Source: Chitinophaga pinensis
GTDB taxonomy: Bacteria > Bacteroidota > Bacteroidia > NS11-12g > UBA955
Assembly (NCBI GenBank): GCA_945877575.1
Contig: CAMDUE010000002.1
Span: forward strand, 197,861 to 261,860
Direction of reading: 5' to 3'
Length of the DNA: 64,000 nucleotides
In this document: positions 1 to 64,000 of the stretch, one piece after another
How positions within the stretch are numbered: the first letter of the stretch is position 1
Layout: each line of letters opens with the position of its first letter
Position numbers and translations under genes: made by a program
The notes under the pieces: generated by a model
The model's input: the letters and a program-made list of their open reading frames with translations, nothing else
What the model was told of the DNA's origin: nothing
Databases searched by the model: none

Positions 1-187
1 TCTTATTCAGCAAAGAATATATACCGTTACAAGGGCAATACTAACGTGAATTTGTTAAAGAGAATTATTTGGTTTAGATTATTCAATTTGACATTTAAAC
101 AATTTAAATATAAAAATTATGTTACTGGAGTTGAGAACATTATTTTTTTATTTAGGAAAATAAGATGGGTGTTTAGAAGCAATCAAA

Positions 188-1324
188 TTGAATCATAGAA
201 TTATTTTAGTATTGCCTGCTCCCATCAATATGGTTGAAACCTTTATAAAAGCTTTAATTTTAGGTTTTAGGGAAAAGAAAAAAATTGACATTATCACAAT
301 TTACCCATCAACAAAACTGACTAAAAACAAATTTTTTTCAATTATTAGGGTTCCAATTTATTTGACAAGGGTATTACTTTTTTTGAAAGGTAATCAAAAC
401 AAGAATCCGTTTAAAAAAATGATACAAGTTTATATCAATCTGGAAATCTTAACTTCTAGAAAAATTGATGTGGTTCATTATTTATTTTCAAATTTAGCGG
501 TAGGAAGAGAAAACTTGGCTGATATTATTGGTGCAAAAAATTCAATTGGTTTGAGGGGTTATGATATTACATTTTATGCTATAAATCATCCTGAAGTTTA
601 TTCCGAATTGTTTTGGAATAGCATTGACTCAATCCAAACTAATTCACAAGATTTATATCAATGGGCACTTAAATGGGGAGCATCCTTAAAAACCCCTGTT
701 TCAACTATAAATGCTGCCGTAGACGATTCGTTTATACTTCCAATTGAGAATAAAAGCGTCAAAGCTTCAATTAATCAAATAAATTTGGTTTTTGTTGGAA
801 GATTGCACTGGAAAAAAGGATTGGATATGCTGATTAAGGTTTTCGTCAAACTTTTTAAAAGTCACAACGCTAAATTAGTAATAATTGGAGAAGGACCGGA
901 ACGCGAAAAACTCCAATTTCTTATTTCGAAATTTGAATTAAGGGAAAGTGTTACAATTACAGGCAAATTAGAGCAAACCGAAATTTTAAAAAAATTGGAT
1001 GAATCTGATATACTATTGGCCCCCAGTATTCAAGAGGGTTGTAGCAATGTGGTTTTGGAAGCGCAAGCTAGGGGTGTGTTTTGTATTGTGTCGGATGCAG
1101 AGGGTATGAATGAAGTTATTGAGGATCAAAAGACTGGAGTTATTTGTGAAATGTGGGAAGATCAATTATGGATTGAAGCAATATTAGAGTATGTAAGCTT
1201 AAATCAAAATACTAGGAAGGAAATAGCTGAATATTCAATCAATCGAGTATCGAAAAATTTCACTCGGTCAAAACAAATAGAAAAGTGGGAAAACTATTTT
1301 AATGAATTATGTTCGATTTCTTAA
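188..1324 (+). CDS. Glycosyltransferase family 4 (GT-B fold)
   Basis: C-terminal GT1/GT4 signature: VFVGRLHWKKGLDML...EGCSNVVLEAQARGVFCIVSD...EVIED. Part of a co-directional polysaccharide cluster. Confidence 0.7.
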   Translation: MNHRIILVLPAPINMVETFIKALILGFREKKKIDIITIYPSTKLTKNKFFSIIRVPIYLTRVLLFLKGNQNKNPFKKMIQVYINLEILTSRKIDVVHYLFSNLAVGRENLADIIGAKNSIGLRGYDITFYAINHPEVYSELFWNSIDSIQTNSQDLYQWALKWGASLKTPVSTINAAVDDSFILPIENKSVKASINQINLVFVGRLHWKKGLDMLIKVFVKLFKSHNAKLVIIGEGPEREKLQFLISKFELRESVTITGKLEQTEILKKLDESDILLAPSIQEGCSNVVLEAQARGVFCIVSDAEGMNEVIEDQKTGVICEMWEDQLWIEAILEYVSLNQNTRKEIAEYSINRVSKNFTRSKQIEKWENYFNELCSIS

Positions 1325-2625
1325 AATATATTCAACCTGCTAATTATTATAGATTGATAGGCCAAATGCCACTAGCAGTTTTGTGCGATGTATTAGTGAA
1401 TGTTCCAGATTCAAATCCATACAGAACTGAAAAGGCATGGATATTAGACAGGCTATATAATAGCTTACAATCTGGAATCATTCCAACAGTGGGGCAGGTA
1501 CGAAATCCAATACAAAATGTGATTATCACAGATGTATTTGACAATTACACATTTATCAGAAGGTATTTCTCAGTAGTTCAAGTTTTCTACGTATTTTGTG
1601 TTCGGCTAATAAGTTTCAAAAATCCATTGAAAGAGATTTTCGGATTGATGAATGCATTATGGAAGGTAAAGAGAGAAATATTAGTACCTATTCTTTACGG
1701 AGATTGGGATCATTTTCAAAGCAAAATTCTTAAAGAAAAACCACTAGTATCAGTTATTATACCGACCCTCAATCGTTATGATTATTTGAAGGATGTTTTA
1801 GCGGATTTACTGCTTCAGGACTATCAAAACTTTGAAGTAATCGTGGTGGATCAATCAGAGCCGGTGAATGAGTCATTCTATGAGAACTGGAAACTCAATA
1901 TTCAATTGATCCAACAAGAAGAAAAAGCTTTATGGTTAGCCCGGAATAGGGCAATTAAACAATCAAAAGGAGAATATATTTTGCTTTTTGACGATGATTC
2001 GAGAGTAGAACCTAATTGGATAGAGAATCATGTTAAATGTTTGGAGTTTTTTGAGGTGAAAATTTCTGCTGGTGTGACACATACCCTGATAGGAGGAGGT
2101 TTGGGAAAAAAAGACCATAATTTTCATCTAAGTGATGTTTTTGATACGGGCAATGCGATGGTTCACCGTTCTGTTTTTGAAAAAGTAGGTTTGTTTGACC
2201 GTCAGTTTGAAAAACAGCGAATGGGAGATTCTGAATTTGGATTGCGTTCTCTATTGGGGGGATATAATTTAATTTCAAATCCTTATGCCAAAAGAATTCA
2301 CTTAAAAGTGGAAACGGGCGGTCTTCGTCAAATGGGCAGTTGGGATGCGCTTAGACCCAAGTCGTTATTTGCTCCAAGGCCTGTGCCCAGTGTGTTATAT
2401 TTGATTAGGAAATATTACGGGAATCAAGAGGCTATTCTCTATTTAATCAAGAATATTCCACAGTCTTATATGCCCTATAAATTTAAGAAAAACAAAATTA
2501 TGAGATTGACTTATGGTTTTATTTTTCCTTTGTTTTTGCCAATTGCATTTGTGGCTGTTGTTAGATCTTGGAATTTAGCAACTGATAAAATTGAAAAAGG
2601 TCAATCGATAGCCCAATTAAATTGA
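1309..2625 (+). CDS. Glycosyltransferase family 2
   Basis: GT-A signature: VSVIIPTLNRYDYLKDVLADLLLQDYQNFEVIVVDQSEP...ILLFDDDS. Confidence 0.75.
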   Translation: MFDFLKYIQPANYYRLIGQMPLAVLCDVLVNVPDSNPYRTEKAWILDRLYNSLQSGIIPTVGQVRNPIQNVIITDVFDNYTFIRRYFSVVQVFYVFCVRLISFKNPLKEIFGLMNALWKVKREILVPILYGDWDHFQSKILKEKPLVSVIIPTLNRYDYLKDVLADLLLQDYQNFEVIVVDQSEPVNESFYENWKLNIQLIQQEEKALWLARNRAIKQSKGEYILLFDDDSRVEPNWIENHVKCLEFFEVKISAGVTHTLIGGGLGKKDHNFHLSDVFDTGNAMVHRSVFEKVGLFDRQFEKQRMGDSEFGLRSLLGGYNLISNPYAKRIHLKVETGGLRQMGSWDALRPKSLFAPRPVPSVLYLIRKYYGNQEAILYLIKNIPQSYMPYKFKKNKIMRLTYGFIFPLFLPIAFVAVVRSWNLATDKIEKGQSIAQLN

Positions 2626-3728
2626 AAAACAAAATTCTATTGGTAGCAAGCGAATTTCCTCCAGGCCCTGGAGGAATTGGGCATCATGCTTGGTTTTTGG
2701 CTAAAGAGTTAGCAAAAAGAGAGTTGATACATATCGAGGTTTTATGTCCTAAAGATTATGCCTCAGAGACAGATGTGTTGAAATTCGATGAGGTATCACC
2801 GTTTAAAATCCATCGATTTAGTAGGATAAAAGGGATAACATATCTACTTAGAATTTTCAAATTAAGTAAGCTTCTATTTGGAAATTCATTCACTCATTTT
2901 ATATCTAGCGGTAAATTTGCACTTTGGTTAATCTGGATTCAGAAAATTTTCGCTAGTAAGGCTAAAACACTCTGTATTCTTCACGGTTCTGAAGTTAATT
3001 TATCCAATAATTTACTTAGAGCATTTACCCACTCATCTATTTCTAAGTTTAATACCATTATTTCCGTTTCAAACTTTACGCAAAGTTTATTACCTAAATG
3101 GATTTTAGAAAATGAACAGCGTTTGCATGTTATTCCAAATGGATTGGATAAAAGTGATTTTGTTTTTAGCAATAATATTGTACTAAAGGGGGTACCTGCA
3201 CTTTTAACGGTGGGCCATGTATCACCACGAAAGGGCCAACATCGCTTGATTAAAGCATTGCCTAAACTAATTAAACAATTTCCCCAAATACACTATCATA
3301 TTGTAGGAAGACCTATCAATCAAAAGGTGCTAGAGGCATTAGCTAGAAAGTTGGGTGTTGAATCGCAAATTACATTCCATGGAAGTGTTAAGCAACACAA
3401 AGATTTGTGGGACTACTATCGTGCGGCGGATATTTTTGTATTGCTAAGTGAAAATCAGCCCAATGGAGATGTGGAAGGTTTTGGTATTGTGGCTTTGGAG
3501 GCTAATGCCTGTGGTACACCTGTTTTGGGGGCAATGTATTGTGGGGTCGAGGAGGCTGTGAAGCAAAAAGAGTCCGGTTTTTTGGTTGACGGTGATAATG
3601 ATGATGAGATTTATCAGGGAATTCAATTTTGTGTTTCCAATCAAAGTAACCTTCAACAGAAATGTATAGATTGGGCAGAACAGCATAATTGGTCAAGAAT
3701 AAGTGAAAGTTTCATTGAATGCCTTTAA
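2622..3728 (+). CDS. Glycosyltransferase family 4
   Basis: N-terminus KILLVASEFPPGPGGIGHHAW. C-terminal EGFGIVALEANACGTPVLG motif. Confidence 0.75.
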   Translation: MKNKILLVASEFPPGPGGIGHHAWFLAKELAKRELIHIEVLCPKDYASETDVLKFDEVSPFKIHRFSRIKGITYLLRIFKLSKLLFGNSFTHFISSGKFALWLIWIQKIFASKAKTLCILHGSEVNLSNNLLRAFTHSSISKFNTIISVSNFTQSLLPKWILENEQRLHVIPNGLDKSDFVFSNNIVLKGVPALLTVGHVSPRKGQHRLIKALPKLIKQFPQIHYHIVGRPINQKVLEALARKLGVESQITFHGSVKQHKDLWDYYRAADIFVLLSENQPNGDVEGFGIVALEANACGTPVLGAMYCGVEEAVKQKESGFLVDGDNDDEIYQGIQFCVSNQSNLQQKCIDWAEQHNWSRISESFIECL

Positions 3729-4858
3729 TTGGAAAGAAATTAGTAATAATTAGTCATACTTTACACGCCATCAATGAGCGCAGTGAGGTTGTAGGTTGGG
3801 GGCCAACGGTGGCAGAAATAAATTATTTGTCTGACCATTGGAGCGATGTTGTACATGTGGCATGTTTCGGTCAAGAAAATGCCAATGCAAGTATGAAAAG
3901 TTATTCCAATAAAAATATTCGATTTAGCCCAATTCCCACTTTTGGTGGTTTAAGAATAATTGATAAGGTTTCGGTGTTTACAAATGCATTTACCGTTATC
4001 CGAGTAATACTAAAAGAATTAAAAGGAGCGAGTCACGTGCAGATTCGTGTACCAATGGGTATTGGGGTATATGTTTTACCTTTATTCCTTTTTATACCTA
4101 GGAAATTCACTTTGTGGGTCAAATATGCCAATAATTGGGGGCATGTTTCTAGTTCATTAGGGTATCGTTTTCAGCGGTGGTTTTTAGAAAAGAAGTTTTT
4201 GAATTGCGCTGTAACAATAAATGGATTTTGGCCAAATCAAAAGAAGCACTTACAGAGCTTTGAAAATCCATGCATAACAGAAGAACAGAATAAAATAGGC
4301 CAATTAATAAATAAAGAGTTTGATAAAGAATTTAAAGTGGTTTTTGCGGGTCGAATAGATTCTGAAAAGGGCTTGGACTTCTTATTAGAGATAATTCCAA
4401 AGCTCCCCAATGAAAAAATACAAGAATGGGTATTTATTGGTGATGGATCATTAAGAGAAAAACTAGAAATTGAATTTAAAAAGGTGAACATCAACACTAG
4501 ATTTTTGGGATTTGTGGAACAAGAATTAGTTCATAAAGAACTTCAAGAAGCACATTTTCTCGTATTACCTAGCAAATCGGAGGGATTTCCCAAAGTAGTT
4601 GCTGAAGCTTGGAACTACGGTTGTATACCCATTTGCAGTGCAGTTGGAAGCATTCCTCATTATCTGGAAAATGAAAAAAACGGGTTCTTAATGAGCGAAT
4701 TAAATTCTATTTCTTTGCTTCAGACCATTAATGTTGCATTTTTTTTGAATTCAAAGGAATTGAAAAAAATAGCGAAAAATGGCTCTATTGGATCAACTGA
4801 ATTTAGATTTGAAAATTATTTAAAGAATCTGGAGGAAAAGATATTTCATGGTAATTGA
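3719..4858 (+). CDS. Glycosyltransferase family 1/4
   Basis: VVFAGRIDSEKGLDFLLEII...EGFPKVVAEAWNYGCIPICSAVGSIPHYL. Confidence 0.7.
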   Translation: MPLIGKKLVIISHTLHAINERSEVVGWGPTVAEINYLSDHWSDVVHVACFGQENANASMKSYSNKNIRFSPIPTFGGLRIIDKVSVFTNAFTVIRVILKELKGASHVQIRVPMGIGVYVLPLFLFIPRKFTLWVKYANNWGHVSSSLGYRFQRWFLEKKFLNCAVTINGFWPNQKKHLQSFENPCITEEQNKIGQLINKEFDKEFKVVFAGRIDSEKGLDFLLEIIPKLPNEKIQEWVFIGDGSLREKLEIEFKKVNINTRFLGFVEQELVHKELQEAHFLVLPSKSEGFPKVVAEAWNYGCIPICSAVGSIPHYLENEKNGFLMSELNSISLLQTINVAFFLNSKELKKIAKNGSIGSTEFRFENYLKNLEEKIFHGN

Positions 4859-6212
4859 AGGAATGGCCACCGAAAAGAGGAATTTACTATGGACTATAGC
4901 TCATATAGTATTAGGCTTTTTGTGTACAATTACTCCTTTTTCTTTAATAATTTGGTTTTATTTTATATTAATAACAAATATTGGTAAGAGTTTAAATCTT
5001 TTATCTCAAAAGAAAGCTGTATTTTTTTTGTCGTTATTCTCATATCTTATTTCGTTTGAAGTATTAGATAGAATGGCAAAGACTTCACCATTCATTCCAT
5101 ACGAATTGGGAAAGTACTTTTTAGTTTTAATGGGTATAATGGGTGTTTATTTTTTTGGAGTTCGTTCTAAAAAGGGTGTTTGGATGATAATATTAATAAC
5201 ACCTGCTTTGTTTTATGATTTTAGTGGACTCAGAAATTATTACGATATTATCAATTATTATTTGGGTCCACTAGCCGTTGGTTTAGGTATTGCTTTTGCT
5301 GACCGCCTCCTAATTTCTAAAATTGCATTGAACCAAATCTTGAAATTCATTTTTTGGGGTTGTTTAGCTAGTCTAACATATACATATATTAAAACTCCAG
5401 ATTTTGAGGATATAACATTTAAACTAGGGGCGAATTTTGAAACTACCGCAGGCCATTCTTCTAATCAGGTTTCTACCGTGCTAGGATTGGGAATGTTTTT
5501 GACATTTTATAGTGTTTTCAATAAGTTAAACTTTTCCGGGAATCGAATTTTCGATGGAATTATTTTATCAGGATTTACTTTCCAGGGATTGTTGAGTTTT
5601 TCCCGTGGAGGAATGATGGTAGGCGCTTTAGGTATTGTTTTGCTTATGCTTTTACCACTAAGAAAACAAAATAGAATTTTACTTAAACAAGAGAGAAGTT
5701 CTCAACGATCATTAATTTTTGGGTTTATATTAATCGTAGTTTTATATGGAGTATTCGAAGTAGCAAATTCAATTACTGGAGGGAATCTCCTATTAAGGTA
5801 TCAAGGTGAAACTCAAGGGACCTTATTGGGAACAAAAGAGGTAACAGCTGATCATTTTTTAACTGGACGCCTGGGTATTTTTGAAAAGGACCTTAAATTA
5901 TGGTTAGAAAATCCAATTACTGGGGTTGGTCTTGGAGTATCTAATTATTTGAGAGATCCTGAAAGAATTATGGCGGCACACGTAGAGATTTCACGTTTAT
6001 TTGCAGATCATGGCGTTCTTGGTGTGATATTCGCTTATATGTTTTTTACAATTCCATTTTCTAGTTGGAATCTAAATAAAAATAGTTTACATCGAAATAT
6101 AATTTTTATTTTGTTAGTTGTTTCAACTTTAACAACATTTCATGCTGCTATGAGAACTTTTGTTACGCCTTTATTTATGATCTTTGGAGTTTTGAAAATA
6201 AAAGAAAATTGA
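4848..6212 (+). CDS. O-antigen polymerase/ligase family membrane protein (Wzy-like)
   Basis: 454 aa polytopic membrane protein with about 10 hydrophobic helices and a large periplasmic loop, embedded in a glycosyltransferase cluster. Confidence 0.5.
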   Translation: MVIEGMATEKRNLLWTIAHIVLGFLCTITPFSLIIWFYFILITNIGKSLNLLSQKKAVFFLSLFSYLISFEVLDRMAKTSPFIPYELGKYFLVLMGIMGVYFFGVRSKKGVWMIILITPALFYDFSGLRNYYDIINYYLGPLAVGLGIAFADRLLISKIALNQILKFIFWGCLASLTYTYIKTPDFEDITFKLGANFETTAGHSSNQVSTVLGLGMFLTFYSVFNKLNFSGNRIFDGIILSGFTFQGLLSFSRGGMMVGALGIVLLMLLPLRKQNRILLKQERSSQRSLIFGFILIVVLYGVFEVANSITGGNLLLRYQGETQGTLLGTKEVTADHFLTGRLGIFEKDLKLWLENPITGVGLGVSNYLRDPERIMAAHVEISRLFADHGVLGVIFAYMFFTIPFSSWNLNKNSLHRNIIFILLVVSTLTTFHAAMRTFVTPLFMIFGVLKIKEN

Positions 6213-7237
6213 ATAACAGAAAAAGAGTATTATTCATTGGAGCCATAAATGAAAATAATTTACCCTTGGGGGGGGAGGAATACAAGAACCAGTTGATTTT
6301 AACAAAATTAAAAGCGGAAAAAGTCAGTTTATTTTATATCGACACTTTTAATTGGAAAAAATCTTTTACAATAATAACTATTTTATTTTGGAAATTATTA
6401 TTTAGTAGTTTTGATTCCATTTTTATTTCAGCCTCTTCGGTATCCACGTATCGGTTACTCTTTGTTTTGTCTATTATAAAACCCTCAGTGCTTAGTAAGA
6501 TAACATATGCCGTCATTGGGGGCTATTTGCCGGAAGCAATTGAAAAAGGTATTTTTAAGGTTAAAGTTTATAAAGTTTTGCATTCAATTATTGTTGAAGG
6601 AAATTTATTGAAATCCAAGTTATGTAAATTTATAGAAGCAGATAGGATAAAGGTAATCCCCAATTTCAAGGAATTTCCTTCACTCGAGTATGTTTCAACA
6701 AATAAAAGTAATTCCATTAAATTCGTCTATTTAGGTCGAATATCAGATTCAAAAGGGGTATCAGAAATAATAAGGGCATCTAAGGAAATCAAAACGTTAA
6801 GGCCAGAATTATCATTCATAATTGATTTTTATGGTCCATTAGAAGAAGATTTTGCATTTGAAGACCCCTGTAATTACATTGGATATTTAGATTTTATCAA
6901 TGAGCCTGAGAAGTCATATGCTCAATTGAATAAATACGACTGTATGTTATTTCCAACTTTTTGGAAGGGTGAAGGTTTTCCTGGAGTAATTGTAGATGCG
7001 TTTATAGCAGGGTTACCTGTTATCGCAACACATTGGAACATGAATGTTGAAATAATACAAGATGGTATTAACGGTTTTATCATTCCACCCAATGATATCA
7101 ATAGATTAACTGAAAAAATGTTATGGGTAGTTGATAATATTCATGCAATGAATATAATTCGTGAGAATAATTTAGAGCAAGCGAAAGAATATCATATTGA
7201 TAAAGTGTGGCCTGAACTTTTCAAACATGTTTTATAA
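6209..7237 (+). CDS. Glycosyltransferase family 4
   Basis: YLGRISDSKGV...EGFPGVIVDAFIAGLPVIATHWNMNVEIIQDGINGFII. Confidence 0.7.
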   Translation: MNNRKRVLFIGAINENNLPLGGEEYKNQLILTKLKAEKVSLFYIDTFNWKKSFTIITILFWKLLFSSFDSIFISASSVSTYRLLFVLSIIKPSVLSKITYAVIGGYLPEAIEKGIFKVKVYKVLHSIIVEGNLLKSKLCKFIEADRIKVIPNFKEFPSLEYVSTNKSNSIKFVYLGRISDSKGVSEIIRASKEIKTLRPELSFIIDFYGPLEEDFAFEDPCNYIGYLDFINEPEKSYAQLNKYDCMLFPTFWKGEGFPGVIVDAFIAGLPVIATHWNMNVEIIQDGINGFIIPPNDINRLTEKMLWVVDNIHAMNIIRENNLEQAKEYHIDKVWPELFKHVL

Positions 7238-8531
7238 TAGAATTTTAGAAAGAATTATACTGCCAATTGGTGATACTATTTTTGGGGGGCAATATATAAA
7301 ATCCATAAAATTAACAGAACAAATTCTTAGTCAAAACAGACAATTCATCCTTAATTTACAACGGAAAAATTTAATTGAGATTTTAACTTTAGCGCGGCAA
7401 AAGAGTGTATATTATAAACGTCTTCCAATTGAATTTCAAAACGATCCATTTAAACAATTAAGCGCTTTTCCACTGCTTACGAAAGATAATATCCGTTCAA
7501 ATTATGAGGAATTACTAACTAAGAAATCTGGACTAATAAAGAATAGTACGAGTGGTTCTACTGGCATACAAACAGAAATATATATAGATAAACAAGAACA
7601 AAGTTTAATCCGAGCAATTCAAACAATTTGGTGGAAATGGGCAGGATACCAAATAGGCACACCTATGTTACAAACAGGGCTTGGTACAACTCGTTCGTTC
7701 GAAAAAAGACTAAAAGATTTTTTCTTTCAAACATATTATCAATTTGCGTTTGGCCTTACAACAGAAAACACCTACGATGGGTTAAATTGGGCAAAAAAGA
7801 AGAAATCATTTCTAGGTGGTTACGCATCAAGCTTATTTGTATTAGCCGAAATTGCCGAAGGGCAAAAGATTAAGTTGAAATCTGCCGTATCATGGGGTGA
7901 TAAACTTTTTGATCATTACAAGAAAAAAATTGAAACGGTATTTAGTTGCAGGGTATACGAAACTTATGGAACGGGTGAAGGCCTGATGTTAGGGGCTCAA
8001 AAAGATTTGGATTATTTATACATTATGGATCCTTATTTTATTGTTGAGATATTAGATGATAATGGAAATGAAGTAGTTGATGGAGAAATTGGACATGTGG
8101 TAGTTACAAGTCTTATACATAAAACAATGCCATTAATTAGATATAAAGTAGGTGATTTAGCAATTAAATTACCATCGAATCTTTATCCCTTAAAACAAGA
8201 TTTGGCATTAGGATTATTTCAAAAAATAATAGGTAGGGAAACAGATATAATAACAACCCCATCAGGACGTAAATTAATTGTTCATTCATTTACAGGTGTT
8301 TTTGAGTATTTCTCAGAAATAAAACAGTTTCAAGTGGTACAAAAGAAAAATGATACAGCTATTACAATTAACTATATTGAAGGCATGAATTTCAGGAACA
8401 AAGTTTTAAAAGACATCCATGAAAAGCTCAATCACTTAGCAAATGAACAGTTAATGATTACTTTCAATCAAGTCTACGAAATTAAAAACTCAAAATCAGG
8501 CAAGCCTCAAATTGTTGTGATCGTCGATTGA
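7227..8531 (+). CDS. Phenylacetate-CoA ligase family adenylate-forming enzyme (CapK-like)
   Basis: AMP-binding-like motif TSGSTGIQTEIYID. ANL-superfamily architecture typical of CapK proteins in capsule and O-antigen loci. Start placed at the internal Met MFYNRIL. Confidence 0.55.
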   Translation: MFYNRILERIILPIGDTIFGGQYIKSIKLTEQILSQNRQFILNLQRKNLIEILTLARQKSVYYKRLPIEFQNDPFKQLSAFPLLTKDNIRSNYEELLTKKSGLIKNSTSGSTGIQTEIYIDKQEQSLIRAIQTIWWKWAGYQIGTPMLQTGLGTTRSFEKRLKDFFFQTYYQFAFGLTTENTYDGLNWAKKKKSFLGGYASSLFVLAEIAEGQKIKLKSAVSWGDKLFDHYKKKIETVFSCRVYETYGTGEGLMLGAQKDLDYLYIMDPYFIVEILDDNGNEVVDGEIGHVVVTSLIHKTMPLIRYKVGDLAIKLPSNLYPLKQDLALGLFQKIIGRETDIITTPSGRKLIVHSFTGVFEYFSEIKQFQVVQKKNDTAITINYIEGMNFRNKVLKDIHEKLNHLANEQLMITFNQVYEIKNSKSGKPQIVVIVD

Positions 8532-9724
8532 AAATAATTTATCTATATCAATATTTTGGCACTCCACAGGGGTCATGGTCAACCAGGGTCTATGAGTTTA
8601 CTAAGAGATGGGTTGAACTTGGGCATGAAGTAACTGTAGTTACATCACCCTATGACAAGTCAGATATTAAGGCTCAAAAATTCATTGAAAGATCCAAAAT
8701 TGAAGGTATCAACATAATCGTAATTAATGCAGGAGATAGTAATAGATATACCGTATTGAAAAGAGCCTTAAACGCCATTCTTTTTTCAATGATAAGTAGT
8801 TATTACGCAATTTTTATTAAAGCTGACGTAATAATTGCTAGTTCGGGACCAATCACTATTGGAATACCGGGTTTATTCGGTAAATGGTTTAGCAAAAAAA
8901 AGTTGGTTTTTGAGATTCGAGATTTATGGCCTTTAGGAGCTATTGAAATGGGTTTGATAAATCCGCTATTAGGGAAAATAGGATTAGAATTTGAAAAGTT
9001 AATTTATTCTCAGTCCACATTCCTAGTAACTTGCTCAATTGGCATGGAAAATAACATAAAGCGGAGATTTCCCAATATAGATTGTATAACAATACCAAAT
9101 GTGGCGAACGAAGAATTAATTAATAACTCTGAATTTGAAAATGACTTTTATTTTCCTTGTTGGTTAGACATTAAAAAACACAAAGTCTTTTTATACGCAG
9201 GTTCTATTGGTCGAATGGATGCCGTTGAAGAAGTAATACATGCTTTTTTTAATGGCCAAATTCCGAAAGAAATGAAAATAGTAATCATTGGGGAAGGCGT
9301 CGATAAAATCTACTTAGAACAATTGGTTAGAGAAAAACAATTAGAAAATTCAATTTACTTTTTGGGATTATTGCCAAAAACAGAAGTTGTTCAGTGGTAT
9401 AAAATAGCTGCGTTTTCATTTGTTTTATTCAAGGATTATCCTGTTTTAAGCACAAGTTCACCCAATAAGTTATTTGATTCAATTGCATATGGTGTACCAA
9501 TTATTCATAATACAACTGGTTGGATTAAGGACTTGGTTGATGATGAAAATATTGGTATTTCTGTGAAACCAAATTCGCCTCAAATGATGAATGAAGCTTT
9601 ACAACAGGCTATTGATAATTTGCATGAATATCGAAATGCTTTAAATCTTGTAAAAGCACGTTATTCAATTCAAACCATTGCCTTAAATTATGAAAACAAA
9701 CTTAAATCGTTAACCATTGCTTAA
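8528..9724 (+). CDS. Glycosyltransferase family 4, WbuB-like
   Basis: N-terminus MKIIYLYQYFGTPQGSWSTRVYEF...GHEVTVVTSPYDKSD is typical of WbuB-type L-FucNAc/QuiNAc transferases. Confidence 0.7.
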   Translation: MKIIYLYQYFGTPQGSWSTRVYEFTKRWVELGHEVTVVTSPYDKSDIKAQKFIERSKIEGINIIVINAGDSNRYTVLKRALNAILFSMISSYYAIFIKADVIIASSGPITIGIPGLFGKWFSKKKLVFEIRDLWPLGAIEMGLINPLLGKIGLEFEKLIYSQSTFLVTCSIGMENNIKRRFPNIDCITIPNVANEELINNSEFENDFYFPCWLDIKKHKVFLYAGSIGRMDAVEEVIHAFFNGQIPKEMKIVIIGEGVDKIYLEQLVREKQLENSIYFLGLLPKTEVVQWYKIAAFSFVLFKDYPVLSTSSPNKLFDSIAYGVPIIHNTTGWIKDLVDDENIGISVKPNSPQMMNEALQQAIDNLHEYRNALNLVKARYSIQTIALNYENKLKSLTIA

Positions 9725-10874
9725 TTCATTTTCTCGTAAAACCGCTTCAAATCAATTTATTCCTGAAATTGATGGACTCAGATTTTTGGCAATTATAACA
9801 GTTGTTTTTTATCATCTTAATACGGCATTATCAAAAGAAATTGGCACAGGTTTGCAGAATTCTTTGGAATTGATGGGTGGCGCAAAAAATACCTTATCAT
9901 TGGCTTGGTGGTGGATAAGGTTGGATTTGGGTGTTAAGGTCTTTTTTGCCTTAAGCGGATTTGTGTTGGCTCTTCCTTTTTTGAGATTTTATTTGGGAAA
10001 AACAGAACGAAATATAGAGCTAAAGGGTTATTTTCTGAGAAGGTTGACTCGTTTGGAACCACCTTTTATCATCAGCCTTATTGTTTTCTATTTAATTCAT
10101 TTATTTGTATTCCGTGCCGATGGTGTGGATTACCTGTATCATCTATTAGCAGGAATTGTGTATGGTCATGTTTTTATTTATGGTGAGCCAAATCCCATCA
10201 ATCCAGTTTCCTGGAGCTTAGAGACGGAAGCCCAGTTTTATTTGATTGTACCATTTATACTTTGGGTAGTATTTAGGTCCCAGAAAAAGTGGGTTTCGGG
10301 GTTGTGGATGCTTGTTTTTTTAGTATTTAGTATTTGGTTCAAACATGATTTCATTTGGAATGATTATTGGAACCGCTCAATTCCGTCATTCTTTATCAAT
10401 TTTGCAATGGGAATAATAGCTTGTTGGGTTTACTTGGAGAATTTAGAGTGGATCAAGCGAAAATCATATTTTTACGATGTGGTTGGTTTATTGTCTATGT
10501 TTGGATTGTTTTATTTCTACAAACCACAACATCACATTTTCAATATTGTGGCTTTTAATTTTTCATTGGTTATAGTATTGATTACCGCTTTTAAATCTTA
10601 TTTATTCAATTGGATATATACCCGAAAAATCATTTATACAATTGGAGGCATGTGTTACAGCATATACTTGCTGCATTATGCCTTTTTTCATTTAAGTGTT
10701 AAACTCACCAAAAAACTTTGGATTAATTCATTCGCTTACAATGAGAATCTTTTAATACAGTTATTGTTGAGCGTACCTTTGGTTTTGTTAATTTCTTCTA
10801 TCTTTTTTTTGCTGTTTGAAAGACCGTTTATGGATAAGAATTGGGTAAAAAATTTTACTAATAGATTTAATTGA
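9717..10874 (+). CDS. Acyltransferase family 3 (membrane O-acyltransferase)
   Basis: IDGLRFLAIITVVFYHL motif. About 10 TM helices. Confidence 0.65.
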   Translation: MLNSFSRKTASNQFIPEIDGLRFLAIITVVFYHLNTALSKEIGTGLQNSLELMGGAKNTLSLAWWWIRLDLGVKVFFALSGFVLALPFLRFYLGKTERNIELKGYFLRRLTRLEPPFIISLIVFYLIHLFVFRADGVDYLYHLLAGIVYGHVFIYGEPNPINPVSWSLETEAQFYLIVPFILWVVFRSQKKWVSGLWMLVFLVFSIWFKHDFIWNDYWNRSIPSFFINFAMGIIACWVYLENLEWIKRKSYFYDVVGLLSMFGLFYFYKPQHHIFNIVAFNFSLVIVLITAFKSYLFNWIYTRKIIYTIGGMCYSIYLLHYAFFHLSVKLTKKLWINSFAYNENLLIQLLLSVPLVLLISSIFFLLFERPFMDKNWVKNFTNRFN

Positions 10875-11824
10875 TCAGTCAAGTTATTTTAGTTGTATTA
10901 TCAATTTTATTGTTTGAGATTTACTTTAAAATAGCAAATCATTATAACATAATTGACAAACCCAACCAACGAAGCAGTCATACCGTTCTGACCATTCGTG
11001 GTGCAGGATTGGTTTTTCCCTTCATCATTTTTGCTACTTTGTTTTTTAATATTTTTACGAAAAATGACGGCTTAAATCTAATAAAGGAACCCATTCAGTT
11101 TTGGATTGCTTTGCTGGTTTTATCGGCAATTAGTTTTTATGATGATGTAAAATCACTCTCCCCAAAATTTAGAATTTTGATTCAAATTATTACCATTGCT
11201 TCGGTAGTGTTTTCATCAAATACTGTTATTTGGCAATCGCTATTGGCGCTAATATTGATCATTGGAGTGATTAATGCATACAATTTCATGGACGGCATCA
11301 ATGGCATTACCGCCCTTTATTCTTTGGTGGCTGTAATAACGGCCTTGGTAATGTTAGAGCTTGATTATCAATTAGTAATTGGATCAGAAATTTGGTGGGC
11401 TTTGGGAGCGGCACTAGTTGTCTTCTCCTTTTACAATGTTCGAAAACGCGCGAGATGTTTCTCGGGTGATGTTGGGGCGGTGAGTGTGGCTTTTGTTTTG
11501 TCTTACTGGATTTATGGGTTGGTCATAGCAAATGACAATTTAATTTATGTTTTATTCCTAGGTGTCTATGGTTTGGATTCGGTTGCGACTATAGCATTGC
11601 GTTTATATAGAAAGGAAAACATTTTAGAAGCTCATAGAAGTCATTTGTATCAATTACTGGCCAACGAAAAAGGGTGGTCGCATGTTAAAGTTTCGTCCAT
11701 TTATGCATTGACTCAAGCTGTTATAAATGGTTTGATTTTATACAATTCATTTCTAGCAGTAGTATTTTTTGTCCTTTTATCTGTTGGTTATATCTTATTA
11801 AGATTCAAATGGGCTGAGCAATGA
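10871..11824 (+). CDS. Polyprenol-phosphate N-acetylhexosamine-1-phosphate transferase (GT4 MraY/WecA/WbpL family)
   Basis: DDVKSLSPKFR...NAYNFMDGINGI motifs of the MraY-like family. Polytopic membrane protein. Confidence 0.75.
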   Translation: MISQVILVVLSILLFEIYFKIANHYNIIDKPNQRSSHTVLTIRGAGLVFPFIIFATLFFNIFTKNDGLNLIKEPIQFWIALLVLSAISFYDDVKSLSPKFRILIQIITIASVVFSSNTVIWQSLLALILIIGVINAYNFMDGINGITALYSLVAVITALVMLELDYQLVIGSEIWWALGAALVVFSFYNVRKRARCFSGDVGAVSVAFVLSYWIYGLVIANDNLIYVLFLGVYGLDSVATIALRLYRKENILEAHRSHLYQLLANEKGWSHVKVSSIYALTQAVINGLILYNSFLAVVFFVLLSVGYILLRFKWAEQ

Positions 11825-12690
11825 TAGCATTAACTGGATATAGCGGTTTTCTCGGTCAACACCTTAAAGATTTGGGTAATGGTGCCATTAAGATTGGTCG
11901 TTCTGCAGATGCGGATTGGAAATTCGATCTTGCCTCAGATCTCAATCAAATCCCAAGAAAAAAAGTGACAGACCCGGAAATAGAGTTATTCATTCATGCT
12001 GCGGGGTTGGCACATACGGTTCCTAAAACGGATGAAGAGAAGCAGCGGTTTTTTGAAGTCAATACGAGGGGAACAGAGCGATTGATGGAGGCGCTGAAGG
12101 AGGCGGAGTGGAAGCCAAAGAAGTTTTTATTTATCTCAACCATTGCTGTATATGGGGAGCCATTTGATGAGGATCGTTGTGTGCCGCCTTATCCTTCGGA
12201 AAAAGAGGCGCAAGAGCTTGAATTGTCCCCATATGGCAGGAGCAAATGGGAGGCCGAGCGAATTGTGCAGCGATATTGTGAAAAATGGAATTGCGTGTGC
12301 ATCGTTTGGCGGTTGCCGTTGATTGTGGGTGAGAATGCGCCAGGAAATTTGGGTGCCATGGAAAAGGCCATCCGGAAGGGGTATTATTTCAGAATTGGCA
12401 ACAGTTATGAACGTTTCCGATACTACGTGAATATTGAAGAGCTCGGTCGAAAGGTTCTGGATTTGCTTCAGGAACCATCGGCGGGCCTTGCTGGTTCAAA
12501 GACTTTGAATGTGTTTTCAGGAAGGAAATCCTACGGTGAATTCGAAGATGAAATTGCCGCCACGTACGGACGGAAAATCAAGTCCCTTCCGTTGTGGTTG
12601 GTGCGAATGATTGCGAAAGTTGGAGATTGGATTCCTGGGTTTCCGTTGAATAGTTACAGATTGGACAAATTAGTTAATTCTTCATCTTAA
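11821..12690 (+). CDS. NAD-dependent epimerase/dehydratase family protein (possible WbpV-like 4-reductase)
   Basis: N-terminal Rossmann motif MIALTGYSGFLGQHL. Short-chain SDR-like, 289 aa. Confidence 0.55.
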   Translation: MIALTGYSGFLGQHLKDLGNGAIKIGRSADADWKFDLASDLNQIPRKKVTDPEIELFIHAAGLAHTVPKTDEEKQRFFEVNTRGTERLMEALKEAEWKPKKFLFISTIAVYGEPFDEDRCVPPYPSEKEAQELELSPYGRSKWEAERIVQRYCEKWNCVCIVWRLPLIVGENAPGNLGAMEKAIRKGYYFRIGNSYERFRYYVNIEELGRKVLDLLQEPSAGLAGSKTLNVFSGRKSYGEFEDEIAATYGRKIKSLPLWLVRMIAKVGDWIPGFPLNSYRLDKLVNSSS

Positions 12691-14557
12691 AACTAGATTG
12701 AACCCTTTGGTTGACTTCTTCTTTGGTCTGTTTTAAAACAAAAAGAGAACCCCATACTTCTACTGAGCTGAGTTTGGCAATTAATTTAGGGTCGCATTCA
12801 GTATACATTTGTTGCAGACTCTCTTGGTTCATACCACATGCTTTTTGCCAAAATCCATTTTTGAAAAAGTTTAAATCCACTTTTAGTTCCGCATTGGCGT
12901 GTCCTTGAACGCCAAATCCAAATTTCTTCTTCTTAACTAATTCTTGGGGTAGTAATTGTTCTCCAAAATTACGAACTACTGCCTTATCCATTTTGAATGG
13001 ATGTTTCCAATTGTAAAATGAAGAAGTTTTTCCAATTTTAAATTTAGAAGGTAAATTCAAACCGAACTTCATGACCTCTTCATCTAAAAAGGGGAATCTT
13101 GATTCGATGGAATGCATCATTCCCATCCGGTCGTTGCGCCATAACAGAGAGTGAAGATGTCTGTGAATCATATTGACTGAAAGTTTAGAACAGCGCAATT
13201 CTTCGTCGTTATTTTTCAAAAAATGGTACGCCTTCATTACTTCATTGTCATTGCTTCTTTCTTTATATCCGTTTAAGTGACTTTGCAGTATTTCTTTTTG
13301 CATATCTACGGAATTTATTTTTAGGTAACTTTTCAATCCTGGCACTTTCTTATAAATACCGTTGATTATATCGTACGGCAATTGAATCAGGTTGTCCCAC
13401 CTTTGCGTGAGTAGTTTTGGATATCCTAAAAACAACTCATCTGATCCTTCACCCGTTAAAACTGCCTTCACGTTTTTTTGTCGAGCTAAATCAGCAACCC
13501 CTGAAAACGCCACCGAATTTGTAAAAAGAACGATGGGCGCTTCATAATGCCAAGTACAATCTACTATGTCTTTAATGAAATAATCTGGTAGATACTTGTA
13601 TTCATTAAGGTTCGTTTTCAATGATTTGGACAAGTAACGTGCATCTTTAATTTCGGAGAATTTACCTTCCACGTTCGCAGTAAAAAGTTGTAAATCCCCA
13701 TAATTTTTTGAAGTGGCAGCTACCACCGAAGAGTCAATACCTCCGCTAACAAAAGTTCCCATGGGGGCATCTGAGACAGACATGGAGGATACTGAATTGT
13801 TAAATAAGGCACTGAATTCTTCTGTGATTGCTTGTGAAGTTTTATTGTTTCGAAGATTAAAATCTTTTTCATCAACCCAATCTTCGAGTCCAAACCATTT
13901 AATGATATTATAGTCTAGATTTTGGGTATTTAATTTTAACAAATAACCTGGTTCCAGTTGATGAATTTGTTTGAAAGGCGAAATGTGGCGTTGGGTTTCG
14001 TATATCCCGTAATATGCTTGTGCCAAATAATGCATATTTACGTCATCCAAATTCAAATCTTTACATAGGGATTTGATTTCTGAGGAAAAATAGAAATCGC
14101 CTTGAATCATCCCATAAAATAAAGGCTTAATTCCAACTCTGTCCCGCACTAAAATCAAAGTATGTTCGCTCTTGTCAAACCATGAAAAAGCAAACATTCC
14201 TTTTAAATTTGCTAGTGTTTTCTCAACACCCCATTTTTTCAATCCGAAAAATAAAACTTCCGTATCTGAAGAAGTTTTAAAGTTTACCCCTTCGTTTTTC
14301 AGTTTTTCTTTCAGGTTTTTCCAGTTGTAAATTTCACCATTGAAAACCAAGACAAAACGATCATCGTAAAATGGTTGGTTTGAATTTTCTGTTAAGTCGA
14401 GGAGAGACAGTCGGTTGTGCCCAAATCCTATATTTTCATGTATAAATGTTCCTTTTGAATCGGGTCCTCTATGATTAGTTATTGATAACTTAACGTTCAG
14501 TTCATCAATGGATACCGTTTTATTTTTAGATTTAATAATCCCTAAAATTCCGCACAT
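12674..14557 (-). CDS. asnB: Asparagine synthase (glutamine-hydrolysing) family amidotransferase (AsnB/WbpS-like)
   Basis: N-terminal MCGILGII catalytic Cys2. SGGIDSS PP-loop motif. 627 aa. Confidence 0.85.
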   Translation of the reverse strand: MCGILGIIKSKNKTVSIDELNVKLSITNHRGPDSKGTFIHENIGFGHNRLSLLDLTENSNQPFYDDRFVLVFNGEIYNWKNLKEKLKNEGVNFKTSSDTEVLFFGLKKWGVEKTLANLKGMFAFSWFDKSEHTLILVRDRVGIKPLFYGMIQGDFYFSSEIKSLCKDLNLDDVNMHYLAQAYYGIYETQRHISPFKQIHQLEPGYLLKLNTQNLDYNIIKWFGLEDWVDEKDFNLRNNKTSQAITEEFSALFNNSVSSMSVSDAPMGTFVSGGIDSSVVAATSKNYGDLQLFTANVEGKFSEIKDARYLSKSLKTNLNEYKYLPDYFIKDIVDCTWHYEAPIVLFTNSVAFSGVADLARQKNVKAVLTGEGSDELFLGYPKLLTQRWDNLIQLPYDIINGIYKKVPGLKSYLKINSVDMQKEILQSHLNGYKERSNDNEVMKAYHFLKNNDEELRCSKLSVNMIHRHLHSLLWRNDRMGMMHSIESRFPFLDEEVMKFGLNLPSKFKIGKTSSFYNWKHPFKMDKAVVRNFGEQLLPQELVKKKKFGFGVQGHANAELKVDLNFFKNGFWQKACGMNQESLQQMYTECDPKLIAKLSSVEVWGSLFVLKQTKEEVNQRVQSSFKMKN

Positions 14558-14949
14558 AAATTATAACAAGATGCAAGATAATGTCACATTTTTGATATCC
14601 ATAAATATTAATTGAATGGCGTAATTTCTTTGTGAGTGAATCAATTAAGTATGTCAAGTAAGTATTATCATGAATAACTGCCAAACAGGTTAAATAAAAA
14701 ATTTATCAAGAAAAACGATTGACAATATGAGGTCGCTTCTGGACATAATATAAAACAGTCAATTGTTTCCATAATTATTTTGAATAAAATGTTTGTGACA
14801 TTGGCTTGCTGGTTATTTTCAATTCCCTCAATTTGCCAAAAAGCAGGATTTACAATTTGGTCCAAGTAATTTAGTTGATTCAAAATAAAAAATTGTATCA
14901 TGTTTTGATACTAGTTGAACGTTGAATAGTTACAGGTTGGGTAAGTTGA

Positions 14950-16218
14950 TCAATTCTTGAGGCAACTTATAGGTATTACCCAAATCCCATCGTTGCGCTG
15001 GTAGGCGAATTCGCCGCCGGTGATGATCATTAGAAAAGAGGGTTCCCCCATTTTTTCAGTGTTAATCTTGTCTCGAATCTTTAAAAGATTCTTGGCTGCC
15101 TCTTCTATTTGTTTTTGTCCGAGTTTTACTTCGGCTGCAGCCCATTTGCCATTTCTAAGGCGTATGATTAGGTCGGCTTCTAAGCCAGATTTATCTCTGT
15201 AATGGAGAACATCCCCATCGTTGGCTTGGGCATAGATTCGGATGTCTCTTGTGCAAAGCGATTCAAACAGGAATCCAAACAATTCAAAGTCGTTTAAAAT
15301 ACCGTTGGGATCCGTTCTGAGCGCAGCTACGGCAATTGACGGGTCAACAAAATGGCGTTTATCCGATGTTCGAATGGCTGTTTTTGATCTCAAAGAGGGT
15401 TGCCATGCGGGTAGATCTTCGGTAACAAAAATTCTATTTAGGGCCTCAAGGTAGAGGCTGATTGTTTTCTCCGAGTATTGGCTGTCTTTGGTTTCAAGGT
15501 CTTCCTTAATTGTTTGGTAATTGGTGATTGTGGAGGTATTTCGGGCTAGTGAACGCAACAACAATCGGACCCGCTCAGGATTTTTCGTGATTCCGTCAGC
15601 GGCTGAGATGTCTTGATTTATAATTGACTCTACATAATCAATGGGTGTCTTCAGGGCACTTTTTTTGTTCATGTTAAGACTTCCTGGCCATCCACCCCTG
15701 CAGATGCAAGTTGCAATTTGTTCAATGCTCAAATTAGACAATCCTTCAGGTTCAGAAACGGTATGATTAAAAAGGTCTCTCAACGATATTTGTCCAGTAG
15801 ATTCTTTCGATTCGTACAAACTCATGGGTCTCATTCGGATTCTTGCGAATCTTCCTGTCCCAGTATGGGCGGTTTGATTGTCTGAGGGAGTGGTTGAGCC
15901 GGTGAGCAAGAACTGACCGGGTAAATTTCTTTTATCGATTTCATGCCTTACGGCATCCCACAGAACGGGTGCCATTTGCCATTCATCAATCAATCTTGGG
16001 GTGTCACCTTTGAGTAGGAGTGAAGGTTTTGTATCTGCGAGTGCCAAATATCCGGGCGCATTATCTGGGTCTTGAAGGTAAATAACGCTCTTTGCGGCTT
16101 GTTTTGCGCTGCTTGTTTTTCCACACCACTTAGGCCCTTCAATCAATACAGCACCTGCCCTATTGAGTGCTTCGTGAATTTCTAAATCAGATATACGTTC
16201 TAAATAATTGTTATTCAT
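14950..16218 (-). CDS. AAA family ATPase with DUF4143 domain
   Basis: Walker A GPKWCGKTS. C-terminal DUF4143-like region. GC-rich relative to its neighbours. Confidence 0.65.
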   Translation of the reverse strand: MNNNYLERISDLEIHEALNRAGAVLIEGPKWCGKTSSAKQAAKSVIYLQDPDNAPGYLALADTKPSLLLKGDTPRLIDEWQMAPVLWDAVRHEIDKRNLPGQFLLTGSTTPSDNQTAHTGTGRFARIRMRPMSLYESKESTGQISLRDLFNHTVSEPEGLSNLSIEQIATCICRGGWPGSLNMNKKSALKTPIDYVESIINQDISAADGITKNPERVRLLLRSLARNTSTITNYQTIKEDLETKDSQYSEKTISLYLEALNRIFVTEDLPAWQPSLRSKTAIRTSDKRHFVDPSIAVAALRTDPNGILNDFELFGFLFESLCTRDIRIYAQANDGDVLHYRDKSGLEADLIIRLRNGKWAAAEVKLGQKQIEEAAKNLLKIRDKINTEKMGEPSFLMIITGGEFAYQRNDGIWVIPISCLKN

Positions 16219-16259
16219 AAATATAAGTCCGTTTTATTGTTCAAATATACTAAAAATTA

Positions 16260-16386
16260 CCGAGTTTGGCGCCGTTTTACTTCCGAGTTTGGCACTGTTT
16301 TACTTCCGAGTTTGGCGTTTTTTTAAAATACCCCCTACCAACTACCAGGTACCATCTACCAGGTACTAGGTACCAGGTACCAGGTA
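16260..16386. repeat. 23-bp direct repeats (CCGAGTTTGGCRCYGTTTTACTT, about 2.6 copies) followed by a TACCAGGTA / CTACC hexamer array
   Basis: Directly visible in the divergent intergenic region. The array is the reverse-strand version of the GGTAGN family found elsewhere in the window. Confidence 0.8.
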
Positions 16387-16480
16387 TTATATTTTGCCTA
16401 CTCGAACAAAAACTTTGTGAAGGGAATCGGTTGGTATTGAATTTGGAACGAAATTTGTAGTGATAGTTCGACAATAATTC

Positions 16481-18397
16481 ATGGAGCGACAACTACAGCA
16501 TTTGTTTTTGAAAATTTTAGGGAAAAAGTACCTTCCGGTGTGGGTGATATTGGGCATCGATCTGGTACTTGTGGGTGTGGCCTACGTGTTTTCGCTGTTG
16601 TTGTTGAGCAATTTCAATCTTGATAAAATTTATAATGTAGAGCATCTTCGGGCGTGGGCCTTTTTGGAGCTCTCGTTTGCGGTGTCGTTTGTGGTGTTTA
16701 GGTCGTATGAAGGGGCTTTCCGACATACGGGTGTGAGGGATTTGATGCGTCTGGCGGTGGCCAGCGTGACCGCGTTATCGGCGACCTTCTTTTTGAGTCG
16801 GTCGGCGCATCAGTTTTTGCCGGTCGATTTATCGAAACTGTCTATTGCGTTTTTGATTTTGCACGGATTCGCATTTTTGATGGGGGTTTTGGGATTGAGG
16901 TTGTTCGTTAAGTTGAGTTACAGCCGCTTCGTGTTGAAGTCGGATGCTAAGAAAGATAAGGGTTTGATCATTTATGGTGCTGGTGTTACGGGCATCAGCG
17001 TGCGGAACGCCATCAAGCAAGATCCCAATGCAACTGCAGATGTGGTGGGTTTTGTGGATGATAATCCGAGCGTGGTGGGCAAGCGAATCGATGGCATCAA
17101 GGTGTATTCGGCTGATGAAGTTTTCGAAAAAGACTTCCTCGAGAAAAATAAGGTGACGGGAGTGGTTTGGTCGGTGCAATCGGTATCGAACAACAGTTTT
17201 CATAGGGTCGGTGAGTTGTGTTTGCAGTTCAATTTGAATTTCCAGCGGGTGCCGAACGTCAATGAATGGATTGGCGGGGATTTGAGTGCGAAACAGTTGC
17301 GCACGGTAAAAATCGAAGATTTGCTGAACAGGCACCCCATATCCCTCGATAATAAAAACATCAAGAGTTTCATCAGAGGAAAACGGGTGTTGGTGACGGG
17401 TGCGGCAGGATCTATTGGATCAGAGATTTGCCGACAGGTAATTCATTATGGGCCGGAGTGTTTGGTGATGTTAGACAACGCCGAAACGCCCATGAACGAC
17501 TTGATTTTGGAGTTGGTGAAGAACTATGGAGAATCGAAAATTCTACATCCAATTTTGGGGGATGTGACCCGCGAAAACCGAATTGAGGAAGTATTTGCCA
17601 AGCACCAACCGGAGATTGTGTTCCACGCGGCGGCCTACAAACATGTCCCGTTGATGGAAAACAATGCCAAGGAGGCGGTGAGGGTGAATGTGCGCGGAAC
17701 TCAGGTTCTGGCGGAAGCGAGCGTGCGTCATGGAGTGAAGAAGTTTGTAATGATTTCGACGGATAAAGCGGTGAATCCCACGAATGTGATGGGAGCGACG
17801 AAGCGCACGGCGGAAATCTTGGTTCAGGATATGAATCGAAAGGCAGAGACGGAGTTCATCACCACGCGTTTTGGTAATGTGTTGGGATCGAATGGGTCTG
17901 TAATTCCGTTGTTCCGCAAGCAGATTGAGGCGAGGCAGGATGTTACGGTGACCCACCGAGATATTGTTCGTTATTTCATGACCATTCCGGAGGCAGTTCA
18001 ATTGGTTTTGGAAGCGGGCACCATGGGTAATGGAGGTGAGATATTTGTCTTTGATATGGGTGAACCCGTTCGCATTTACGACCTCGCTGAGAAGATGATT
18101 AAGTTGAGCGGTTTCGAGCCCGGCAAAGATATCCGCATTATAGAAACGGGTTTACGTCCTGGAGAAAAACTCTACGAAGAGCTGTTAAGCTCCGCGGAGA
18201 GCACAGTCCCCACGCATCACCCTAAGATATTGATTGCCAAAGTCAGAGAATACGAATCGGGCGCATTAACCGGCAAATTTGAATCCTTGACGTACGCTTC
18301 TTTAAACGGCGCCACTGACTGGGAGTTGGTTAAGTTGCTGAAAGAATTGGTTCCCGAGTATATCAGTCAGAATTCGGAGTTTGAAAGGTTAGATTGA
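16481..18397 (+). CDS. Polysaccharide biosynthesis protein CapD/WbpM (membrane-anchored UDP-GlcNAc 4,6-dehydratase)
   Basis: N-terminal TM helices followed by two Rossmann domains: VLVTGAAGSIGSEI and YGAGVTGIS. 638 aa. Confidence 0.85.
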   Translation: MERQLQHLFLKILGKKYLPVWVILGIDLVLVGVAYVFSLLLLSNFNLDKIYNVEHLRAWAFLELSFAVSFVVFRSYEGAFRHTGVRDLMRLAVASVTALSATFFLSRSAHQFLPVDLSKLSIAFLILHGFAFLMGVLGLRLFVKLSYSRFVLKSDAKKDKGLIIYGAGVTGISVRNAIKQDPNATADVVGFVDDNPSVVGKRIDGIKVYSADEVFEKDFLEKNKVTGVVWSVQSVSNNSFHRVGELCLQFNLNFQRVPNVNEWIGGDLSAKQLRTVKIEDLLNRHPISLDNKNIKSFIRGKRVLVTGAAGSIGSEICRQVIHYGPECLVMLDNAETPMNDLILELVKNYGESKILHPILGDVTRENRIEEVFAKHQPEIVFHAAAYKHVPLMENNAKEAVRVNVRGTQVLAEASVRHGVKKFVMISTDKAVNPTNVMGATKRTAEILVQDMNRKAETEFITTRFGNVLGSNGSVIPLFRKQIEARQDVTVTHRDIVRYFMTIPEAVQLVLEAGTMGNGGEIFVFDMGEPVRIYDLAEKMIKLSGFEPGKDIRIIETGLRPGEKLYEELLSSAESTVPTHHPKILIAKVREYESGALTGKFESLTYASLNGATDWELVKLLKELVPEYISQNSEFERLD

Positions 18398-18421
18398 ACG
18401 ATTATTTAGAGTCACTTACAA

Positions 18422-19810
18422 ATGCATATTATTTATTATTATATCAGATCAAACAAGTACTATATAATTTATTTTTTAATCAGAGTCATATCAATTTTTT
18501 TTCTTTTTAATTTAGCTCCTGATATTTCTCGACAGCTGAATGTTACAATGGTTCTTAAGAATCACGGAGCATATGGTTTAAAAATGTTAAACATTATTAC
18601 AAAAACATATGAAATTTCGCCATATTATTCTCACCCCCCATTTTTATCTTTAATAATTTATTTAATCGATTTTTTATTTAATAATATTATCTATTCTACG
18701 GTTTTTTTGGGAATAATATTGGCTGCAATAGAAACACAAATGGTCGGAAAAATTTTAAAGAAATTCGTATATGTTGATAATCAATTTATAATAGTGTTTT
18801 TATTATGCTCACTTTATATAGGTCATATTGACAGGGGTACTATATCTGATTATTTTTCAATTGTTCTTGGATTGTTTCTTTTCTGGCAAATATTGAAATT
18901 GATTGACAAAGAAACCATAAATTTTTTAAATACAGTTATTGTAATACTATTAGTACCTTGTTCGAAATATAGTCTATTTCCGGTTGTAATTTCATTTACT
19001 TTAATATATTTTTTTATAAAAATCCGACGCAAACAGTTATTCCAATTTGAAAGTTTTATTGTAGGATTATCATCTTTATTTTCACTGTTGATACTTATAT
19101 ACTTAAAAGCCAAAGGTGTCAATAATGTATTAAATGAAGATAACCAATTATTTCTGGATTTATACAACATCTCTAAAGTGGATTATTTTTGGTTTCATTT
19201 TGGTTTGGAAATTGATAGATTTTATAAACATTTAATGTGGTTTTCAGAAAAAAAATTAGATGTTAAAATATGGTACTGGTATTTTGGTCAAATTTTTGGT
19301 GTAATCACTGTTGCAATCGTTGTTTCGAAATCTAAAAAATTTATTTCTGAGAATAAGGTTCTTTTGTATAGTCTGATAGTTTTTTCTATTTTCCAATATA
19401 TCTTTTTATTTCTCCTTCAAATTACAACACCTCCCCAAGAAGGTGTTCATTATGGGGTTGATAATTTATGTTGGGTGTTTTCTGAAGAAGCTCGCTATTA
19501 TAACTATTTATCACTGCTTTGGTTTATTGTACTTGTTATAGGTTTACTTGGTTTTAAAAATAATTTTTATCTAGGAATATTAGTTCTATTAATAACTTTT
19601 GGTTATGCTAAAACAACGTATGCAAGATCAAATGGATTTAGTGAAATTAAATTTATACGATTGAGTAAACAATTTAATTATGCAAATAATATTTTAAATC
19701 CTACAAAGAAAGGTTGTTCAGCTTCTGAAGTTAATTGGCCCGATAAAATAGATAAGGAAATTCTATTAATATTTGGTGTAAAAAAAGTTAACATTAAAGT
19801 TAATCATTAG
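18422..19810 (+). CDS. Polytopic membrane protein of unknown function (possible GtrC/ArnT/Wzy-like)
   Basis: Very AT-rich ORF with more than 10 predicted hydrophobic helices. Start codon uncertain. Confidence 0.4.
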   Translation: MHIIYYYIRSNKYYIIYFLIRVISIFFLFNLAPDISRQLNVTMVLKNHGAYGLKMLNIITKTYEISPYYSHPPFLSLIIYLIDFLFNNIIYSTVFLGIILAAIETQMVGKILKKFVYVDNQFIIVFLLCSLYIGHIDRGTISDYFSIVLGLFLFWQILKLIDKETINFLNTVIVILLVPCSKYSLFPVVISFTLIYFFIKIRRKQLFQFESFIVGLSSLFSLLILIYLKAKGVNNVLNEDNQLFLDLYNISKVDYFWFHFGLEIDRFYKHLMWFSEKKLDVKIWYWYFGQIFGVITVAIVVSKSKKFISENKVLLYSLIVFSIFQYIFLFLLQITTPPQEGVHYGVDNLCWVFSEEARYYNYLSLLWFIVLVIGLLGFKNNFYLGILVLLITFGYAKTTYARSNGFSEIKFIRLSKQFNYANNILNPTKKGCSASEVNWPDKIDKEILLIFGVKKVNIKVNH

Positions 19811-19872
19811 TGATTTAGCGGTTTAACATCCAAACCTTTAAAAACAAATACTTTTATTAAAGATCATACATT

Positions 19873-20703
19873 ATGTCAAAAGATTTCCTGTTTAGCATTG
19901 ATCTTGAAGATCCAAGAGAAAATATTTGGAATAAGGACAGATACGAGGATCGTGTCAATCTAAATGTAATGAAATTATTGGATTGGTTAGAGAATAATAA
20001 TTCGAAGACTACTTTTTTCGTTGTTGGTAAAATAGCAGAGAGATATCCTGATTTAGTAAAACAAATATTTATAAAAGGACATGAAATAGCTTGCCATTCA
20101 TATTCTCATATTCCAATAAACCATTTAGGTAAAAAAGAATTCGAAAATGATCTTGTGCGCAATATTGAAGCAATAATAAATTGTGGTGTACCGAGTCCCA
20201 TAGGGTTTCGGGCTCCCACATTTTCCTTGATTGAAAGTTCATTCTGGGCATATAATATTCTCCGAAATAATGGTATTAAATATTCTAGTTCTGTACTACC
20301 AGCTAAAAATCCACTTTTTGGAATACCAAATTTCGGGCAACAACCTAAATATATTGATGGAATATTGGAAATTCCTGTCACTATTAGTAATTTCCTCTTC
20401 TATAAACTTCCAATTGCTGGTGGTATTTATTTACGGATTTTGCCCAAGCATATTATTTTGGCTAAAGCGCGTAATTTTCTTAGTACAAATTACCCATTAG
20501 TAAGTTATATACATCCTTACGATATAGACGTTAATCAAAATTATTTTATGCATGAACATATCAATAATCACATTTTAAATTATTTAATGTACTTTAACCG
20601 AAAAAATACTTTATTGAGGTTGGACTCATTTATTGATTTGGATTATAATATAATAACATATGAGAGATTCTTCAGAGATCATTTATCAAAGAATATCAGC
20701 TGA
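19873..20703 (+). CDS. Polysaccharide deacetylase family protein (NodB-like / DUF3473-like)
   Basis: N-terminal FSIDLEDP motif. FVVGKIAERYPDLVKQIFIKGHEIACHSYSH. Confidence 0.6.
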   Translation: MSKDFLFSIDLEDPRENIWNKDRYEDRVNLNVMKLLDWLENNNSKTTFFVVGKIAERYPDLVKQIFIKGHEIACHSYSHIPINHLGKKEFENDLVRNIEAIINCGVPSPIGFRAPTFSLIESSFWAYNILRNNGIKYSSSVLPAKNPLFGIPNFGQQPKYIDGILEIPVTISNFLFYKLPIAGGIYLRILPKHIILAKARNFLSTNYPLVSYIHPYDIDVNQNYFMHEHINNHILNYLMYFNRKNTLLRLDSFIDLDYNIITYERFFRDHLSKNIS

Positions 20704-21487
20704 TTCTAAATTTATCAAAAGGCAACTTGAACTTTTGAATTTAGTATTTGGAAAGAATTCTTTTTCAAGTAATTTTTTAAATTGGTTGTATCATGAGAAT
20801 CCAAATGGTAACATATTTGGTTTTGATGCATATTATAGAGAGAAATTAGTAGGTCATTATGCTACAATTCCTGTCTATTATTTTTATGGGAATAGAACTA
20901 TAAAAGGTCTTTTATCTCTAAATACTGCAACTCATCCAGATTTTCAAGGAATGGGTATTTTTACTAGATTGGCGAAATTTACTTACGACGTAGCCCAAAA
21001 AGAAGGTTATAATTTTGTGATAGGCGTATCAAATAAGAATAGTACATATGCTTTTATTAATAAACTTGATTTTAAATTAGTGAAGCCACTTGATGTGTAT
21101 ATTAATTTTTTTACGCGTTCACATAATACAAAAGTCAAAATTAATTTTGGAGGACAAAGAAATTTTGAATTTACTAAATGGAGACTATCAAATCCCAAAA
21201 GCAGTTATTTCGATTGTAAGGATATGGTGGTAAGCAAAAAGTATTTTGGATTATTAACAATACAAGTTTCCAAAAATTCAAGGGTAATTGAGCTGGACAA
21301 ATGTAATTGTATTATACTGCTTAGTGTAGGTATCAATAATCATCCAAAATCATTATTTTCGTTTAAATTACCTGAGTTTTTAAAACCTTCTCCTTTAAAT
21401 TTAATAATTCGCTCCCTTTCTACTGATTTTGCAATTCCAAACCATAATGAAATTTTATTTGAAAATTTTGATTTTGATGCTTTTTAG
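20660..21487 (+). CDS. GNAT-fold acyltransferase (FemAB-like?)
   Basis: GNAT motif A FQGMGIFTRLAKF. Confidence 0.45.
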   Translation: MRDSSEIIYQRISADSKFIKRQLELLNLVFGKNSFSSNFLNWLYHENPNGNIFGFDAYYREKLVGHYATIPVYYFYGNRTIKGLLSLNTATHPDFQGMGIFTRLAKFTYDVAQKEGYNFVIGVSNKNSTYAFINKLDFKLVKPLDVYINFFTRSHNTKVKINFGGQRNFEFTKWRLSNPKSSYFDCKDMVVSKKYFGLLTIQVSKNSRVIELDKCNCIILLSVGINNHPKSLFSFKLPEFLKPSPLNLIIRSLSTDFAIPNHNEILFENFDFDAF

Positions 21488-21564
21488 ATTCTGATAAGAC
21501 ATTTGTTTCGAGCGCAATTTTTTAGGTTAGAGAATTACAAAGTATGTTTCCATATTTGATAATA

Positions 21565-21599
21565 TTTGTTAAGTACTGCAAGAGATTATTGTATTTTTG
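21565..21599 (+). promoter_or_regulatory. Candidate Bacteroidetes sigma-A promoter (TTTG ... TATTTTTG)
   Basis: TAnnTTTG-type -7 element TATTTTTG at 21592-21599, about 27 bp upstream of the ATG. An upstream TTTG is present, but the spacer is slightly long. Confidence 0.25.
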
Positions 21600-21625
21600 A
21601 TATTTTACACCACTAAATTATAAAC

Positions 21626-22516
21626 ATGCAAAGCGTATCTATAATTGTTCCTTGTTATAATGAACAAGATAATTTGCCAAAGTTGATTGATAAAATCGCT
21701 AAATTCATTTCAGATAACAAAGATTACTATGTTATTTTTGTTAACGATGGTAGTAAAGATAATACATTGGAATGCTTGAAAAACAGTATTAACGAAAAGT
21801 TTGTAATAGTTTCGCATTCGAGAAACAGAGAATATGGTGCGGCTATAAAAAGTGGAATATTATCTGCAGAAACTGATTTTTGTATTACAATTGACGGTGA
21901 TGGTCAACATGATTTGCAAGACATACCAAAAATGTTAAATCAATTATTGGAATCAAAATCCGACATGATTGTTGGTAATCGAAATGGGAAGGGTTCTAGT
22001 AGTTTTAGGAATCTTGGAAAATGGATGATCCGTAAGTTTATTACAACCATGACAGATTTGTCAATTGAAGATGTTAATAGTGGAATGAAGTTATATAGAA
22101 CGGAAGTTGTAAAGTCACTGATAAAGTGGGCACCTAGTGATATGTCCTTTTCAGAAACAATAGTAATTTTACACAACCATTTTCGATATAAGATTTCAGA
22201 ATTGGAAATTAATATTTTCAATAGGGAAGCTGGGAAGAGTACAATAAACATTAATACAGCAATTAAAGCAGTAAAGGAAATTGTTTTTTTGCTAATTAAT
22301 TTCTTTCCATTTCGTTTCTTCTCGTTAATAGGAACTATTTTTTTCATATTTGGCCTGTTCTGGAGTTTGCCATTTTTAATAAACGGTGAAGGATTGACCA
22401 TTGGTTCAGGTTTTATATTCTCGAGTTGTGTATTAATCTTTTTATTAGGAATAATATTGCAAACTTTGACTCGTATGAAGTTTGAAGATTATTTACATGT
22501 TAATAGTAAGGTATAA
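21626..22516 (+). CDS. Polyprenyl-phosphate glycosyltransferase, GT2 (GtrB/ArnC/DPM1-like)
   Basis: VSIIVPCYNEQDNLPKL...FVNDGSKDNT...DGDGQHD. Two C-terminal TM helices as in GtrB/ArnC. Confidence 0.75.
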   Translation: MQSVSIIVPCYNEQDNLPKLIDKIAKFISDNKDYYVIFVNDGSKDNTLECLKNSINEKFVIVSHSRNREYGAAIKSGILSAETDFCITIDGDGQHDLQDIPKMLNQLLESKSDMIVGNRNGKGSSSFRNLGKWMIRKFITTMTDLSIEDVNSGMKLYRTEVVKSLIKWAPSDMSFSETIVILHNHFRYKISELEINIFNREAGKSTININTAIKAVKEIVFLLINFFPFRFFSLIGTIFFIFGLFWSLPFLINGEGLTIGSGFIFSSCVLIFLLGIILQTLTRMKFEDYLHVNSKV

Positions 22517-22599
22517 TACTATTGTGTAATTTATGATAAATTCATTCATAATTTATTAAAAGGTTTATTTTTAATTCAAATGAAATCTGATAACCTATT

Positions 22600-23961
22600 A
22601 TGAATCACAGGTGCTTACATATTCTCAATCGTTTTGGATTTGGCACTAGCATTCAATTTTTGCTGAATTATGAATTATCTGATTTACTGATTGATGAAAA
22701 TAAAATGAAATTTTGGTTGATTAATGAAGTTCCGGAATTTGTAGAAATAGAGAAAGTCAACAAAGAATTTTCAACTGAAGCAAAAATAGGCTCAAATGAA
22801 AAATGGAGAAAAAGATGGCCTGATGCAGCTGTGAGAACCGATTGGATTCAATTCATGGTTGAATTAGAAAATCCTCTTAGAGAAAAAGCTGCGCTATTTT
22901 GGAATCATGTAGTACCGATTTCAGTGGGGATTTGGGGTTTTGCACAGAATTTATTGATAGATTCATACCGAAAGAATGCTTTTTCAGATTACAATGTGTT
23001 ACTGAAGGATGTTTTAGCCTCACCTTGCGCGATGAAGTTTCTAAATGCCTATCATTCCAAAAAAGATAATCCCAATCAGAACATGCCCCGTGAATTGCTT
23101 GAACTGTTTACGGTAGGTATTGATAATTACGGTCAGAATGATGTTTTGGAAATTTCGAGAGCTTTTGCTGGCAGAAGAACAGTAAATCCGGATAATTTTA
23201 AAGTCCCTTATCCTTATCAACTGTATATTGATGAAAATAATTCAGACAGGGGGGAGAAGACTATTCTAGGTCAAACTGGAAATTGGGATGGAAATGACGC
23301 AATCGACATTCTCGTAAATTCAAAACATACTCATGAGAGAGTTGCTCATTTATTTATGAGGTTCTTTGTTTCAGACAAACCAAAAGATGAGCATGTTGAT
23401 GAATTGGCAGCATTTACATTTTCTAAAAATAGAATTAATTTTATTGATTTGGTTCAATACACAATCAATTCAGAATGGTTCTTTCGAGATGAATATATTG
23501 GAAATAAAGTAAAAACACCCGTGGAACATTGGGTTGGATTTCAAAAAAAGATGGGATTAAAAGTTTTAACCAGCGAATTACATTCAAATGTATTAAGACA
23601 GTTTGGTCAGGATGTATTTTTCCCCATAAATGTTGGTGGATGGCCTTGGGGTGAAGGTTGGTTAAATGGAAATTTACTCATAAACAGAGTGTTTTTACCC
23701 AAAGCAATTTTAGAAATCGCCCAAGAAAATCAACAGGAAATAGAAATGTCTTTCTCTGAAAAGGTAACATACAGAACATTCAAAAAACACCTATTGGGAA
23801 TGCGATTTGAGAGTGCTGTGTTATTGAATATCAGAGAAGTTATAAATATTCTCAAAGAAAATAATGTTAAGTTGTCCAGTTGGGTCTTGTCTAGAAACAC
23901 AAGTTTAAAAAACGACGAAATTAGTTATTTAATTACTCATCAATTATTTCAATATCATTGA
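22600..23961 (+). CDS. DUF1800 family protein
   Basis: HILNRFGFGTS and ELFTVGIDNY...ARAFAGRR motifs characteristic of DUF1800. Paired with the downstream DUF1501 gene. Confidence 0.6.
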   Translation: MNHRCLHILNRFGFGTSIQFLLNYELSDLLIDENKMKFWLINEVPEFVEIEKVNKEFSTEAKIGSNEKWRKRWPDAAVRTDWIQFMVELENPLREKAALFWNHVVPISVGIWGFAQNLLIDSYRKNAFSDYNVLLKDVLASPCAMKFLNAYHSKKDNPNQNMPRELLELFTVGIDNYGQNDVLEISRAFAGRRTVNPDNFKVPYPYQLYIDENNSDRGEKTILGQTGNWDGNDAIDILVNSKHTHERVAHLFMRFFVSDKPKDEHVDELAAFTFSKNRINFIDLVQYTINSEWFFRDEYIGNKVKTPVEHWVGFQKKMGLKVLTSELHSNVLRQFGQDVFFPINVGGWPWGEGWLNGNLLINRVFLPKAILEIAQENQQEIEMSFSEKVTYRTFKKHLLGMRFESAVLLNIREVINILKENNVKLSSWVLSRNTSLKNDEISYLITHQLFQYH

Positions 23962-25076
23962 AAAGAAGTGCATTCATAAAGATAGTTGGGAGTGGCGTTG
24001 TTGCAGGGTCAATCGGTTCAATGTTTGAATCCTGCTCTGTAAATCAGACCAAGAAATATTCTGATGATGTATTGGTAGTAGTGAGAGTGAAAGGTGGAAT
24101 GGATGGATATCATTTGATTTCTCCTAAGGAGAATGATTTGCTCCTAAAATTACGGCCCAATATTCAAAAGTCTATTGAACAAAAAGGAATAAATTACCGG
24201 AATAATTGGTTTATAAATCCAAATTTTGCTGTAATAGCAGATCTAAATGAGAAGGGTTGGCTTCAAATCATCCCAAATGTTGGATATTCTGATTATAATA
24301 GATTGTCTCATTTTAAAGCACAAGATTATTGGGAAACAGGAAGTGTTGTAGGTGATAAAGTTCAACATAGGACGGGGTGGGCTGGAAGGTTAGTTGATAA
24401 CAATATTATTCAAGTTAATGGGAACAAATCACCTATTTTAATAATTGACAATGAGCAAACATTGTTTGATAAAGGAGAAAATAGTTCAGGAGTGTATTAC
24501 ACCCCATTTAATACCTATTCTAATTTATTTCCCTTAGTTGAGGATTGGATTAATGAGAATAAAAATAGCTTAGAGAATAAGCAGATTTATCAGAGAGTCG
24601 AAGAGCAATATAGAATAAATCAATTATTAAAAGAAACAAGTCCAAATTCTGTGTCGTCCAAGGATATGAAGGGAAAGTTGGATCAGATTGCTGATTGCAT
24701 TGAGAAGGAATTGCCGTTTAGGGTATACAATTTAACTCAAAGTGGATATGATACTCATCACAAACAGACAATTAGATTAGAGCCATTAGCCTTAGACTTA
24801 TTCAATGGATTAAATCAATTTGCCGAGCGTCTTCAACAGGGAAATAATTGGGGGAGAGTAAAGGTATTGGTATACACTGAATTTGGAAGGACAATTGCTG
24901 AAAACAGTAATGGCGGAACAGATCACGGAACGGCAAATCATACATATTTATTAGGTGGTAATCTTGGAGATAAATGGTTAAATCCTTCTTTTGAATTTAA
25001 TACAATGAAAATTGCGGGTAATGATTATTTGACAATCAATGAGGATTTTAGAGAAATATACAAGAGTTTAATTTGA
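23958..25076 (+). CDS. DUF1501 family protein (sulfatase-like, Tat-signal-like N-terminus)
   Basis: NGGTDHGTANHTYLLGGNLG motif. N-terminal MKRSAFIKIVGSGVVAG. Confidence 0.6.
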   Translation: MKRSAFIKIVGSGVVAGSIGSMFESCSVNQTKKYSDDVLVVVRVKGGMDGYHLISPKENDLLLKLRPNIQKSIEQKGINYRNNWFINPNFAVIADLNEKGWLQIIPNVGYSDYNRLSHFKAQDYWETGSVVGDKVQHRTGWAGRLVDNNIIQVNGNKSPILIIDNEQTLFDKGENSSGVYYTPFNTYSNLFPLVEDWINENKNSLENKQIYQRVEEQYRINQLLKETSPNSVSSKDMKGKLDQIADCIEKELPFRVYNLTQSGYDTHHKQTIRLEPLALDLFNGLNQFAERLQQGNNWGRVKVLVYTEFGRTIAENSNGGTDHGTANHTYLLGGNLGDKWLNPSFEFNTMKIAGNDYLTINEDFREIYKSLI

Positions 25077-25081
25077 TTTAG

Positions 25082-26116
25082 TTATTCCATTCTCTCCCAA
25101 GTGCTTTTTAGAACTTTTGTTTTGAGGCCGTGTTTTTCGGCGAGGTAGCGCGCGAAGACGGCAGAGTAGCCGTGGGTGACGGAAATGGTGTGGGCTTCGG
25201 TGGCGAGGCAGGCGGTTTCGAGTTCTTGGAAGTCGGCGTGGTCGCTGAGAACGAATCCGCGGTCAAAGTTTCCCCAACGGCGGGAACCGCGAAGGGCCAT
25301 CCAGCCGGAGCAGGAAATTGTTAGGTGACGAGGGTCTTGTGGCGAGGGACTGGTGTCTATATTTTGGGTGTTAGGGGTCGGGTGTCGGGATTCGGAGGGG
25401 GTCGGGTTACGGGAGTCGGTGGGGTTGCTGGAGATGAGGATGTGCTTGGAGGTGGGGCGTTGGTTTTTGGTGGTAGGGTAAATGGGGGGAAGGAAGATAT
25501 TGAAGCCGTCACGGTTGAGGGCTTGGGTTGTGTCGGCGATGGTTTTGGTGACGTAGAGGGGGAGGTCTTGGAGGTGATGGATGAGACGCTGGGCTTTTCC
25601 GAGGGAGTAGGCTGAGATGATGAGGTTTTCATCGTTGTTGTGGAAGTATTCGCGGATGTCGTTGAAGATATCGGCTTGGGGTGTCCATCGAAAAACGGGG
25701 AGTCCGAAGGTGCTTTCGGTGATAAAGTGGTGGCATTTCACGGGTTCGAATGGGGTGGAGATGCCGTCATTGTTGAGTTTATAGTCCCCCGAAACGACCC
25801 AAATTTCGCCTTGATGTTCTAGTCGGATTTGCGCGGAACCGGGTATGTGTCCGGCGGGATGAAAGGAAATGTTGACGCCGTTGATGCTGATGGTTTGGCT
25901 GAAGGGAAGGGTTTGGAGGGAGATGTGTTGACCGAGACGGAGTTTCAGGATGTGTTCGTTGCCCTGGGCGGCGAGGTAGTGTTTGTGGTTGGGTCGGGCG
26001 TGATCAGCGTGGGCGTGGGTGATGAGGGCTTTGTTGACGGGCTTGTGGGGATCTATGTAGACATCGGCGGCGGGGCAGTAGAGGCCGGATGGGGTGGAGG
26101 TTAGTAGTTGGTACAT
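25082..26116 (-). CDS. Ligase-associated DNA damage response exonuclease (MBL-fold)
   Basis: GLYCPAADVYIDPHKPVNKALITHAHADHA N-terminus and HxHxDH metallo-beta-lactamase motif. An ATP-dependent DNA ligase gene lies nearby. Contains an in-frame low-complexity insert. Confidence 0.7.
   Translation of the reverse strand: MYQLLTSTPSGLYCPAADVYIDPHKPVNKALITHAHADHARPNHKHYLAAQGNEHILKLRLGQHISLQTLPFSQTISINGVNISFHPAGHIPGSAQIRLEHQGEIWVVSGDYKLNNDGISTPFEPVKCHHFITESTFGLPVFRWTPQADIFNDIREYFHNNDENLIISAYSLGKAQRLIHHLQDLPLYVTKTIADTTQALNRDGFNIFLPPIYPTTKNQRPTSKHILISSNPTDSRNPTPSESRHPTPNTQNIDTSPSPQDPRHLTISCSGWMALRGSRRWGNFDRGFVLSDHADFQELETACLATEAHTISVTHGYSAVFARYLAEKHGLKTKVLKSTWERME
25325..25480. repeat. G-rich heptamer array (GGGTGTC/GGGATTC/GGGTTAC ...) embedded in-frame in the exonuclease CDS
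   Basis: Seen directly. Encodes TDSRNPTPSESRHPTPNTQ... on the minus strand. Confidence 0.7.
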
Positions 26117-26160
26117 GGTAGATGGTACATGGTAGATGGTAGATGGTACATGGTAGGGGG
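26101..26160. repeat. GGTACATGGTAGATGG hexamer array at the exonuclease start
   Basis: ggtacatggtagatggtacatggtagatggtagatggtacatggtagggggtagggg. Confidence 0.8.
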
Positions 26161-26171
26161 TAGGGGATATT

Positions 26172-26210
26172 AAAAAAACCCCGAGGTGTTGCCCCGGGGT
26201 TTTTTGTTTT
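26172..26210. terminator. Bidirectional intrinsic terminator hairpin
   Basis: A7-CCCCGAGG-tgttg-CCCCGGGG-T6. The 8-bp stem has one mismatch. The element lies just downstream of the S46 peptidase stop on the minus strand. Confidence 0.6.
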
Positions 26211-26222
26211 TGGTGGGTTTGG

Positions 26223-28391
26223 TTATTTCACCAAGGTCATTTCGTTGACGATGTTGGTGGCGCCGCCGAGTTTGTCGATGATGAACAACACGTAGCGTAT
26301 GTCAACGGAGATGGTGCGCTGTAGGGCGGGCATGAATCCGAAGTCAGAAGCGATGGCTTCCCAGTTTCCGTCGAAAGCAATTCCTATAAGCTCGCCGCGG
26401 CCGTTGATGACGGGTGAACCCGAGTTTCCGCCGGTGATGTCGTTGTTGCTCAAGAAGCAAGCGTGAAGATCGCCGGTAGTGGGGTCAGCGTATTGGCCGA
26501 AGTCTTTGTTTTTAATTAATTCTATCAATGCATCTGGTGCGTCGAATTCGAAGTCGCCGGGGATGTATTTTTCCATGATGCCGCGAGAAGAGGTGTAGTA
26601 GTTGTACTTTACCGCGTCTTTGGCGTTGTAACTTTCAATGGTTCCGTAGCTCAAACGCATGGTGGCGTTGGCATCAGGAGCGGTTACTTTTTCGGGATAC
26701 ATTTCCGCTTGAGCGGACAAAAACAAACGGTTAGCGCGGTCCAAACGACTGTTGATGTCAGCGGTGATAGGCGCTAAGTCTTTGCGTAGGATGCTCACAT
26801 AGCCGTTTACGATGGCGAACAACGGATCTTTTGCAAGTGCAGAAGCATTAGCAGAAGACATTAATTTTTTGAGCTTTACAGGATTTGAGAAAGCGCTCTT
26901 TGCCCAAACTTGGTCAGCCATTGCTTGGTAGTTTTTACCGTGCTTGGCAGCTAATTTCTTCAAATTTTCAGGCAGGTATTTGTTGTCTAAATCCTCCAAA
27001 AAGTGGCGGAAAATCACTGCAATTACTCGGCGTTCGATGTCGGAGTTGAATTCTTTGTAATTTTCGTCAATGCCGGCAGCAAATTCTGCGGACATGGCTT
27101 TTCCTTTGTCGTTGGTTTTGTCAAGAAGGGCTGTGTAAATGCGCATGGCTTGCATGGCATTCATCATGGGCACGCTGTTGGCGATACCATCTTGAAGGTA
27201 GACAGAGTATAGTCCGTATTTGTTAAGGTCTTCGTAGGCGCGGTCGTAAAGGGAGGTCACTTCACCGTAAACTTCTTCTTTTTTATTGTCGCGAACCCAC
27301 TGTTCGAAGGCGCGTTCTTGAGCTTTGCGGCGGGCGTAAATTTCGGGTTTAGAAAGTTCTTTCGCTTCACCGTTGAACTTGTTCCAGTAGTTTCCGATGC
27401 CGGCCAATTTCGCAGAGTACATCAAGCGTACGTCTTTGTCAGCCTTCATGTAGGTTTCGTAAACGTCCATGATGTCGCGGCGCAATTGCACACGCATTGG
27501 ACGCTCTTTTCCTGCCAAGTATTTGATTCCCTCGGAATAAGTATAGCGGGTGGTGCGGCCGGGATATCCCATGGTCATAGCAAAATCACCTTCTTTCACG
27601 CCTTTCAAGCTCACCGGAAGGTAGTGCTTGGGGGTGAAGGGCTTGTTGGACGTGCTGTAATCAGCGGGCTTGTTGTCGGCACCTGCATAAACGCGGAACA
27701 TAGAGAAGTCGCAGGTATGGCGTGGCCATCTCCAGTTGTCGGTTTCACCTCCGAATTTTCCTACGTTTTCTGGGGGAGTACCCACCAGGCGGATGTCGCG
27801 GTACACCTCGTAGTACATAGCAAGGTATTGGTTTCCGTTAGAGAACACGGCGATATCAACTACGTAGTTCTTTTTCTCGTCGCCAAGGGCTTCAACCAAC
27901 GCATTTTGGGTGGCTTTGAAGTTTTCGGCAACGGCTTTGGTGCGAGATGCTTCGTCTTGGTTGATGCTGGTATTTGCAAGAACGCGGCTGGTAACGTCTT
28001 CAATTTTGCGGAGCAGTCCGATTTGGAAAGCGACTTTACGCTCTTCAGATTGGGACTTAGCCCAGAATCCGTTAGAAAGGATATTGTCTTGAGGGGTAGC
28101 GATGCTTTGGATGGCATCATAACCACAGTGGTGGTTGGTGAGGAACATACCTTGTGAGGAGATGATTTCACCGGAGCAGAACATTCTGCCGTTTTGCATG
28201 AGTCGAACGATGGCATCTTTGGTAGAAGCATTGTTTATGGAGTAAATATCTTCTGCGGAGAGTGTCATTCCGCGGGCCTGCATTTTATCTTGAATTTTAG
28301 ACAAGAGGGTCAGTGGCCACATCCCTTCATCGGCGCGCAAGCTAAGGAAAGAGGTTGCGGCGAGTAATAAACTGAGGAATTTTTTGCTCAT
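26223..28391 (-). CDS. S46 family dipeptidyl-peptidase (DPP7/DPP11-like)
   Basis: Signal peptide then ADEGMWPL. TNHHCGYD (His). GGNSGSPV (Ser). 722 aa. Confidence 0.85.
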   Translation of the reverse strand: MSKKFLSLLLAATSFLSLRADEGMWPLTLLSKIQDKMQARGMTLSAEDIYSINNASTKDAIVRLMQNGRMFCSGEIISSQGMFLTNHHCGYDAIQSIATPQDNILSNGFWAKSQSEERKVAFQIGLLRKIEDVTSRVLANTSINQDEASRTKAVAENFKATQNALVEALGDEKKNYVVDIAVFSNGNQYLAMYYEVYRDIRLVGTPPENVGKFGGETDNWRWPRHTCDFSMFRVYAGADNKPADYSTSNKPFTPKHYLPVSLKGVKEGDFAMTMGYPGRTTRYTYSEGIKYLAGKERPMRVQLRRDIMDVYETYMKADKDVRLMYSAKLAGIGNYWNKFNGEAKELSKPEIYARRKAQERAFEQWVRDNKKEEVYGEVTSLYDRAYEDLNKYGLYSVYLQDGIANSVPMMNAMQAMRIYTALLDKTNDKGKAMSAEFAAGIDENYKEFNSDIERRVIAVIFRHFLEDLDNKYLPENLKKLAAKHGKNYQAMADQVWAKSAFSNPVKLKKLMSSANASALAKDPLFAIVNGYVSILRKDLAPITADINSRLDRANRLFLSAQAEMYPEKVTAPDANATMRLSYGTIESYNAKDAVKYNYYTSSRGIMEKYIPGDFEFDAPDALIELIKNKDFGQYADPTTGDLHACFLSNNDITGGNSGSPVINGRGELIGIAFDGNWEAIASDFGFMPALQRTISVDIRYVLFIIDKLGGATNIVNEMTLVK

Positions 28392-28413
28392 GGTGCGAAG
28401 ATAGTAAAAATTA

Positions 28414-28560
<147 letters not shown>

Positions 28561-28642
28561 CGGATAGTGTGGGGAAGTGGTTTTATGTTTGCGGTTTGAA
28601 GGCATGGGATATTTGTACGGATAAAATACGTACATTTGTTGA

Positions 28643-28933
28643 ATGGAAAATAAGATGGAACGAATTGAGTTGAGGGTGAGCAAGTCGGAAAAAATGATAT
28701 TACAGCGGGCGGCAGAAATATTGGGTTTCGGGTCATTGAGTGCCTTTTTATTATCGGAAGTTCGTCCTAAAGCAGAGGAGGTAGTGAAGAGAGAGAGTAC
28801 AATAAGATTAAATTTGGAAGACTCTTTCAAGATCATGGAGTATCTTGAAAGGGGGGAAGTGGAGAATGGTGCTTTGAAAAAGGCGAGGGAAATGTACGGT
28901 CAAGTGGTGAAAGATGAAGGAATTCCGATTTGA
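28643..28933 (+). CDS. DUF1778 family antitoxin (TacA-like, RHH)
   Basis: RIELRVSKSEKMILQRAAEILGFGSLSAFLLSE. 96 aa. Overlaps the downstream GNAT gene by 20 bp. Confidence 0.7.
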   Translation: MENKMERIELRVSKSEKMILQRAAEILGFGSLSAFLLSEVRPKAEEVVKRESTIRLNLEDSFKIMEYLERGEVENGALKKAREMYGQVVKDEGIPI

Positions 28934-29402
28934 GAAACTGGATGTAAAAAGGCACGACAGAAAATCATTTGTTTCTGGAAACGAAGAATTAGATCAGTTT
29001 TTTCAAACCCAGGCCAGACAGCAAATGGAGAAGCGTTTGAGTGTCTGCTTTGTCATGTTAAATGGCGGATCAAAAATTATTGGATTTTATACATTAAGTT
29101 CTGCAAGTGTAGAAGCAAATGAAAGTAGAATTTCGAGTTCAAAATATGTAAGCTTACCTGTGGTTTTGATTGGTAGACTGGCTGTACATTCTCAGTTTCA
29201 AAAGCAGGGTTTAAGTGGATTGATGTTGGTTAATATCATTGAAAGAGTTAGAAAATTATCGGAGAGTGAAATTGGGGTTAAGGGCATTTTCGTTGAGCCC
29301 AAATCCGAGGAAATCTCATTGTACTACCTTAAATATGGATTTTTGAAGCTGGAAAAAGGGGTGTTTTATCCTTTCGGTAAAAATTCAAGTAATTCTGGAT
29401 AA
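28914..29402 (+). CDS. GNAT family acetyltransferase toxin (TacT-like)
   Basis: 162 aa GNAT, translationally coupled to the DUF1778 gene. N-terminal KLDVKRHDRKSFVSGNEELDQFF is typical of TacT/KacT. Confidence 0.7.
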   Translation: MKEFRFEKLDVKRHDRKSFVSGNEELDQFFQTQARQQMEKRLSVCFVMLNGGSKIIGFYTLSSASVEANESRISSSKYVSLPVVLIGRLAVHSQFQKQGLSGLMLVNIIERVRKLSESEIGVKGIFVEPKSEEISLYYLKYGFLKLEKGVFYPFGKNSSNSG

Positions 29403-30905
29403 CAGTTCTTCAAGGGTGGCGATGTCTTTGACGGATTTATCGCGGCGCCAGCGCACGATGCGAGGGAAACGAACGGCGATGCCGCTTTTATGTCGGGTGC
29501 TACGATTGATTCCTTCGAAGGCGAGTTCGAAGACGAGTTCGGCGTCTACACTTTTTACAGGGCCGAAACTTTCACGGGTGTGGAGTTTGATCCATTTATT
29601 GACTTCTAGAATTTCAGCGTCAGTGAGTCCGGAATAGGCTTTAGCAAACGGTACGAGTTCCTCGCCTTTGTAAATGGCGAAGGTAAAATCGGTATATAGG
29701 TTGGCGCGACGACCGTGTCCGCGTTGGGCGTAGATGAGAACGGCATCAACAGTGTCTGCGTCGACTTTCCATTTCCACCAATCGCCGCGTTTACGTCCAA
29801 TTCCATAGGCTGAATCTTTGCGTTTGATCATGAGTCCTTCGCTTCTTATTTGGGAGGATTCATTTCTGATTTTCTGGAGTTCTTCAAAGTCTTTGGGATG
29901 AAAAACGGGACTGGGCTGTATGTGAGTGTTTGGTGATGGGAATAGATTGTCTAGTTGTTGTCGACGATTGAAAAGGGGTTCCTGGCGAAGGTCTTGACCG
30001 TTAATTTCGAGGAGGTCATAGGCTAAAAACACGACAGGGTAGTCTGTGAGAGTTTTTTTTCCGGGGGACTTTCTTCCGAGTCTTTTTTGCAGGTCTTGAA
30101 ACGGTCTTGGGAGTTGAAGTTCAAAGTCCCAACAAAGGATTTCCCCATCGAGGGCGCCCGAAAAAGCATCCCAAGAAAGCATGGAGGAAGCAAGTTCAGG
30201 AAATTGGTGGGTGATGATGTCTTCGCCGCGTGACCAGAGGTTTATGGAGTTGTTGCGTTTGATGATTTGCGCGCGGATGCCATCCCATTTAGGCTCTATT
30301 TGATAATTTGTAAGTGGATGAATATCTGTTGATTGAGGATCTTCATTGAAGGGAGACGCAAGGAAAAAAGGGTATGGTTTGGTAGAATTTAGATGGGGTT
30401 TTGGTGAGATGATGAGGTCTTGGTAGTTGGAGTTTTGCACGGTCCAATTTCCCATCAATCGGAGGTTGAGCTCGTCTTTTTCGATGCCTGTGTGAGCGTG
30501 AAGGGCTTGAACGAGAAGTCCTTGAGAGACGCCAAGTCGGAAGCCGCCGGTGAGGAGTTTGATTGATGGTAGTTGGTAGGGGGTAGAGGGTAGGGGGTAG
30601 AGGGACTGTGAGTTTTGGAGGATGAGGTGGATGGTTTCGGCGAGGTCACCTACTACGGAGTAGGATTCTTCGAAGAGCCAATCGGGGATTTGGGCGGTTT
30701 GGATGGCCCATTGTTTGAGTTCGGATAGTTTGATTTGTCGTTTGGGTCGGCGGCCGGTGAAGATTGCGATGACCATGAGTTTGTCAGGGTCTGGGGCTTG
30801 GTTGAAATAATGGGTTAGGGCTTGCACCTTACGGGAGTTTTTGGTGGTGGAGTCGAGTTCGTAGAAAAGTTTGGAAAAGAGATCAGGAACTTCGAAGATG
30901 TGCAT
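29385..30905 (-). CDS. ATP-dependent DNA ligase (ligase-associated DNA damage response type)
   Basis: N-terminal FSKLFYELDSTTKNSRKVQALTHYF. Motif I EPKWDGIRAQI (the adenylated Lys). 506 aa. Contains an in-frame GGTAGN array. Confidence 0.8.
   Translation of the reverse strand: MHIFEVPDLFSKLFYELDSTTKNSRKVQALTHYFNQAPDPDKLMVIAIFTGRRPKRQIKLSELKQWAIQTAQIPDWLFEESYSVVGDLAETIHLILQNSQSLYPLPSTPYQLPSIKLLTGGFRLGVSQGLLVQALHAHTGIEKDELNLRLMGNWTVQNSNYQDLIISPKPHLNSTKPYPFFLASPFNEDPQSTDIHPLTNYQIEPKWDGIRAQIIKRNNSINLWSRGEDIITHQFPELASSMLSWDAFSGALDGEILCWDFELQLPRPFQDLQKRLGRKSPGKKTLTDYPVVFLAYDLLEINGQDLRQEPLFNRRQQLDNLFPSPNTHIQPSPVFHPKDFEELQKIRNESSQIRSEGLMIKRKDSAYGIGRKRGDWWKWKVDADTVDAVLIYAQRGHGRRANLYTDFTFAIYKGEELVPFAKAYSGLTDAEILEVNKWIKLHTRESFGPVKSVDAELVFELAFEGINRSTRHKSGIAVRFPRIVRWRRDKSVKDIATLEELLSRIT
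30568..30605. repeat. (GGTAGN)6 array in-frame inside the ligase CDS
   Basis: ggtagttggtagggggtagagggtagggggtagaggg. Encodes PLPSTPYQLPS on the minus strand. Confidence 0.8.
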
Positions 30906-30906
30906 G

Positions 30907-30921
30907 TTGCGAATTTCGCAA
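30907..30921. promoter_or_regulatory. Perfect palindrome TTGCGAATTTCGCAA (TTGCG-W5-CGCAA), candidate operator
   Basis: Lies 1 bp upstream of the ligase ATG and 65 bp upstream of the wecB ATG. The same half-sites occur at 38981 and 39022. Confidence 0.4.
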
Positions 30922-30986
30922 ATTTTGGCGGGGAGTTTTGTGAAAAATGCAAGAACTTAGAAAATTGAATGACTTAACTTTGCACC

Positions 30987-32081
30987 ATGAAAATCACGTT
31001 GGTTGCGGGGGCGAGACCCAACTTTATGAAGATAGCTCCAATCCTTAGGGCAATTGAGGGGGCGGCGATTCGTGGGGAAGATATTCAATATCGATTGGTG
31101 CATACTGGACAGCACTACGACAAGGCAATGTCGGGTAGCTTCTTTGAGCAATTGGGAATTCCTGAGCCAAACGTGAATTTGGAATGTGGAGGTGGAAGTC
31201 ATGCAGAGCAGACTGCGGCTATTATGGTTGCGTTTGAGAAAGAGTTGATGGCACACCCTTGCGATTGGGTGGTGGTGGTTGGAGATGTTACTTCTACAAT
31301 GGCCTGTTCAATTTCAGCTAAGAAGTTACATATTAAGGTTGCGCACGTAGAGGGAGGAATCAGAAGCGGTGATATTACCATGCCCGAAGAGATCAATCGT
31401 TTGGTGACAGACAGCATCACGGATGTGTTTTTTACCACATCGGAGGTGGCTAACAGTAATTTGAGAAAAGCTGGGGTATCGGAGGAGAGCATTGTTTTTG
31501 TGGGTAATACCATGATTGACACGTTGTTGAGGCATGAAAATGATTTTGTAGCACCTGCATTTTGGGAGGCTGAGTCTTTGAAGAAGGGTGACTATTTGGT
31601 GATGACCTTGCATAGGCCATCGAATGTGGATGATGCTGATCAGTTGAGGTCTATTTTCGAGGTGATTGATGATGAATTGAAAGATCATAAAGTGGTTTTT
31701 CCAGTACATCCGAGAACCCGAAAAAACATGGAAAGTTTTGGAATTAAGCCTATGAATGTGGTGATGGCTGAGCCTTTGGGGTATTTTGAATTCAATTATT
31801 TGGTGAAAAATGCCAAAGGGGTGATTACCGATTCAGGGGGAATTACAGAAGAGACCACTGTGATGGGTGTTCCGTGTATCACTATGAGGAATAGCACCGA
31901 AAGACCGGAGACGGTTGATATTGGTACCAATGAGTTGATAGGAACCGACCCTGAAAATTTGAGAAAAGCATTGAAACAACTGCTTTCGGGCCAATGGAAA
32001 AAAGGAAATATTCCTCCAATGTGGGACGGTAAAACTGCTGAGCGAATCGTGGAGTGGTTTTCTCTAAATTTGCAAAAATGA
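30987..32081 (+). CDS. wecB: UDP-N-acetylglucosamine 2-epimerase (non-hydrolysing)
   Basis: MKITLVAGARPNFMKIAPI...HTGQHYD. 364 aa. Confidence 0.9.
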   Translation: MKITLVAGARPNFMKIAPILRAIEGAAIRGEDIQYRLVHTGQHYDKAMSGSFFEQLGIPEPNVNLECGGGSHAEQTAAIMVAFEKELMAHPCDWVVVVGDVTSTMACSISAKKLHIKVAHVEGGIRSGDITMPEEINRLVTDSITDVFFTTSEVANSNLRKAGVSEESIVFVGNTMIDTLLRHENDFVAPAFWEAESLKKGDYLVMTLHRPSNVDDADQLRSIFEVIDDELKDHKVVFPVHPRTRKNMESFGIKPMNVVMAEPLGYFEFNYLVKNAKGVITDSGGITEETTVMGVPCITMRNSTERPETVDIGTNELIGTDPENLRKALKQLLSGQWKKGNIPPMWDGKTAERIVEWFSLNLQK

Positions 32082-34399
32082 AAATTTCCGTTAATTGGTT
32101 AAAATCTTTGGTTCCGGTGGAGGAAAGCGCGCAGCAAATTGCTGATCGATTGTCGGTTTCGGGACTAGAAGTGGAGCATATAGAAGAGTGGGAGAGTTTG
32201 CCCGGAGGATTGAAGGGATTTATTGTTGGTCAGGTACTTACCTGCGAAAAACACCCTGATGCCGATCGGTTGAGCGTGACTACGGTTGATGTTGGAACGG
32301 GTGAACCCTTAAATATTGTTTGCGGTGCACCGAATGTGGCGGCGGGTCAGAAAGTGGTGGTAGCTACGGTGGGCACGGAAGTTAGAATCCCCGGAAAAGA
32401 ACCTTTTTCCATAGGAAAAAGTAAGATCCGCGGAGCAGTGAGTGAGGGCATGATTTGCGCTGAAGATGAGATGGGACTGAGTGCGGGGCACGATGGAATC
32501 ATGGTTCTTCCTGATTCTGTGGAAGTAGGAACTTTGGCAGCAGATTATTTTGGAATTGAGCGTGATACGGTTCTTGAAATTGGATTGACAGCGAACCGAG
32601 GAGATGCCGCTTCTCATTTGGGAGTTGCTCGCGATGTCGCTGCCTTATATGGGGCAACAGTATTGGAGCAAAAGTCACTGGATTTTGAGGGATTGGGCTC
32701 TGCTTCGAAGAGCATTGTTATAGAAAATAGCGAGCTTTGTCGCAGATATGTAGGAGTGAGTATTGAAGGGGTTGAAATTAAAGAGTCGCCCGAATGGTTG
32801 AAAAACCGTTTGAAAGCCATTGATATTGAGCCCAAGAACAATGTGGTGGATGCCACTAATTATGTGTTGCATCATTTTGGGCAGCCGGTTCATGCTTTTG
32901 ATGCTGATTGTTTGGGAAAAGAAGTTTATGTTAAGTTGGCTTCCGGCCAAAAGGCGGTTCTTTTGGATGGTAAGGAGATTGAATTGAAAACTTCAGACCT
33001 GGTGATTGCAGATGATCAAAATATTCTTGCATTGGCCGGGGTGATGGGCGGAAAATCATCGGCGGTGAGCGGTGAAACCAAGAATTTATTTTTGGAAATC
33101 GCGCATTTTCATCCCACTTATGTGAGAAAATCGGCCAAGGCGCATGTGATTAATACGGATGCTTCTTTCCGGTTTGAAAGAGGAATTGACATTGAGAACC
33201 TTCCCAATGTGGCTGGGTTCTTGTCAGGGTTGATTTTGGATATTTCCGGAGGACGTTTGGTTGGAATGACGGATGAATATCCTTCGGAAAGAGAAAAGAA
33301 AACCATCGATTTGAGTTTGGGTGCATTGAATCAATTTGCGGGATATACCTACGAAGTGGCAGATGTGGAGCGGATCTTGAGCAGTTTGGGATTTGAAGTT
33401 CAAGGTGCGAGCGAAGGACATTGGATGGTGGACGTTCCAGGTTGGCGCAACGATGTTGAGCAGGTGGTTGACTTGTACGAAGAGGTCATGCGGATATACG
33501 GTTACGACCGAATTCCGATGAGCGGAAAAATGCAGGTGTCGTTGGGTGATTTCAGCGGCATGGAGCGCAAGAAAAAGGAGAATATTACTCGCAACTATTT
33601 GGTTGATAGAGGTTTATTTGAAGCACAAACGAACAGTTTGGTATCGCCTGAATGGTATAATAGTGAGAGTTTGGTTGGATTAAGCAATCCATTGAGCGCG
33701 GACATGTCTGTGATGCGGGAGAGTTTGATTCCGGGTCTTTTGCAGTCGGTGGCGTACAATCAAAACAGGCAAGCCCGCAGGGTTCAGTTGTTTGAATTCG
33801 GACGTGTGTACGGGAAGAGCGATTCTGGAGAGTTTAAGGAAACGCCGGTGTTGGCCATTGTTTTATGGGGCTCGAAAGATGTGGAGTCTTGGGAAGGCCG
33901 CGAGGAAAAGGTTGATTTTTTCAGCTTGAAGCGTTTGGTTTCTGGACTTTTAGCGCGTTTGGATAGTGGTTTGTCGGTGGCAGATTGCGAAATCAAGCGT
34001 GTTTCTGGGGCGTGGATGAAGAAAGCTGATGTTTCGGGTGAAGTATGGTCAGTAGAAATACCATTGAAGAAATTGTACAAGCCTGGTCGGAAGCAAGTTC
34101 GTTACGAAGAGGCATCGAAGTTCTTCCAAGTGAGGAGGGATTTGAGTTTGGTGGTAGATAAAGCGGTTGGATTTGCTCAATTGGAGACGTTGGTAAAGTC
34201 TTCTAAAATGAAGAATTTGGTTGAGTTTAAGGTTTTTGATGTATTTGAAGGCAAACCTTTGGATGAGGGCAAAAAAGCCATTTCATTGAGTTTTGCGTTT
34301 AATAAGAAAGACGAACCCATGAAAGAGGGCGAAGCCGATGCAAGTATGGATCGACTGATGAAGTCTTTTGAAGAAATGGGTGCGTTGATTCGCAGATAA
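32078..34399 (+). CDS. pheT: Phenylalanine--tRNA ligase beta subunit
   Basis: MKISVNWLKSLV N-terminus. tRNA-binding, B3/4 and FDX-ACB domains. Start taken at the internal Met, which overlaps the wecB stop (ATGA). Confidence 0.9.
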   Translation: MKISVNWLKSLVPVEESAQQIADRLSVSGLEVEHIEEWESLPGGLKGFIVGQVLTCEKHPDADRLSVTTVDVGTGEPLNIVCGAPNVAAGQKVVVATVGTEVRIPGKEPFSIGKSKIRGAVSEGMICAEDEMGLSAGHDGIMVLPDSVEVGTLAADYFGIERDTVLEIGLTANRGDAASHLGVARDVAALYGATVLEQKSLDFEGLGSASKSIVIENSELCRRYVGVSIEGVEIKESPEWLKNRLKAIDIEPKNNVVDATNYVLHHFGQPVHAFDADCLGKEVYVKLASGQKAVLLDGKEIELKTSDLVIADDQNILALAGVMGGKSSAVSGETKNLFLEIAHFHPTYVRKSAKAHVINTDASFRFERGIDIENLPNVAGFLSGLILDISGGRLVGMTDEYPSEREKKTIDLSLGALNQFAGYTYEVADVERILSSLGFEVQGASEGHWMVDVPGWRNDVEQVVDLYEEVMRIYGYDRIPMSGKMQVSLGDFSGMERKKKENITRNYLVDRGLFEAQTNSLVSPEWYNSESLVGLSNPLSADMSVMRESLIPGLLQSVAYNQNRQARRVQLFEFGRVYGKSDSGEFKETPVLAIVLWGSKDVESWEGREEKVDFFSLKRLVSGLLARLDSGLSVADCEIKRVSGAWMKKADVSGEVWSVEIPLKKLYKPGRKQVRYEEASKFFQVRRDLSLVVDKAVGFAQLETLVKSSKMKNLVEFKVFDVFEGKPLDEGKKAISLSFAFNKKDEPMKEGEADASMDRLMKSFEEMGALIRR

Positions 34400-34409
34400 A
34401 ATCAAAAAT

Positions 34410-35132
34410 GTGAAAACCATAACCGTAGATATTGGAAATACCCGATCTAAATATGTGGTTTGGAGCAATGAAGGCTTGATGCTTGAGCATGGAAGCGATG
34501 TGTTGATGGTTGATTTGTTGGCGCGGTTTCCAGATTCAAAGATGGTAGTGTCTTGCGTGGGTAAACGGAACGAAGTTGTGCCTGTTGAAGCGAAATTTTT
34601 AGAGGTTGGAGGCCGTTTTCCTTTTGAAATTGGTATTGAGCAACCCCATACTTTGGGTGTTGATCGATTGGCAGGCATGTTGGGTGCTTTTCATAAGTTT
34701 TCGGAAAGCGATTTGTTGGTAATTGATTTGGGAAGCTGTGTAACCTATGATTATTTGTATTTAAAAGGCGATCATGGATTGCCCATTTATGCGGGTGGTG
34801 CAATTTCGCCGGGTTTGAGATTTCGATATGTGGTGATGTCTGAACATACGGCGGCACTTCCATATTTGGGTGATGAAGTTTCGAATTTTCTTCATGTTGT
34901 GAATGATGTAGAGAGAAATACCGTGACTGCTATGCATTCTGGAGTGCTTTTGGGTTTTTTGGATGAAGTTTCGGGAAGGGTTGATCGATTTTTTAAAGAA
35001 TATCAAGATGGATTGGTCGTTTTTACGGGTGGAGATGCCGAGTTGATTCATGAAAAGTTGGGTAATCGCTGGAAATCAAAGATATTTGTGGAACCGTGGT
35101 TGGTTCACTACGGACTTTATCATGCGTTATAA
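34410..35132 (+). CDS. coaX: Type III pantothenate kinase
   Basis: MKTITVDIGNTRSK N-terminus. 240 aa. Confidence 0.85.
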   Translation: MKTITVDIGNTRSKYVVWSNEGLMLEHGSDVLMVDLLARFPDSKMVVSCVGKRNEVVPVEAKFLEVGGRFPFEIGIEQPHTLGVDRLAGMLGAFHKFSESDLLVIDLGSCVTYDYLYLKGDHGLPIYAGGAISPGLRFRYVVMSEHTAALPYLGDEVSNFLHVVNDVERNTVTAMHSGVLLGFLDEVSGRVDRFFKEYQDGLVVFTGGDAELIHEKLGNRWKSKIFVEPWLVHYGLYHAL

Positions 35133-36477
35133 AATAATTTTTGTCCTCATTTGGTGTTTTTTCACTTCTTCTGAAGGCTTTGGTCAGGGTAGTAGTGGGC
35201 AGAATTTCATCAGTTCACCTTATAGTAATTACGGTTTGGGAGATTGGACGCAAACCAATCAATACAATGCTTTTGGCGCACATAGTACATTTTCTGGATT
35301 ATACTCCTATTCGATGATGAATCCTGCAACTTTGGGGAATGTACGTTTCACTACATTAGATGTTGCAAGTAATTTGAGGTCAGGAACAACTACATCCGGA
35401 AGTGAGAAACAAGAGTTCTTGGGGGGTAATTTTGAATATTTGAGCTTGGCTCTTCCGGTTTGGAAGTACTTGAAAAGAAAACAGATTGGATTTGATACGG
35501 CTAGGAATGTAAAGCGTTGGAAATACACACCATTCGGTGCTTCAACCGCTATTACTTTAAGACCTCTCACCACGAAGGGTTATTCTTATTTTTTGGATAA
35601 TCAACAGGTTTTACCCACGCGCACCAGTTTTACCGGTTCAGGGGGAGTAAGCCAATTGATGTGGAATACAGGTTTCAGGTTTAGTGATCATTTTATGTTG
35701 GGTTATGGAACAGGATTTCTATTTGGCAATACTTCCGAAAAAGCATTATTTTCTATACCAGATAGTTTGGAGTTGGGTTTAGTTGAGGATTCTCGTACCT
35801 TGGTTTTCAGAGGTATGCAACAACAAGTGGGTGCTTTGATTCAATTTAAGATTGATACTACCTATCACAAAATTGGTGGCTATTATGAGTGGTATGGCGA
35901 TGTCAATGCCATTCAGAATAGGTTGACTCGTACCATGGCATACAACGTGAGTTTTACCTCACCGTTAGATACCATCATCAACGAAGTTGGTGTAAACAGG
36001 GGATTGACTTTGCCTCCCGCTTTTGGTTTCGGTTACACCCTTAGAATTCGAAATGATCTTCAACTGAGTGCTGACTATCGCAGGCAACTTTGGTCTAAGT
36101 ATGATGCCTTTTTTGATAGTAAAAAGGATTATCAAGACCGAGAGGATTACAATTTCAATTTGATTATCAATCCTTTAGATTATAAACTTGGCAATGTCAA
36201 GAAAATGCCAATGCCTATTCGTTTGGGATATGGATTGACCCATTCTCATATTTCGTTGAATGGTTCAAGATTGGAAGAGCAGCGGTATTCTGTGGGTGTG
36301 GGAATTCCTATGATTCGCAGATACTTTGACAATTCGGTAATCACGAATATGATTCACGTGAATCTGCAGTACATGACCCGCGGCGCAGGTTTGGCATATC
36401 CTAAAGAACAATTCATCACATTAGGAATAGGATTACAATTAGGTGATATTTGGTTTGCAAAACGCAAATATGATTAA
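35122..36477 (+). CDS. Putative outer-membrane protein (signal peptide, beta-rich)
   Basis: Signal peptide MRYKIIFVLIWCFFTSSEGFGQ. Alternating hydrophobic pattern. C-terminal aromatic residue. Confidence 0.4.
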   Translation: MRYKIIFVLIWCFFTSSEGFGQGSSGQNFISSPYSNYGLGDWTQTNQYNAFGAHSTFSGLYSYSMMNPATLGNVRFTTLDVASNLRSGTTTSGSEKQEFLGGNFEYLSLALPVWKYLKRKQIGFDTARNVKRWKYTPFGASTAITLRPLTTKGYSYFLDNQQVLPTRTSFTGSGGVSQLMWNTGFRFSDHFMLGYGTGFLFGNTSEKALFSIPDSLELGLVEDSRTLVFRGMQQQVGALIQFKIDTTYHKIGGYYEWYGDVNAIQNRLTRTMAYNVSFTSPLDTIINEVGVNRGLTLPPAFGFGYTLRIRNDLQLSADYRRQLWSKYDAFFDSKKDYQDREDYNFNLIINPLDYKLGNVKKMPMPIRLGYGLTHSHISLNGSRLEEQRYSVGVGIPMIRRYFDNSVITNMIHVNLQYMTRGAGLAYPKEQFITLGIGLQLGDIWFAKRKYD

Positions 36478-37060
36478 AAGTGTTTCTTGGGTAATGTTGG
36501 TATTCGCTGTGGTTGCTTGCAGCGATTTAGATACTAGCGCATACCGAAGAAAACGCACACAAGATTCCATTGCCACCCGTGAATACGCTGAAAAGGTAAC
36601 CATTGAGTACACAGATTCTGGGTATTTGAGGGCGCGAGTGTTTTCACCGGTCTTGGTGGCTGTGAAACAATCGGGAAGTCAGTTCATTGAAATGAACAAA
36701 GGATTGAAAGTTGATTTTTACGATCCTGATGGTTCCATTGCGAGTTATATGACGGCCGAATATGGAATCAGTTATCCAGACAAAAAAGAGATAATTGTTC
36801 GACGAAATGTAGAAATCTTGAATGTCAAAGGCGAGGTTTTAAATACCGAAGAACTGCGTTGGGATCAACGAACTGGGAAAATCATTACTGATCGATTTGT
36901 AAAAATCACCACTAAAGATCAAATCATAACTGGCCAAGGATTGATCAGTGATCAATCATTTACTGACTGGGAAATATTAGAAGTATCAGCCACATTAAAC
37001 GTTCCACATGATCAAATACCACGTCCTCGCTCTGTTGTCCCTGGTCGCGGCCGCTATTAG
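36443..37060 (+). CDS. LptC-like LPS export lipoprotein
   Basis: Lipoprotein signal VVACSD. Bacteroidetes LptC-like beta-jellyroll size. The C-terminal 20 aa may be read-through. Confidence 0.5.
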   Translation: MIFGLQNANMIKSVSWVMLVFAVVACSDLDTSAYRRKRTQDSIATREYAEKVTIEYTDSGYLRARVFSPVLVAVKQSGSQFIEMNKGLKVDFYDPDGSIASYMTAEYGISYPDKKEIIVRRNVEILNVKGEVLNTEELRWDQRTGKIITDRFVKITTKDQIITGQGLISDQSFTDWEILEVSATLNVPHDQIPRPRSVVPGRGRY

Positions 37061-37202
37061 TGCGGTTGAGATTCTGGTAGTTTTTAGTAAGAATCCAACA
37101 GGATATTTATCTGATTTTGAATTTTGGTTATTGACGGGTGTCTTTGCTTTGTCAATGGTGATGTATTTCCGTGTGAAGCGGGAGCGCAAGAAAACCTTGT
37201 GA
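37008..37202 (+). CDS. Small two-TM membrane protein (hypothetical)
   Basis: 64 aa. Two hydrophobic helices and a basic C-terminus KRERKKTL. Overlaps the LptC-like ORF tail. Confidence 0.3.
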   Translation: MIKYHVLALLSLVAAAISAVEILVVFSKNPTGYLSDFEFWLLTGVFALSMVMYFRVKRERKKTL

Positions 37203-37269
37203 ATGTGAATTTCTAAAGTTTTCCACATAGATATTAACATTTATACATACTTCTTGGTATATTTGCTCC

Positions 37270-37899
37270 ATGAGTAAAAAGTCGACCCGAGAAAACATCC
37301 TCAGAAAATGTTTTGAAGCTGTTGAAAAACAAGGATTTGAGGCTCTTAGAACAGACAAAGAGATTCAAAATTTAAGTATATCGAAGGGGGCATTTTATCA
37401 TTATTTTCCAACGAAATTAGACTTGGGATATGCCTTGATTGAGGAAATAATCAAGCCAAAATACGAACAAAAGTGGTCAACCTTATTGGAAAATGAGTCG
37501 GAGATTGCATGGGCATTGCACAATTTGCTGGAAAAAGAGAAGGCCACCGCAAGCGAACAATTGATTTCAAGGGGCGATGTTCTGTACAACTTGATGTTGG
37601 AAATGAGCGGGGTTGATTCGCAATTTCGACTAAAGTTGGATGAGGTTTTAGAGATACAGGTGAAAATCTTGCAGAAAGCTTTGTTGGCTGGAAAGAATAA
37701 CGGACAATTCAAGTCGGGAATGGACTCACGTTCAATGGCTTATTTGTTGATAGGACAGTTGCACGGATGTTATGCAATAGCCAAAACGCGCGCGAGCAAA
37801 GAGGTTTTTATTTCAATGGTTAGCGCTTTGCAGCGTCAGTTACAGGAAGTGTTATATGCACAAGACCCCTCGCTGATGAAGCAAAGGGTCCTGGTTTAA
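37270..37899 (+). CDS. TetR/AcrR family transcriptional regulator
   Basis: N-terminal HTH KGAFYHYFPTKLDLGYALIEE. Confidence 0.8.
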   Translation: MSKKSTRENILRKCFEAVEKQGFEALRTDKEIQNLSISKGAFYHYFPTKLDLGYALIEEIIKPKYEQKWSTLLENESEIAWALHNLLEKEKATASEQLISRGDVLYNLMLEMSGVDSQFRLKLDEVLEIQVKILQKALLAGKNNGQFKSGMDSRSMAYLLIGQLHGCYAIAKTRASKEVFISMVSALQRQLQEVLYAQDPSLMKQRVLV

Positions 37900-37933
37900 G
37901 ATCGGAAGAAAGTAAGAGTAATATTTATAGATG

Positions 37934-37970
37934 ATGCTCGGATTTAGAAAAGTCCGAGCATTTGTTTTTT
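37934..37970. terminator. Intrinsic terminator hairpin (9-bp perfect stem ATGCTCGGA/TCCGAGCAT, T-run)
   Basis: Seen directly, immediately after the TetR stop codon. The stop codon of the convergent minus-strand gene lies in the loop. Confidence 0.6.
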
Positions 37971-38960
37971 AGAGCCGTAGTCTTGAATGAGGAATTTGTT
38001 TCTCGCAGATTGTCCGGTTTTGCTGATAAGAGTGCCATTTTCTTTGCAGGTTTCGAGCCAATTTTCGGTAGAATACACCCAGTGGGGCGCTTCACTGAAT
38101 ACCACGCCACTCATTTGCGAACAGATTACAGCAATTTTATCTTTTAGGGTATGAAAAATGATGGAATTATCGGTGGTAATCATGGGCGTAAAAAATAATT
38201 TGTAACGCGCTCCCATATATTCTTCAACATAAGGATTGAGTTTTCGACCGAGTTCAGCCTGTCTATACACCAAGTTGATGAGTTGATCGTATTCCTTAAG
38301 AACATTGAGGAAGGTGCGGTCATCGGCGAACATTCCAGATTCTTTGTAGTGATAAATTTGATAAAGGGTTGAATATAGGGTTTCATATCCCCAGATTTCA
38401 TGCGAAGCAATTTTGAGGTATTTTTCGGCGAGTTTCATCCACTTGAATTCATTGGGCTTTGCTTGAAATTTCGTTTTATTCAATTCAGGTTGTTTGAGAA
38501 ATTCCCGGTTCCAAATGAAGTTTTTGAACTGGGCCAGCGCCGGAAACCACATATAGTAGAACATAGGCACCTCTTTGGCACCATACATTATATGTGAGTG
38601 ATTTTGGTGGATGCAATGATCGAGACGCGATTCAAGTTCCGTATAAAAATCGTCTGAGGTATAAGTTTCAAAATTGAGGGTTTTTAATTGTCCGCTTAGC
38701 CAATTATTATCAGCGTGTGAGAATTTATTGAGGTCAATATTGAACTCTTTGGCGAGTAAAATCATTTCATCGGCTCTAAGTGACTGCGGATTTCTGAGTC
38801 GGCGGTATGCCGCATCCTCCGAAATACATAGCAAATCAGCCATGATGGTTGCCGTTCTAAATCCCAATTTGCGGGTTTTTTCAGTAAATTCTTGAGTAAA
38901 AGTATGTGCCATAAGCTTTATAAAAGTGTTTGACCCATTAGACACCAATTTTTTGGACAT
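37944..38960 (-). CDS. HTH domain-containing protein of unknown family (putative regulator)
   Basis: N-terminal HTH-like KLGFRTATIMADLLCISEDAAYRRL. 338 aa. Divergent from the giant T9SS gene. Confidence 0.45.
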   Translation of the reverse strand: MSKKLVSNGSNTFIKLMAHTFTQEFTEKTRKLGFRTATIMADLLCISEDAAYRRLRNPQSLRADEMILLAKEFNIDLNKFSHADNNWLSGQLKTLNFETYTSDDFYTELESRLDHCIHQNHSHIMYGAKEVPMFYYMWFPALAQFKNFIWNREFLKQPELNKTKFQAKPNEFKWMKLAEKYLKIASHEIWGYETLYSTLYQIYHYKESGMFADDRTFLNVLKEYDQLINLVYRQAELGRKLNPYVEEYMGARYKLFFTPMITTDNSIIFHTLKDKIAVICSQMSGVVFSEAPHWVYSTENWLETCKENGTLISKTGQSARNKFLIQDYGSKKQMLGLF

Positions 38961-38978
38961 CCCCTAAAAAAAATTTCG

Positions 38979-39037
38979 ATTTGCGAAAAATGCAAATTCT
39001 TTTTTCCGGGGGACGTTGAATTTGCGAAAAACGCAAG
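38979..39037. promoter_or_regulatory. Two near-palindromic TTGCG-AAAAA-YGCAA sites 41 bp apart (candidate operators)
   Basis: ATTTGCGAAAAATGCAAAT at 38979-38997. TTTGCGAAAAACGCAAG at 39021-39037. Both sit in the divergent intergenic region. Confidence 0.45.
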
Positions 39038-39089
39038 AGATGTAAAATCAATGCGTTGCAACTTTGCATCGAACCTTTATTCAAATCTT

Positions 39090-42000
39090 ATGAAAAACTC
39101 GTACACTTTAAAAATCGAGGGCGTGAAGCCCGGAACCAAACGCCTCAAAGGCATGGCAATGGCATTATTATTAGGAATGGGAATCCCATTGAAGGCCCAA
39201 ACCTTTTTAGATGATTATCTGCAAAAGTTTAAGAAAGTTCAACCATCGCATGGATATTTATTGGAAAGTTTGGCTCCGCGATTCGATGCCGATGGCTATG
39301 CCTCAGATCCTCAATCGAAGGAAGCTGATTATTTGGTTGGATCGGAAGCGGTGAGAATGGCATTGATACAGAAGTATGGACTTGCCGAATATGATTACAG
39401 AGACAGCCTTCGAAGGGTATTGGAAGCAAAATATCTCTCTGAAGATGTGGTTCCCATCACCATTGTTGATATGATGTTTCAGAAAATCAATCCCATTTTA
39501 TCAAATGCAGGTCGATTAGAATATGATGATGATAGCAATTATGTGTTTAATTTAACTGGATTCACTGGTAATAAATACAAGGAACAATACATGTTGGTAG
39601 GGCATATTCCGGTGGAACAGCTTCGATGGGATCAAACCAAGTTTGTATTAGATAGCAATTTAATTCTGAGTAATTTTTCTGGCCAACCTTCAAAGCTGGG
39701 TTGGACTATGGTTGTCAATGGAAAGGAATTTCCGATACAGTTGAATGTACCCATGGAATTTCCTAAAGATTTGACAGGTTATAAATTTGAAATTAAAGCT
39801 GAAGTTGATTCTGGGAATGTGCGTTTGAAGGGAATAGGAATACCGCTGTGGAAATCACCAATGGTAGTGAAATTATGGGCGAAAATGGCACGTAAGGTAA
39901 ATCCATATCACAGCGATTTACCAAAAGTAGATGATCAAAATATCAGCATACATTTCTTTGAATTAGATGGAGTGAAAGCGCCTTGGAGAAAGGCCATGTA
40001 CACCATACACAAAGGTTTAGACGAATATGGTAAGCCAAGAATTTGCATGGCCAAGCCCCTAATATTGGTTGAAGGCATTGATTACGGTTACAAGGATTAT
40101 CCGAAGGGATTGAGAGACAATAAATACGGAGAGAATGGTTATGTAGACCTTCTGAAGGGAAAGACTTGGAATGTTCCAGCCCAATTGTGGGAAGACTGGG
40201 AGTCCATCAAAGATGCACCGCAAGTAATAGATCGATTGAGGAAAGAGGGATTTGATGTGGTTTACGTTGATTTTTACGACGGTGCGGAAGACATGAATTA
40301 CAATGCGGAGGTGTTGATTGGAGTGATGCAAGAGTTGCAGCGCTTATCGTGTGGAAATGAAATGCATGTAGTGGGTGTCAGCATGGGGGGAACAGTTGCG
40401 AAGCGGGCTTTGCGCTTAATGGAGCTTCGCAACATTCCTTCATGTGTTACCAGTTTTACTTCGTTTGATGCGCCTTACCAGGGTGCCAATTTACCACTCG
40501 GACTACAGCACGGGGTGCGTTATTTAAGAAATTCAGTAGGAGAATGCAATGATCTATTTCACCGAGTATTGAGACGTCCGGCAACATTGCAATTATTGGC
40601 TAATCATGAAAGTTCCAATTACAGAGGAGCTGAATACCGTAAACTTTGGATTAGGGAGGATTCGTTGTATGGGGGTTATCCCAAAAAACCTTGGTTATTT
40701 GCCATCACCAATGGCGGTAGCGGAGGAAAAGAAAGTCGTCAGAAATATGATAACACCACCTTTTTGGAACCCGGCATGACCATGTCGAGATTGAGTTTCA
40801 ACTTCATGGTTGCCTTGGGAATGGTGAATAACTACATCTACGATATATACGCAGAGAACTTTTACGATCGCAACAAAAAGGAATATTATTCAGGAAGAAT
40901 TCATTTTTTGTCAACCTTTAAATCGCACAAAGACAATCATTTATACGATCATGTTCAAGGTTCTTATGTAAAGAAACTGGGTTTCATGAAGAGTTTGACA
41001 AAGATTCCATTTTTTAAAGTTCCCTTTTTAACTGAGCAAATGTGTTTTGTTCCAACCATCAGTGCTTTGGATATTACCAAGGGCAATGCAGATGTTTCAG
41101 AGTTGAGTTTTGGTTTAAAAGACAGTGTTTTTGGACAAATATTGACTCAAGATTTGAAAACACCTTTCCATCAGGTTTACATACCCAAATCAAATCAGCC
41201 CCACGTTAAATTGGACAATTCCAAGGGAGGCAATATTGAGTGGTTGATAGGAAAATTGAAGTCAATTTCTCCATCGGAGATGCCCGTAGTTTTGAAGTAT
41301 GATTACAATGTAAGAAAAACTCACGAGCGTGCTTTTGCCAATGTAACAGTGAGGGGAGAGGCTTCTTTTGAGATAAACGGTGTGGGCAATAATCCTAAAA
41401 TTAGTACATCCGAAGAGAAGCAAAACAGAACCTTTGAAGTTAGAGATTTTTATGTTGGACAATGCGGTGGGTCTTGGTGGCAGGCGTTTGACAGTTCTAC
41501 TTTAGGATTGGGGCAACATATACAAGCGACAGTCTTAAGGGTTGGTTCTGGAAGCAGGGTAGACTTAAACGACCGAAGCAAATTTTTAGTGTCGGCAGGA
41601 AATAACAAATTAATTTTAGAAAAAGGCAGTCACTTGCAAATTGATGAAAATGCATCTTTGGTTATTGAAAATGGATCACAAGTAATTATTGAAGAGGGTG
41701 CTGAATTGATTTTTAAGAAAAAGGGTCAATTGATTTTAGATGGTCCGAATGCCATGTTGCATATTAAAGGTGATTTAATCTTAGACTCTGGAGTGGTTTT
41801 CGAACCCAAAAAGAGATGGAAGCAAGAGGTTGGATTGGTAAAATTCTCAGCACATGGATACGGTTATGGAAATGCACAGATATTGTCTAGAGATGAAGAA
41901 GTAGAATTGATCTTCAACGGAAACGGCAAGAAGGGTTCAAAGAATTTGCAAATCGAGGGAACGGTTGATTTCAGTGGCAAGGCTGGTGGTAAGGAGGTGA

Positions 42001-43244
42001 GGAGTTTGACAATTGATCGTTCTCAGGTTTGCTTTGCGCCGAGTTCTAAGTTATTCACCACCAGCTCATTGATTTTGATGGAATCGAAGTTTGACAAGGT
42101 TGAATGGGCGAGTAAGACTGCGGGAATCATTCAACACAAAGGGTCCTATTTTTATGCTAAGAATGTTGATTTCATTCATATGGATACTGCATTGATATAC
42201 GAATCAAAGTCAAACTTAGATGTTGCAAATTGTGAATTTGAGGAGAATTGGGTGGGTTTGTATTTGAATTATTACAATCCCAACGTAAGAAACTGCAAAT
42301 TCGAGAAGAATCACAACGCCTTGATCGTGAATATGATCATCAAAGATTTTAGCGTTCAAGAATGTGAATTCAAGAAGAATCAGACGGGATTGAAGATGAT
42401 GAATGATCGTGTTTGGATGGGTCGTGGTTATATTGAAAGCAGTTTGTTTCAGGAAAACTGGATTGGAGTTGATGCGCTGAAGGTAGACCTTACGTTAAAG
42501 TGCAACAGATTTGATTCAGATGCTTATTCTATTGTTCATTCGGGCGGTTATTTGAGAATGGATCATGACTCAAAATGGCAGAACGACGGGTTATTGAAGT
42601 CGGTCATTGGCGGATACAATGTTTTTGTGAATCCAAAGTATACTGGCATCAAATTGGATAACACTGAGCTATTCGCTGATGGTATGAATTATTTCTTCTA
42701 CAATAAGAAAAAGTACACCGGAACTGCATTTATTGAAGGAAGGGCATACGTTGATGAGAATGCAGATTATTACAACAATCAGAATGGTGAAGTTTCATTG
42801 GGAAGAAACATATGGAAGCCTATTTCTGATGAATTTGTAGCTGATAGTTTGAATCTTCAATTTGTGAGATTACACAGAAATGCCGATGGAAGTGGTGTTG
42901 TGAAAGTAACGGGAAAATTGGAGAAGACTTATCCTTCAGAAGCATGTTACAGTGCAAAAAAGCCTGAGGATTTGGATGGAATGAAGAGCACCTCGCCGAA
43001 TGGAGGTTCATTTGTTGGGGATGAGATTGAAGCGCCTAAATGGAAGGTAGTAAACGGCTTGGTTGTACTAGAGGTTGAGGAAGAGATGTTGGTGGAAGTG
43101 TACAACAGCAACGGTGTAAGGGTTTACCGTGGAAGAATCACTCCTGATACTTCTGAAATACCCTTAAGTACGGGAATTTACTTTCTGAGCACTCAAGTAG
43201 GTGGGGTTATTTCCACTCAAAAGATTGCAGTGTTAGAGGAGTAA
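39090..43244 (+). CDS. T9SS C-terminal-sorting-domain protein with lipase-like alpha/beta-hydrolase domain and parallel beta-helix repeats
   Basis: Signal peptide MAMALLLGMGIPLKAQ. GxSxG nucleophile elbow HVVGVSMGG. NCEFEEN/NCKFEKN beta-helix repeats. C-terminal Por-secretion tail ...GIYFLSTQVGGVISTQKIAVLEE. Confidence 0.7.
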   Translation: MKNSYTLKIEGVKPGTKRLKGMAMALLLGMGIPLKAQTFLDDYLQKFKKVQPSHGYLLESLAPRFDADGYASDPQSKEADYLVGSEAVRMALIQKYGLAEYDYRDSLRRVLEAKYLSEDVVPITIVDMMFQKINPILSNAGRLEYDDDSNYVFNLTGFTGNKYKEQYMLVGHIPVEQLRWDQTKFVLDSNLILSNFSGQPSKLGWTMVVNGKEFPIQLNVPMEFPKDLTGYKFEIKAEVDSGNVRLKGIGIPLWKSPMVVKLWAKMARKVNPYHSDLPKVDDQNISIHFFELDGVKAPWRKAMYTIHKGLDEYGKPRICMAKPLILVEGIDYGYKDYPKGLRDNKYGENGYVDLLKGKTWNVPAQLWEDWESIKDAPQVIDRLRKEGFDVVYVDFYDGAEDMNYNAEVLIGVMQELQRLSCGNEMHVVGVSMGGTVAKRALRLMELRNIPSCVTSFTSFDAPYQGANLPLGLQHGVRYLRNSVGECNDLFHRVLRRPATLQLLANHESSNYRGAEYRKLWIREDSLYGGYPKKPWLFAITNGGSGGKESRQKYDNTTFLEPGMTMSRLSFNFMVALGMVNNYIYDIYAENFYDRNKKEYYSGRIHFLSTFKSHKDNHLYDHVQGSYVKKLGFMKSLTKIPFFKVPFLTEQMCFVPTISALDITKGNADVSELSFGLKDSVFGQILTQDLKTPFHQVYIPKSNQPHVKLDNSKGGNIEWLIGKLKSISPSEMPVVLKYDYNVRKTHERAFANVTVRGEASFEINGVGNNPKISTSEEKQNRTFEVRDFYVGQCGGSWWQAFDSSTLGLGQHIQATVLRVGSGSRVDLNDRSKFLVSAGNNKLILEKGSHLQIDENASLVIENGSQVIIEEGAELIFKKKGQLILDGPNAMLHIKGDLILDSGVVFEPKKRWKQEVGLVKFSAHGYGYGNAQILSRDEEVELIFNGNGKKGSKNLQIEGTVDFSGKAGGKEVRSLTIDRSQVCFAPSSKLFTTSSLILMESKFDKVEWASKTAGIIQHKGSYFYAKNVDFIHMDTALIYESKSNLDVANCEFEENWVGLYLNYYNPNVRNCKFEKNHNALIVNMIIKDFSVQECEFKKNQTGLKMMNDRVWMGRGYIESSLFQENWIGVDALKVDLTLKCNRFDSDAYSIVHSGGYLRMDHDSKWQNDGLLKSVIGGYNVFVNPKYTGIKLDNTELFADGMNYFFYNKKKYTGTAFIEGRAYVDENADYYNNQNGEVSLGRNIWKPISDEFVADSLNLQFVRLHRNADGSGVVKVTGKLEKTYPSEACYSAKKPEDLDGMKSTSPNGGSFVGDEIEAPKWKVVNGLVVLEVEEEMLVEVYNSNGVRVYRGRITPDTSEIPLSTGIYFLSTQVGGVISTQKIAVLEE

Positions 43245-43260
43245 TTCTTGGTAGGTTAGA

Positions 43261-43316
43261 CCGAAGCAACTGAGTGAAATTGATTGGTGGAGAGAAGGTT
43301 GCTTCGGTTTTTTTTA
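43261..43316 (+). terminator. Putative intrinsic terminator (10-bp stem CCGAAGCAAC/GTTGCTTCGG, T8)
   Basis: Seen directly. The loop is large (27 nt). Confidence 0.45.
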
Positions 43317-43393
43317 GTAAATAAACGGTTAAAATAACATACAGTTGAAAATGAAGGGGTTATCACTCGGTTGGTTAGTTGTAATTTTGGAGA

Positions 43394-44830
43394 ATGAAAT
43401 TAACCTTTTGGGGTGCAGCTCAACAAGTAACGGGAAGTATGCATTTGGTAGAGTTGGAAAGCGGCACGAAAATTTTGATAGACTGCGGACTAGATTACGA
43501 GAATAGAAAAGAGTTTGAAGATAAGAATGCTTCTTTTCCCTTCAAGGCAGCAGATATTGACTTATTGATATTAACACACGCACATATTGATCATTCAGGA
43601 AATGTCCCCAACTTAATCAAGCAAGGATTTTCTGGAAGGGTATTTTGTTCGGGTCCAACTTTAGAATTGAGTGGGTATTTGTTGCAAGACAGTTTAAACA
43701 TCCAGATGATGGAAGTGAGGAAGAAAAGGAAGATTTATTTCCGAAACAAAAAGAAGAAAACTGCCAAGGGTGGAGTTCCAGAGGCTTTATACAATAAGTC
43801 TCACATTGAAGATTTTGTGGAAATGGCTTATGCAATGGAACCAGGTCAAGTTTATGAATATAATGAAGAATTGAAGTTAGAGTTTTTCCCTTCAGGACAT
43901 ATTTTGGGAGCGATAAGTGTAAAAATCAGCGCTTTTGAGAACGGAGATTGGATTCATTTAGGACTAACGGGCGACTTAGGTAATACCAATTCCAAATTGG
44001 TTCCTGATCCAGAGTTTATGCACGGCCTCGATTATTTGGTTTCAGAAAGCACTTATGGCGGTAGAAAGCACTTAAACGAGCCCGAAAAGGCGGAAGAGAT
44101 AATGTTGAGAGAAGTGATGGATACTTGTGTGGAGCGAAAAGGAAAATTGGTGATTCCTGCTTTTTCTGTTGGTAGAACACAGGCTATTTTATTCACTTTG
44201 AATCAGTTGTATCAAGATGGAAAATTCCCTAAGGTTAAGGTGTTTACAGATAGTCCTTTAGCCATTAAATCTACCCGAATTTATCAAAATTACACTGAGT
44301 TTTTGAATGAGGAAGCGCAAGAATTCTCAAGAAAACACGGCAGTTTGTTTAGTTTCCCTTTGTTGCATGTGGTGGAAGATGAGCGTGAAAGTGAATACTT
44401 AAGTGTATTGCCTGAGCCTTGTGTTATTGTATCGGCGGCGGGTATGGTTGAAGGTGGAAGAATTCAGATGCACGTTCGAAATAATGTTGGACACCCAGAA
44501 AACACCATTTTAATTGCTGGATTTTGTGCAGAAAATACGTTGGGAGATCGATTATTAAAAGGACAAAGCTTCGTTGAAATCAATCAAAAGGAACGTCCGG
44601 TGCACGCTGCAATTAGACGTACTGATGTATTTTCAGCACATCCTGATCACGCGCAATTGGTAAACTATTTTGAAGAAACACAAAAAAGGGGCAATCTTAA
44701 GAAGCTGTTTTTAGTACATGGAGATAAATATCAGATGCAACTATTGAAAACGGATTTGGATGGAAATGCTGATTTTGTGAATGTAGAAGTTGAGACGCCT
44801 TTGCGTGGACAACAGTTTATATTGAATTAA
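43394..44830 (+). CDS. MBL-fold metallo-hydrolase, beta-CASP family (RNA-metabolising)
   Basis: LILTHAHIDHSGNVPNL. Beta-CASP length and architecture. Confidence 0.7.
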   Translation: MKLTFWGAAQQVTGSMHLVELESGTKILIDCGLDYENRKEFEDKNASFPFKAADIDLLILTHAHIDHSGNVPNLIKQGFSGRVFCSGPTLELSGYLLQDSLNIQMMEVRKKRKIYFRNKKKKTAKGGVPEALYNKSHIEDFVEMAYAMEPGQVYEYNEELKLEFFPSGHILGAISVKISAFENGDWIHLGLTGDLGNTNSKLVPDPEFMHGLDYLVSESTYGGRKHLNEPEKAEEIMLREVMDTCVERKGKLVIPAFSVGRTQAILFTLNQLYQDGKFPKVKVFTDSPLAIKSTRIYQNYTEFLNEEAQEFSRKHGSLFSFPLLHVVEDERESEYLSVLPEPCVIVSAAGMVEGGRIQMHVRNNVGHPENTILIAGFCAENTLGDRLLKGQSFVEINQKERPVHAAIRRTDVFSAHPDHAQLVNYFEETQKRGNLKKLFLVHGDKYQMQLLKTDLDGNADFVNVEVETPLRGQQFILN

Positions 44831-44836
44831 AAAGGT

Positions 44837-45868
44837 ATGGGTACAGCAGGGATTTCATTTATTTTTTTAAGTATAATCTTGCTGTTTTTGCTTTTTGGTT
44901 ATTCGTTAATTAGCGAATTGCGAATTCGCTTTGCGCATGCAGTTGGCACTCGAAAACGAGCAATTTTACCTACTGTGGTAGTTGGGAATTTAACCGTTGG
45001 AGGGTCTGGAAAAACCCCTTTTGTTCAATATTTGTCTCATAAACTGACTAAGAATGCTGTTTTATTGAGAGGATATCGAAGAAAAACCAAGGGTTTTATA
45101 GAGGTAAATTCAATGCATGATGTTCTTGATGTGGGTGATGAGGCATTGGAACATTTTCAACAAGAATTGAAGGTTTTTGTAGGTGAGAATAGAATTGAGG
45201 CGGTTGAAAAGATTCATCAAACAGATAATGATTTAGAATTAGTCATTCTAGATGATGGTCTTCAGCATGTTGCATTGGAACCCCATTATGGGTTGCTTTT
45301 GACGGATTATCAGCATCCGTTTTGGAATGAGAAATTTTCGATTCCATTCGGAAAATTGAGACAATTTAAAAGCTCGGCACATGATTTTGATGCATGGGTA
45401 GTAACAAAATGTCCGTTGAATATTTCTAAAATAGAAATGGATGAAATAAGATCTAAAACAGAAATGCCGGTCTTTTTTGCAAATTACAAAACCAGTGAAC
45501 TAAAGCAATGTTACGGGGCTAAACATCCAGTAGGTGAAGGATTGAAATGGGGATTAATTACTGGAATTGTAAATGGTAGGAGGTTGAGACTAACACTTGA
45601 AAGCAGAGATTTGAATGTTGTTAGACATTGGGAATATTCAGATCATTATTTGTTTGGTAAAGAGGATCTATTTCGTTGGATTGCTGATAGTAAGGATGAA
45701 GGAATAGTTGCTTGGATTTGCAGCAGGAAAGATTTCATGAGAATGAAGACATTGTTAGAAGAAATTGAAGTTGATGTTCCTATTTTTGAGGTACATACGG
45801 AAGTCGAGATTCTTAATTCTGAGGAAGAAGTATTGTTAAATTTAATTAAAGCGAAAACACACAAATGA
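44837..45868 (+). CDS. lpxK: Tetraacyldisaccharide 4'-kinase
   Basis: P-loop VVVGNLTVGGSGKTP. Confidence 0.8.
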   Translation: MGTAGISFIFLSIILLFLLFGYSLISELRIRFAHAVGTRKRAILPTVVVGNLTVGGSGKTPFVQYLSHKLTKNAVLLRGYRRKTKGFIEVNSMHDVLDVGDEALEHFQQELKVFVGENRIEAVEKIHQTDNDLELVILDDGLQHVALEPHYGLLLTDYQHPFWNEKFSIPFGKLRQFKSSAHDFDAWVVTKCPLNISKIEMDEIRSKTEMPVFFANYKTSELKQCYGAKHPVGEGLKWGLITGIVNGRRLRLTLESRDLNVVRHWEYSDHYLFGKEDLFRWIADSKDEGIVAWICSRKDFMRMKTLLEEIEVDVPIFEVHTEVEILNSEEEVLLNLIKAKTHK

Positions 45869-46341
45869 AAAAGAGAATATCCTATTTATTGGCATTATTA
45901 GTTTTGATGTTGGTATCATGTAAGCCATCTGAGAATATAGTTTTTGAGGAGTTTCAAGAGGTAAATGCAAATGGTTGGAATTGGAAAGAAGGTAATACTT
46001 TTGAATTTGAAATAACGGATGATCAACATTATTATACGTTGCTTACGGGATTGAGAGTAACAACTCAATATTCGTACAGCAATATTTGGTTCATGTATAG
46101 CATTAAGAGTGGTAAAGAGGAGAGAAAAGACCAGTTTCAAATGGTGTTGAGTGATAATTTAGGAAAATGGTTGGGTGATGGAGTGGGTAATTTGATATCC
46201 TTTCAACAGCCATTTTTGCAGAATATTAAATTCAAGAAAGGTAAATACCGGATTGAGTTTAATCAAAATATGCGCGACGAAAATTTGGAAGCGGTAAATA
46301 ATATTGGATTTCAAATTGTAAAAGGACCATTGATATTGTAA
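45865..46341 (+). CDS. Lipoprotein, GldH-like (gliding-motility-associated)
   Basis: Lipobox LVSCK. About 158 aa. Conserved YSYSNIWF and LGKWLGDGVGN blocks, recalled from the GldH family. Confidence 0.45.
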   Translation: MKKRISYLLALLVLMLVSCKPSENIVFEEFQEVNANGWNWKEGNTFEFEITDDQHYYTLLTGLRVTTQYSYSNIWFMYSIKSGKEERKDQFQMVLSDNLGKWLGDGVGNLISFQQPFLQNIKFKKGKYRIEFNQNMRDENLEAVNNIGFQIVKGPLIL

Positions 46342-46361
46342 AGAAAACGTGAGGAGGAAAT

Positions 46362-47909
46362 ATGGTTATAAAAGGATTCGCTTCTGCTTTGATAGGGGTA
46401 GAAGCAAAGACAGTCACGGTTGAGGCAAATGCTACAACCACCCCAGATTTTGCAACATTTATTATAGGATTACCGGATGTTTCGGTGCGAGAAAGTTTGT
46501 TTCGGTGTGATGCGGCTATAAGAAATTCTGGCTTTCAGCCGTTGAGGCAGAAAATTGTCATTAATCTAGCACCTGCCGATATTAAGAAAGAAGGCAGTTC
46601 CTATGATTTACCCATTGCTCTAAGCATGTTGGCGGCAGCATTTCAGATTGAAGCCGAACCCTTGGAAAAATTTGTGGTTTTAGGTGAGTTGGGTTTAGAT
46701 GGTAGCGTATTACCTATTCGAGGTGCTTTGCCTATGGCAATTCAGGCTTTGAAGGAGAAATTCAAAGGGGTTATTGTTCCTATTCAGAATGCTTTAGAGG
46801 CCGCTATAGTCAAAGACATTGAGGTTTATGGGGTACACAATTTGAGAGAGGCAGTTGATGTACTTGAAGGTCGGGGCAACATCAAAAGGGCAATTGCTGA
46901 TCCCCGAGGGGATTATGAAGCAGCTATTGAGGAGGTTGAGTTTGATTTTTCTCAGGTAGTTGGCCAGGAGCATGCGAAGCGAGCATTGGAAATTGCCGTT
47001 GCTGGCGGACATAATGCGCTGATGTTTGGTCCTCCAGGAACAGGAAAAACCATGATGGCGCGTTGTTTGCCGGGAATTATGCCACCAATGAGTTTGGTAG
47101 AGGCTTTAGAGATTACGAAAATTCATTCTATTGCTGGGAAGTTGGCTGAAAATGCCAAATTGATGGCAAAAAGACCGTTTCGTTCACCTCACCATTCATT
47201 GACAGAGCACGGATTGATTGGTGGTGGGAATCAAGCGTTGCCAGGAGAAATTACTTTGGCTCACAATGGGGTGCTTTTTTTGGATGAAATTCCTGAATTC
47301 AAGAGACCGGTATTAGAACTTTTAAGACAACCTTTGGAGGAACGGAAAATTACGCTGAATAGAACAAAATATTCGATTGATTATCCGGCGTCGTTTATGC
47401 TTATTGGAAGTATGAACCCTTGTCCTTGTGGTTACAACGGTCATCCCACCAAGGAGTGCACGTGTGCACCTGGGAATATTGCGAGGTACATGAGTAAAAT
47501 TTCTGGACCGTTATTGGACCGAATGGATATTCACGTGGAGGTTTCATCTATTGATGCGGAGAGGGTTGTGAATGGTGAAGATTCAGAAAGTAGTGCGGAG
47601 ATCAGGAAGAGGGTTGTTCAAGCAAGACAGTTCCAGTTGGAAAGGTATAAGAAGGCAGGATTGAGTTTTCGAACGAATGCCGAACTCACGGTTAACCATG
47701 TTCGGGAGGTTTGTAAAATACCCCAGACAGCGGAATTATTGTTGAAGGCTGCTATACAGAAATTGGGATTGAGCGTAAGAGCTCATGATCGAATATTAAA
47801 ATTGAGCAGAACCATTGCTGATTTGGAGCAATTGGAAGACATTCAATTGGAACACGTGGCCGAAGCCATCCATTTAAGAGGATTAGATAGAGAATCTACC
47901 GGGAATTAG
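46362..47909 (+). CDS. comM: YifB/ComM family Mg-chelatase-like AAA ATPase
   Basis: Lon-like N-domain. Walker A GPPGTGKT. 515 aa. Confidence 0.85.
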   Translation: MVIKGFASALIGVEAKTVTVEANATTTPDFATFIIGLPDVSVRESLFRCDAAIRNSGFQPLRQKIVINLAPADIKKEGSSYDLPIALSMLAAAFQIEAEPLEKFVVLGELGLDGSVLPIRGALPMAIQALKEKFKGVIVPIQNALEAAIVKDIEVYGVHNLREAVDVLEGRGNIKRAIADPRGDYEAAIEEVEFDFSQVVGQEHAKRALEIAVAGGHNALMFGPPGTGKTMMARCLPGIMPPMSLVEALEITKIHSIAGKLAENAKLMAKRPFRSPHHSLTEHGLIGGGNQALPGEITLAHNGVLFLDEIPEFKRPVLELLRQPLEERKITLNRTKYSIDYPASFMLIGSMNPCPCGYNGHPTKECTCAPGNIARYMSKISGPLLDRMDIHVEVSSIDAERVVNGEDSESSAEIRKRVVQARQFQLERYKKAGLSFRTNAELTVNHVREVCKIPQTAELLLKAAIQKLGLSVRAHDRILKLSRTIADLEQLEDIQLEHVAEAIHLRGLDRESTGN

Positions 47910-48688
47910 CGCCCTTTAAATTCAGGTTTGCGTTTTTCATTGAAGGCGGTTACACCTTCTTTGTAATCTTCAGATCTACCGGCAATTTCTTGGCAATATG
48001 CTTCGTATTGGAGCATGGTGTCAAGGTCAGAATGTGCAGCTTTATTGAGCATTTGCTTGATCATGCCAATTGATTTAGTGGGCGCCAATGCATAATACTG
48101 GGCAATTTGATCAATGGTTTCATCAAAAGATTCATCTGTACAAACACGGTTAATTAATCCCCATTCTAGGGCTTGTTGAGCTGAGATTTTTGGGGCCATG
48201 GTAGCCATTTCGAAAGCTCTTGCGGGGCTGATGGCTTTTGGCAAAAAGTAACTGCTGCCACTATCGGGAACTAAACCAACATTAACAAACACTTCAATGA
48301 GAGAGGCTTTTTCATTTGCAACAATAAAATCACAGGCTAAGGCAAGAGATGCGCCAGCGCCAGCTGCTACTCCATTGAGTCTGCAAATGATGGGCTTAGG
48401 AAGCTCTCTCATGGCTTTAATGATGGGATTGTAGCGTTTGTATAGACTATCGGAAAGTGATCTGTTTTTGGATCCTGCTATGGCTTTAAGATCTTGCCCG
48501 CTGCAAAAAGCTTTTCCTGCACCGGTAAGAACTATAACGCGGACTTCAGAATCTTTTTTAACTTCCTTTAGAACTGCTTGGAGGTCATAGCTCTGTTCAT
48601 CGTTGAAGGCATTGAAAACATCGGGGCGGTTCAAAGTAACGTAGGCTACGGAACCCTTTTTTTCGTACAAAACGCAGGTCAAGTCCAT
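47906..48688 (-). CDS. Enoyl-CoA hydratase/isomerase family protein
   Basis: VAYVTLNRPDVFNAFN...CSGQDL crotonase fold. Confidence 0.85.
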   Translation of the reverse strand: MDLTCVLYEKKGSVAYVTLNRPDVFNAFNDEQSYDLQAVLKEVKKDSEVRVIVLTGAGKAFCSGQDLKAIAGSKNRSLSDSLYKRYNPIIKAMRELPKPIICRLNGVAAGAGASLALACDFIVANEKASLIEVFVNVGLVPDSGSSYFLPKAISPARAFEMATMAPKISAQQALEWGLINRVCTDESFDETIDQIAQYYALAPTKSIGMIKQMLNKAAHSDLDTMLQYEAYCQEIAGRSEDYKEGVTAFNEKRKPEFKGR

Positions 48689-48753
48689 GGTTCAAAGTTA
48701 AGTCAGGGAATTTAAATGTGCTATTAGAGAATTGGAATAACCATGAATTAAGA

Positions 48754-49332
48754 CTAACGCCATAAACTATAGGCCCATTGATTGATGAAAACAATTGCAA
48801 TGCCCATGGTGAATCCAGCAATTAGTTCAATGGGGGTATGTGCTTTTACTTTGAATCTTGAATATGCTACCAACGCAATTGAGGTTAAGCTGATTAAAAG
48901 TCCTAAGGAAGAAAAAAATAGAGGTTGGTCAAGGGTGAAATAGGCAAGAAATCCTGTAATTGACATTACGTGAATGGAGATTTTGAATTTGAGGTTGTTA
49001 AAAATAAACTGGGTAAGCAATGAGACAAAAATGAGTTGATTCCAAAACTTGAGGGTTTGATCTGAAATAATAAGGAACTGAAAAACAAGTCCACAAGCGG
49101 CTGCAACTGCAACGGTTTTGATGCGCGACGATAATTCAGGAAGGTCAATGCTTTTGGTTTGACCAGATTTCAAAAGATAGATAACAAAAATCAGAGGAAT
49201 TAAAGAATGGAGGATAAGAGAAGCAGTTATACTTGATAATAAAGAATCAGGTATAGGGTTTAGAATGGCTACGCCTATGGTTGCCCAGAGCGCAGGATAG
49301 GTTAAGTAGGATATGATTTTGTACGGATTCAT
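48754..49332 (-). CDS. Membrane protein, possible degenerate PAP2-like phosphatase
   Basis: Six hydrophobic helices. SRFKVKAHTPIELIAG resembles PAP2 motif 3. Confidence 0.35.
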   Translation of the reverse strand: MNPYKIISYLTYPALWATIGVAILNPIPDSLLSSITASLILHSLIPLIFVIYLLKSGQTKSIDLPELSSRIKTVAVAAACGLVFQFLIISDQTLKFWNQLIFVSLLTQFIFNNLKFKISIHVMSITGFLAYFTLDQPLFFSSLGLLISLTSIALVAYSRFKVKAHTPIELIAGFTMGIAIVFINQWAYSLWR

Positions 49333-49341
49333 ATTTTAAAA

Positions 49342-52300
49342 TTAAAATGCTGCTTCAACGCCAATTAGGAACCGGAAATCTACGAAGTTTTCTTGTGGAT
49401 TCACGGTATTTAGGAAAAATGGAAAATCAATTCTATATCGCATGGTTCTTGGAGAGTAAGAGTAGTTGCGATTGATGATTTTATTGTAATTATTGATGTT
49501 GATCCACGTTCCTATTCCGGCATCTGCGAGCAGGTTGCTGTTGTACCAATTATTTGATTTTTGGATTGCGATCAAACCTGCATCAGCGAATAAATAGGGT
49601 GAAAAAGAAATGAATTTATTTTTCAAAAAGGGCGAAAGTAACTTTCCGAAGTGCCATTCTGTGTTGATAGATATACCAGAAGTACCTCTAAAAAATGCCA
49701 TGATGCTGTCGTTTGATTTGATTCCAATGGCTCTTCCATGAAATCCTCTGAGGTTCAGTCCGCCACCTAAATGGGTGTAATTCGGTTGGATGTTTCCGAG
49801 ATTTCGAACCATCATATTTTGGAATTGAGTTTCAGGGTTGGCGCTTGATGTGTAAAGGGCTGATTCAGGTGATGGATTCGCACCTTGAGCTAATTGAGCG
49901 AATACTCTAGACTTGAAAGTGGTTGATTTAATAGGTTGTTGGTGTTTCCATTCTAGGTTAAACCAACCAAATTGTGTTTGGCTCCAAGGCGATATTAATC
50001 GGGTATCAACGGCAATGGTTCCTGACCTTGACCAACCTGAGTATTGGATGTTCCAAAACAGGTGGAAGTTGGTATTGGTTCTGTCAGACCAAGTACTTGC
50101 AGTGGGTAGATAACCATTGAAAAGGGAATTCTTGTTTATGATGGTTTCGGTGTTTGAACTAAGTGCCCTTAGGTCTTTTCCATAAAGTCCGAAGGTATGT
50201 TTCCCCAATTTCCATTTCCAACCTAGTATTGAGCTCAGACGTTGGTTTGAGGAGATGATTTCTGCAAAATATGTCCCTCCACCGCGTATGTCATGTTGCC
50301 AATTTACTAAACCATTGATGGTCTGGTGAGCGAATTTTATATAATTTAATGGGTAAATCTGATTATTAAGGGCATAATATATTCTGGCATCAAAAACATG
50401 TTTTCGGCTGGCATATTGTCCGGTAAATTTTGCACCAATCATGGTTCCAGAATACTGATTGTATGCAATTGCGGGTCTAATTAGTACTTCGTATGGTTCT
50501 AAAATATTGCTATTTGGACCTTGTCCTTGATCGAGTTTAAAGGAAATTTTCTTTTTCCAACGGTTATTCCTTCGGTCAATGTCGGCCAAAAGGTAGGTGG
50601 CGTCCAAGAAAATTTCTGTGAGTTCATGTTTGGGTTCAATGCTCACATTGATGGTAAAATCGCGGTTCAAACGTCCCCAAGAATTCCAAACCTTGGTTGA
50701 AAGCCTGTTAGGAATGATGTATTGATTTGTTGGGATGGTTAATTGGGTAAATATTAATTTTCCACTTTCGGTTCGTGTCAAAAGGTCTAAGTTCACGGGC
50801 ATGGTGAGATTTCCGTAGCGATGAACGGTGATTTTATATTGACCATTCTCGAGCTTTTTTACTTTTTTAATGCCGTAGTCAATGACTTCTTTCGATTCAA
50901 ACCATTGATCAAAGAACTTATTCAGATCAATTTGTGCTGATTGAATGACTGAATTTCGAAAATCTTCTATGTACGGATGCTTGAATTTCCATTGTTCCAC
51001 ATAGTTTTTCATGGCTATCGAGAAAATGGAATCCCCCAAGAAATAGCGCAAATTGTAGAGCATGGTAGCCGTTTTGTAGTATACATTTCCGTATCCGCCG
51101 CCATGTCCAACGGCCTCATGAAATTCATTACTATGGGTATTGAGACGTTCGTCTTCGCCATCAATGGCATCATCCAAATAGGGGCCAATGGCCCTGGAAT
51201 ATTCGGGAAATGGCTCTACTTTCAGCTCTTTCAGAGCTTCGGCCGTTAAAAATTGAGTGAATCCTTCGTCGAGAGCTGCCCGATAGGTTTCGTTGCTGCC
51301 CACCATTCCCATGAACCAATTGTGGGCCACTTCGTGTGCGATGAGTGCTCTGTGCGAGGGATAGGAACCGCCGCAGAGCGTGAGCATGGGGTATTCCATA
51401 CCATCAGCAGCGTCTGCCACCACAATTTTAGGGTATGCATACATCCCATAATTTCGGCTGTAAAAGGCAATGACTTCACTTAAATATTGCGCGGTTTTTG
51501 TCCAATTTTTGGCATTATGGGCTTGTGCGATTGCCACGCATTGAATTCCGTTCCATGTGACTTCGCTTATTCTGTAGGTTGGATCAGCTGTCCAAGCAAA
51601 ATCGTGAACGTTTTGAGCAAGGAAATGCCAAGTTTTGGTAGTTGGTAGGGGGTAGTTGGTAGTTGGTAGTTGGTAGGGGGTAGTTGGTAGGGGGGTGTTG
51701 GGTTTCGGGTTTTGGGTTTCGGGGGACGGGGAGCGGGAGTTGGGTTGGTTGATGTCAATGGCTTTTTTGAGATCATCGGGAAGTGCTTCTTCGCGGTTTA
51801 AGAGTAATCCGGTGGCTTCAACGATGTACTTTTCTGGGAGATTTAGTTTCACATCAAAGGTGCCAAAGTCGCCGTAAAATTCTTTTTCAAGGTGTTGGCT
51901 GGTTTCCCAAGTGAACTTTTGGTCATAGACGCAAATTCTTGGGTACCAATGAACACCGTTGAAATGTTTAACTCCATGATGATCAAACACTTTCATTCTC
52001 CGGCGAATGGATCCTCGATCAAAATAAGTCTTGAACCAAATTTCAAACACGCAAGAATCTCCTGATTGCAGAGGCTCAGGAAGATCAATTTTCATGATGG
52101 TATAATCAATCTGAGGATCTAAAATGACTTTTTTATAGGGTTTGGTTGATTTATTTCCTTCAATTTGAATCCATGTGATTTGTGTCCCCAAACCTTGTTT
52201 TTCGTAGTTGCCGTAGGTGGGTTTAATTTTATTTAGTTCGTAGAGTTTATCTGTTAAAGAACCTGGCTGAGTGGAGTTTTGATATAAATGAAAAAAAGCT

Positions 52301-52548
52301 TCATTCAGGGTATTGGGTGAGTTGTTGGTGTAAGTCAATCGAAGTTTACCCGTAATAACTTCCGAACTATCATCAAGACTTGCATCTATTTGATAGTGAA
52401 CTTTTTGTTGCCAGTAAGTGGTAGGTGGTAGATGGTAGGGGGTAGGGGGTACTTGGTAAATGGTAGGGGGTAGTTGGCCGTTGGTAGAGAGGAGTTTTGT
52501 GGGGAAGAGTGACCAGAAAAAGATGAGCAAAATCAAGCGCATTCTCAA
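49342..52548 (-). CDS. M1 family zinc metallopeptidase (secreted), with PT/Y-rich low-complexity linkers
   Basis: Signal peptide. HEVAHNWF...E (HEXXH-X18-E). 1068 aa. Two in-frame hexamer-repeat inserts. Confidence 0.8.
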   Translation of the reverse strand: MRMRLILLIFFWSLFPTKLLSTNGQLPPTIYQVPPTPYHLPPTTYWQQKVHYQIDASLDDSSEVITGKLRLTYTNNSPNTLNEAFFHLYQNSTQPGSLTDKLYELNKIKPTYGNYEKQGLGTQITWIQIEGNKSTKPYKKVILDPQIDYTIMKIDLPEPLQSGDSCVFEIWFKTYFDRGSIRRRMKVFDHHGVKHFNGVHWYPRICVYDQKFTWETSQHLEKEFYGDFGTFDVKLNLPEKYIVEATGLLLNREEALPDDLKKAIDINQPNSRSPSPETQNPKPNTPLPTTPYQLPTTNYPLPTTKTWHFLAQNVHDFAWTADPTYRISEVTWNGIQCVAIAQAHNAKNWTKTAQYLSEVIAFYSRNYGMYAYPKIVVADAADGMEYPMLTLCGGSYPSHRALIAHEVAHNWFMGMVGSNETYRAALDEGFTQFLTAEALKELKVEPFPEYSRAIGPYLDDAIDGEDERLNTHSNEFHEAVGHGGGYGNVYYKTATMLYNLRYFLGDSIFSIAMKNYVEQWKFKHPYIEDFRNSVIQSAQIDLNKFFDQWFESKEVIDYGIKKVKKLENGQYKITVHRYGNLTMPVNLDLLTRTESGKLIFTQLTIPTNQYIIPNRLSTKVWNSWGRLNRDFTINVSIEPKHELTEIFLDATYLLADIDRRNNRWKKKISFKLDQGQGPNSNILEPYEVLIRPAIAYNQYSGTMIGAKFTGQYASRKHVFDARIYYALNNQIYPLNYIKFAHQTINGLVNWQHDIRGGGTYFAEIISSNQRLSSILGWKWKLGKHTFGLYGKDLRALSSNTETIINKNSLFNGYLPTASTWSDRTNTNFHLFWNIQYSGWSRSGTIAVDTRLISPWSQTQFGWFNLEWKHQQPIKSTTFKSRVFAQLAQGANPSPESALYTSSANPETQFQNMMVRNLGNIQPNYTHLGGGLNLRGFHGRAIGIKSNDSIMAFFRGTSGISINTEWHFGKLLSPFLKNKFISFSPYLFADAGLIAIQKSNNWYNSNLLADAGIGTWININNYNKIINRNYSYSPRTMRYRIDFPFFLNTVNPQENFVDFRFLIGVEAAF
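51637..51750. repeat. (GGTAGN)n + (GGGTTTC)n composite array in-frame in the M1 peptidase CDS
   Basis: ggtagttggtagggggtagttgg...gggtttcgggttttgggtttcgggggacgggg. Encodes NPKPNTPLPTTPYQLPTTNYPLPTT. Confidence 0.8.
52419..52492. repeat. (GGTAGN)n array in-frame right after the M1 peptidase signal peptide
   Basis: gtggtaggtggtagatggtagggggtagggggtacttggtaaatggtagggggtagttgg. Encodes QLPPTIYQVPPTPYHLPPTTY. Confidence 0.8.
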
Positions 52549-52595
52549 AGTTAATCAAATTTGTTTCACCCAACTTATTTTGGGAACTTTGTGTT

Positions 52596-53309
52596 GTGAA
52601 ACCCTATGTTTACCAAAGCGTTTATGAGCATGAAATTGCCGCTGTATTTGCCATTGCCTACGGTGGTTTGATTCATGCTGTTGGATTGGGAAATTCTGGG
52701 GTTGTTTGCAGACATTGGGTTATGGAAAAGTCTGACTTTGGACTTATTAAAGATATTCCAAAGCCCATGATGGCCGTTTGGAAAGAGTCGGTGACTGTGG
52801 TACCCGCTCAATTTATAGGTGTTAAACCACCCGATTCAGAGTTTGACTCTATGGTCACTCTCAATGATGAGGCGTATCTATGCTATAAAGGTAAAAACAG
52901 ACAACATTTGTTTCAATCATACCTTCACAAAGCCCAAATGGTTGCCGCAAAATATCAAAGTTTGGTATTTTTTTGGTGTTTGAATGACTGTGTTTATTTA
53001 TCGGTATTTGATGGCGGTAAGTTGTTGTTTTCTAACGTTTTTGAAGTAAATAAAAAAGAAGAAATAGTGTATTTTGTTTTGGCCGTGGCTCGTGATTGTG
53101 GGTTTGATTCTAAACCATTTACATTATTGGGTGATGCTGACGACAGCCAAATGAATGAGTTGCATGCTGATTTTGAAACATTGTCTGTTGAGCTGGTTCA
53201 TTTAAATAGAGAGCCGCTGTATACTGGTTGTGATCATGCGCCCGATGCTCATGTAGCCAATCTCTTATCGTTTTTAGGGGGATGTGAATTTCCTCGAGAT
53301 TATAACTAA
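52596..53309 (+). CDS. DUF3822-like protein
   Basis: Size and position immediately upstream of rsmD, as in many Bacteroidetes. Weak sequence recall. Confidence 0.4.
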   Translation: MKPYVYQSVYEHEIAAVFAIAYGGLIHAVGLGNSGVVCRHWVMEKSDFGLIKDIPKPMMAVWKESVTVVPAQFIGVKPPDSEFDSMVTLNDEAYLCYKGKNRQHLFQSYLHKAQMVAAKYQSLVFFWCLNDCVYLSVFDGGKLLFSNVFEVNKKEEIVYFVLAVARDCGFDSKPFTLLGDADDSQMNELHADFETLSVELVHLNREPLYTGCDHAPDAHVANLLSFLGGCEFPRDYN

Positions 53310-53316
53310 TCAAGTA

Positions 53317-53835
53317 ATGAGAGTAACAGGCGGACAATTTAAGGGTCACCCACTTCCCATGAAATTCGCTTCCCACGTTAGGCCATCGACAGACAAGATG
53401 CGTGAAAGTATGTTTAATATGCTCGCCAATCAATTGGATTTTGAGGAATTGAGTGTGTTGGACTTGTTTTCTGGGTCGGGAATTATTGCCCTTGAATTCC
53501 TGAGTAGGGGTGCCAAAGAGGTGGTTTCTGTTGATTTGGACGGAAAAAATATCCAACACCAAAAGAAGATCAGGGAAGAAAAACATTGTCAGCAATGGGA
53601 AATAGTGAAGGCAGATGTTTTTAAGTATTTGCAAAATTCACCCAAAAAATATGATTTGATTTTTGCAGATCCTCCATACGCAATGCCAAATCTGCAAAAT
53701 TTAGTATCTATGGTTCGACCGCATTTGATTGACGGTGGAATCTTTCTTTTTGAGCACCAACCTCGATTGGTCTTTGATCCGCCACCAACAAGGGAGAAGG
53801 ATTATGGAAGCAGTAAATTGAGCATTTTTGAGTAA
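53317..53835 (+). CDS. rsmD: 16S rRNA (guanine966-N2)-methyltransferase
   Basis: MRVTGGQFKGHPL. SAM motif DLFSGSGIIALE. DPPY motif. Confidence 0.85.
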   Translation: MRVTGGQFKGHPLPMKFASHVRPSTDKMRESMFNMLANQLDFEELSVLDLFSGSGIIALEFLSRGAKEVVSVDLDGKNIQHQKKIREEKHCQQWEIVKADVFKYLQNSPKKYDLIFADPPYAMPNLQNLVSMVRPHLIDGGIFLFEHQPRLVFDPPPTREKDYGSSKLSIFE

Positions 53836-53848
53836 TATTGTTTTGTAA

Positions 53849-54304
53849 ATGAAAAGAATAGCGGTTTTCCCAGGTACTTTCGACCCTGTAACGAAAGGGC
53901 ATGTAGACATAGTTGTGCGTGGGGCCAAGCTTTTTGATGAGATAATTGTGGCTATTGGAATCAATACCAAAAAGGCCATGTTGTTCGATTTAGAACAGCG
54001 CACTAAATGGCTCGAGGAGTCATTTAAACATGTTCCGAACGTGCGCATTGAGCATTACGAAGGTTTAACTGTTGAATATTGTAAAAAAGTAGGCGCACAT
54101 TTTTTGTTGAGAGGATTGCGAAATGGTACTGATTTTGATTACGAATCGCACATCGCTCAATTGAATAAAAGTCTCAATGAAGATATAGAAACCGTATTCA
54201 TTTTGAGTTCACCCGAATTGGGTTACATTTCCAGCACCTTGGTACGCGATCTGATTATCCATAAGGGAGATTATCAGAAGTTTATACCGTTTGATTTGAT
54301 TTAG
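53849..54304 (+). CDS. coaD: Phosphopantetheine adenylyltransferase
   Basis: RIAVFPGTFDPVTKGHVDIV (HxGH). Confidence 0.9.
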   Translation: MKRIAVFPGTFDPVTKGHVDIVVRGAKLFDEIIVAIGINTKKAMLFDLEQRTKWLEESFKHVPNVRIEHYEGLTVEYCKKVGAHFLLRGLRNGTDFDYESHIAQLNKSLNEDIETVFILSSPELGYISSTLVRDLIIHKGDYQKFIPFDLI

Positions 54305-54480
54305 TCCAAGGTAGTTGGTAGCAGGTAGTTGGTAGCAGGTAGTTGGTAGTTGGTAGCAGGTAGTTGGTAGTTGGTAGCTGGGCTCTGGCCCAAAACCCGG
54401 TACCCAAAACCCGAAACCCGATACCCGATACCCGATACCCGATACCTGAAACCTGATACCCGATACCCGGTACCCGATAC
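54305..54480. repeat. About 175-bp simple-repeat block: (GGTAGYWG)n then (CCCGATA/CCCGAAA)n
   Basis: Seen directly between convergent coaD and NUDIX genes. The minus strand is a (GGGTATC)n G4 motif. Confidence 0.85.
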
Positions 54481-55116
54481 CTAGTACCCAGTACCAACTA
54501 AATGCTTCTTGATGATATCGTGGATGCTGTGGTAGGACTGGAACTCAGAAGAGTTGAACCAGTCAAGTGGGGCGAAATTTGCTTCGGTGATGCCTTCTTC
54601 TTCTTGCGGTTTTAATGCGGCGGTGCCGCTGCTGTTCATTCTGTACCAGTGGGTTTCCTTTAGGAGAATGGCGTTGTCTTCGTAGTAGGCGTGGTAGGTT
54701 TCTCCGATTTTTTCGGAAATGTTGAGGTGATTGATGCCGGTTTCTTCCATCACTTCGCGAAGGGCGGCGGCAATTTGATCTTCGTGGCGTTCTATTTTGC
54801 CCTTGGGAAGATCCCAAACACCGTTGCGTTTGATGGTTAGTAATTCGTGGTTTTTGTTGAATACTAATCCTCCAGCGGCTTGAATAACGGTGTATTCTTC
54901 AATGAATTCTCTCAGTGTTTCTTGAGGTTCAGGGGTCATCAATCCGAAGGTCATGGGTTTGCCCAAGGCCTCGCTTGATATTAAGATGTTAAAACTTTTA
55001 TGGATTTCATCATCACCTATGAAATAAAAGTTTGGAATGCCTTTGAGAGCATCCAGAGAATCTGTGATGATCAACGCACCCTCATTGAAGTAGATTTTGT
55101 AAGTTTGCGGCTCCAT
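54481..55116 (-). CDS. NUDIX hydrolase
   Basis: Nudix box GKIERHEDQIAAALREVMEETGI. Confidence 0.8.
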   Translation of the reverse strand: MEPQTYKIYFNEGALIITDSLDALKGIPNFYFIGDDEIHKSFNILISSEALGKPMTFGLMTPEPQETLREFIEEYTVIQAAGGLVFNKNHELLTIKRNGVWDLPKGKIERHEDQIAAALREVMEETGINHLNISEKIGETYHAYYEDNAILLKETHWYRMNSSGTAALKPQEEEGITEANFAPLDWFNSSEFQSYHSIHDIIKKHLVGTGY

Positions 55117-55750
55117 GTCTCACGAAAGTGCAAAATTAGCAAAATTTCTTCTGGAAATAAAGGCCGTTAAGTTATCTCCAAGGAATCCCTTTACCTGGAC
55201 TTCAGGTATTAAGTCGCCCATTTACTGTGACAACAGAACCGTTTTGTCATATCCGGAAGTAAGAAACTTTGTGGCTGACTCCTTGGCTGCCAAGGTAAAA
55301 GAACATTTTCCGGAAGTTGATAGATTGGCTGGAATTGCAACGGCTGGGATTGCGCACGGTGTTTTAGCCGCTGATAGATTGAATATGTCTTACTGTTATG
55401 TTCGACCGGAGCCCAAAAAACACGGACTAAAAAATCAGGTGGAGGGGCATATGAATGAGGGCGATAAAGTGGTTTTGATTGAAGATTTAGTGTCCACCGG
55501 AAAAAGCTCCATGCAAGCGGTTGAAGGGGTGAGAAATGAAGGCGGTGTAGTTATTGGAGTGCTTGCTCTGTTCAGTTACGGATTTGCGGATGCACATAAA
55601 CGTTTTGCAGACGAAGGTATTCCGTTGTATACAATATCGAATTTGAACGTGCTGAGCGAAGTGGCTGCGAAAGAAGGATTTATTTCTATGGATGACATTG
55701 AAATGGTTCAGCAGTTCGCTAAAGATCCGCATTCTTGGGGAAATGTTTAA
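55115..55750 (+). CDS. pyrE: Orotate phosphoribosyltransferase
   Basis: PRPP-binding VVLIEDLVSTGKS. N-terminal FTWTSGIKSPIYCDNR. Confidence 0.9.
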   Translation: MSHESAKLAKFLLEIKAVKLSPRNPFTWTSGIKSPIYCDNRTVLSYPEVRNFVADSLAAKVKEHFPEVDRLAGIATAGIAHGVLAADRLNMSYCYVRPEPKKHGLKNQVEGHMNEGDKVVLIEDLVSTGKSSMQAVEGVRNEGGVVIGVLALFSYGFADAHKRFADEGIPLYTISNLNVLSEVAAKEGFISMDDIEMVQQFAKDPHSWGNV

Positions 55751-56411
55751 GCGCTTCCCGCCTAGATAATGGTTTTAACGGGTATTTGTTTACAAAATCG
55801 AATACCCAGGTCGAATCGTGTTTAGCGTATTGTCTCAATGCCCATCCGATGGCTTTTTGGTGGAAGAATTCTTTTGAGTGTAGGTGAGGCAGAATGGAAA
55901 ATTCAAGCCAATCGGTTTGAGTGTTTTTGCCGTATTTGAGTTGGCAGATGATGGCACTCCGGTTGATCCACATGTTTTCAGATGCCGCGTATTCTGAGAT
56001 GGTTGATTCGAAAATGGATGGATGGGTTTTCAAAAATGCTCCTAAATGGCTTCCAGCGAGCATATCAACGGTATCCCACCAGCTTTTTGTGGAGATCAAA
56101 TGGGTAAAAAAGGGTAGCTCGTCAGAACTAAAGGTTTTTAGAGCTCGAGGAAATAAATCAAGTGCGCAGTATTGAAATTCTCTTTCGGGTTGTTCCCAAA
56201 GAAGGTAAAAAAAAGCTTTCCAATCGGCTGAGGTAAACTCTTTCAATTCTGCTGATTCTAAGCTGAAGGTTTTCAAAACTTCTTTTCGAGCAGGAGAGGT
56301 TATGCCCATAAACTGAAAATGATTTTTCATGTAGGCTTCCATGCCGGCCCGTTTTTCGGGAGAAATGGAACCGTTTAATTGGGATCTTAGATTTTCAATA
56401 AGGTTTTTCAT
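55719..56411 (-). CDS. DNA alkylation repair protein (AlkD-like HEAT-repeat glycosylase)
   Basis: 230 aa HEAT-like repeat protein. AlkD-family length and pattern. Confidence 0.65.
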   Translation of the reverse strand: MKNLIENLRSQLNGSISPEKRAGMEAYMKNHFQFMGITSPARKEVLKTFSLESAELKEFTSADWKAFFYLLWEQPEREFQYCALDLFPRALKTFSSDELPFFTHLISTKSWWDTVDMLAGSHLGAFLKTHPSIFESTISEYAASENMWINRSAIICQLKYGKNTQTDWLEFSILPHLHSKEFFHQKAIGWALRQYAKHDSTWVFDFVNKYPLKPLSRREALKHFPKNADL

Positions 56412-56502
56412 GGGCCCAAAATAATCTTCGAAAGTAGGGATTTATTCTACGATTGTTGTGTAGATGGCAATGTATTTGAATGACAGCCGTTATATTTGAG
56501 GT

Positions 56503-57291
56503 ATGATAAAACTTCAACAATTTGGTTTTGGTGTTGCCGTAATTTCGCTTCTTACTTTTAGCGCTTGCGATACGATTCAGCAAGCGGCGCCCGGTTTGGC
56601 TCAAGAAGCTTTGAATCAGGCTCGTAAACCGGCACAACCTCAGTTGACGGGAGATCAAGCAGCTGGTGGCTTGAAAGATGCTCTGATTAAAGGGGTGACT
56701 TCAGGTACAGACAGATTAGGTGCGGTTGGTGCATTTTCACAAAATGCTGCGATAAGAATTTTACTTCCCCCAGAAATCCAAAAAATTGAACAAAAAATAA
56801 GAGACAATAAAATTTTAAATGCTCTCATTGGAAAGGAGTTGGATAAAACCATTGAAGCAATGAATGCAGGTGCCGAAAAATCAATGGCCTTAGCTGTACC
56901 CGTGTTTAAAAATGCAATCACACAAATGTCATTTGCAGATGCCATGGGAATTTTAACGGGGGGACAAGGGTCTGCAACGAGATATCTGAAAGAAACTAGT
57001 GAACTCCCTTTGCAAGAGAAATTCAAACCTGAAGTTAAAAAAGCGTTAGATGAAGTGTCGTTGGCCAAGATCTGGCAGCCTGTGGTTACTCAAATAAATA
57101 AAAACAAACGTATTTTGGGTTTAGAGGCTGATGTTCAGACTGATTTGAATCAATATGTAACTGAAAAAGCTACCGCTGCCTTGTTTAAAGAAATTGAGCA
57201 AGAAGAGAATTTGATTCGAAAAGATCCAATTCAAAGAACCACCGAATTACTAAAAAAGGCTTTTGATTACGCAGATAAAAATCAGAAGTAA
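56503..57291 (+). CDS. DUF4197 family protein (signal peptide/lipoprotein)
   Basis: Lipobox LTFSACD. DUF4197-like size and Bacteroidetes context. Confidence 0.5.
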   Translation: MIKLQQFGFGVAVISLLTFSACDTIQQAAPGLAQEALNQARKPAQPQLTGDQAAGGLKDALIKGVTSGTDRLGAVGAFSQNAAIRILLPPEIQKIEQKIRDNKILNALIGKELDKTIEAMNAGAEKSMALAVPVFKNAITQMSFADAMGILTGGQGSATRYLKETSELPLQEKFKPEVKKALDEVSLAKIWQPVVTQINKNKRILGLEADVQTDLNQYVTEKATAALFKEIEQEENLIRKDPIQRTTELLKKAFDYADKNQK

Positions 57292-57302
57292 ATTCCCACA
57301 AA

Positions 57303-59984
57303 ATGTTCGGGAAGTTTCTCATTATAAAACGATTAGCAGGGCTCATTTGGGCCTTGTCGTTTTTTAGTTTGAAGTCTTCTGTAAATTTCACAAGTCAAAA
57401 CATCCCCATTGAAAATGGGCTAAAAAAGAAAGTCACTTGGTCTTACAAGGGAAATGATTTCAAAACAGTTTTGAGTTTCTTTGAGAAGGAATCAGGGTAT
57501 TTTTTTCAATATGACCCTGGGTTAATTCCCTCTAAAAAGCAGTTCAACATTGAATATAAACAGGCTGTTTTGGGAGTGGTTTTGAGGGATTTTCTGCAAC
57601 AAAATGCCTTAGATTTTCAATTGGTTGGGAGTAAAAGTTTGGTTTTAAAAGCCTATCGAGAAAAAGTAAATGAGTTGATCATTAGTGGCCGCGTGTCACA
57701 AAAGTTTACGGGAGAACGAATTGTTCAAGCGTCTGTTTTTGTTCAGGGTGAGCCCACGGTTTATTATTCGAATTCGCAGGGTGTTTTTCAAGTCAGAACA
57801 AAACAGTCTTCTGCAATATTGGCCGTTACTTATCCAGGTTTTTTGCCCTTTTTTGATACATTAGATGGTTTGGGACGAACCTTTTATTTAGACGTTGTAT
57901 TAGAGCCCGAAGTTCAGCGCATGTCCGAAGCCAACGTGGCAGTTAAAATACAAACGGAGTTGCCGAGTACCATCAATGGTCAAACCGACAAGATCAATGT
58001 TACGGGAAAGCAATTGGGCAATTTTTCACATCTGTTGGGAGAACCCGATATTTTGAGGGTCTTTTCAACCAATCCGGGTGTTGTAGCTGGCAGTGAAGGT
58101 GTTTTTGGAATGTATGTTCGGGGTGGTGCATCAGATCAAAATTTGATTTTGTTGGATGATGTTCCCATCTATAATGCCTATCATATGTATGGGGTGTTTG
58201 GTGTTTTTAATGGCGATGTTGTGAAGAATGCTTCTTTTTATCGGGGATATTTTCCAGCGAATCAAGGGGGTAGATTAAGTTCAGTGGTGGAGGTTTTTAC
58301 AAGAGAAGGAAATGAGAAGAAGATAGAGGGTAGTTTAAGTGTGGGTCTACTTTCAAGTAGATTGTATTTTGGAGGGCCCTTATTTTCTAAACGAACCACT
58401 TTCTCTTTTGCAGCAAGGAGAAGTTTTTTTGATTTTCTGGTAGATCCTGTGGTTTCAGCTTTTCAATTGGATGGACAAGATTTGGTAAATCGTTATAATT
58501 TTTGGGATATCAATGCCAAGATTACTCATCGATTCAATAACAAAAGCAGGTTGAGTTTGTCAGCATATTCTGGTAAAGATAGAGCAGGATTGGTAGACAA
58601 TAAGAGTTTTGTATTGGATGAAAACGCTTATTATCAAAGGTCAGAAGACTTTTCGCGATGGGGAAATTCAGCGTATAGTATTCGGTGGGATTTGGTTACA
58701 TCACCCACATCGAATTTAATGTTCAAAGCGTATTATACCAATTACAACTACAGCCACAACCGGTCTTTTTTAAATGCTTTTTCTAGCGACGATGAACAGA
58801 AAATAACCGAAAGATCTCAATATGTGGTTTCAAATGGTATCAACGATTTAGAGGCATCTCTGCATTTTCAGAAACAGTGGAAGAACAAGATTAGGTGGGA
58901 AATAGGTTCTGGTTTTATTTATCATCAATTCCAACCCAATAAACGAAGTTTGAGTAGTTTCATTGATAGCGTTCAAACTAAAATTACCTTTGCTGATGAT
59001 GCTGCTAGAACACCCGAAATCTTTGGATATACCAATGTTCAAATCAATAGAGGGAAATGGGGTATTTATGATTTTGGTTTAAGAGGTGGATATTATAGTC
59101 TTGGAGAGGGGCAGTTTTATTTATTGCCTGAACCCAGATTTCAAGCTCGTTGGAATCCTTGGAAGCCTATTTGGATTAAACTTACAGCCGCGAGAAATAG
59201 ACAGTTTTTTCATCAGTTGAATAACCTAACTATGGGATTACCCTCTGATTTGTGGGTTCCTTCAACGGCTAATTTTAAGCCCGCTCAATCTAGATTATTA
59301 TCTGCAGGGACCTCAATTACCTTGTCAAAAAGTTGGAAATTAAATTCAGAGGTGTTTTACAGGCAGTTTTTTGACATACTTGAATACAAAGACAATGCGG
59401 TTTATGTAACCTCTAATTTGAATTGGGAGAACAGCGTTGTTTCTGGCACTGGCAGAGCAAGAGGAGTTGAAGTTTGGCTAGAAAAATCCAAAGGAAGACT
59501 TACCGGCTGGGCATCATACACCTACATGAATAATGACAGACTTTTCCAAGATTTAAATCAGGGAAAGGAGTTTTCCGCCCGTTACGATAGGCGCCACAGC
59601 GTATACATCACGGCCATGTATCAATTGAACAAACACTGGAATGTTTCGGGAAATTGGGTCTATAATTCAGGATTTGCATACACCCTGCCGGTAGGATATT
59701 ATCCTTCTCCATCTGGTTCTTTAGATCCGCGCAGAGACATTTATATTTATGGTTCTAGGAACAACGCCCGAACCAGAGATAATCACCGTTTAGATTTTTC
59801 AGTGATGAAAACAGTGATGCATCAAAATAGAGTTTCTTCATGGACCTTCGGGGTTTATAACATGTACAATCGGTTAAATCCATTTTACATGAATCTTGGC
59901 TTGAACGAAAAGGGCGGCCGTTCGTTATATCAAGTAAGTTTGTTGCCTTTTATGCCCTTTGTTAGTTATAAAATTGGATTTTGA
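57303..59984 (+). CDS. TonB-dependent receptor with N-terminal STN and carboxypeptidase-regulatory-like domains
   Basis: Plug motif GEPDILRVFSTNPGV. 893 aa. C-terminal beta-barrel ending in F. Confidence 0.8.
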   Translation: MFGKFLIIKRLAGLIWALSFFSLKSSVNFTSQNIPIENGLKKKVTWSYKGNDFKTVLSFFEKESGYFFQYDPGLIPSKKQFNIEYKQAVLGVVLRDFLQQNALDFQLVGSKSLVLKAYREKVNELIISGRVSQKFTGERIVQASVFVQGEPTVYYSNSQGVFQVRTKQSSAILAVTYPGFLPFFDTLDGLGRTFYLDVVLEPEVQRMSEANVAVKIQTELPSTINGQTDKINVTGKQLGNFSHLLGEPDILRVFSTNPGVVAGSEGVFGMYVRGGASDQNLILLDDVPIYNAYHMYGVFGVFNGDVVKNASFYRGYFPANQGGRLSSVVEVFTREGNEKKIEGSLSVGLLSSRLYFGGPLFSKRTTFSFAARRSFFDFLVDPVVSAFQLDGQDLVNRYNFWDINAKITHRFNNKSRLSLSAYSGKDRAGLVDNKSFVLDENAYYQRSEDFSRWGNSAYSIRWDLVTSPTSNLMFKAYYTNYNYSHNRSFLNAFSSDDEQKITERSQYVVSNGINDLEASLHFQKQWKNKIRWEIGSGFIYHQFQPNKRSLSSFIDSVQTKITFADDAARTPEIFGYTNVQINRGKWGIYDFGLRGGYYSLGEGQFYLLPEPRFQARWNPWKPIWIKLTAARNRQFFHQLNNLTMGLPSDLWVPSTANFKPAQSRLLSAGTSITLSKSWKLNSEVFYRQFFDILEYKDNAVYVTSNLNWENSVVSGTGRARGVEVWLEKSKGRLTGWASYTYMNNDRLFQDLNQGKEFSARYDRRHSVYITAMYQLNKHWNVSGNWVYNSGFAYTLPVGYYPSPSGSLDPRRDIYIYGSRNNARTRDNHRLDFSVMKTVMHQNRVSSWTFGVYNMYNRLNPFYMNLGLNEKGGRSLYQVSLLPFMPFVSYKIGF

Positions 59985-60892
59985 TGAGAGGTTTATTTTT
60001 TCGGGGGATGTTTTTAGCTGCGCTTCTTGGAGGATTCTCTTCTTGTGTAAAGGAGGTTGAGTTAGATACCCGAGATCAAACACCAGATTTGATGGTGTTT
60101 CATGGATATTGGCATTCAGACTCGCTCATCAGAGTGGAATTGGGTAAGGTAGCGCCCATTACGTCCTCAGGAATCAAAGTCAATGATGCCGAAATTTTTA
60201 TTAAAATCAACGACGTACTCACAGGCAAGATGCTTGCTTTGGGCAACGGCGAGTATGAACTTCCTAATGTGAAAATCAGGCCCAATGATTTGGTTAATTT
60301 AAATTTTAAATATGCTTCTATAGATGTAAATAAGACCTTGAAAGTTCCATCGAATGTAGTTATCAAGAAAATAGATACATTTCAAACAGTGGTAGGTTTT
60401 ATTGGAAAGACACCCACATTCAAGATTCATTTTAAAGACAGCGCCTACAATAAAAATGCGTATGTCTTAAATTTATGGGAAAAGCGGAGGTTTTATGAGC
60501 GAAACTCTCAAGGTAAAGTAGTTGATAGCACGGATAAAGAGTACAAGGTGGCAATTGAAGGCAACGAATTGCCTTTTTTGAGAAATAGATTTAATGAATA
60601 TACTACCAAAGAAATTTTATTTGACGATTTGGTATTTAACGGTTTGGAAAATGCCTTTGAGTTTTATATGAGCGCCCCTGATTTGAATGTTTCGGGAAAA
60701 TTATTGGAGCGTCGTGTAGTTTTAGAGAACATTGATAGGGAATTGTATGATTTTTGGAATTTGCGCAATGCTCATCTTTGGCAGCAAAATTCCATCACTC
60801 AAACACCAACAGTGGTAAAAGGTAACTTGGGTAATTGTTTGGGTGTCTGGGGATTGTTAAATTCAGATCAATGGATCATTAAATATCAGTAG
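59981..60892 (+). CDS. DUF4249 family lipoprotein
   Basis: Lipobox FSSCV. Conserved position downstream of a TonB-dependent receptor. Confidence 0.55.
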   Translation: MMRGLFFRGMFLAALLGGFSSCVKEVELDTRDQTPDLMVFHGYWHSDSLIRVELGKVAPITSSGIKVNDAEIFIKINDVLTGKMLALGNGEYELPNVKIRPNDLVNLNFKYASIDVNKTLKVPSNVVIKKIDTFQTVVGFIGKTPTFKIHFKDSAYNKNAYVLNLWEKRRFYERNSQGKVVDSTDKEYKVAIEGNELPFLRNRFNEYTTKEILFDDLVFNGLENAFEFYMSAPDLNVSGKLLERRVVLENIDRELYDFWNLRNAHLWQQNSITQTPTVVKGNLGNCLGVWGLLNSDQWIIKYQ

Positions 60893-62184
60893 ATTTTCAT
60901 TTCTACTTCTTCAATTCGAGCACCTTTCATTTTTTTAATGACAAATTCAAAGTTTTCATGTCGAATAGAATCACCTACTTGAGGAATGCGCTCTGCAAAA
61001 AAGATGATATATCCTCCTAAGGTATTGTATTCACCTTCTGAAAGATTGAGTTCGTATTTTTCGTTTAGATAATCAATTTCTAAGCGGGCATCGAATCGGT
61101 AGTGTTGATCACCCAATTTTTGTTCTTGGGCATCTTCGGTGTCAAACTCATCTTTGATTTCACCAAAGATTTCTTCAACCACATCTTCTACCGTAGCAAT
61201 TCCGGCGGTACCTCCAAATTCATCTACAATAACAGCCATACTTTTTCGCTCTTTGATGAATCGTTTTAGGAGATCGTGAGCATCTAAGTTTTCACTAACA
61301 ATAATAACGGGGTGCAGAACTTCGTGTAGTTTTTCAGGCTGTTGGAACAGGTCACTGTGATGTATAAAACCAATGATATTGTCAATGTTTTCTTTGTAGA
61401 CTAATATTCTAGATAAGGATGTTTCAATGAATTTTGCTTTCAGTACGTCTAGAGAGGTATTGATTTCAATAGCAATAATCTCTGTGCGTGGAACCATCAA
61501 GTCTTTAGATAAGACGTCTGAAAAGTCTAATGCATTTCTGAACGCTTCGGTATCTATTTCTTGGGTTTCTGAGTTTAGGGCATTTTCAATGCTCGATATG
61601 TAATTGTCTAAGTCTATTTTAGAAAATACTTGGGTGTGTTCATCGATGCTGTCTTTTGCAATTATCTTGATGAATAGTGCCGAAATCCATTTGATGAAGG
61701 CAATGAGTGGCCACAACAAAATATTAGCCAGTCTGAAAGGAAGGATCAGGGCAAAAATGAGGGAGTCAGCTTGTAATTTAAAAATGGTTTTGGGAATGTA
61801 CTCGGCAGTAATTAAAACCACTAAAGTACTGATGATGGTTGTAGCTAAGAAGTTAAAAAGGGTAGAATCTGATATTTTATTGAGGTAGTAATTCAAAATA
61901 TCACCAATGGCAATACCATAAATTACCAAGGCTAAATTTATAGCAACTAAAACAGTGCTGATGAATTCGTTTGGGTCTTTTATGTAGCGCCCCAACCATT
62001 TCCCTCCAAAAACACCTTTTTTGGTTTTTAATTCAATTCTCAGCTTATTAGCGGAGATGAATGCGATTTCCATTCCTGAGAAAAAACCAATGGTAATTAA
62101 ACAACCCAAGACAACAAGCCAACTTCCTGCGTTAGGAATATTAATGGTTTGTGCCTGTAAAAGTACCGAGAGGGGGTCTGCCAT
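60886..62184 (-). CDS. Hemolysin/CNNM family protein (DUF21 + CBS pair + CorC_HlyC), GldE-like
   Basis: Four N-terminal TM helices (DUF21). CBS pair. C-terminal transporter-associated domain. Confidence 0.8.
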   Translation of the reverse strand: MADPLSVLLQAQTINIPNAGSWLVVLGCLITIGFFSGMEIAFISANKLRIELKTKKGVFGGKWLGRYIKDPNEFISTVLVAINLALVIYGIAIGDILNYYLNKISDSTLFNFLATTIISTLVVLITAEYIPKTIFKLQADSLIFALILPFRLANILLWPLIAFIKWISALFIKIIAKDSIDEHTQVFSKIDLDNYISSIENALNSETQEIDTEAFRNALDFSDVLSKDLMVPRTEIIAIEINTSLDVLKAKFIETSLSRILVYKENIDNIIGFIHHSDLFQQPEKLHEVLHPVIIVSENLDAHDLLKRFIKERKSMAVIVDEFGGTAGIATVEDVVEEIFGEIKDEFDTEDAQEQKLGDQHYRFDARLEIDYLNEKYELNLSEGEYNTLGGYIIFFAERIPQVGDSIRHENFEFVIKKMKGARIEEVEMKIY

Positions 62185-62231
62185 ATTTATTCGAAGATAC
62201 GAATTTACGGCACATAGCCTAATTTTGCAGC

Positions 62232-63392
62232 ATGAATTTGCCGAAATCAGTGGGTATTATAGGAGGTGGTCAATTAGGAATGATGCTTTTAGAGGCTGCA
62301 AAATCCTCTGAAAACCAAGTGAAATATACCATTCTCGAAAGTTCTGTTGATTGCCCAGCAGCGCCTCTTGCCGATGAAGTAATTGTAGGTTCATTGAAGA
62401 ATGAAACTGATATTCAGAGGTTAGCAGCGGTAAGCGAGGTATTGACTTGGGAGATTGAGCACATTGCAGTAGATGCTCTGATTAAATTACAAAAACTAGG
62501 TAAAGTGATTGTTCCTAAGCCAGAGGTTCTGAAAATCATACAAGACAAAGGCATTCAAAAGCAGTTTTTTAGTAAAAATGAAATTCCAACGGCACCGTTT
62601 TTATTGCTAAATGCTTCCGAAATACAGGAAAATACCTTCAGTAATGACGTGGTTGGAGGTGAAAAATTAGTGATTAAGACCAGAACCGGTGGTTATGACG
62701 GTAAAGGTGTTTTTATTGCATCTCGTGAAGATATTTCTGCCGGAAGTATGCCATTCACCGGCAATTTATTGGTTGAGAAGTTTGCTCTTGATGCTTTAGA
62801 AGTAGCAGTGATTGTAGCTATTGACCAATTGGGCAATCAAACGACCTTTCCGGCAATTGAAATGTATTTTAACCCAGTCAGTAATTTGGTTGAATTTTTG
62901 TTTTCACCCGCTCAAATATCCCAGGAAATAGAAAAAAGAGCTCGCGAAATTGCCTTGAAAGCGGTTAGCGCGTTGAATTCAGCTGGACTTTTTGCAGTGG
63001 AGTTGTTTATCTTGCCTAACGGCGATGTTTGGGTCAATGAAATTGCGCCGAGGCCCCACAACAGCGGACATCATACCATTGAGGGTTGCAAAACCAGTCA
63101 GTTTGCCCAGTTGAATCGCATATTATTGGGACAAACTTTGGGAGATACTGCGCTTGTTCAGCCATCGGCAATGATCAACTTGGTGGGACCTGAGGGTGTT
63201 TCTGGGAATTACCAATTGGAAAACGAAGCACATTGGAACAGCCAAACCGATGTTTTTGTGCATATGTACAACAAGCTGGAGACTCGCCCACACAGAAAAT
63301 TGGGTCACGTAACGGTGACGGCTGATACGTTTGAGGAATTGATAACTAGAGCAACAGAGGTAAAAAATCAATTGCGGATTATACCGTCATGA
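62232..63392 (+). CDS. purK: N5-carboxyaminoimidazole ribonucleotide synthase
   Basis: ATP-grasp, VGIIGGGQLGMM N-terminus. Confidence 0.85.
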   Translation: MNLPKSVGIIGGGQLGMMLLEAAKSSENQVKYTILESSVDCPAAPLADEVIVGSLKNETDIQRLAAVSEVLTWEIEHIAVDALIKLQKLGKVIVPKPEVLKIIQDKGIQKQFFSKNEIPTAPFLLLNASEIQENTFSNDVVGGEKLVIKTRTGGYDGKGVFIASREDISAGSMPFTGNLLVEKFALDALEVAVIVAIDQLGNQTTFPAIEMYFNPVSNLVEFLFSPAQISQEIEKRAREIALKAVSALNSAGLFAVELFILPNGDVWVNEIAPRPHNSGHHTIEGCKTSQFAQLNRILLGQTLGDTALVQPSAMINLVGPEGVSGNYQLENEAHWNSQTDVFVHMYNKLETRPHRKLGHVTVTADTFEELITRATEVKNQLRIIPS

Positions 63393-63939
63393 TTTCTTTT
63401 TCTTTGTCAACAAAAAGCTCTTCTGTTTTGGCAATGAATGAATCAACGAGTTTTTGAACGCGGTCTTCACCGGCAGCCATTTCGTCTTCGCTTACACCAT
63501 CGGCTTTAAGTTTGCGAATTTTTTCGTTGGCGTCTTTTCGCAAATTGCGGATACCTACTTTTGAGCTTTCAGATTCAGCTTTAGCGCGTTTCACCAATTC
63601 TTTTCTTCTTTCTTCGGTAATTGGAGGAAGGTTAATTCTGATGTATTCACCGTCGTTTTGGGGTGCAAAACCTAAGTTGCTGTTGATGATTGCTTTTTCA
63701 ATGGCATTTATCAGTGATTTGTCCCAAGGTTGAATATTGATAGAGCGAGCATCTGGGGTGTTGACGTTGGCAACCTGCCCAATGGGGGTGCTTGCACCAT
63801 AGTATTCCACGAAAACACCGTCAAGCATATCAGGAGAGGACTTACCTGCTCTGATACGTTTGAACTCAATTTTGGTGTGATCAAGATTTTTTTCGAGGTT
63901 TTCTTTTAGTTGTTCAATTACGGCGTTAACACTGCTCAT
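63379..63939 (-). CDS. frr: Ribosome recycling factor
   Basis: 186 aa. IRAGKSSPDMLDGVFVEYYG...KDLVKRAKAE pattern. Confidence 0.9.
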   Translation of the reverse strand: MSSVNAVIEQLKENLEKNLDHTKIEFKRIRAGKSSPDMLDGVFVEYYGASTPIGQVANVNTPDARSINIQPWDKSLINAIEKAIINSNLGFAPQNDGEYIRINLPPITEERRKELVKRAKAESESSKVGIRNLRKDANEKIRKLKADGVSEDEMAAGEDRVQKLVDSFIAKTEELFVDKEKEIMTV

Positions 63940-64000
63940 GGTTGCAAAAATAATAATTCTATGAATATTTAATAGGCGCGTTCAGATCTTCCTTCGTAAA

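Follow-up and report, generated by a model that had tools for sequence, protein, structure and literature searches.

The DNA analysed here is a stretch of 64,000 nucleotides (the window) from an uncultured freshwater Bacteroidota lineage. Within it, two convergent genes, coaD and a gene for a NUDIX hydrolase, are separated by nothing but short repeats, G-rich in the first half and C-rich in the second. The locus raises the question of whether such a block serves to stop transcription from both sides, as a preliminary description had proposed by calling it a bidirectional terminator or barrier, or whether it is a repeat that expands and decays in a place where it does little harm. On balance, and with fairly good confidence, the block is read here as two abutting heptanucleotide arrays of opposite polarity, driven by slippage and hypervariable, which belong to a genome-wide GGTAGNN / GGGTNTY family and do not constitute a dedicated terminator.

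The two-part block was found to be real, with the sequence as described, and to fill the whole spacer. Its G-rich units had been taken for hexamers and its end had been set at 54480, and both readings were corrected. Period 7 was obtained with TRF for both halves (10.3 copies in array A, 12.4 copies in array B), and in the heptamer register the block consists of 27 consecutive in-phase heptamers at about 54310-54500 (54309-54502 in the autocorrelation scan described below). The second array thereby extends into the NUDIX gene, whose final five codons and stop codon (..LVGTGY*) are supplied by repeat units. The block and its flanks comprise the following features.

53849-54304, plus strand: coaD (phosphopantetheine adenylyltransferase-like, PF01467), the left flank, with its stop codon TAG at 54302-54304.
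54310-54379, plus strand: array A, ten units GGTAG(TT/CA/CT), starting 5 nt past the coaD stop codon; the sense strand of coaD carries the G/T-rich sequence.
Within array A: a higher-order unit of 21 nt, made up of GGTAGCA, GGTAGTT and GGTAGTT.
54379-54392: the centre of the block, a mini-palindrome TGGGC-tctg-GCCCA with a 5-bp stem; neither strand has a T-run after it.
54389-54440, minus strand: a run of eight G3 tracts spaced 4 nt apart, a canonical G4 motif with a G4Hunter peak of 1.36.
54394-54498, minus strand: array B, about 15 units (GGGTATC five times, GGGTACC, GGGTTTC, GGGTTTT, AGGTATC, GGGTACT); the G-rich sequence is on the sense strand of the NUDIX gene.
54282-54497, minus strand: an open reading frame of 71 amino acids through the block, judged spurious.
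54481-55116, minus strand: the NUDIX hydrolase gene (PF00293), the right flank, with its stop codon at 54481-54483.

From position 54310 onwards, the first ten units read GGTAGTT, GGTAGCA, GGTAGTT, GGTAGCA, GGTAGTT, GGTAGTT, GGTAGCA, GGTAGTT, GGTAGTT and GGTAGCT, and TRF additionally reported the 21-nt higher-order unit (3.0 copies, 95% match). They are followed by the transition units GGGCTCT and GGCCCAA (54380-54393) and then, in 54394-54498, by AACCCGG, TACCCAA, AACCCGA, AACCCGA, TACCCGA (three times), TACCTGA, AACCTGA, TACCCGA, TACCCGG, TACCCGA, TACCTAG, TACCCAG and TACCAAC, so that the 15 units of array B have the plus-strand consensus (A/T)ACC(C/T)(G/A)(A/G). The minus strand had been described as (GGGTATC)n; this is exact for 5 of the 15 units, the others being near variants such as GGGTACC, GGGTTTC, GGGTTTT and AGGTATC. 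In each array, the 5' end of the G-rich strand faces the end of the adjoining gene. A structured RNA or tRNA at the block was ruled out, as the window contained no Rfam match and no tRNA or tmRNA (ARAGORN).

Related arrays were sought by a sliding autocorrelation scan of the 64-kb window for periods 4-12. At period 7, 322 scan windows exceeded the threshold and corresponded to seven arrays, the coaD/NUDIX block included, and no arrays were detected at periods 4-6 and 8-12 in the same scan. All seven arrays contain GGTAGNN units or their complement. Four of them are intergenic, in a sequence of which about 91% was assigned to open reading frames by a crude call (binomial p = 0.002). According to the same crude map, two arrays lie in divergent spacers, one in a co-directional spacer and one, the coaD/NUDIX block, in a convergent spacer, while the rest are located inside genes and in frame. 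The six sister arrays are these.

16329-16396, minus strand: CTACCNN units as read on the plus strand, in a divergent spacer.
26092-26175, plus strand: GGTA(G/C)AT units between two minus-strand genes, adjoining a palindrome at 26173-26205.
28412-28568, plus strand: TAGTCCG (six units), GGTAG(GG/AT) (eight units) and GGACTAT (six units), in phase with each other, in a divergent spacer.
30558-30609, plus strand: inside an ATP-dependent DNA ligase gene (29385-30905, minus strand), encoding ..LYPLPSTPYQLPS..
51630-51738, plus strand: GGTAG(TT/GG) (eight units) followed by GGGT(T/G)T(C/T), inside an M1 peptidase gene (49342-52548, minus strand).
52407-52468, plus strand: encoding the segment of the M1 peptidase that follows the signal peptide.

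A specific association of the arrays with convergent spacers was thus ruled out: of about ten convergent pairs in the window, one carries an array, as against the divergent and co-directional spacers and the three or four coding sites. None of the remaining nine convergent pairs, which overlap or are at most 47 bp apart, contains an array. The arrangement of the block recurs as well. The outer parts of the array at 28412-28568 form 40-nt arms, 80% complementary, around the GGTAG core, which makes inverted heptamer arrays a recurring layout that is not unique to the coaD/NUDIX spacer. The GGGT(T/A)T(C/T) units of array B are found again at 51690-51744, after a GGTAG array and in direct rather than inverted orientation. 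A change of motif leaves the phase intact, both in the three-part array at 28412-28568 and in the array of two to three parts at 51630-51738, as well as in the coaD/NUDIX block.

The window also shows arrays in frame within enzymes, where they appear as Pro/Thr/Tyr-rich linkers. About 24 residues (..TPLPTTPYQLPTTNYPLPTT..) are added to the M1 peptidase by the array at 51630-51738 and are missing from the orthologue in the sister species (83% identity), and the segment encoded by 52407-52468 is likewise shorter in that orthologue. The sense strand of the in-gene arrays is always C-rich and free of stop codons, giving linkers rich in Pro, Thr, Tyr and Ser (LPTTNYQ-like, PTDSRNPTPSESRHPTPNT). Outside the seven arrays, an imperfect G-rich repeat was seen at 25366-25424, inside an open reading frame at 25082-26116 on the minus strand. 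A 23-bp tandem repeat (2.9 copies, CCGAGTTTGGCGCTGTTTTACTT) at 16260-16325 lies directly upstream of the array at 16329-16396; both belong to the divergent spacer that precedes a polysaccharide-biosynthesis gene. The array at 28412-28568 is flanked by genes for an S46 peptidase and a TacA-like antitoxin, and its G4Hunter score of 2.44 is the maximum of the window.

Alleles of the block were collected by exact-protein look-ups, i.e. as contigs encoding an identical CoaD, whereas the central junction had no exact match in JGI metagenome contigs. The number of GGTAG units was 10 in the window, 16 in a 252-kb ENA contig (L001) and 11 in three further contigs (L003, L004 and L005); these alleles come from short-read assemblies, in which tandem repeats can be mis-sized, and the absolute lengths are thus provisional. 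Compared to the window, L001 contains two additional 21-nt higher-order units (42 nt) and an identical second half, from which slippage or unequal recombination was inferred. The 11-unit allele shows a different unit order and, in addition, point variants, and assembly collapse alone cannot explain these differences in order and point variants. In L003 and L004, the second array is followed at 1030-1082 by unrelated sequence (TTGTCCACTAAATATAACAATTAGTCAG..) in place of the NUDIX gene, which is due either to a rearrangement in that strain, with the array as its site, or to chimeric assembly of the contig end.

Relatives were identified by scanning species-representative genomes for coaD in convergent orientation with a NUDIX gene. 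The order was conserved in five of them, for which the identity of CoaD and the state of the spacer were as follows.

L006, sister species: CoaD 97%; spacer of about 330 bp including a 100-N gap; units TTTAGAG, GTAGAGT and GCAGAGT, then ACCGAAA and ACTAACC.
L007: CoaD 78%; spacer of 87 bp; no heptamers.
L008: CoaD 79%; spacer of 46 bp; no heptamers.
L009: CoaD 70%; spacer of about 12 bp; no heptamers.
L012: CoaD 69%; spacer of about 20 bp; no heptamers.

The repeat-free spacers in the relatives with about 78% identity indicate that the arrays were gained after the split from those relatives. The flanks of the sister species share 85-86% DNA identity with the window, and its arrays have the same polarity (G-rich, then C-rich) and are composed of other units. 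Since their gain, the arrays have diverged much more quickly than the genes on either side. Heptamer arrays with unrelated units were also encountered at other Bacteroidota loci in the coaD scan, one of them in the cultured Taibaiella chishuiensis (L041). In the sister species, the coaD frame lacks the stop codon of the window and continues into the heptamer array (10440-10800, ..KFIPFQSLGIGL..). Its assembly contains stretches of exactly 100 N at 5757-5856, 8017-8116 and 10468-10567, one of which is within the coaD/NUDIX spacer.

An origin and subsequent change by slippage or unequal exchange, tolerated in a 3' spacer, is the most likely explanation for these patterns. Arrays would grow, shrink and drift via replication slippage or unequal recombination between units, and new unit variants would spread locally, keeping the phase continuous across changes of motif. 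They would persist where they are harmless, namely in spacers, at gene ends and in regions encoding in-frame linkers. Quadruplexes, hairpins or a C-rich, G-poor read-through RNA may affect transcription as a by-product rather than as a conserved terminator function.

The block is an example of an already described class, the bacterial heptameric long simple sequence repeats. The cyanobacterial STRR (short tandemly repeated repetitive) sequences are tandem heptamers dispersed between genes, restricted to particular lineages and so variable that strains can be fingerprinted with them; the arrays described here resemble them as dispersed and variable intergenic heptamers and differ from them in phylum and unit sequences. 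Closer counterparts are the GGGNATC and GGGGA(C/T)T heptamer repeats of Xanthomonas and Nostoc, which are dispersed, mostly intergenic, extensively variable in length and sequence at the same loci between close relatives, able to form G4 structures in vitro and sometimes inverted, so that stem-loops are possible; no function was found for the GGGNATC type (Rehm et al. 2015, PMC4692102). Shared with these repeats are the 7-nt unit (of the 15 minus-strand units of array B, the five that read GGGTATC fit GGGNATC, and the others are near variants), the presence of many, mostly intergenic arrays per genome, the variability of loci, inverted arrangements, the lack of an established function and the occurrence of four or more successive G3 tracts separated by short loops (eight on the minus strand at 54389-54440, 4 nt apart). 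Unlike the repeats of Rehm et al. 2015 (PMC4692102), the arrays described here are hosted by an uncultured member of the Bacteroidota, have GGTAGNN as the dominant unit, are long (10-16 units) with no sign of a preference for four units, and are putative G4 formers. Array A (GGTAGNN) does not match GGGNATC and has only G2 tracts unless its variable positions are G. A positional rule was also formulated by Rehm et al. 2015 (PMC4692102), according to which the G-rich strand is the coding strand in arrays at or overlapping a stop codon. Both arrays of the block obey it, with array A located 5 nt after the coaD stop and array B overlapping the NUDIX stop.

Long heptamer arrays have been reported from spacers of Bacteroidetes whose close relatives lack them, in some cases with several heptamer types adjoining in one spacer (MacGregor 2015, PMC4679880). 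The arrays of that study (TAACTGA and others; Beggiatoaceae, cyanobacteria and some Bacteroidetes) resemble the present ones as tandem heptamers of mixed types per spacer. In Gramella and Aequorivita, as here, the spacers of close relatives in the same neighbourhood are shorter and repeat-free; occasional in-frame arrays in open reading frames and slippage as the proposed origin are further points of agreement. The two sets differ in unit sequence and in position, with the Beggiatoaceae repeats occurring in 2-6 copies just upstream of start codons (PMC4679880) as opposed to the 3' ends of two genes. In the wording cited by MacGregor 2015 (PMC4679880), Mrazek 2007 described heptanucleotides as the commonest long simple repeats and considered polymerase slippage as a possible cause. 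With the phase-variation (contingency) repeats of pathogens, the block has in common that it is a hypermutable tandem repeat whose unit number varies between strains. It differs from them in its unit of 7 nt instead of 1-5 nt and in its position downstream of two housekeeping genes rather than in the promoter or 5' part of a surface-protein gene; being downstream of both genes, it cannot switch coaD or NUDIX on or off by a change in copy number.

Taken by itself, the locus is ordinary, and its annotation as a terminator, gene or regulatory RNA is unwarranted. It does provide a natural comparison, in which one convergent gene pair occurs without repeats, with one set of heptamers or with another, along with copy-number alleles in one population. 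In many bacteria, no long simple repeat is more common than the heptameric tandem type, for which neither a function nor a mechanism that sets the unit length has been established. What makes such repeats arise, and whether they act at all, is a matter for the class and not for the locus.

Next to tolerated slippage, selection of the block as a bidirectional transcription insulator was considered, a reading that we regard as unlikely. Transcription from either gene would be paused by a G4 or R-loop on the gene's own G-rich array and then be terminated after Rho loading on the C-rich tract of about 70-105 nt, or a long hairpin would form; in both cases, transcription would be kept from running into the opposite gene. 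The terminator or barrier envisaged in the preliminary description is of this kind, and the comparison lends it no support: the coaD/NUDIX spacers of relatives are repeat-free and about 12-87 bp long, the other convergent pairs of the window overlap or lie within 47 bp of each other without arrays, and the same arrays are found in promoter-side spacers and within genes. Neither the sequence nor the number of units is conserved. The points in its favour are the structural potential and base composition of the block, the retention of arrays in the coaD/NUDIX spacer in two species, and arrays at other gene 3' ends, which are taken up in turn.

Quadruplex motifs were located with the pattern G3N1-7 x4 and compared to 50 dinucleotide shuffles. 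The window contained four matches, whereas the shuffled sequences averaged 0.8 and never exceeded 3. The quadruplex motif proposed for the minus strand of the block is indeed present (54389-54440) and speaks for pausing, although its peak score of 1.36 is moderate, given that three other, GGTAGGG-rich arrays in the window reach about 2.0-2.4. As to the hairpin, the two halves are partly complementary, as had been stated, with GGTA:TACC pairing at 4 of 7 positions and 82% complementarity in the outer 22 nt. The predicted fold has the form of a ladder, in which 4-bp GGUA:UACC helices alternate with 3x3 internal loops. It is more stable than expected from dinucleotide shuffles for RNA of the plus strand (-71.2 kcal/mol, z = -3.1) and the minus strand (-86.0 kcal/mol, z = -4.6) and for the DNA of the block (z = -2.4); the centroid structures of the block are much weaker than the minimum-energy ones. 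In a second null model, positions were permuted within the units of the second half, keeping periodicity and composition. Of these permuted versions, 25% (plus strand) and 10% (minus strand) folded equally well or better, so that the long imperfect hairpin of the preliminary description beats dinucleotide shuffles and is ordinary for a periodic sequence. A hairpin is thus expected from any G/T-rich array beside a C/A-rich array, and its role as a selected feature was ruled out by the periodic null.

The spacer is devoid of a canonical intrinsic terminator that could serve instead, a point in favour of the insulator. No stem-plus-T-run site was detected in 54305-54480, and the sole match in 53800-55200 falls inside the NUDIX gene. 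Directly after the central 5-bp palindrome, the plus strand reads AAAA and the minus strand GCTACC. With intrinsic bidirectional terminators, the block shares the convergent position, a small central palindrome and a long imperfect hairpin that can be drawn. It differs from them in that it has no U-tract on either strand and that its stem is made up of 4-bp helices and 3x3 internal loops. The same type of scan over 24-44 kb returned 22 terminators, compared to 17.5 expected from shuffles, i.e. no enrichment. Ordinary sites of this type do occur in other parts of the genome, which counts against the terminator reading of the block. A hairpin-plus-T-run site is present at 37933-37962, at the 3' end of another convergent pair (37270-37899 on the plus strand, 37944-38960 on the minus strand), where it overlaps the end of the minus-strand reading frame. 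The near-perfect palindrome at 26173-26205, AAAAAACCCCGAGG..CCCCGGGGTTTTTT, is bordered by an A-run and, at its other end, by a T-run and adjoins the array at 26092-26175; judged by these elements, it resembles a classic bidirectional intrinsic terminator.

The read-through RNAs of both genes would be C-rich and G-poor, with C:G ratios of 42:15 for coaD over array B and 30:4 for NUDIX over array A. In composition, they would resemble a Rho loading site in both directions, for which at least 70-80 nt of C-rich, G-poor and weakly structured RNA past the stop codon are expected; this would fit the insulator. According to the predicted folds, each C-rich tract could also pair with the G-rich half of its own transcript and thereby compete with Rho loading.

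Arrays at other gene ends were assessed in metagenome contigs, for which five consecutive GGTAGNN units were required. At least 120 contigs contained such a run; those among the matches listed have G+C contents of 33-73% and come from many habitats. Two-part arrays of inverted polarity accounted for 11 of the 145 internal arrays in the contigs among the matches listed and the window. One of them (L190; 41% G+C; 7279-7520) has the same architecture as the coaD/NUDIX block: (TGGTANN)n and then (ACCCGNN)n take up the spacer that separates a yggS-like gene from dnaN, the two genes being convergent. A second two-part block is situated at the start of the same contig. In a strand census of the 145 arrays among the matches listed, based on crude ORF calls and on loci picked for carrying GGTAG arrays, the G-rich strand was the sense strand in 47 versus 22 cases at gene 3' ends (binomial p = 0.004) and in 15 versus 18 cases, i.e. 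without bias, at gene 5' ends. This bias agrees with the positional rule of Rehm et al. 2015 (PMC4692102) and is suggestive.

These results also bear on pure slippage. Arrays occur in the same spacer in two species, and there is the L190 block, so that selection at 3' ends could contribute; the excess of G-rich sense strands at 3' ends (47 versus 22 among the matches listed) is not predicted by neutral slippage, which is again suggestive. It is rather improbable, in our estimate, that selection in this Bacteroidota lineage preserves arrays of opposite polarity at the 3' ends of genes as insulators that evolve fast and are flexible in sequence, the architecture (a G-rich sense strand adjoining each gene) being conserved and not the unit sequence. 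If true, an insulator function at 3' ends would provide the long-unexplained heptamer repeats of bacteria with a role. Slippage alone is insufficient to account for the recurrence of GGTAG in seven arrays of the window and in many metagenomes.

This recurrence is an argument for an array of binding sites, read in 7-nt units by a protein such as a nucleoid protein or a single-strand binder of the OB-fold or cold-shock type and tuning mRNA stability, translation or local chromosome structure. Precedents are CspB, which binds heptamer repeats with one protein per unit (MacGregor 2015, PMC4679880), and a Nostoc preprint, in which heptamer repeats affected promoter reporters and, with no mechanism given, a binding partner was postulated. 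We nevertheless consider such a function very unlikely, given that the sister species has different units at the same site, that units drift inside a single array, that no candidate protein was found and that coding regions, which also carry arrays, are an odd place for binding.

Finally, there is scarcely any probability that the block is coding or an assembly artefact: the 71-aa minus-strand frame noted in the preliminary description, and rightly called spurious there, does span it and was ruled out as a gene since it is pure repeat sequence, overlaps the 3' ends of both genes and stays open only as a by-product of units without stop codons on that strand, and although short-read assemblies break at the arrays (L002 and L087 end inside the block, L005 ends 12 nt past array A) and the sister species has a 100-N gap in the spacer, a block with the same centre and flanks was recovered in independent assemblies from different samples.

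Some general properties of the window were recorded alongside the arrays interpreted here as products of slippage. In most arrays, the G-rich strand is the plus strand, the exceptions being array B and the array at 16329-16396. The GC skew of the plus strand is strong across the window (1-64000), ranging from +0.10 to +0.30 per 8 kb, and persists in minus-strand genes (mean of +0.16 versus +0.22 in plus-strand genes), a pattern that suggests an unusually large replication-strand asymmetry. The G+C content is 0.25-0.35 across much of the first 24 kb, including the polysaccharide-biosynthesis gene, as opposed to 0.44-0.56 in several genes at about 25-34 kb.
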